Source of the DNA: an uncultured virus (IMG/VR IMGVR_UViG_3300022548_000001)
Lineage: Duplodnaviria; Heunggongvirae; Uroviricota; Caudoviricetes
IMG/VR virus record: IMGVR_UViG_3300022548_000001
Direction: 5' to 3' (one strand)
DNA length: 20,000 bases
In this document: piece by piece, positions 1 to 20,000 of the stretch
How positions within the stretch are numbered: the first letter of the stretch is position 1
Layout: every line of letters starts with the position of its first letter
The notes under the pieces: generated by a model
The model's database searches: none
The model's input: the letters and a program-made list of their open reading frames with translations, nothing else
Told to the model about the DNA's origin: nothing
Made by a program: the position numbers and the translations under genes

Positions 1-1935
1 CGAAAGTATTTCTTCAATAGGCGCGCCCTTTCTTAGAAAAAGCTGCACCGTTTTTATCGGATTAAATGATAACGTATTTTTTGTGTAAAAATCAAGAATT
101 GCATTGCCATCAATTTTTATCGAAGTCTCACAATTCTTGACAAATGCTTTACAAAGTTTTGTAAGTCTTTGATTTTCCGATTTATTCGCCTCAATTCTTT
201 TCCATGCATTAACACAATCATCAATGCTGTCGATTATAAAATTAAACGGGTCCCCAATATCATTAATAAACGCCTTGTTAAAAAGCGGACATTTTCCATC
301 ACCACCGATATGGCATGAATGACAATATTCGTTTCGTATCGGAGCGAATGCGCCGTCGGTTTTTAACATTTCTTTTTCAATTTCTTGTATTGAATCGAGA
401 ATCCATCTTAAAGCTTTATCGGCATATCCATCAATAGCGTCGTTTTTAAGTTCTAATCTGATTTTTTTACCAAAACGAATATATTCCACTTCGGCTATTA
501 TTGTATCATAACTATTCCTTGGAATAAATTTATATATCATAAGAACGTATATAGCCAACTGCATATCTTCAGCCAGCTCTTTTTCACTCATTATTTTTCT
601 TGATGTTTTGTAATCCTTAATAATAATTGTTCTTTTATAATAAAAAATCATATCAATTATACCACGAAAGAACGCGTTATGAGCGTAAAAATCAGAAAGA
701 ATATTCCAATTTTTATCAAAAGCAAAACGCTTCTCGGTAAGAACAATATCTCCAGGAAGAATGGAAAAATTCGACGTACGATAAAATTTTTCGGCAAGAC
801 GCCGTATATCAATAATTATTTCAGGATCTGTTACTTTATATTGGTTGATTAAATTTTGAATGATATTTTCATATTCCTCAAGGCTTGGCATTGCTGGTAT
901 ATCATATGTTACATTAGCCTCTTTAAGAACATTATCCATAGTAACAATGAATTTATAAAATCCCTTTGCTTCAGGAAAATATTTATTAATTTTTTCTTGA
1001 TTTTCAAATAAATATCTGCCTACATCATGAAAAGTTATGTTATCCTTATTATAATACGCCTTAACATTATTTATATTATCCTCAGAAAATTGACATTTTG
1101 ATATTTTAACAAATTCGGCAAATTTATTTGCGAATAATTCTCTAAAACACCATTTCCCAGACTTTTCCGCTATAGCATGAACGACGGTCCCTACAATAAG
1201 ATAATCTTCATCAGGCTGTTTAATGCCTTTAATATATTGCATGAACCATTTAAACGGGCATTGCTTGAATAAATTTATTCTTGAATAAGAATACGTTTGT
1301 GTGGCGATCATTTTTTGATCAGAATCGCTCAGTATAACTCCGGTCTGCGCTTGATTGTTGATCGTTTCAATCTCTTGATTAATATTATTTGAAAAAATCG
1401 GCATTTCTAATTTAAGTTGATTTTTCTTTGTTTCAAAATTTTTCAATTTTAAATATAGTTCTATTGTTTTATCAACATCGTATTCTGACCGGTGAGCCTT
1501 TAAATAATCAAATTCTATTCCAACCCTGCCGCAAGCCGTTTTAAGCTTATTTGATCTTCCTGGGAATCGAGACCTGGACATTACAAGGGTGTCTTCTATT
1601 ATTTTAGGCTTTATTTTAATAAATTTAATATCAAAATCTATTATATTATGGCCAATAACAGTCCTATCTCCTATAAATTCGGCTATTTTTTCTCGGACGC
1701 CGTCTTCCAAATAATTTGGGCATTCTTTTACCATTTCCATGGTAATGCCGTTTACATCACTGGCTTCTTTTGAAATAAATCCTGATTTCGGCTTGCATAA
1801 AAATGTTAAACACTGACCAGTGGCGCCTGAAAGATTAAATTCTTTAGCCGTTATTTCAAGAATTTCGTCTTTTTCAGGATCAAGCCCTGTTGTTTCAACG
1901 TCAATACATACATGAGTATATATTACTTTAACCAT
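1..1935 (-). CDS. DEDDh (DnaQ/epsilon-like) 3'-5' exonuclease fused to PD-(D/E)XK Cas4/RecB-like nuclease; 3' end lies outside the window
   Basis: Hand-translated: open frame from ATG at 1935 to base 1, at least 645 codons with no stop. N-terminal Exo motifs: CIDVETTGLDP, GHNIIDFD, AHRSEYDV. Second domain: YSYSRINLFKQCPFKW, GTVVH, TEKRF, RGIIDMI, KDYKT, QLAIY and C-terminal CHSCHIGGDGKCP. GGAGG lies upstream and the start overlaps the stop of the 1928..2305 ORF. Confidence 0.88.
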   Translation of the reverse strand, partial: MVKVIYTHVCIDVETTGLDPEKDEILEITAKEFNLSGATGQCLTFLCKPKSGFISKEASDVNGITMEMVKECPNYLEDGVREKIAEFIGDRTVIGHNIIDFDIKFIKIKPKIIEDTLVMSRSRFPGRSNKLKTACGRVGIEFDYLKAHRSEYDVDKTIELYLKLKNFETKKNQLKLEMPIFSNNINQEIETINNQAQTGVILSDSDQKMIATQTYSYSRINLFKQCPFKWFMQYIKGIKQPDEDYLIVGTVVHAIAEKSGKWCFRELFANKFAEFVKISKCQFSEDNINNVKAYYNKDNITFHDVGRYLFENQEKINKYFPEAKGFYKFIVTMDNVLKEANVTYDIPAMPSLEEYENIIQNLINQYKVTDPEIIIDIRRLAEKFYRTSNFSILPGDIVLTEKRFAFDKNWNILSDFYAHNAFFRGIIDMIFYYKRTIIIKDYKTSRKIMSEKELAEDMQLAIYVLMIYKFIPRNSYDTIIAEVEYIRFGKKIRLELKNDAIDGYADKALRWILDSIQEIEKEMLKTDGAFAPIRNEYCHSCHIGGDGKCPLFNKAFINDIGDPFNFIIDSIDDCVNAWKRIEANKSENQRLTKLCKAFVKNCETSIKIDGNAILDFYTKNTLSFNPIKTVQLFLRKGAPIEEILS

Positions 1936-2305
1936 TTCCATTTTCCTCCATTTGGCTTATGACCGATTGAATCTTTTTATAAAGAGCGATAATGGCTTCT
2001 TTATCTTCAATTGATGTACCGGGGGAATCAAGAATTTTATGAATCCCAGACATGATAAAAACCATTTCTGATTTATTGAAAACACATTCAACTTTTGTAA
2101 TTTCTTGTCTAATTGACACCCCATACTCTTTTTCGATTCCATCTTCCAATTCTTTCACCCTGTCCCATGCTTCTTTTTCTTTTTGTTTGCATTCTTGAAG
2201 ATTTAACTTAATTAAATTTATATTTTTTAAATTATGTTTAAAGTTAATAACAATAACGCATATCGCGATAATAATCGTTATAATATATGTAATTAGAAAA
2301 GTCAT
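1928..2305 (-). CDS. Hypothetical protein with N-terminal transmembrane helix and coiled coil
   Basis: 125 aa; hydrophobic N-terminus FLITYIITIIIAICVIVI followed by a charged helical stretch; GGAGG upstream; start overlaps the stop of the upstream ORF (ATGA). Confidence 0.7.
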   Translation of the reverse strand: MTFLITYIITIIIAICVIVINFKHNLKNINLIKLNLQECKQKEKEAWDRVKELEDGIEKEYGVSIRQEITKVECVFNKSEMVFIMSGIHKILDSPGTSIEDKEAIIALYKKIQSVISQMEENGNG

Positions 2306-2496
2306 GTTTTTTCCTCCGAATATATGAATTTGAATAACCGAAGCGCTTCTTGAAATTCTTCAATTTTTAGAATGCCTCGGCGATTTAATAATAGATCTTT
2401 TTTTTTCTTTGGAGATAAATTCTCTGGAATTCCTATACAATACAAAATATCATGCAATCTCTCGTATGATTTAACCCAAGGGTCAATAATCATCAT
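2302..2496 (-). CDS. Small hypothetical protein
   Basis: ORF track gives a TTG start at 2508. ATG at 2496 has GGAG upstream and is preferred. Translationally coupled to the next gene. Confidence 0.55.
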   Translation of the reverse strand: MMIIDPWVKSYERLHDILYCIGIPENLSPKKKKDLLLNRRGILKIEEFQEALRLFKFIYSEEKT

Positions 2497-2528
2497 CGCT
2501 TTCTCCAACTAAAAATTGATACAATAAT

Positions 2529-2600
2529 ACATTGCCGTTTTTCGTTCATCTGGCCAAGTCACCGCTGACTCTTGGCCAGGATGAACGAAAACGGTAATGT
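2529..2600. other. Long imperfect inverted repeat (hairpin of about 30 bp)
   Basis: ACATTGCCGTTTTTCGTTCATCTGGCCAAG pairs with CTTGGCCAGGATGAACGAAAACGGTAATGT, with single-nt bulges and one G-T pair; apical AGTCA-CCGC-TGACT. Confidence 0.85.
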
Positions 2601-2692
2601 GTGTTAGGCGTCAAATTATTTATTATATCGGAGAAGCTCCGGTTTGCCTTTTTTTAGGCAACTTGGAAAAAGCATTATTATTTATTATTATT

Positions 2693-3757
2693 TTAAACAG
2701 TGCCCTCTTCCATTAATTTTGATGACGCCTCAATTTTTGATTCTGAAATATCACCGGCGTCCGCTCCAAAATTAATGGCAATATCTTTTTGATCAGACAT
2801 ATCCAATGGAATTGAATCTTCTATATCCAATGGAATTGGGTCTTTATCAAATTCAGGAGCTGAAATAAGGGACGCGGCCGACTGCTCAAGCAGTGACATA
2901 GTCCCTTCAACCCCCGCAAGCATTGCTCTCTGTTTTTTCTGTTCAAGGCCCCTCTTTATTGGCTCCATGACCATTGTGTTAAAATCTGCGGACGGGAAAA
3001 GGTCAGTAACGAACACCTCCCTTCCTCCTGATTTTATTTTTCGGTGAACCAAAAATAGTTTGGCTCCAAAAAAGCCGTCGAAAGGAATTTCTTTTCCCGC
3101 TTCTATTTGTCGTATAATATGCGCCGCTTTAAGAAGAGTCCATAAATCCTTAAGAGCGGATTCTATGCTAATAATAGTATTTATACTTCTTGTTTCAAAG
3201 CGGTACGGCATTGTTGATAAGTCACAAGTTGGAAATATTTTCATCAATCCGATTGGCTTGCATTTTCCGGCTATATAATCGGGGCATGATTCGAAAATAC
3301 AATACTCTTTGTTATCAAATTTGCGATTAACCCATATTCTTTCGTTGTCAGCCCCAAAAGTAAGATATTTTGCCGGAGTTCCAAGGCCATGGCTTTTACA
3401 CAACAGCCCTTCAGTTGATGAAAACATTGATAAAGAGCTTTCCCAGATATCTTCTGGGGAATGATGAAGACATATAAATTCAAGAAGCCTTGGTGATTTA
3501 CTCCCTTTATTTTGAGCCTCAAGCGCTTCTTGAACGCTTTGATTTTGAACCCATTTTTTTATAATTACTTCTTTTTTACTTGCTCCAATTTTTTGGTTTT
3601 CAACAACCTCTTTTAACATTCGAAAAAATCCGCACGGAACCGGATGATTTTCCATATTCGGCGGTTCTTTAGGGCCATATCCAGTCGAAATTTTCCCTCG
3701 ATATCTGGTTATATGATTTAATAAATTATTTTCATCATGAGTTATTCCGCGAATCAT
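2693..3757 (-). CDS. Gp3-like (recombination directionality factor-like) phage protein
   Basis: 354 aa; pattern RYRGKISTG...P..GFF...KSPRLL...LLCKSHG...C...CP.....KCKPIGLM...FETRSINTI resembles the phiC31/phiBT1 Gp3-like family as I recall it; acidic C-terminal tail. Confidence 0.6.
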   Translation of the reverse strand: MIRGITHDENNLLNHITRYRGKISTGYGPKEPPNMENHPVPCGFFRMLKEVVENQKIGASKKEVIIKKWVQNQSVQEALEAQNKGSKSPRLLEFICLHHSPEDIWESSLSMFSSTEGLLCKSHGLGTPAKYLTFGADNERIWVNRKFDNKEYCIFESCPDYIAGKCKPIGLMKIFPTCDLSTMPYRFETRSINTIISIESALKDLWTLLKAAHIIRQIEAGKEIPFDGFFGAKLFLVHRKIKSGGREVFVTDLFPSADFNTMVMEPIKRGLEQKKQRAMLAGVEGTMSLLEQSAASLISAPEFDKDPIPLDIEDSIPLDMSDQKDIAINFGADAGDISESKIEASSKLMEEGTV

Positions 3758-3776
3758 TTTTTATTCCTTTCTAATT

Positions 3777-4517
3777 TTAAAAAGGCAGCTCGTCTTGTTG
3801 AGACAATTCAGGCTCAATATTATCGTTTTTTCCATCAATTTCTGATATTACATTAAAATTCATATTTTCATTTTGTGCGGGTCTTGCAGCGCTTCCAAAC
3901 CCTATCTGTGAGACGTCATCTGAAGATGAATTTGAAACGCTCTTATCACCTTCCTGAATTTTCCGAAGCGTCACCAATTTAAGCGACGGCTTATTATTAT
4001 ATTCATGATCCTCAAACACACAAAATACTCTTTGTTTTAAAGAATGATCTTTTACCAAGATAAATTTTCCATTCTCTTCTTTCCATTCAGCGGTAAATTT
4101 TTGAACAATTGCTTCAGGGCTAATCTTAAAATTATCATCGCCAAGAAGAGCGCATATTCTTGGTTTTGACATTCTAAACATATTTTCGATTTCATTATAC
4201 GTCGCTTTAGGCCCCGGCCATACAGGAATATTAACTGTTATATAGTCGCCGACGGATACAAGGCTCGTTCCTTCAACGACTCTTAAAATTGCCACAAGAT
4301 TTATTCCGCCCTTTGAAGACACTGCAAGTTGCGGGCTTGCGATAATTTTATTGTTTTTATTTCTAAAACAGAAAGTCGACACTTCCATAATATAACTTCC
4401 CGATATATCAAGAACTTTTGATCGAGAAGTATCCGTGCTTGGTGCGGATTCAAACGCCGCTATTGCATTATTGTTATTGTTGAATTTTGAAATGTCAAAA
4501 GATCCTACGTTACTCAT
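3777..4517 (-). CDS. Putative single-stranded DNA-binding protein
   Basis: 246 aa; beta-rich core, low-complexity linker, acidic C-terminus ending QQDELPF (typical SSB tip); AGGAGG RBS; lies in a replication module. Confidence 0.6.
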   Translation of the reverse strand: MSNVGSFDISKFNNNNNAIAAFESAPSTDTSRSKVLDISGSYIMEVSTFCFRNKNNKIIASPQLAVSSKGGINLVAILRVVEGTSLVSVGDYITVNIPVWPGPKATYNEIENMFRMSKPRICALLGDDNFKISPEAIVQKFTAEWKEENGKFILVKDHSLKQRVFCVFEDHEYNNKPSLKLVTLRKIQEGDKSVSNSSSDDVSQIGFGSAARPAQNENMNFNVISEIDGKNDNIEPELSQQDELPF

Positions 4518-4599
4518 TATACCTCCTAGAAAAGTGAATGGTTATAATATGTACCTTTGAAAATAATACGCCCTTATTTTAATTTAAGAACGTATTTTT

Positions 4600-5508
4600 T
4601 TAATTTTTTATCACATACGGCTTGCTGACAATTTCCGACATATCTGGGCCTTTCCAAAATGGCTTAATCCATATTAATTTGTGGCTTGCCAATTTTTCTC
4701 CACAAGCCTGATTCCTCCAATGTCCTCGTACAATAAATCGAACATGCAAAGTTTTTCCGCTTGATTTATATAAAGGTTTATACGATTTTGGAGGTTTTAA
4801 ATAAATGTATTCATTTCTTTTGTATTCTTTGCCGGATATTTTTAATTTTCTACTTCCGCGGATTTCCGTTTCAGATGGTATTCTGGTTGGATCATTAATA
4901 TACAAAATAGTATTAAAAAACATATTTACCATATTTTTCGCGTCTTCAGGATCAAGATTAAGTATCGTTTTTCCTGGTTTGCTTGTATCAACCGATTCTT
5001 GAATAGACGCGTCCTTCTTCATATATAGCATTAATCTTTCAAACGCAATACCTTCCAATGACGGACAAAACGCGTCAAGGGAATGATCCCAATTACATTG
5101 AACATTTGAATTTCCTTCGCAATCCAGCGCTATAATATTTTTATCATTATTAAATAACGCCGAATTAAGATATAAAATTTCCGTTACCGGCCTTGATGTG
5201 TTAAATATTTTTGTTTGAAATAGCGGCGCCTCCCCTTCTATTAAAAAAGATTCAAAAGGATATTGAAAGTCGCATGGTCTTAATTCAAAAGAAATATCAG
5301 TATTAACAAAAGCTTCAATAAGATTTTTTGATAATATAAAAGTTTTTGACCCGTTTTCTTTCCATTTTTTAATTTTTGAATTTAAAGTTAAAGCGTAATA
5401 TGCGGCTTCTTTTATAAGACCTTGCTTATCTGGCTCGACCTTGTCAATATTTTTTAATGATTCATTTATTATTTGCTTTAACTGCTCCATTCTTTTGAAT
5501 AAATTCAT
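4600..5508 (-). CDS. Conserved phage hypothetical protein with C-terminal VRGHWR...WIKPFWKG motif
   Basis: 302 aa; the motif HVRFIVRGHWRNQACG...LIWIKPFWKGP is one I recognise from uncharacterised phage proteins. Confidence 0.7.
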   Translation of the reverse strand: MNLFKRMEQLKQIINESLKNIDKVEPDKQGLIKEAAYYALTLNSKIKKWKENGSKTFILSKNLIEAFVNTDISFELRPCDFQYPFESFLIEGEAPLFQTKIFNTSRPVTEILYLNSALFNNDKNIIALDCEGNSNVQCNWDHSLDAFCPSLEGIAFERLMLYMKKDASIQESVDTSKPGKTILNLDPEDAKNMVNMFFNTILYINDPTRIPSETEIRGSRKLKISGKEYKRNEYIYLKPPKSYKPLYKSSGKTLHVRFIVRGHWRNQACGEKLASHKLIWIKPFWKGPDMSEIVSKPYVIKN

Positions 5509-5537
5509 AATAATTTTCCTTTTTCCATTTTTCCAAT

Positions 5538-6092
5538 TTATAAAACTATACTCTCATATTGAGATAAAAATTTTTTAATATCTATCATTTCTTGTTTTTC
5601 CTGAAAATCAAAATCAAGATCAATAACTTTGATAGGGTCCCAGCTTCTTTCGCCGTTTAATGGGTTAGGCCTGCATCCATATTCTACCCTATAAGGAAAT
5701 AATTCAAATGGAACTATTTCCGGCTCAAACATTGCAAATTGTTTTTGAAGCTCAGGCGGCAAATTCCTATTAAAAACTTTTGACAATTGTTCGTCAGTAA
5801 TTTTTAATCTATTAATCATGTATTGTTCTATAAATTCCCCATTCCTTCTTGCGTCAGGCCGAAATACGGAATGAAGAATAAGAAATACAAACAATTCTTT
5901 ATTGTTCATAAACCCGTCAAGAATTTTTACCATATTATTTGATACTTGATCAAGCAGGACAAGAAGACATTTAAAATTATTTAACTCATTTTTGGTATTA
6001 TCACACCAACCAATTTTGACAAAGTAATTGAAGGCGCGATTAAATTCCAAATATGGATTTCTTTTTTTATTAATCGCATTTCCGCTTTGCAT
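5538..6092 (-). CDS. Hypothetical protein (start uncertain)
   Basis: ORF track start at 6185 overlaps the primase-MCM gene by 116 bp. ATG at 6092 (MQSGNAIN) gives a 23-bp overlap. No recognised motifs. Confidence 0.6.
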   Translation of the reverse strand: MQSGNAINKKRNPYLEFNRAFNYFVKIGWCDNTKNELNNFKCLLVLLDQVSNNMVKILDGFMNNKELFVFLILHSVFRPDARRNGEFIEQYMINRLKITDEQLSKVFNRNLPPELQKQFAMFEPEIVPFELFPYRVEYGCRPNPLNGERSWDPIKVIDLDFDFQEKQEMIDIKKFLSQYESIVL

Positions 6093-9000
6093 ATCGCTCA
6101 CTAAGCGACTCAAATCTTTTGATCTTTTTGTCCATTTGAGAAGTGAGTTCATCTGGTGTAACATCGAGATAATCTGATCCTTCATATCCAGAATCTCTCT
6201 TTTCTATCAACCATTTTGAAAACATCTCCGTTTTTCTAAACATTCTATTTGACGTTCTTTCAAAACAATTTCTATGACAAAGAAGGTTAATTAATTTATA
6301 ACACACATCGGACGCGTATTTATACGAACAAGACCTTTCATTGTCATTTTTAGCGCTGACAATAAAAGCCCTGTTTGATATAACGGCGTCTATGTAGTCA
6401 AAGAAAACTTGCCTAAATGTACTTTCAGTGAATTCATCTTCTTTAATAAGTTGATCATATCCAATATATTTAATAATCCCCTCCATAAATCTCATATCAC
6501 CAAGCTTTTCGGCTTGATACTTGGCTTCTGAATATCTATCAAGGGCGATATTTGGATGGCAATATAATCTCATGAGGGTTGTGCATATAAAATCAACATG
6601 TTCCTTTGTAACATATATTTTATTCCAATCATTATTCGGCGGGATTGAATACAACATTGTCGCTATTGAAACCGACATTCTTAAAACCTTAGCCCTGATT
6701 TCAATATTAACAAGCTGACTTGAAGGATGAAATTTATTGAGAAGCACCCCCGATTTTTCCGTAATATACTCCTCAAGACCCGGCTCAAGAATTATATCGT
6801 CCGGCTTTCTTGAATAACACCATTTAATAAGATTTTGACATTGAAACTCGGTAAATTCCGTTGAAATTTGATCATATACGGATTGAAATTCTTTATAATC
6901 AACGTCGCTTTGTTTCACAATATACGCTATATCAAAACGTGAAAGTATCTCGTCTTTGTTAAAGCATAAATCTTTAAGCATTAAAAATGGTTGTGTATGT
7001 TCCTTTTTTGTTTTGTCGGTTCCCCGCTGGTTTGATAGCATTATTTTCCTTGTTCTGGCAGGGACTTTCCCAGATTTTGCCATTTGAACGTCGGCGACTC
7101 CGCTAGACCTGCAAGGAGTAAGACTATCAAAGCCTTCATAATTAATCTGACTAAGCTCGTCAATTATAATTATTCCACCGTCATTTGCCGGTATTTTTCC
7201 CCATGAAATCGATTGTGTATTCTTAAAAGTCGTTATTCCACCGAGAAGTCCGGTTCTGCTGACCGCCCCAGAACCGGATATGAACTCTCCTATCTTGTAA
7301 TGATTATGAAGAAATCGTGATACAACAGTTTTTCCACAGCGGGTTTCGCCGGCGATTAAGGCTTCAACATATCCTCGTGATATCGCAGGAAGCAAAGTTG
7401 TATTATGTATTTCCGCGGCAGAGAAGAAAGCAAGATCATTAATAAGAAACAGGTCGTCTCTTCCGGTTAACCCTGCGGCGTTTCCGAAAATTTTATACCG
7501 TCTCTTTAAATGACTTTCAATGCTTTCCCCGGGCTTTCTTCTGAACACCAGAAGAATATTGTGTATTTCTTCATTCATTACAAAATTCTCGATGGAAGTG
7601 GCTATAGGCTCGGCCTTATGAGCAAATAAGACGGCATATTGACCATTCCAAGAATTTGTTCTGACAGCCTCGAATCGATAAGATTTATTTGCATATATGT
7701 CTTGCTCGCCAAGCATGTACGCTTCCACTGTAATTGATGACGTGGCCGGGTCTCCATATTCAGCGACGTCTTTAGCGAGCCTGACATGAAGAATCTTTTC
7801 ATATTCAAGGTCTATAATTTTTAATCTATTACAATGAGAATTCGCAAGAATTAAGTCCTTAATATGATTTCTTTTTTGAGTTTCTGTCACTTGAATAAGT
7901 CCAAGTATATCGTGTTCCGATATTCTAATATGATTTCTATCAGTGACTCCTTCGTCCGTTCTTTCAAAATATAAAGTTATACCAGACTCTGTTTTATCAA
8001 ATTCCGGGTATGATGGAAGAGAGCAATTTTTGCATTTTCCAGATTTATTTGCGGCGCCGCCCGCACCCATTTCTTGGCATATAACACAAAATTTCTTTGG
8101 ATATTGATATGCAGTCGAATCAAAATCAGAGACTGACGATATAAGTTCGAGAATTATTGAACCATCGGAAGAATAATTTTTTGCCATTCTTGATTCTTGA
8201 AGCGTAACTTTTCTTTTTTCTTTCCGCGTTCTGCCTTCATTCTCGGTATAAACGTCAGTATCGTCCACCAATTTATTGAAAAGATAAATGGCGTGTTCAT
8301 TAAAACCATTTTTTTGAAGAAAATCGGTAAAATCTTTTTCCGCTCGTTTATATTTTTCCGCGCCGGATTTAGTTATGACTTTTTTCATTTTTGACGGATC
8401 AAGCCCTTTTGGATTTATGGGGCTTATATCAAGATTCACTATTTTAATTTGCCGAGCATATTGATACAGTGAGTGGGCAAGTTCTTGTGCGGGGGTTTTT
8501 CCTGTTTTTGCGTTTGGAGACGCGTCCGTGTCAAAAACAATAACTATTTCCTTATTATAAAATATCTGGCGGGCCATTTCTTCGCCAAAAATATTATTGA
8601 CATTATGGTTTGACATTCCGCCAAGAGTAACAGCCCCATCTATACCAAAAGAAATCGCGCAATACGTATCGGGCTCTCCTTCAAAGAAATAAATTTTTTG
8701 TTTTGTAAAATTATCAATCGGTATTGGTTTAACCGGAAGACCTTTTTCCCAATAATGCCATTTATAAGCCGGGTTTGGATTTTGTGGATCATAAATTTTT
8801 ATATTCAGGCAATACCCTTCGCTATCAATAATTGGAAAAGTAAATCTTCCTTTATCATCCAAACCTATTTTATATCGCTCAATTACCTGAGGCGTAATAC
8901 CTCTTGTTTGCTTTAAATATTCCATTTTACTATTATTTTCAAGAAGATTTTTTACTAACTTGTCAACAATAGATTTTGAAATTGTCGTTTCTTCTTTTAA

Positions 9001-9486
9001 TAACTCATTCAGCCCTGACGTCATTAAATATTTATACCCATCTTCTTGTTCTCGAGCTTTTCGCAATTTATCGGCAAAAATCATCATCTTTTGGCGATTT
9101 TCTTCAAATTCTTTATCATTAAAGCTTTCAGAAAATTTCATGATTTCAGTATTATTAAGGCCAAGAAAATCAATAATAAAATCCGAATATGAATCTCCAT
9201 AACGCGGGTCGCCTTTAAGCACTTCTTTCCAATATGATTGAAAATTCCCCATTATTGAACATGCAAAACAATGGTATTGACCCGTTTTATTATTTACAGA
9301 CATTGAAGGGTTATTATCAGTGCCTCTGCCATGAGCCGCGGCGTTCCAACAGTGAAAATTTCCATTCGATCCCTGCACCCACCCAAGTTTTTTATAAATT
9401 TCGTGATAATTTCCTGACATTATTTGGTCAGTCATGACATAAAAAGCTTTTAAATCTTCTTTTCGTATTTTATATTTTGTGCCCAT
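6070..9486 (-). CDS. Primase-helicase fusion: CHC2 zinc finger + DnaG-type TOPRIM primase + MCM-family AAA+ helicase
   Basis: Zn finger FHCWNAAAH..DNNPSMSV..YHCFAC; TOPRIM FEGEPD, VFDTD, KDFTDF; MCM motifs: Walker A GETRCGKT, GSGAVSRTGLLGG, WGKIPANDGGIIIIDE (Walker B), SGKVPARTRKIMLSN, arginine finger EILSRFD, VTKEHVD. ATG at 9486 has an AGGAG RBS. Confidence 0.9.
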   Translation of the reverse strand: MGTKYKIRKEDLKAFYVMTDQIMSGNYHEIYKKLGWVQGSNGNFHCWNAAAHGRGTDNNPSMSVNNKTGQYHCFACSIMGNFQSYWKEVLKGDPRYGDSYSDFIIDFLGLNNTEIMKFSESFNDKEFEENRQKMMIFADKLRKAREQEDGYKYLMTSGLNELLKEETTISKSIVDKLVKNLLENNSKMEYLKQTRGITPQVIERYKIGLDDKGRFTFPIIDSEGYCLNIKIYDPQNPNPAYKWHYWEKGLPVKPIPIDNFTKQKIYFFEGEPDTYCAISFGIDGAVTLGGMSNHNVNNIFGEEMARQIFYNKEIVIVFDTDASPNAKTGKTPAQELAHSLYQYARQIKIVNLDISPINPKGLDPSKMKKVITKSGAEKYKRAEKDFTDFLQKNGFNEHAIYLFNKLVDDTDVYTENEGRTRKEKRKVTLQESRMAKNYSSDGSIILELISSVSDFDSTAYQYPKKFCVICQEMGAGGAANKSGKCKNCSLPSYPEFDKTESGITLYFERTDEGVTDRNHIRISEHDILGLIQVTETQKRNHIKDLILANSHCNRLKIIDLEYEKILHVRLAKDVAEYGDPATSSITVEAYMLGEQDIYANKSYRFEAVRTNSWNGQYAVLFAHKAEPIATSIENFVMNEEIHNILLVFRRKPGESIESHLKRRYKIFGNAAGLTGRDDLFLINDLAFFSAAEIHNTTLLPAISRGYVEALIAGETRCGKTVVSRFLHNHYKIGEFISGSGAVSRTGLLGGITTFKNTQSISWGKIPANDGGIIIIDELSQINYEGFDSLTPCRSSGVADVQMAKSGKVPARTRKIMLSNQRGTDKTKKEHTQPFLMLKDLCFNKDEILSRFDIAYIVKQSDVDYKEFQSVYDQISTEFTEFQCQNLIKWCYSRKPDDIILEPGLEEYITEKSGVLLNKFHPSSQLVNIEIRAKVLRMSVSIATMLYSIPPNNDWNKIYVTKEHVDFICTTLMRLYCHPNIALDRYSEAKYQAEKLGDMRFMEGIIKYIGYDQLIKEDEFTESTFRQVFFDYIDAVISNRAFIVSAKNDNERSCSYKYASDVCYKLINLLCHRNCFERTSNRMFRKTEMFSKWLIEKRDSGYEGSDYLDVTPDELTSQMDKKIKRFESLSERYAKRKCD

Positions 9487-9514
9487 ATTTTCTCCTGCCA
9501 AAATATTATTAAAT

Positions 9515-9553
9515 AAAAAAAGACCGCCAAATAATTTTATTGACAGTCTTTTT
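9515..9553 (-). terminator. Probable Rho-independent terminator upstream of the primase-MCM gene
   Basis: Minus strand AAAAAGACTGTCAA-taaaattat-TTGGCGGTCTTTTTTT: stem with two G-U pairs that form only on the minus strand, ending in a U tract. Confidence 0.65.
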
Positions 9554-9566
9554 CCATTTCTATTCT

Positions 9567-9824
9567 TTACGTTTTTGCTATATCAGACAGACTTGGGGGC
9601 TGCTTTATATTTTCAATTGCGGGGAGTTTGCCCGACTTTATACGAATTGTTTTTGAGACCGTTTTCACAACAAGATCTCCACCTTTTAGCCTAGAAACTA
9701 ACGAAACTGACGCGACCTCTCCACAAATTTTAACACCAAACTCGGACCTTCCGGACAAACTTTCCGCCTCAACAATTTCAATAGAAGCGTTATTAGACAA
9801 TTGACCAGAACAAACGACTCTCAT
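9567..9824 (-). CDS. Small hypothetical protein (85 aa, MRVVCSG...)
   Basis: AGGAGG RBS precedes ATG at 9824; the longer TTG start in the ORF track is unlikely. Confidence 0.7.
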   Translation of the reverse strand: MRVVCSGQLSNNASIEIVEAESLSGRSEFGVKICGEVASVSLVSRLKGGDLVVKTVSKTIRIKSGKLPAIENIKQPPSLSDIAKT

Positions 9825-9917
9825 TGGCACCTCCTTTAAAATATTTAAAAAAAAAATAATAACGCTATTAAACAAACACAACAACAAGATATTGATTAAA
9901 ACAGTCTATCTATTGTA

Positions 9918-9947
9918 TTTATATCATGTAAATATTTAAAATAACAA
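9918..9947 (-). promoter_or_regulatory. Sigma70-like leftward promoter (TTGTTA-18 nt-TATAAA, extended -10 TG)
   Basis: Minus strand TTGTTA ttttaaatatttacaTGa TATAAA; same architecture as the promoter at 13607-13636. Confidence 0.5.
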
Positions 9948-9964
9948 AGAAAATAAAAAAAATA

Positions 9965-9993
9965 TTGAAAATATGGTTTCGAAAATATATATT
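9965..9993 (+). promoter_or_regulatory. Sigma70-like rightward promoter (TTGAAA-17 nt-TATATT)
   Basis: TTGAAA at 9965-9970 and TATATT at 9988-9993; predicted transcription start near the ATG at 10000. Confidence 0.5.
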
Positions 9994-9999
9994 ATGAGT

Positions 10000-10230
10000 A
10001 TGAAAGATTCCAAACTCACATTATCTAAGGCTTCACATTTTTTAAATATACATCCAAAAACTCTCCAAAAAATGGATAGGGATGGAAGGCTTAAGGCTTT
10101 TCGTACCAAAACAAATCGTAGATATTATCTTAAATCTCAACTCCAAAAAATTAAAGACAAAATTGATAAAGAGCGTGACGTTAAATTTTTATATAATATA
10201 TTAAAACTTGTAAAAAAATATTATTATTAA
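10000..10230 (+). CDS. MerR/excisionase-like helix-turn-helix DNA-binding protein
   Basis: LTLSKASHFLNIHPKTLQKMDRDGRLKAFRTKTNRRYY matches the MerR-type/Xis winged HTH, also seen at the N-terminus of IS607 TnpA. Start could be 9973, 9994 or 10000. Confidence 0.8.
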   Translation: MKDSKLTLSKASHFLNIHPKTLQKMDRDGRLKAFRTKTNRRYYLKSQLQKIKDKIDKERDVKFLYNILKLVKKYYY

Positions 10231-10260
10231 ATTGTCATAATGTTTGGCTGTGGAGGAAAA

Positions 10261-11397
10261 ATGCTTGAATGGAAACATGATAAGCGCTGGAACCCATTTA
10301 ATAGTTATAAATTACTTATCCATGTTGAATATTGGAAAAAAATTAATAGAAGAAATATAATACCGGCCCCTATTCTTGTCACTGTCGATCCAAGTAATAT
10401 TTGTAATTTAAATTGTCAATGGTGCAATTCCGAATATATTAGAACAAAAAGCCATATAATGATGTCCGAAGATCTTCTTATAAAAATAGCGGATTATCTC
10501 CCCGTTTGGTGTAATTCTACTCCAGGCGTTCAGGCTGTGTGCATAGCCGGCGGAGGCGAACCGTTAACCAATCGCCATGTCGGCTCTTTTATAGAGCAAT
10601 TAATTAAAAATAAAATTGAAGTTGGCGTCGTTACTAACGGCGTATTAATAGATAAATTTATAGAACCATTATCAAAATGCTCATGGGTCGGCGTATCAGT
10701 AGACGCCGGAATCGGTCAAACATATAATTTATATAAAGGCTCCTCAACATTTGGAAAAGTAATTGAAAATATACAAGCCCTTATTAAGTATTCAAAAGAA
10801 AATAAAACAACGCTTGGCTCGGATAATCCTGCCTATGGCGTAAGTTATAAATACCTCATTTATAAAACTAATATACATGAAATGACGATTGCGGCTCAAA
10901 CAGCTAAAGACATTGGATGTAAAAATATTCATTTTCGGCCGGCTAGTGTCCCATGGGATAAACTTGAAAATCAAACTGTTTTATTTCATGATAACGACAT
11001 TCAAGAGTTTGATAATCAAATAAATAAATGCATGAATTTAGACGACAATACGTTTAACGTTTATGGAATAACTCATAAATTTAGCCCTCAATTTAAAAAA
11101 TCAAATAATTTTAAAAAATGCTATGCAATATTTATGACTGCAGTGTTTGAGCCTGGAATTAATCATAACACTTTTAATCTCGGGCTTTGTTGCGACAGGC
11201 GCGGAGACAAAACACTTGAATTATTAAAAAACTGCGGCAATCCGTCCGAAATTTCCTATGTATGGGGAGGCGCCGATCATTGGAAAATACATGATTCAAT
11301 ATGTGTATCAAAATGTCCTCGATGTACATACCAGCCTCATAATGAAATTTATGAGAACGTAATTCTTCAAGACAATATGACATATAAGTTTATATAG
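10261..11397 (+). CDS. Radical SAM enzyme with SPASM/twitch domain
   Basis: CNLNCQWC (CxxxCxxC), GGGEP, VTNG, VSVDAG; C-terminal Cys set KKCY...LCCD...CPRC; GGAGG RBS before ATG at 10261. Confidence 0.92.
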   Translation: MLEWKHDKRWNPFNSYKLLIHVEYWKKINRRNIIPAPILVTVDPSNICNLNCQWCNSEYIRTKSHIMMSEDLLIKIADYLPVWCNSTPGVQAVCIAGGGEPLTNRHVGSFIEQLIKNKIEVGVVTNGVLIDKFIEPLSKCSWVGVSVDAGIGQTYNLYKGSSTFGKVIENIQALIKYSKENKTTLGSDNPAYGVSYKYLIYKTNIHEMTIAAQTAKDIGCKNIHFRPASVPWDKLENQTVLFHDNDIQEFDNQINKCMNLDDNTFNVYGITHKFSPQFKKSNNFKKCYAIFMTAVFEPGINHNTFNLGLCCDRRGDKTLELLKNCGNPSEISYVWGGADHWKIHDSICVSKCPRCTYQPHNEIYENVILQDNMTYKFI

Positions 11398-11405
11398 GAG
11401 GGTAT

Positions 11406-12647
11406 ATGGCTGTTTCGGTTGTTGGTCTGGGAAAGCTTGGCCTTTGCACCGCCGCATGTTTATCATGCGAGGGTATACCGGTTATTGGATACGACAATGA
11501 TGAAACAAAAATATCTAATCTAAGTAAAAGAAAATGTTATATTGACGAACCAGGGCTTGAAGATAAATTAAACGACGCATTTATTAATCATTCATTTGCC
11601 GTTACGAATAGTATTGAAACCATCGTCGAACACACCAATCAAACATTTATAATAGTTCCAACCCCAAGCAATGAATATGGGTATTTTTCAAACGCGTCAA
11701 TAATAGACGTTCTTAAAAAAATGGTCATCCCGCTTCGAAGAAAAAAAGAATATCATATTATTAATATTGTTTCGACGGTTATGCCTGGTTCATGTAATAA
11801 ATTTATAACATACATTGAAAAGCATGCCAATAAAATTGCGGGAAAAGATTTTGACGTCGTATATAATCCAGAGTTTGTGGCCATAGGAAACGTTATACAA
11901 GGGTTTTTACACCCAGATATGGTATTAATAGGCTCCAACAGCGAAAACGCTGGAAAGGCTGTTGCTGATAATTATAAAACAATAAGCAATAATATTCAAA
12001 TAATGTCGCTGATAAACGCAGAGCTTACTAAGCTTAGTCTTAATTGCTTCTTAACAATGAAAATAAGTTTTATAAATGAAATTGCGACAATATGCGAAGT
12101 AACCCCCGGAGCAAATATAGATTATATTACCAACGCCATGGGGTGTGATTCAAGAATTGGACGTAAATTAATGACAGCAGGGCTTGGTTTTGGCGGCCCA
12201 TGCCTTCCTCGCGACATAATAGCCCTGTCCGCATATGCAAAGAAAAAAGGGTATAACCCGCACCTTTTATACGCTATTAATAAAACGAATAATAAGATCA
12301 TTGGGAAAATATTGTCAAAAATTTTATGCCATGCCCCACAAGACGCGATTATTGATATTTATGGATCTTCATATAAATCAGGAACAAAACTCACCGAAGG
12401 ATCTCAATCAATAATATTAAAAAATCAACTTATTGAAATGGGATATCAAAACACCCGAATGTTTGATAATCCGCATAATTATGATAAAGACGACCGCCCA
12501 TTAGTAATAATCATGATGTCCGATAATATTAAAATGAAATTTGAAGACATTATCACAAAAGAAACGATTTTTATTGATCCGTGGAGAAAATATATGCATT
12601 TAAAAAAACATTGTATCTATTATGGAACGGGGGTAAGCGTTGATTGA
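11406..12647 (+). CDS. Nucleotide-sugar dehydrogenase (UDP-glucose/GDP-mannose dehydrogenase family)
   Basis: VVGLGKLG Rossmann motif, IVPTP, STVMPG, YNPEF, AELTK...N, catalytic GFGGPCLPRD; GGAGG RBS. Confidence 0.93.
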   Translation: MAVSVVGLGKLGLCTAACLSCEGIPVIGYDNDETKISNLSKRKCYIDEPGLEDKLNDAFINHSFAVTNSIETIVEHTNQTFIIVPTPSNEYGYFSNASIIDVLKKMVIPLRRKKEYHIINIVSTVMPGSCNKFITYIEKHANKIAGKDFDVVYNPEFVAIGNVIQGFLHPDMVLIGSNSENAGKAVADNYKTISNNIQIMSLINAELTKLSLNCFLTMKISFINEIATICEVTPGANIDYITNAMGCDSRIGRKLMTAGLGFGGPCLPRDIIALSAYAKKKGYNPHLLYAINKTNNKIIGKILSKILCHAPQDAIIDIYGSSYKSGTKLTEGSQSIILKNQLIEMGYQNTRMFDNPHNYDKDDRPLVIIMMSDNIKMKFEDIITKETIFIDPWRKYMHLKKHCIYYGTGVSVD

Positions 12648-13437
12648 AATAAATAATGTAATAAATTATTGGAATAACCGCCCGTGTAATATCAGACATT
12701 CCGACAAACCAATCGGATCAAAAGAATATTTTGACGAAGTCGAAATTAAGAAATATACTGTTGAGCCGCATATTCCGCCATTCGCTGATTTTAAGGCGTG
12801 GAAAGGAAAAAAGGTTCTTGAAATAGGATGCGGAATAGGGACTGACACGATAAATTTCGCCAGACATGGCGCTATTGTTACCGCCGTAGACATTTCTGAG
12901 GAGTCTTTAAAAATAGCAAAAATAAGAGAAAAAGTTCTTGGGATAAGTCCTGGAAATATTAAATTTTACCAAGCTAACGCCGAAAAATTATCGGAAGTCA
13001 TTCCTATTGAAATATATGATCTTATATATTCTTTTGGCGTCCTGCATCACACGCCGTCTCCTGAATCCGCTATTTCAGAAATAAAAAAATACATGGGAGA
13101 AAAAACAATTTTAAAATTAATGTTATATCATAAAAATTCTACTAAAGCATTTTCGCACCCATTCCAATACGCTGGAAAATATTCAGAAGCCGAGCCCGGA
13201 TGTCCAATAACGCATATATATACAAAATTAGACGTAAAAAGGCTTCTTCAAGATTTTCATATTCATGAAATAAAAGTCGATCATATTTTTCCATATCATA
13301 TAAAATCATATAAAAAACATATATATAAAAAAAGGTGGTATTGGGCTATAATGCCAAAATCTATTTTTTATTTTTTAGAAAAAACATTTGGATGGCATTT
13401 ATTAATTACAGCGTCACTAAAACAGCATAAAAACTAA
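12640..13437 (+). CDS. Class I SAM-dependent methyltransferase
   Basis: VLEIGCGIG motif I, VTAVDIS, YDLIYSFGVLHH; TTG start overlaps the upstream stop, with GGGG RBS. No DPPY/NPPY or PCQ motif, so not a canonical DNA methyltransferase. Confidence 0.88.
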   Translation: MIEINNVINYWNNRPCNIRHSDKPIGSKEYFDEVEIKKYTVEPHIPPFADFKAWKGKKVLEIGCGIGTDTINFARHGAIVTAVDISEESLKIAKIREKVLGISPGNIKFYQANAEKLSEVIPIEIYDLIYSFGVLHHTPSPESAISEIKKYMGEKTILKLMLYHKNSTKAFSHPFQYAGKYSEAEPGCPITHIYTKLDVKRLLQDFHIHEIKVDHIFPYHIKSYKKHIYKKRWYWAIMPKSIFYFLEKTFGWHLLITASLKQHKN

Positions 13438-13491
13438 AAAAAAGGAAAGTTTGAGCGAGACAGTTCTACTTGAACTCGCTTGACTTTCCTT
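13436..13491 (-). terminator. Long hairpin plus U tract
   Basis: AAGGAAAGT/ACTTTCCTT outer stem and AGCGAG/CTCGCT inner stem, followed on the minus strand by T8. Confidence 0.65.
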
Positions 13492-13600
13492 GGCCTGTAC
13501 GCCTTTACCGACATAGATAAAGGCGTTCGGGGGAGGCAGGCCACCTTGGTTGGAAGGCTATTTTTTTTTTTTTATCCTAAAAAGGACATTCCTTCCTTCC
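13436..13600 (-). ncRNA. Candidate small structured RNA of about 165 nt
   Basis: Upstream promoter at 13607-13636, three consecutive stem-loops, and a final hairpin followed by U8; no ORF. Confidence 0.45.
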
Positions 13601-13606
13601 AATTAT

Positions 13607-13636
13607 ATTGTACCATAATTAAATAAAAAATAACAA
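13607..13636 (-). promoter_or_regulatory. Sigma70-like leftward promoter (TTGTTA-18 nt-TACAAT, extended -10 TG)
   Basis: Minus strand TTGTTA ttttttatttaattaTGg TACAAT ataattG. Confidence 0.55.
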
Positions 13637-13677
13637 TTTGAAATTAGTGAACTACCAGCGTTAAAGATGGTAGTGGT

Positions 13678-16035
13678 TTATCCAAACGGCCAATCAAATA
13701 TTGGAAATCCATCCTTTCCTATTCCTCCTCTGATGGCGCTGACAAAATAATCAATGCCAAGTTCTTTAACTCTTTTCATTCCATTTTTTGAAAGCATATA
13801 TGTCATTGATTTTGCTATTGATTGATCAAATGTAATGGTTATACCCCAATCGTCTTCAGCTCTCATAATACGTCCATACATTTGAATCATATCAGTAAAT
13901 ACCGCCCTATCCAAATAATTTGGATCTTTTGAAATATTAAACGTTTCATTTCCTTTATATTTTGACATTACATACGGATCGCCAAGGCTTGGGATTGGCT
14001 TTTTCAGAATTATTTGTATTCTTGCTGTATCATATTTAAAATCCACCCCTTCATTAACAGACGCTGATACAAAAGTAATTCCTTCGTTTGGGTGGCGGAA
14101 CAAATATTGAAGGATTTCATCTTTATGAATAAAATTTGTCACATGATGCGTTATTTTATTTTTAATCGACTTGTCATTTTTTCCAATTTGAATAAACCAT
14201 TTTTCGTTTACATATGGACAGAATTCAGCTATTCTTTTCGCCAAATCAAACGAAAAAACATGAACAATTACATTAGCGTTTGACGACGGTTGAGCGTTTT
14301 TTCCTATAATCTTTTTTATATTTTCTTCTTTTTTGCAATATTCGCGCACTTTTTCAATAATCTCACCAAGCTGTCTAGTAAAATTTAATGTTCCGTCATG
14401 AGTTTTATATATATATGATCCAGATTCGTTTTTTTGAGAAAAATCCATATAATTGCTTCCACGGAGAATGTATATCGGCCTTCGTTCCCTATCAAATGTC
14501 GTCGGTATCGAAATCATTTCAACACTGTTCATGTTAACCCCAAACGTCTTCATCATACCAATCTGATCTATCCATGTTCCAGTGCTTAAAATGACATGCT
14601 CCGCTTTGTTATAAAAGAACGTATTCATGATTTCGGGAACGTTTATTGGCACTAACTTTATAGATTGCAATTCGGCTTTATGATAATCAGGCATAACATT
14701 TTTTACAAAAGCAATAATATCGCTTTCTTCGTATGCCCTCCACATATTATTCATACAATTTGAAAATATGAAAGAATTAGGTATATTCATCAAACCAACA
14801 ATGTCTTCAAGATGTTCTATTGCATTGTTGTACCACATATAATTTTTCATAGAACTAAAATTAAAAAAAGTATGATCACATTGATTGTCTTCACACTTTT
14901 TTAAAAAATACTCCCGACATTTAACCCATGCCTTATTAAGACGAGGGTTTTCACAATTTCCTTTACAAACAGAATCAATAAAATTTAACATATTAAATTG
15001 TATTTTATCCGGCGACATGTCAGAAATTATTTTAAATTCATTAACAAGCTGATTTGTGCTTGCTGGTATCTTTACGCCGCCGCCAAGATAAGAATATCCA
15101 TATATAGGCCACAAATGAGACGTAAGAATCGCGGCGCATTTCGCGGGAAGTATTACTGTTTTCATTAAATACATAAATTTTTCAGTAAATTCTTTTATAT
15201 CCTGACAATCATAAAGTTCTGATATATCTATTCCAAAATATTTTTTAAGAAATTCAACGTGAATTCCGCCTCCAAATATTCTTTCGACAATATTTTCTAT
15301 TTTATGGCATTCATCAATAACCATAAGCTTGTTCTCGTTAAAAAGCGGAGATTGAATCCTATTAAGCATATAAAAAACGTCAGGATTCAAAATTCGTATT
15401 TGATATACTTGTGATAACACTCTTGTGCTTTTTACTGGGCATTCAACCGGACTTATATCGCATCCTATTATAGAAGAATAAAATCTATGATGAATAACAT
15501 CATTAGGATATAATGTTTTTATCCGATTTAAAACATTAGAAATATCATCGGAAATTTCAAAACCGGATCTCATTCTAAAAATTCTATTATCATTTCCATA
15601 CATATTAATAATTTTATGAATACTTTTTAAAAGATCTGAATCTGAAAATGACGATTTTTTATTTGAATTTTGACATGTTTCGTATTGATCGCCGGAATAA
15701 TTGCATCTGATTCGCTCATCAAGAATGGTCGCTCCATTACAACAATATGCGCCGCGCCCTTTAACCATTTTTATTTCAGGCCACAGCTCTTTAACCATTT
15801 GATCTTGAAGCTGCTTTTGGTGTGTCAAGTAGACGGTCTTGCCAAGACACATTCCGACGGTATAATTAATTGCCGATTTCCCGCAGCCAACCGGCCCATT
15901 AAGACAGACAAATTTTTTCCCATTTTGAAACGCCTCAATAATTTTAATAATGGTTTCTTTTTGATATGGTCTATAGCGCGGAGACCCATCGCTATTTTTT
16001 ATTGGAAAATGTTTATCAATCAGATCATTAATCAT
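13678..16035 (-). CDS. DinG/XPD(Rad3)-like superfamily 2 helicase
   Basis: Q motif RPYQ, Walker A GPVGCGKS, VKGRGAYCC, DECH box, ILSTGT, NEGVDFK, motif VI QMYGRIMRAEDDWG; Cys cluster after motif Ia is compatible with an Fe-S domain; AGGAG RBS. Confidence 0.88.
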   Translation of the reverse strand: MINDLIDKHFPIKNSDGSPRYRPYQKETIIKIIEAFQNGKKFVCLNGPVGCGKSAINYTVGMCLGKTVYLTHQKQLQDQMVKELWPEIKMVKGRGAYCCNGATILDERIRCNYSGDQYETCQNSNKKSSFSDSDLLKSIHKIINMYGNDNRIFRMRSGFEISDDISNVLNRIKTLYPNDVIHHRFYSSIIGCDISPVECPVKSTRVLSQVYQIRILNPDVFYMLNRIQSPLFNENKLMVIDECHKIENIVERIFGGGIHVEFLKKYFGIDISELYDCQDIKEFTEKFMYLMKTVILPAKCAAILTSHLWPIYGYSYLGGGVKIPASTNQLVNEFKIISDMSPDKIQFNMLNFIDSVCKGNCENPRLNKAWVKCREYFLKKCEDNQCDHTFFNFSSMKNYMWYNNAIEHLEDIVGLMNIPNSFIFSNCMNNMWRAYEESDIIAFVKNVMPDYHKAELQSIKLVPINVPEIMNTFFYNKAEHVILSTGTWIDQIGMMKTFGVNMNSVEMISIPTTFDRERRPIYILRGSNYMDFSQKNESGSYIYKTHDGTLNFTRQLGEIIEKVREYCKKEENIKKIIGKNAQPSSNANVIVHVFSFDLAKRIAEFCPYVNEKWFIQIGKNDKSIKNKITHHVTNFIHKDEILQYLFRHPNEGITFVSASVNEGVDFKYDTARIQIILKKPIPSLGDPYVMSKYKGNETFNISKDPNYLDRAVFTDMIQMYGRIMRAEDDWGITITFDQSIAKSMTYMLSKNGMKRVKELGIDYFVSAIRGGIGKDGFPIFDWPFG

Positions 16036-16165
16036 AAATACTCCTAAAAAATGTTTGTTATTAATTATCCGTCATATCTCAACGATTTTAGCGGTAGGAC
16101 GCGCCAGACGGCATAAAAAATATTAAACAGGCCGATTCTATCGTCTATAATTTTAGACTGATTGA

Positions 16166-16378
16166 TTATTCATCTATTTTAGAAGCACTACACCAATTTA
16201 CTAAAATTTGATGGCTGCACTTGGCTACCGATTTTATAAAAACAACTTCAAAACCGCATTTTTCTTTCTTACATAATTTTTCGGCTTCCTTCTTCGCTTC
16301 TTCAAGAGTAGAGTAAACGCCTAAATCTCGACCTTCTCGAACGACAAGATATCCTGAGATTGATGGATTAAAAGGCAT
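16166..16378 (-). CDS. Small hypothetical protein
   Basis: 70 aa; GGAGG RBS; YSTLEEAKKEAEKL helix pattern common in small phage proteins. Confidence 0.7.
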   Translation of the reverse strand: MPFNPSISGYLVVREGRDLGVYSTLEEAKKEAEKLCKKEKCGFEVVFIKSVAKCSHQILVNWCSASKIDE

Positions 16379-16417
16379 CGCAAACCTCCATGAGATTATA
16401 TTTAGCCATTAGAGTAA

Positions 16418-16657
16418 TTAGTTGCTGGCCGCTTTTTTCTTATCATCCAGGGGCGGATCCTCCTGAAATATGGAGAAAGACAAATCTTCATAACTGCAAT
16501 AATTTTTTTCCATAGCACGTTTCTTGTTAGCCATATACTGCAATACTAAAGAAGGCAATAAAGAGTCTGGTATGTCAATTATAGCCGACCTTGCCTCAGC
16601 ATGGCCCCCGCAATAAACGACTGATGCACAATTAGTGACTGTTGCTACAATTTTCAT
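16418..16657 (-). CDS. Small hypothetical protein
   Basis: 79 aa; GAGG RBS; same strand as neighbours. Confidence 0.65.
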   Translation of the reverse strand: MKIVATVTNCASVVYCGGHAEARSAIIDIPDSLLPSLVLQYMANKKRAMEKNYCSYEDLSFSIFQEDPPLDDKKKAASN

Positions 16658-16725
16658 TTTTACCTCTCACTTCCTTCGCCGCATATAATTGCCGCGCAAT
16701 TGTTGTTTATTGATTTCAACGGCTA

Positions 16726-17064
16726 CTAAAATTTCTTGCCGCCATGCATAAACTCCCTACCTCGATTAAATGCAACTTTGGCGATTAGCGCCTCGGCAAC
16801 ACGATAATTTCTAGCGATTGCATAATCCATGATACGAATAATAACATCCGCAAGCTCTTCCTCAACCGCTGTATACTCAGGTATATGATCCGACGCCGGG
16901 TTGCCATGTCGTAGTCCTTCCAGCGCTTCTGATAATTCAGAGTGCATAAGGGCAATAAGCTCGCCATCGCTGCGATCGCTTCTCCACCAACCCTTCTCAA
17001 TCGCAATGGTGTTTACTTCTTGAGATATCGCCCTGAATGCATTGACAAAATCAATATTACTCAT
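16726..17064 (-). CDS. MazG-like nucleotide pyrophosphohydrolase
   Basis: IALMHSELSEALE...EEELADVIIRIMD (ExxE...ExxD metal ligands) and C-terminal KVAFNRGREFMHGGKKF; ATG at 17064 follows AAAGGGG. Confidence 0.85.
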   Translation of the reverse strand: MSNIDFVNAFRAISQEVNTIAIEKGWWRSDRSDGELIALMHSELSEALEGLRHGNPASDHIPEYTAVEEELADVIIRIMDYAIARNYRVAEALIAKVAFNRGREFMHGGKKF

Positions 17065-17142
17065 AATACCCCTTTCTTTATATAATACTCGGCGGACGCC
17101 CTCTGAAAGACCACTGAATCTACATTTTTCCATTGTCGATAT

Positions 17143-17187
17143 AAAATAAAGGACGTTCTACTTCAAAATAAGTGAACGTCCTTTGTT
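17143..17187 (-). terminator. Hairpin, probable terminator or processing site
   Basis: AAAGGACGTTC(T)ACTT-caaaat-AAGTGAACGTCCTTT, followed on the minus strand by a U-rich tail. Confidence 0.65.
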
Positions 17188-17270
17188 AATATCGCCGTTC
17201 TGTTAAAGTTAAACATAAAGAACGTATAAAATAATTTTTATCAAATAATTTAATTAAAAATATTTTAACC

Positions 17271-17441
17271 TTAATACTTTTCTTTTGCCAATCTCACCTC
17301 CTCAGCCGCATACAAATCATCATAATATCTTGAACACCTCCAGCATCGTGTATCAACATGGAATTGCTGTGTATGGCTACTGCAGCCAATACAGTGCGAA
17401 AAAAGTTTATCATAATCAGTATTATCAGATATAGTTTCCAT
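17271..17441 (-). CDS. Small CxxC...CxxC protein (56 aa)
   Basis: HCIGC...RCWRC; GGAGGG RBS before ATG at 17441. Confidence 0.65.
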   Translation of the reverse strand: METISDNTDYDKLFSHCIGCSSHTQQFHVDTRCWRCSRYYDDLYAAEEVRLAKEKY

Positions 17442-17482
17442 ATACCCTCCCATTTTTTATCAATCTATCTTCCGTGAGTGGC

Positions 17483-18007
17483 TCACTCAACATCTGCGAC
17501 AACCACTGGACCATTTGGGCCATCTTTAACCCAGGTGGTTAACCATACCTTCTCCGCAAGAGCTTTCGCCCTTGCAAGCCACCGGTCATCCGGCAGCTTG
17601 TCCAATAGGTCGTCCCCTTCCCGCCAGTCCATCCAGCAACGCTGAGATGGAAAGCGGTCTGGCCATATATAGACATGACCTTCGATTGTTACACCTATAC
17701 GTAGCCAATGTTTATTATGCCCAAGCTCAATTAAAGCAATTGAACTCGGCATTTCATCACTTTCAGGGGTAACAACAATCCTCCAGCCTTGGCAAAACTG
17801 GCTGCCAAGAGCCGCGGGGCGTGTTTCCCCCGGATTACAAATATTTATAGAATTAATATTTGAGTCCTCATCAAACTCAAATACTAATTCTAAATCCTTA
17901 AGGCGGCGAACAACTCCTAACGCCGCCACTCCAATATCTATAACGCCTCTTGACGGCGTAGCAAACGCCGTCGCCTGCATTAAATCTAATACACGTTTGG
18001 TATCCAT
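17483..18007 (-). CDS. Hypothetical protein (174 aa, MDTKRV...)
   Basis: GAGGAGGGG RBS before ATG at 18007; the longer ORF-track start would read through the 23-bp repeat. Confidence 0.7.
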   Translation of the reverse strand: MDTKRVLDLMQATAFATPSRGVIDIGVAALGVVRRLKDLELVFEFDEDSNINSINICNPGETRPAALGSQFCQGWRIVVTPESDEMPSSIALIELGHNKHWLRIGVTIEGHVYIWPDRFPSQRCWMDWREGDDLLDKLPDDRWLARAKALAEKVWLTTWVKDGPNGPVVVADVE

Positions 18008-18027
18008 AACCCCTCCTCTAATTTTAT

Positions 18028-18050
18028 CGCCCTGTCGTCGGCCGGGCGGC
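18028..18050. repeat. 23-bp GC-rich hairpin repeat, copy 1
   Basis: CGCCCTGTCGTCGGCCGGGCGGC, identical to 18915-18937; just upstream of an RBS on the minus strand. Confidence 0.9.
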
Positions 18051-18090
18051 ACTGCCGTTTTATCTAAACCAGTAGAAAACATCTTCCTTT

Positions 18091-18270
18091 TTACTCTATA
18101 AGCTTAAGCAGTTCTTTTTCAAGAGAATTGCATAAAGGATGGATTCCGAACATTCTCATGTCTTTATCTATTTCAATAGATAAAGATAGAAATAAATCCA
18201 TCCTTTCTCTCGGTTCTAATAACTTTATAACGATAATTAAAAATTTTGTTATTAATTTTTTTATACCCAT
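18091..18270 (-). CDS. Small hypothetical protein (59 aa)
   Basis: GGTGGG before ATG at 18270; fills the gap between neighbours. Confidence 0.5.
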   Translation of the reverse strand: MGIKKLITKFLIIVIKLLEPRERMDLFLSLSIEIDKDMRMFGIHPLCNSLEKELLKLIE

Positions 18271-18333
18271 ATACCCACCAATATTTGACATTAAAAAAAA
18301 ATTATAATAATTAAAGATAAGATTTTAATCATC

Positions 18334-18352
18334 GGCGCTCATTATGAGCGCC
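18334..18352. repeat. Palindrome related to the core of the 85-bp repeat
   Basis: GGCGCTCA-TTA-TGAGCGCC versus GGCGTTCA-CCA-TGAACGCC in the 85-bp repeats. Confidence 0.75.
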
Positions 18353-18360
18353 TCTTATTT

Positions 18361-18513
18361 TTATTTATCAGGATCATCAAGAGGGCATCCTTGGCAATGA
18401 ATCCAAGAGCAGTTTTCCTCTTGATAACATAGCGGAAACCACTTAATTCTCATTGAATTTAAGCAGTTGTTTCCTTCACATATTTTTCTGTACTTACAAT
18501 TCTCACAATCCAT
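18361..18513 (-). CDS. Small Cys-rich protein (50 aa, 8 Cys)
   Basis: MDCENCKYRKICEGNNCLNSMRIKWFPLCYQEENCSWIHCQGCPLDDPDK; AGGAGGGGAAGGG upstream of ATG at 18513. Confidence 0.7.
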   Translation of the reverse strand: MDCENCKYRKICEGNNCLNSMRIKWFPLCYQEENCSWIHCQGCPLDDPDK

Positions 18514-18550
18514 ACCCTTCCCCCTCCTTAAAAAAAAATTTAAAAAAAGT

Positions 18551-18635
18551 TTTAAATCCGCGGCGTTCACCATGAACGCCGCGGATGGCCTTGCAATAGC
18601 CCGGCGCCGGGGTGGCCAGACCCGGCGCCGTGAGG
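18551..18635. repeat. 85-bp GC-rich double-hairpin direct repeat, copy 1
   Basis: 83 of 85 positions identical to 18950-19034; 14-bp perfect stem ATCCGCGGCGTTCA-CCA-TGAACGCCGCGGAT and 10-bp stem CGGCGCCGGG-9 nt-CCCGGCGCCG. Confidence 0.95.
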
Positions 18636-18641
18636 CTGCCA

Positions 18642-18893
18642 TCACTTTGCAAGGTCGACGACGTCAAATACCTTGCCTACATCATTTTCGCCTTTTTCTC
18701 CAGCAACAACTGCGTCCTCCCTCTCGGGAGGCCGGCCCGGTATGTAGTATACCGGGGAATACACGTAATCAGGCCCCATCCTGTACAGTGCTATTTTCCC
18801 AACCTTCATGGCATCCGGGGGCAGCGGCCCCCAGTTTTCGTGGGGCCCGTTCCCATAGCCGCCCCACGAAATCCCGTACCTGTACCACGCCAT
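18642..18893 (-). CDS. Hypothetical protein (83 aa) flanked by the 85-bp repeats
   Basis: GAGGAGGG RBS; Gly/Tyr/Pro-rich N-terminus MAWYRYGISWGGYGNG. Confidence 0.7.
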   Translation of the reverse strand: MAWYRYGISWGGYGNGPHENWGPLPPDAMKVGKIALYRMGPDYVYSPVYYIPGRPPEREDAVVAGEKGENDVGKVFDVVDLAK

Positions 18894-18914
18894 ATTTCCC
18901 TCCTCTGTTTCTGC

Positions 18915-18937
18915 CGCCCTGTCGTCGGCCGGGCGGC
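18915..18937. repeat. 23-bp GC-rich hairpin repeat, copy 2
   Basis: Identical to 18028-18050; here the stem extends to GCCGCCC/GGGCGGC. Confidence 0.9.
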
Positions 18938-18949
18938 GACGCCTAAAAA

Positions 18950-19034
18950 TTTAAATCCGCGGCGTTCACCATGAACGCCGCGGATGGCCTTGCAATAGCC
19001 CAGCGCCGGGGTGGCCAGACCCGGCGCTGTGAGG
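18950..19034. repeat. 85-bp GC-rich double-hairpin direct repeat, copy 2
   Basis: As copy 1, but the second stem reads CAGCGCCGGG/CCCGGCGCTG. Confidence 0.95.
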
Positions 19035-19038
19035 TAGA

Positions 19039-19230
19039 CTACTCTGCCTCTTTCGACGTGAGGCGTTCTGCCCCACGCCTTTTTCTGGCATTGATCATAG
19101 AATCAATGCCAGTTTTCAAGACAGAGAGCTGCTCGGGTGTCATCCACCCGAACAGCTTCTCTAACTCCGCCGTCATGATCCCATGCCACCTCATGGGATC
19201 TGAGTTTTTAATTGCCTCTCTGAATTTCAT
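19039..19230 (-). CDS. Small hypothetical protein (63 aa, MKFREAIK...)
   Basis: GAGGAG RBS before ATG at 19230; first gene of the leftward small-ORF run. Confidence 0.7.
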   Translation of the reverse strand: MKFREAIKNSDPMRWHGIMTAELEKLFGWMTPEQLSVLKTGIDSMINARKRRGAERLTSKEAE

Positions 19231-19265
19231 ATTACTCCTCTGCCGGCAATAAGCCGGTATTATTT

Positions 19266-19334
19266 TCCGTCGGAACCCGCCGACGGACGGTGCGGCGAAT
19301 CGCCGCAATTTGTACGAAGTATTTCTTCGTACAA
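19266..19334. promoter_or_regulatory. Three tandem perfect hairpins in the leader of the leftward ORF run
   Basis: TCCGTCGG/CCGACGGA (19266-19287), TGCGGCG/CGCCGCA (19291-19307), TTGTACGAAG/CTTCGTACAA (19310-19334). Confidence 0.7.
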
Positions 19335-19339
19335 TATAT

Positions 19340-20000
19340 TTATTCCATATTTTTTTAATTTCTAACGGATAAAAAAAAGGGGAGGAAACCAGCGTATTAT
19401 TATTAAGATTTTTGTGACCATCAATATAGTCAATAATAGACTTGCAAACCTTCTAACGAGAATATCATAATTTTTTTAACTTCTAACTAGGAAAAATTTT
19501 CCTATCTTAAAGTAATACTTTAACCTTTTTTCGTAACTTAAAAAAAAATTTTCTTTACATCTTAAGAATTTCATGTTATAAAATATAAAAATTTTCGATA
19601 TTATGTAAACTAATTTCATTCTAAAATGTAAAATAAGGCCTTTTATTTTCTAAAATGTAAAAAAAAATTTTGTTTTTTTAATCGTTTAAACAATTTTTAC
19701 ATTTTAGAAAAATTCGACTGTTGAAAATGCCAAAAATCATGATTTTCTCGCTTTGTGTCAAGAAAAGTCTACTTAAAAAGCTAAAAATTATACTTAAAGA
19801 TGTTCTTTAAATAAATATAAAAATTTAATTAAATATCAATAGGTTATAAATTGGCATAATTTTTGCTATGCCCAATATATATATATATTATATAATATAT
19901 TGAAAAATATATATTTATATATATATATATAATATTAAATAGGGTTTTTTTACCTGTTTTCACTTTACGGTCAAAAAAAATTTTGTACATCAATAAAAAA
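19340..20000. other. AT-rich non-coding region with direct and inverted repeats; candidate replication origin or genome-end control region
   Basis: No ORF in the track; TTCTAAAATGTAAAA at 19619-19633 and 19648-19662, inverted copy within 19694-19711; (TA)n tracts at about 19875-19935. Confidence 0.5.

Follow-up and report, generated by a model that had tools for sequence, protein, structure and literature searches.

In phage T7 gp4, a zinc-ribbon/TOPRIM primase lies N-terminal to a ring helicase of the SF4, RecA-fold type. This helicase runs 5′-3′ on the lagging-strand template, so that the strand encircled by the ring is the one its primase works on. SF3 helicases move 3′-5′. The alpha protein of phage P4 (gp-alpha) carries its DnaG-type primase N-terminal to an AAA+ helicase of SF3, from the D5 family (PMC4889955). 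BcMCM, from a Bacillus cereus prophage, is described as a single chain in which an N-terminal primase precedes a C-terminal, MCM-like SF6 helicase; it hexamerises with nucleotide, and its flexible primase modules are placed at one face of the ring (PMC3273815). A 2016 survey reports that SF6 helicases do not favour any one type of primase, and that the MCM-related DUF3987 helicases, which have a C-terminal winged helix, are fused or adjacent to DnaG or AEP primases. These are phage helicases distantly related to MCM (e.g. those of T1, N4 dns and Corndog), and a DnaG-helicase fusion appears in none of the seven SF6 domain layouts in the supplementary table of that survey (PMC4889955).

The window analysed here is a 20,000-nucleotide stretch of DNA from an uncultured virus. 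A single, intact open reading frame on its minus strand (6070..9486) runs from an ATG at 9486 to a stop codon at 6070-6072 and, according to the ORF list and translation of the window, encodes one chain of 1138 amino acids, as originally predicted. A Shine–Dalgarno site, AGGAG (9492..9496, minus strand), can be read directly 5 nucleotides upstream of the ATG; an alternative TTG start at 9501, five codons upstream, was judged less likely. By sequence, the product links a DnaG-type primase with an AAA+ motor that matches MCM best. We regard it as probable, with a chance of roughly three in four, that it serves a large, uncultured tailed phage as its replicative primase-helicase. All features described below lie on the minus strand.

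We retrieved 58 homologues of the protein, the majority of them full length. Conservation was assessed in 27 full-length homologues (37-71% identity to the window protein) and in 132 more distant cluster representatives. The catalytic and zinc residues listed below are invariant in 27/27 homologues, with the exceptions of C467 and R931, and of D363, which is nearly invariant. They are kept in 103-132 of the 132 distant representatives, e.g. D319 in 132, K719 in 130, R850 in 128, C470 in 125 and E271 in 124. Judged by this conservation, the named motifs are not chance matches.

The primase module (aa 1-418) begins with a CHC2 zinc ribbon (aa 44-90; 9217..9357). Its ligands C46, H52, C73 and C76 do not vary among the 27 homologues and are retained in 117-124 of the 132 representatives, the region aligns with the DnaG zinc ribbon in hhalign, and the Pfam model Zn_ribbon_DnaG scores 22-23.6 bits, slightly below its cut-off of 24.9. 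A primase core N-subdomain (aa 180-260, with R195, K230, Y232 and K242; 8707..8949) is assigned from hhalign collinearity with true DnaG and a weak DNAG_N Pfam match. The TOPRIM fold (aa 262-366; 8389..8703) is assigned from invariant columns and from an hhalign alignment to the DnaG motifs EGxxD, DxDxxG and DP; EGEPD occupies aa 269-273 and DTD aa 319-321, and an NPxGLDP segment holds D363. Toprim_2 (Pfam) matches 17 of 27 relatives, with the window protein itself below the curated cut-off. E271, D319 and D321 are invariant across the 27 homologues and D363 nearly so; the catalytic residues are intact.

As a whole, aa 1-415 align with DnaG over 304 collinear columns (hhalign 97.6%, E 3.4e-12), the reference being two proteins verified by TIGR01391 (452 and 442 bits), and there is a match to PHROG 47 'DNA primase' (E 2.4e-17). 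The window protein reaches 52 bits (E 5e-14) against the TIGR01391 dnaG equivalog, and its cut-off of 283.6 is not attained. The C-terminal DnaB-binding domain of DnaG has no Pfam match in the window protein, which beyond aa 418 runs on into the N-tier of the helicase. On these alignments the primase half is a divergent member of the DnaG superfamily, not a cellular DnaG orthologue. This sets it apart from BcMCM, whose primase is, as the original prediction stated, of the AEP type and not TOPRIM; it is described as having polymerase activity, and AEP plus MCM is termed an 'exclusive combination' (PMC3273815).

The module closes with a junction block (aa 378-418, KRxEKDFTDFxxKNGF ... VYTEN; 8233..8355), placed by alignment and by a BLASTP match to the protein P0092 that ends at about aa 418. 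This block is the final segment common to sister proteins with another helicase. P0092 carries this primase (34% identity across aa 1-418) on a D5-like SF3 helicase, and P0092, P0095 and P0187 all combine the same primase clade with SF3 domains (D5_N, DUF5906 or Pox_D5), so that only the primase is common with the window protein. None of these three SF3 domains has a Pfam match in the window protein, which distinguishes it from P4 alpha; it also differs from the DUF3987 helicases, as Pfam finds no DUF3987 match in it or in 47 relatives scanned. It appears from these comparisons that the primase clade has been swapped between MCM-like and SF3 motors.

The helicase half is centred on an AAA+ P-loop core (aa 700-862; 6901..7389), identified by PF00493, a PDB profile search and hhalign. 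Walker A (GETRCGKT) lies at aa 713-720, Walker B (IIIIDE) at aa 772-777, sensor 1 at N819 and the SRFD arginine finger at aa 849-852. K719, D776/E777, N819 and R850 are invariant in 27/27 homologues and kept in 113-130 of the 132 representatives. The window protein reaches 29.4 bits with PF00493 (cut-off 23.3), and 26 of 27 family members are matched. That said, this pass is not specific, because in six-frame searches all 14 of 14 control genomes, E. coli included, also exceed the cut-off. When the family profile is compared with the PDB, the best 35 matches are all MCM (MCM2-7 and archaeal MCM; top E 1.7e-8), and the first non-MCM match is NtrC, at E 0.0024. With 152 family sequences, hhalign gives 97.7% (E 2e-12) for the motor against 28 archaeal MCMs, 95.7% (E 9.2e-9) against ComM and 35.9% against sigma54. 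As a guide to a possible helix-2 insert and pre-sensor-1 hairpin, the spacing of the motor motifs was compared and is MCM-like, with 57 residues between Walker A and Walker B (59 in MCM) and 43 between Walker B and sensor 1 (44 in MCM), and an invariant W762 aligns 4 residues off the MCM Trp position.

The regions that flank this core are less easily matched. The helicase N-tier (aa 420-695; 7402..8229), a putative Zn/OB domain, contains the Cys-rich segment of the original prediction (CVIC, aa 467-470; CKNC, aa 485-488). All motifs named there are present and conserved apart from C467, the opening Cys of CVIC; the family-wide set is C470, C485, C488 and C552, invariant in 27/27 homologues and kept in 123-125 of the 132 representatives. 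In protein-language-model features (Atlas), aa 415-700 lie closest to MCM_OB clusters (0.85), to be taken as no more than a lead, and against the MCM N-terminal domain we found no MCM_OB Pfam match at E<=10 and hhalign values of 0.2-0.5%. The lid region (aa 863-960; 6607..6900) is assigned from conserved residues and a weak lid-to-lid hhalign match with MCM (25.9%, E 7.3e-4). R931, with K933 and R936 nearby, is a candidate sensor 2 kept in at least 90% of the 27 homologues, an assignment drawn from this low-confidence alignment. Pfam gives no match to MCM_lid, MCM_C or WH in the window protein at E<=10, and its C-terminus scores 0.2% in hhalign against the MCM winged helix. Thus the 'full set of MCM AAA+ motifs' originally claimed is there at the level of motifs, but by profile comparison it is the P-loop core that is detectably MCM, and the lid weakly so, with no other part detectable. 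For the helicase half, these matches support the label 'MCM-like', though not yet 'full MCM'.

The chain ends in a C-terminal domain (aa 961-1138; 6073..6606) of 178 amino acids, conserved among homologues and without a Pfam or PDB match; its final ~110 amino acids are confined to a long subfamily. Could this domain recognise the phage origin? If so, the protein would act chiefly as an initiator that binds the origin and loads itself, in the manner of SaPI Rep, SCCmec Cch/Cch2 or P4 alpha, and would melt the origin and prime there, a role that is compatible with that of a fork helicase. Mobile-element primase-helicase fusions often bear an origin-binding domain; P4 alpha and D5-family members are reported to bind origins via a C-terminal winged helix (PMC4889955), and Cch2 to require iterons adjoining its gene (PMC7581432). 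However, no iterons or significant repeats adjoin the gene in the window, promoter- and terminator-like sites are at chance level, and the family profile does not match the Cch or SaPI Rep structures at E<=1. We give this reading a chance of about one in three.

A direct role at the fork, as replicative primase-helicase, agrees with our preferred reading and would work as follows. The CHC2 zinc ribbon would read the template, and the TOPRIM centre (E271, D319, D321 and D363) would make short RNA primers. The remainder (aa 420-1138) would form an MCM-like (SF6) AAA+ helicase, in the order Cys4 N-tier, motor and C-terminal domain, with the SRFD arginine finger acting in trans and the motor also using Walker A/B, sensor 1 and the sensor-2 arginine. 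We infer that the protein assembles as a hexameric ring that travels 3′-5′ along the leading-strand template, with its N-tier toward the fork; six primases tethered to the N-tier would then sit at the exit of the excluded lagging-strand template and prime there. The primers are probably passed to host Pol III, because the complete-genome relatives of the window's lineage, which are phages of 175-208 kb, have neither a DNA polymerase nor an SSB or clamp that can be recognised; an RNA primer of bacterial type would suit this hand-off. No DnaB-family helicase was found in the records of five relatives (three of them complete), nor another hexameric replicative helicase in the three complete ones. 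A replicative role is further favoured by an intein inserted at the Walker A loop in two relatives, and by the position of the gene in a conserved module, together with genes for a Gp3-like protein and for a fusion of a DnaQ-like exonuclease with PD(D/E)XK. The boldest version of this reading, i.e. a true two-tier MCM (Zn/OB N-tier and AAA+ C-tier) that bacterial phages acquired and joined to a bacterial primase, giving a minimal chimeric fork machine with an N-tier-first ring, six DnaG-type primases at the fork junction, priming of the excluded strand and RNA primers for host Pol III, is tentative and in our view rather doubtful.

The original prediction had also proposed a hybrid replisome whose primase must reach the strand excluded by the helicase. 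This polarity 'paradox' is weak and not new, because a DnaG-type primase is already found on an SF3 helicase in P4 alpha (PMC4889955); the same strand problem is common to P4 alpha, poxvirus D5 and BcMCM, all of which have N-terminal primases on AAA+ helicases.

The ancestry of the motor is where the original description, a DnaG primase with an archaeo-eukaryotic MCM, went too far: a DnaG-type primase and a motor with MCM as its best match stand, but descent from MCM does not follow from the trees. In a tree of 97 rows the family forms its own clade (99), the split that places it with MCM receives 53% SH-aLRT, and the family core is not nested within the archaeal MCM clade. An AU test on 40 rows rejects neither family plus MCM (p 0.686) nor family plus ComM (p 0.707), and the grouping with sigma54 is the free tree's own split, with a support of 0.

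This bears on a different view of the protein, that its motor is a ComM/Mg-chelatase-type ATPase and the whole a primase-translocase for recombination or repair (branch migration and repriming), not a fork helicase. The AU test does not reject a grouping with ComM, ComM comes close to MCM in hhalign (94.1-95.7%, E 1.2e-7 to 9.2e-9, against 15 ComM proteins), and nuclease and SF2 helicase genes flank the primase-helicase gene. But MCM is ahead in all comparisons, the Walker A-Walker B spacing is 57 residues against 79 in the 15 ComM proteins, Pfam shows no ChlI/Lon-like N-domain or Mg_chelatase_C and only 11.2 bits for Mg_chelatase, and the three complete relatives showed no other hexameric replicative helicase, so we think the ComM view unlikely. 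ComM is reported to have bidirectional helicase and branch-migration activity (PMC11612176). As this next-best match is reported as bidirectional, polarity is not readable from family resemblance.

An archaeal virus as the source, its MCM-like part mirroring the replisome of the host, is very improbable: the closest relative in genome collections, at 69% identity, is on a 168-kb contig from a MAG that bears the title Thermoplasmatales archaeon and has its own true MCM, but the binning of a virus contig with a MAG says little about its host, another relative lies within a Chitinophagales MAG, more distant members belong to phages of Bacillus, Microbacterium and Arthrobacter, the window has strong bacterial-style Shine–Dalgarno sites (AGGAG and AAGGAGGTG), and the family core falls outside the archaeal MCM clade.

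A survey of such fusions among phages shows how far the family extends. The family profile finds thousands of relatives, including 1249 cluster representatives at E<=1e-30, and the fusion is present in several viral Atlas clusters; on profile evidence it is common and widespread in phages, not rare. Cultured phages carry the gene with the same domain order, labelled 'DNA primase/helicase' (e.g. Bacillus BSP7 gp045, Weizmannia Youna2, and genes of Microbacterium and Arthrobacter phages). Among the 30 matches listed, tblastn gives 22-26% identity, 69-85% query cover and E-values of 1e-30 to 2e-55. These genes encode ~950 amino acids compared with 1138 here, and probably lack the last ~110, because for most relatives of that size among the matches listed, the alignment to the profile stops near position 1025. 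BSP7 encodes a PolA of its own, whereas the complete relatives of the window's lineage show no recognisable DNA polymerase. Our literature search found no biochemical description of a DnaG-MCM-like fusion, and so this may be a so far unstudied layout among phage replication proteins.

The coupling of primase and helicase is understood in detail for T7 gp4 but far less well for MCM/CMG, in which priming has to take place on the strand excluded by the ring. A single-chain, homo-oligomeric DnaG-MCM-like phage enzyme would offer a simple system for studying it, and relatives in cultured phages of Bacillus subtilis and Microbacterium make it accessible. The family is also informative about the freedom with which viral primase and helicase modules are recombined, with one primase clade occurring on MCM-like as well as SF3 motors. 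Finally, this is a large family with only generic names in the databases, and its recognition would improve the annotation of phage genomes.

The gene at 6070-9486 (minus strand) is a single uninterrupted ORF of 1138 aa. Its ATG, at 9486, follows an AGGAG Shine–Dalgarno sequence (9492-9496) at a distance of 5 nt, in a window with a G+C content of ~35%. The core of the original prediction, that primase and MCM-type helicase motifs share one chain of this length, is borne out by the intact ORF and by the conservation of the motifs in homologues. A search of 5.8 billion proteins recovered 58 homologues, mostly full-length and 43-82% identical, from contigs as long as 208 kb. Twenty-seven of these, 37-71% identical to the window protein, were aligned; the CHC2 ligands C46, H52, C73 and C76 and the TOPRIM residues G270-E271-P272-D273 and D319/D321 are invariant among them. 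The same is true further along the chain of four cysteines (C470, C485, C488 and C552), the Walker A residues G713, R716 and K719, N768-D769 with the Walker B pair D776-E777, the sensor-1 residue N819, the SRFD residues R850-F851-D852, and K933 and R936. A candidate sensor-2 arginine, R931, is retained by at least 90% of these 27 sequences. The Cys-rich segment originally read as CVIC...CKNC is thus upheld for C470, C485 and C488, but its first cysteine, C467, varies. The same motif positions hold in 103-132 of 132 more distant cluster representatives, all 850 aa or longer, where some of the misses are due to a few rows with a different C-terminal module. Judged by this conservation, the named motifs of the window protein are real and under selection, and both catalytic sets are intact.

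Standard domain models only partly capture the primase half. Zn_ribbon_DnaG scores 22-23.6 bits in the window protein, below the Pfam cut-off of 24.9, and DNAG_N and Toprim_2 also give weak, sub-threshold matches; among the 27 relatives, Zn_ribbon_DnaG and Toprim_2 are each matched in 17. The PHROG 47 family 'DNA primase' matches with an E-value of 2.4e-17, and the NCBIfam dnaG model with 5e-14 at 52 bits, far from its equivalog cut-off of 283.6. Profile–profile alignment of aa 1-415 to a pair of cellular DnaG proteins, themselves verified as dnaG at 452 and 442 bits, gave 97.6% probability (E 3.4e-12, 304 columns). The alignment is collinear through the zinc ribbon, the N-subdomain, EGxxD, DxDxxG and a late 'DP' motif. 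On the strength of this collinearity and of the profile matches, we regard the window primase as a divergent DnaG-type enzyme whose active site is intact. It differs from cellular DnaG in having no DnaB-binding C-terminal domain.

Relatives with a different helicase help to delimit the two halves. Three proteins (P0092, P0095 and P0187) have the primase in common with the window protein, followed by an SF3 helicase of the D5_N/DUF5906/RFX type. The likeness between P0092 and the window protein amounts to 34% identity over aa 1-418 (E 5e-77) and ends there, and sequence comparison places a natural module boundary at aa ~418. These SF3-bearing sister proteins indicate that one primase clade occurs on two kinds of AAA+ motor. 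A further five relatives (P0081, P0083, P0084, P0085 and P0058) combine the primase with a C-terminal region of ~550-600 aa without a Pfam match over the cut-off. An intein with a LAGLIDADG endonuclease is present in each of two relatives of ~1340 aa, P0101 and P0201; that of P0101 lies inside the helicase Walker A loop, between GDTR and CGKT. P0074, P0077 and P0080 were considered as split forms and set aside, as they look like gene fragments.

The AAA+ core of the helicase half resembles MCM most closely. The MCM P-loop family, PF00493, matches aa 703-860 with 29.4 bits (cut-off 23.3) and is found in 26 of the 27 relatives, although passing this cut-off is not specific, since it is exceeded somewhere in all 14 control genomes, including bacteria. 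A profile of the family was also run against all PDB sequences: the first 35 matches are MCM2-7 and archaeal MCMs (best E 1.7e-8), and the first non-MCM match, an NtrC-type activator, follows at E 0.0024. The archaeal MCM chains 3f9v and 4r7y are among the PDB matches. We compared the family with 28 true MCMs from Thermoplasmatota genomes, 15 ComM proteins and 6 sigma54 activators, using hhalign with a 152-sequence family alignment. The core scored 97.7% with MCM (E 2e-12, 147 columns) and 95.7% with ComM (E 9.2e-9, 116 columns). The sigma54 activators scored 35.9%. In the same comparison the lid region showed a weak, position-consistent likeness to the MCM lid (25.9%, E 7.3e-4), the cross-domain controls all lying at 0.1-1.1%; this lid signal appeared with 152 sequences, and with a 27-sequence alignment the core alone was matched.

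Two details of the core bear on the choice between MCM and ComM. Walker A and Walker B lie 57 residues apart, as against 59 in MCM, 79 in ComM and 65 in sigma54 activators, a spacing that favours MCM. The family-invariant W762 sits 4 residues from the MCM Trp position, in a region aligned with the MCM helix-2 insert; according to a paper on ComM (PMC11612176), MCM has an aromatic residue in this insert, and the ComM insert is much shorter and without one.

Phylogeny leaves both kinships standing. In a core tree of 97 rows, which leaves out six mis-cut ones (the MCMs L023, L039, L040 and L042, the sigma54 activator L065 and the relative P0085), the sigma54, ComM, MCM and phage clades have supports of 100, 99, 97 and 99, and the split that joins the phage family with MCM has 53%. 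AU tests on a 40-row subset reject neither the family with MCM (p 0.686) nor the family with ComM (p 0.707), and the family with sigma54 is the free tree's own unsupported split for those 40 rows. The original reading, a DnaG-type primase joined to an archaeo-eukaryotic MCM, keeps its primase and an MCM-like core, but the trees do not settle the sister group, and we call the helicase module MCM-like.

Outside the core the resemblance thins out. Even at E<=10, Pfam matched neither the N-tier (aa 420-695) nor the lid nor the C-terminal 178 aa. A PDB search with the C-terminal part came back empty, and comparing the profile of the N-tier with that of the MCM N-terminal domain revealed no similarity (0.2-0.5%). 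In a protein-language-model search with aa 415-700 alone, the nearest named clusters were all MCM_OB families (0.85-0.79), which is a lead only. This feature likeness and the conserved four-Cys cluster are the only positive hints of an OB/Zn N-tier. A short MCM-like protein of 443 aa without the MCM N-terminal domain (L018, on G001:C9; PF00493 56 bits) is encoded in a Thermoplasmatales MAG that also holds a true MCM; its alignment with the window family spans 226 columns, lid included.

Around the primase-helicase gene lies what resembles a replication and nucleotide module of a phage. At 1-1941 (minus strand) a gene that runs off the window encodes a fusion of a DnaQ-like 3'-5' exonuclease (RNase_T) with a PD-(D/E)XK (Cas4-like) nuclease, kept at ~690-707 aa in the related loci L006, L010 and L014. 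A Gp3-like protein is encoded at 2693-3757, and three ORFs without assigned function lie between it and the primase-helicase gene. A DinG/XPD-like SF2 helicase (13678-16035) and a MazG-like pyrophosphatase (16726-17133) are found further along. In cultured phages the Gp3-like protein had no relatives, and the DnaQ-like exonuclease gave domain-level matches only. A plus-strand operon at 10240-13437 encodes a radical SAM enzyme, a UDP-glucose/GDP-mannose dehydrogenase and a SAM methyltransferase, and may have a role in nucleotide-sugar or DNA modification. It is preceded by a small HTH gene (MerR/excisionase-like, 9973-10230), and the whole set is conserved in L014. A small ORF precedes the primase-helicase gene (9567-9887, minus strand) and is listed with a TTG start at 9887. 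An ATG in the same frame at 9824, behind a consensus AAGGAGGTG, is its probable start, and the TTG is less likely. No tRNA genes or Rfam matches were found in the window. A search of the window for an origin gave no convincing iterons, and promoter-like sites (24 seen, 20.9 expected) and terminator-like sites (3 seen, 2.8 expected) are at chance level. The AT-rich end of the window holds 2.1 copies of a 29-nt unit (19619-19678) and an (AT)32 tract (19875-19935).

Long-subfamily relatives lie on IMG/VR contigs of 42-208 kb, and three of their records, the 175-208 kb genomes G044, G045 and G046, are rated 100% complete by CheckV. The gene order is conserved: primase-helicase, an unknown protein of ~260 aa, a Gp3-like protein of ~355 aa and the DnaQ-PD(D/E)XK fusion of ~690 aa. 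In five relatives' records, the three complete ones included, PolA, PolB, Pol III alpha, DnaB, SSB and beta-clamp were found in 0 of 5 each; for the three complete genomes this is a lack of Pfam matches. With no other ring helicase in these records, the MCM-like fusion is the only candidate for this role. The complete 175-kb genome G046 has 56 ORFs that reach 250 aa, and PHROGs identified a replicative polymerase in none of them. Pfam gave none either for 21 of these ORFs, nearly all of which lack a PHROG match; the sole polymerase-like match is a 356-aa reverse transcriptase. Going by these searches, this lineage would use the host's replicative polymerase or have one too divergent to be recognised. 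The replication module of a complete relative also contains a 761-aa ORF without assignment (L069:3470-5755). In L006 (1311-7658) and L010 (227-6559) the primase-helicase gene is adjoined by a single ORF of 2110-2115 aa with Rpb2-type (beta) and Rpb1-type (beta') RNA polymerase domains. One 69%-identical relative was binned in a Thermoplasmatales MAG and another relative in a Chitinophagales MAG; the window has strong Shine–Dalgarno sites.

The fusion is widespread, as a survey of databases confirmed. At E<=1e-3 the family profile matches 5343 representatives of 50% identity clusters, of which 1249 remain at E<=1e-30; among 150 matches listed, most are ~920-1010 aa long and ~10 match the primase only. 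In a sample of proteins of 930-1349 aa in which the helicase part was matched, Zn_ribbon_DnaG was found in 11 of 11 and PF00493 in 9 of 11 at E<=1e-3. The ESM Atlas holds at least 7 viral clusters, of 59-161 members, with the combination Zn_ribbon_DnaG, Toprim_2 and MCM. Matching records from cultured phages number 53 (Microbacterium 36, Bacillus 10, Arthrobacter 2, Paenibacillus 2, Weizmannia 1 and other Caudoviricetes 2), and the 30 of these matches listed are mostly annotated as 'DNA primase' or 'DNA primase/helicase'. Bacillus phage BSP7 has a homologue, and the hosts of cultured relatives include B. subtilis and Microbacterium foliorum. The window family members scanned have no match to DUF3987 in Pfam. 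In the supplementary table of one survey (PMC4889955), none of 7 SF6 layouts has a fused DnaG, and a full-text literature search, with subscription journals outside its coverage, found no description of a DnaG-MCM fusion. By sequence, the window protein belongs to a family in which a primase of the DnaG type is coupled to an MCM-like motor; this family is very large, carries generic annotations and is biochemically unstudied.

How might such an enzyme work? The window protein may assemble as a hexamer whose helicase would track 3'-5' with the N-tier first, as in CMG (PMC6634965). Under these assumptions, the tethered primases would be placed at the fork junction, the point from which the excluded lagging-strand template emerges. 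The polarity cannot be presumed, as ComM, the second-best match, is reported to be bidirectional (PMC11612176). The strand-access problem is one that the window protein has in common with P4 alpha, D5 and BcMCM, all of which combine an N-terminal primase with an AAA+ helicase. The 'hybrid replisome' put forward in the original prediction would therefore be a reasonable picture of replication in this family, and not a paradox.

Follow-up and report, generated by a model that had tools for sequence, protein, structure and literature searches.

The window analyzed here is a 20,000-nucleotide stretch of DNA from an uncultured virus of the Caudoviricetes, and it constitutes the last 20 kb of contig L100 (75,655 bp). 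Between two replication genes it carries a gene cassette on the opposite strand, headed by a gene for a small DNA-binding protein. The features of the locus are as follows:

6070..9501, − strand: left flank, primase-MCM fusion (Pfam MCM, 5.4e-7, and Zn_ribbon_DnaG; PHROG primase)
9973..10230, + strand: small DNA-binding protein of the HTH_17/MerR type, excisionase-like (Pfam, PHROG, and phage synteny)
10261..11397 (alternative start, 10240), + strand: radical SAM enzyme (Pfam Radical_SAM, 2.2e-15)
11406..12647, + strand: NDP-sugar 6-dehydrogenase of the UDP-glucose/GDP-mannose dehydrogenase family (Pfam, NCBIfam, and PDB match)
12640..13437, + strand: class I SAM-dependent methyltransferase (phrog_22502) with a TTG start (Pfam, PHROG)
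13678..16035, − strand: right flank, DinG/Rad3-like helicase, convergent with the cassette (Pfam Helicase_C_2, 4.6e-15, and ResIII; phrog_2488, 1e-54)

According to the ORF listing and translations, the radical SAM (rSAM) and dehydrogenase genes are separated by 8 nt (11398-11405), while the dehydrogenase and methyltransferase genes overlap by 8 nt (12640-12647), in agreement with the tight coupling of three genes described in a first-pass annotation of this DNA. Pfam and ORF data also agree with its placement of the trio, on the strand opposite to the flanks and between the primase-MCM and DinG-like helicase genes. The rSAM start that it gave, 10261, is supported because homologues begin at this position (alignment A1) and a GGAGGA motif lies immediately 5′ of it. 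Its description of the trio as "inserted" is misleading, since the GC content of the three genes (0.33 to 0.37) is the same as that of the flanks and the identical position is occupied by the trio in four other related phage contigs. The three-gene unit is real, but a fourth + strand gene, at 9973-10230, had been overlooked.

The product of this fourth gene matches Pfam HTH_17 (5.6e-7; 30.2 bits versus a cutoff of 27) as well as PHROG excisionase and regulator families (down to 1e-5). In the related phage contigs L002, L081, L101, and L104, a homologue immediately precedes the rSAM gene, and no member was seen at the surveyed bacterial cassette loci. These comparisons make it probable that the HTH protein regulates the cassette and is phage specific. 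A Pfam scan of the 32 window ORFs detected neither a glycosyltransferase nor a hydroxymethylase, upholding the original statement on this point, and likewise no base-activating enzyme. The window yielded no integrase and, in tRNA and Rfam scans, no matches. A scan of positions 9400 to 13800 returned 36 promoter-like sites (21 expected) and 1 terminator-like site (2.8 expected), which is uninformative in such AT-rich DNA.

The rSAM protein carries the CxxxCxxC motif and belongs to the radical SAM superfamily. Five invariant C-terminal Cys residues (294, 317, 318, 359, and 362; alignment A1) fit a one-cluster twitch pattern, and the Pfam SPASM domain (PF13186) gave no match at E ≤ 0.01. The best fold matches of the structural model, in which the invariant C-terminal tail (residues 362 to 385) has a pLDDT below 50, are SPASM/twitch enzymes; a comparison with solved structures places SkfB, DesII, and BlsE nearest, with DesII and BlsE tying with SkfB. 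The substrate of DesII is a TDP-amino-deoxy-sugar, and that of BlsE is cytosylglucuronic acid. Identity of the rSAM protein to these two enzymes is only 11 to 13%, its score against the NCBIfam BlsE model is 28 bits versus a cutoff of 400, and, unlike DesII and BlsE, it has invariant C-terminal motifs peculiar to its own family (alignment A1). It belongs to a highly conserved, uncharacterized family, and its Cys-rich C-terminal region is twitch/SPASM-like.

The dehydrogenase is assigned to its family by matches to Pfam UDPG_MGDP_dh_N (PF03721, 1.5e-39) and the central domain (PF00984, 1.4e-28) and to NCBIfam TIGR03026 (284 bits versus a cutoff of 189.8). The catalytic Cys motif is aligned in the best PDB match, 3gg2 (1e-49), and the catalytic residues, this Cys included, are invariant in alignment A2. 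The C-terminal UDP/GDP-binding domain (PF03720) gave no Pfam match at E ≤ 0.01, and the 3gg2 alignment reaches only the start of it; alignment A2 reveals that the domain is present but shortened by deletions in two phage dehydrogenases. The equivalog model AglM matches the protein at 4.7e-62, yet the protein falls below the equivalog cutoffs for AglM (210 versus 670 bits), TuaD (188 versus 700), and PRK15057 (69 versus 757), so that the substrate should not be assumed to be UDP-glucose. The third protein is a class I methyltransferase, matching Methyltransf_31 (1.9e-19) among five Pfam methyltransferase models (1e-15 to 2e-19) and phrog_22502 over its full length (3.1e-56), and is 51% identical to gp226 of Synechococcus phage Bellamy. 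The intact dehydrogenase residues, the rSAM fold close to those of DesII and BlsE, and the methyltransferase bear out the proposal of the first-pass annotation that the trio forms a nucleotide-sugar tailoring pathway.

A distant-mode DNA search of a phage database with the trio found nothing, nor did single-protein searches of viral and genome contigs; homologous loci were recovered by a profile search with alignment A1. The rSAM-dehydrogenase-methyltransferase cassette occurs in anaerobic bacteria and some archaea, with ~55% identity across phyla, and its cultivable carriers include Trichlorobacter thiogenes ATCC BAA-34 (L076) and Dethiosulfatarculus sandiegensis (L056). Linkage was counted at 70 unique loci, each with flanks of 4 kb or more in both directions. 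The dehydrogenase lies within 5 kb of the rSAM gene at 53 of these and directly 3′ of it at 37; a methyltransferase is also present at 34, all of which (34/34) have the dehydrogenase too, and the gene order is the same as in the window at 28. As far as these homologues tell, the trio is not phage specific; the window holds the phage version of a cassette that is widespread in cellular organisms. The same linkage bears on the possibility that the rSAM protein is a SPASM-type maturase acting on a peptide or protein and is only loosely tied to sugar metabolism. We consider this highly improbable in view of the adjacent dehydrogenase, the tie of DesII and BlsE with SkfB as fold matches, and the window itself, in which neither a gene resembling one for a precursor peptide nor a RiPP recognition element was noticed.

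Gene context was surveyed at 90 unique loci, none shorter than 12 kb. Glycosyltransferases are present at at least 47 of the 90, and flagellar late genes, among them those for FlgK, flagellin, FliD, FliS, FliW, and CsrA, at 16. Flagellin glycosylation islands combine sugar-synthesis genes and TPR-linked or GT2 transferases with neighboring flgK/flgL, fliC, fliD, and fliS. Planctomycetota and Nitrospirota have islands of this kind with homologues of all three window genes (45 to 57% identity), codirectional with the flagellar late genes and glycosyltransferases. The phage DNA differs from these islands, as neither the window nor its phage relatives carry flagellar genes (none in the window or the five phage-clade loci) and the phage cassette lacks Pse/Leg (nonulosonic acid) genes. 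Some other cellular homologues reside alongside Wzm/Wzt, LptF/G, and ArnT-like genes in loci of the O-antigen type. Because homologues elsewhere belong to loci for sugar decoration of flagella and cell surfaces, the sugar is most likely intended for coating proteins and not for phage DNA.

In a tree of 146 rows, the five rSAM proteins from phage contexts form one clade (SH-aLRT, 98), and the phage dehydrogenases and methyltransferases also form phage-only clades (support of 100 and 89, respectively). Between the window and a 168-kb phage relative, the rSAM protein, dehydrogenase, and methyltransferase are 60, 47, and 56% identical, compared with 45 to 68% for replication genes (68% for the primase-MCM and 57% for the DinG-like helicase). 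This suggests that the trio is old in the phage lineage, which it would have entered once, long ago, and in which it would then have been inherited together with the replication genes. Given the deep phage-only clades and the codivergence with core genes, we reject the idea that the trio was captured recently from an O-antigen locus of bacteria. Thus, of the condition under which the first-pass annotation would have abandoned its reading, namely, closest homologues in a recently captured bacterial surface locus, the part concerning surface-glycan loci holds, whereas the capture is old; the comparison of phages with bacterial polysaccharide loci that it proposed finds the trio in both, with the phage copies in clades of their own.

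Glycosyltransferases were found in the phage relatives. The 168-kb relative encodes four of the GT-A type, three of which (GT2) are inside the late operon, which also holds a Methyltransf_24 gene. The fourth is invisible to Pfam and has a predicted GT-A fold; it has an orthologue in a second relative (63%) and is 38 to 42% identical to proteins adjoining the cassette at 15 of the 90 bacterial loci. The 168-kb relative further has genes for a sulfotransferase, for a NadE-like enzyme, and for two methyltransferases of the FkbM type. Judging solely from their late-operon position, the GT2 enzymes may act on virion proteins. The presence of such transferases in the window's own phage would be an extrapolation from relatives whose trio genes are 47 to 61% identical. 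The 168-kb relative comes from a Thermoplasmatales-labeled bin, which raised the possibility of an archaeal virus; its endolysin-like and sigma-factor-like proteins, however, point to a bacterial host.

The first-pass annotation had favored DNA hypermodification, in which an activated, modified uronic acid would be placed on a phage DNA base as a defense against restriction or CRISPR nucleases. The location of the cassette between the primase-MCM and helicase genes is compatible with this use, and the 168-kb relative shows signs of noncanonical DNA in the form of a PurZ-like gene and a dATP/dGTP pyrophosphohydrolase gene. There is also a precedent in Bacillus phage SP-15, in whose DNA dihydroxypentyluracil bears glucuronolactone phosphate and glucose and whose proposed biosynthetic cluster includes a UDP-glucose dehydrogenase (UGDH) proposed to supply the glucuronate (PMC5977210). 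The SP-15 UGDH was found as a sequence match. However, SP-15 has a hydroxymethyl-dUMP synthase and teichoic-acid-type transferases, and the paper on it makes no mention of an rSAM protein (PMC5977210), whereas thymidylate-synthase-like (PF00303) and TGT/DpdA-like (PF01702) genes are absent from the 168-kb and 81-kb relatives in six-frame searches (contig C2 of G002, and G001); PHROG and Pfam scans of the 168-kb relative revealed neither gene type. The control of a search for PF12851 (Tet_JBP) gave no match, which makes that search uninformative. Of the gene types that the first-pass annotation wished to see sought beyond the window, GT-A glycosyltransferase genes are present in the relatives and thymidylate-synthase-like genes were not found there. 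Cellular homologues of all three cassette genes lie in protein- or surface-glycan loci, and the transferases of the 168-kb relative are of GT-A/GT2 types in a late operon. DNA hypermodification has gained no support from these results, and we regard it as distinctly improbable.

On balance, we favor the explanation that the phage cassette makes a radical-tailored, methylated nucleotide sugar of the uronic acid type that serves to glycosylate proteins or surfaces, virion proteins being the preferred acceptor; both the chemistry and the acceptor are our inference. This use, which the first-pass annotation had named as its alternative, is favored by the cellular homologues in flagellin glycosylation and surface-glycan loci together with the GT-A genes of the relatives. 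The dehydrogenase would oxidize an NDP-hexose to an NDP-hexuronic acid, and the twitch-type rSAM enzyme would abstract a ring hydrogen, as do DesII, BlsE, and BtrN, leaving the sugar oxidized, decarboxylated, or epimerized. The methyltransferase would then methylate a hydroxyl or carboxylate group of the tailored sugar, and glycosyltransferases from other parts of the phage genome would transfer the finished sugar to a protein or surface glycan, most likely on virion proteins, with the host envelope or flagellum as the second choice. The rSAM family is uncharacterized, and the reaction order and product, like the acceptor, are putative. Several observations count against this explanation: the cassette is located among replication genes, on its own strand and outside the late operon; the window has no glycosyltransferase; and the nucleotide-binding domain of the dehydrogenase is atypical.

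The acceptor may instead be on the host, where sugar made during infection would alter the glycan of flagellin, S-layer, or lipopolysaccharide, either blocking superinfection by competing phages or topping up a host pathway that supports the receptor; we judge this joint reading to be unlikely. It would accord with the flagellin glycosylation islands and O-antigen-type loci of cellular homologues and with the organization of the cassette, which lies among genes of early type as a transcription unit of its own and brings an HTH regulator with it. Comparable glycan clusters of cyanomyoviruses, Bellamy among them, are classed by their authors as serving cell wall synthesis and modification (PMC12801897). 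Nevertheless, scans of the window and the 168-kb relative detected no flagellar, Wzx/Wzy, Gtr-type, or lipid-carrier gene, the window yielded no integrase, and three of the four transferases of the 168-kb relative are inside its late structural operon.

Glycosylation of virion proteins has a counterpart in mycobacteriophages, whose capsid and tail tube glycans are reported to be made by phage-encoded transferases (Freeman et al. 2023, as cited in PMC12619734). The late operon of the 168-kb relative, with three GT2 genes and one methyltransferase gene, resembles this system; the window differs in lacking a transferase. We know of no radical SAM sugar-synthesis cassette in mycobacteriophage virion glycosylation. 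In the T4-like cyanophage Bellamy, gp226 similarly adjoins UGDH and NadE-like genes in the company of glycosyltransferases, in a glycan cluster (gp215-228) of putative function. The Bellamy cluster differs in having no rSAM partner, in a UGDH only 25% identical to that of the window, and in its location in an auxiliary-gene region rather than among replication genes. In Haloferax volcanii, the UDP-glucose dehydrogenase AglM and the methyltransferase AglP produce a methylated hexuronic acid in an N-glycan. The favored explanation shares with that system a dehydrogenase paired with a methyltransferase for a hexuronic acid in a protein glycan, but the Haloferax system has no rSAM enzyme, and the window dehydrogenase scores far below the AglM cutoff.

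Known phage sugar pathways comprise DNA glucosylation, serotype conversion, cyanophage glycan clusters, and mycobacteriophage virion glycans. We found no description of a phage sugar pathway built on a radical SAM sugar-tailoring enzyme, and full-text searches gave no description of the rSAM-dehydrogenase pair in work on radical SAM with UDP-glucuronic acid or flagellin glycosylation. It is tempting to speculate, though doubtful at this stage, that the pair represents an undescribed pathway (in which an NDP-uronic acid would undergo a radical transformation and then be methylated) common to the flagellin islands of anaerobes and to ~170-kb phages, which would coat their virions with a host-like sugar. 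The pair is unusually conserved in bacteria, archaea, and phages, though uncharacterized. Solving its pathway would name a sugar that decorates the flagella of many anaerobes and would help to explain which targets large environmental phages glycosylate and for what purpose.

Three genes of the window form a cassette for a radical SAM protein, an NDP-sugar 6-dehydrogenase and a class I methyltransferase. ORFs and Pfam matches bear out the first-pass placing of this trio between the primase-MCM fusion and DinG-like helicase genes on the opposite strand, and the ORF listing agrees with its spacing, a gap of 8 nt followed by an overlap of 8 nt.

6070-9501, minus strand: primase-MCM fusion gene, left flank
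9973-10230, plus strand: HTH_17/MerR-type protein gene, heading the plus-strand unit (Pfam)
10240/10261-11397, plus strand: radical SAM ORF (ORF listing; Pfam Radical_SAM, 2.2e-15)
11406-12647, plus strand: dehydrogenase ORF (Pfam UDPG_MGDP_dh N-terminal domain, 1.5e-39; central domain, 1.4e-28)
12640-13437, plus strand: methyltransferase ORF (several Pfam class I methyltransferase models, best 1.9e-19)
13678-16035, minus strand: DinG-like helicase gene, right flank

Translation of the radical SAM gene likely starts at 10261, as first annotated, rather than at 10240, since homologue N-termini fall at the same position and GGAGGA lies just upstream. This protein (gene 10261-11397) ends in 24 residues (362-385) that rank among its most conserved, being near-invariant in 27 sequences; in the model their pLDDT is below 50, and they may act as a lid or as a tail on which a partner docks. 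The dehydrogenase passed the NCBIfam nucleotide-sugar dehydrogenase subfamily cut-off (284 bits; cut-off 189.8) while reaching none of the NCBIfam equivalog cut-offs. Alignments show that it retains the catalytic cysteine motif; its C-terminal nucleotide-binding domain, which had no Pfam match, is shortened in both phage copies aligned. The methyltransferase is a full-length match to phrog_22502 (3.1e-56).

The HTH gene followed by the radical SAM gene beside the primase-MCM block is an arrangement common to the window and four other contigs, with radical SAM identities to the window as follows.

L101: 71%
L104: 59%; full trio
L081 (= identical L108), 81-kb IMG/VR record: 61%; record stops at the radical SAM gene
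L002 (= G002:C2, hereafter C2), 168,390 bp: 59%; full trio; binned with a Thermoplasmatales-labelled MAG

The window is syntenic with 22.4-43.4 kb of C2. Judged by its genes for a large terminase, head protease, baseplate wedge protein, endolysin-like protein and giant RNA-polymerase-like protein, C2 is a tailed phage. This 168-kb contig (pieces L091-L099) sits in the bin of an archaeal MAG; a bacterial host, and with it a binning error, is suggested by its genes for endolysin-like and sigma-factor-like proteins.

In a radical SAM tree of 146 rows, all five phage rows group together (SH-aLRT 98); branches inside this clade are long, and its sister is a cellular clade of 97 rows. Dehydrogenase and methyltransferase trees, with three phage rows each, likewise recover the phage copies as a single clade (support 100 and 89, respectively). 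The window and C2 share 60% identity in the radical SAM protein, 47% in the dehydrogenase and 56% in the methyltransferase, comparable with the 45 to 68% across seven replication-block proteins. Thus, the trees and identities indicate that the phage lineage gained the cassette once, as a unit, and then inherited it vertically; the trio, initially described as inserted among the replication genes, is not a recent insert. Cassette GC (0.33-0.37) is similar to that of the flanking genes.

In C2, a transposase-like ORF (phrog_506; 32366-33565, L092:12366-13565) splits the HTH and radical SAM genes, and an extra 98-aa ORF (35079-35375) separates the latter from the dehydrogenase gene; the window has neither. 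C2 also carries a PurZ-like adenylosuccinate-synthetase homologue (4711-5919, L091; phrog_1211, 3e-65) and a dATP/dGTP pyrophosphohydrolase gene (105972-106646, L096; phrog_801, 2.5e-36), both absent from the window; the combination is characteristic of phages whose genomes contain 2-aminoadenine (Z). A C2 reverse transcriptase gene (70949-71995, L094:10949-11995, minus strand; RVT_1, 9e-20) adjoins an RNase H gene and may be part of a diversity-generating retroelement. Window positions 18546-19330 (about 50% GC versus roughly 31% for the genome) had no homologue in C2 and no Rfam or Pfam match. Two 90-nt direct repeats (18546-18635 and 18945-19034; 96% identical) bound this stretch; a near-perfect GC hairpin is present in each, and small minus-strand ORFs lie between and after them. 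The stretch may be a foreign insert or a small mobile element.

Among 1535 candidates, 640 were radical SAM homologues at E<=0.001, and the best 120 (53-71% identical) came from Thermodesulfobacteriota, Nitrospirota, Planctomycetota, Synergistota, Bacillota and several archaeal bins. In the ESM Atlas, the clusters nearest to the protein are mostly viral among members with a known taxon, which serves as a lead only. Profile-guided scans supplied 80 genome loci (best 80 of 101 confirmed, among 110 candidates), 80 metagenome loci (best 80 of 253 confirmed, among 333 candidates) and 6 viral loci (from 30 candidates); leaving out 12 with duplicate radical SAM sequences gave 154 unique loci. Where at least 4 kb flanked the gene on both sides, a dehydrogenase gene lay within 5 kb in 53 of 70 loci and directly downstream (150 nt or less) in 37; a methyltransferase gene lay within 6 kb in 34, always with the dehydrogenase, and 28 had the window's gene order. 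Most of the 17 loci lacking a nearby dehydrogenase belong to more divergent radical SAM clades. With at least 3.5 kb downstream, the dehydrogenase followed in 72 of 99 loci and the full order was present in 43.

Neighboring ORFs were clustered and cluster representatives were run against Pfam. They include flagellar late genes (FlgI, FlgN, FlgK, flagellin, FliD, FliS, FliT, FliW, CsrA), TPR-linked and GT2 glycosyltransferases, B12-radical SAM enzymes, FkbM methyltransferases, NAD-synthase-family proteins and O-antigen-type genes (Wzm/Wzt, LptF/G, an ArnT-like protein, DegT aminotransferase). Flagellar genes are present in 16 of 90 unique loci spanning at least 12 kb (two or more families in 12), and at least 47 of the 90 have a glycosyltransferase of the queried clusters.

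In other phages, Synechococcus phage Bellamy gp226 is 51% identical to the window methyltransferase and stands in a run of NadE-like, methyltransferase, UDP-glucose dehydrogenase (UGDH) and glycosyltransferase genes within a 14-gene sugar cluster. The UGDH-methyltransferase adjacency recurs in a 642-kb uncultured phage, and 40 phage records contain UGDH-like genes, among them Bacillus phage SP-15 and cyanophages in which UGDH adjoins a NadE-like gene. Three IMG/VR contigs (L082, L083, L086) have more distant radical SAM homologues in large glycan clusters with GT2, GT1, FkbM, NeuB, sulfotransferase and aminotransferase genes. The 20-kb island of L082 (115,760 bp), all on one strand, has at least four radical SAM genes (one B12-type, two SPASM) along with NeuB, CMP-transferase, transketolase halves, a sulfotransferase and several methyltransferases.

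A NadE-like gene repeatedly accompanies the dehydrogenase gene (L001, L023, L035, L076; Bellamy gp225, L194:8252-8992; C2 115137-115979), an association that appears to be undescribed. Because such genes often stand beside the pair in bacteria, C2 and cyanophages, the carboxylate of the uronic acid may be a tailoring site, amidated by the NadE-like protein.

The PHROG scan of C2 covered 148 of 190 ORFs (>=90 aa, inside one fetched piece), and Pfam 130 of those 148, omitting PHROG-named ORFs, the trio and one 2476-aa ORF (18 in all); nine ORFs spanning piece boundaries were scanned separately. All scanned ORFs were of 90 aa or more. Pfam and a six-frame family search located three GT2 genes (88.4-90.3 kb and 92.2-93.2 kb), with a Methyltransf_24 gene among them, inside a long plus-strand late operon with the terminase and head protease. 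A minus-strand cluster at 115-121.6 kb holds NadE-like, sulfotransferase and two FkbM methyltransferase genes and that of a 306-aa protein (L097:639-1559, minus strand) without a Pfam match. The 306-aa protein is 38-42% identical to cassette-adjacent proteins or domains in 15 of 90 bacterial loci, and the 81-kb relative encodes a 63% orthologue near its other end. Its model (overall pLDDT 64.5, core well modelled) points to a GT-A glycosyltransferase fold, the best listed Foldseek matches all being glycosyltransferases, among them WrtF, K4 chondroitin polymerase, ppGalNAc transferases, RmlT and TarP. This family of ~300 aa recurs beside the cassette (L015, L054, L062, L018, L028, L056) and, in giant enzymes, as tandem domains. 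The family is a candidate for the transferase that handles the cassette's sugar.

DNA is our third choice of acceptor. SP-15 DNA is described in PMC5977210 as bearing glucuronolactone phosphate. Neither the 168-kb nor the 81-kb relative yielded a thymidylate-synthase-like or TGT-like gene (in the Tet_JBP search the control was silent). Host-surface remodelling comes second. Virion proteins are favoured because three of the four transferases of the 168-kb relative lie in its late operon. Alongside the gene identities, linkage, contexts, phylogeny and fold similarity established here, a route may be proposed in which the dehydrogenase would make an NDP-hexuronic acid, the twitch-type radical SAM enzyme would take a sugar hydrogen to give an oxidised, decarboxylated or epimerised sugar, and the methyltransferase would methylate a hydroxyl or carboxylate. 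GT-A transferases from elsewhere in the genome would then put the product on protein.
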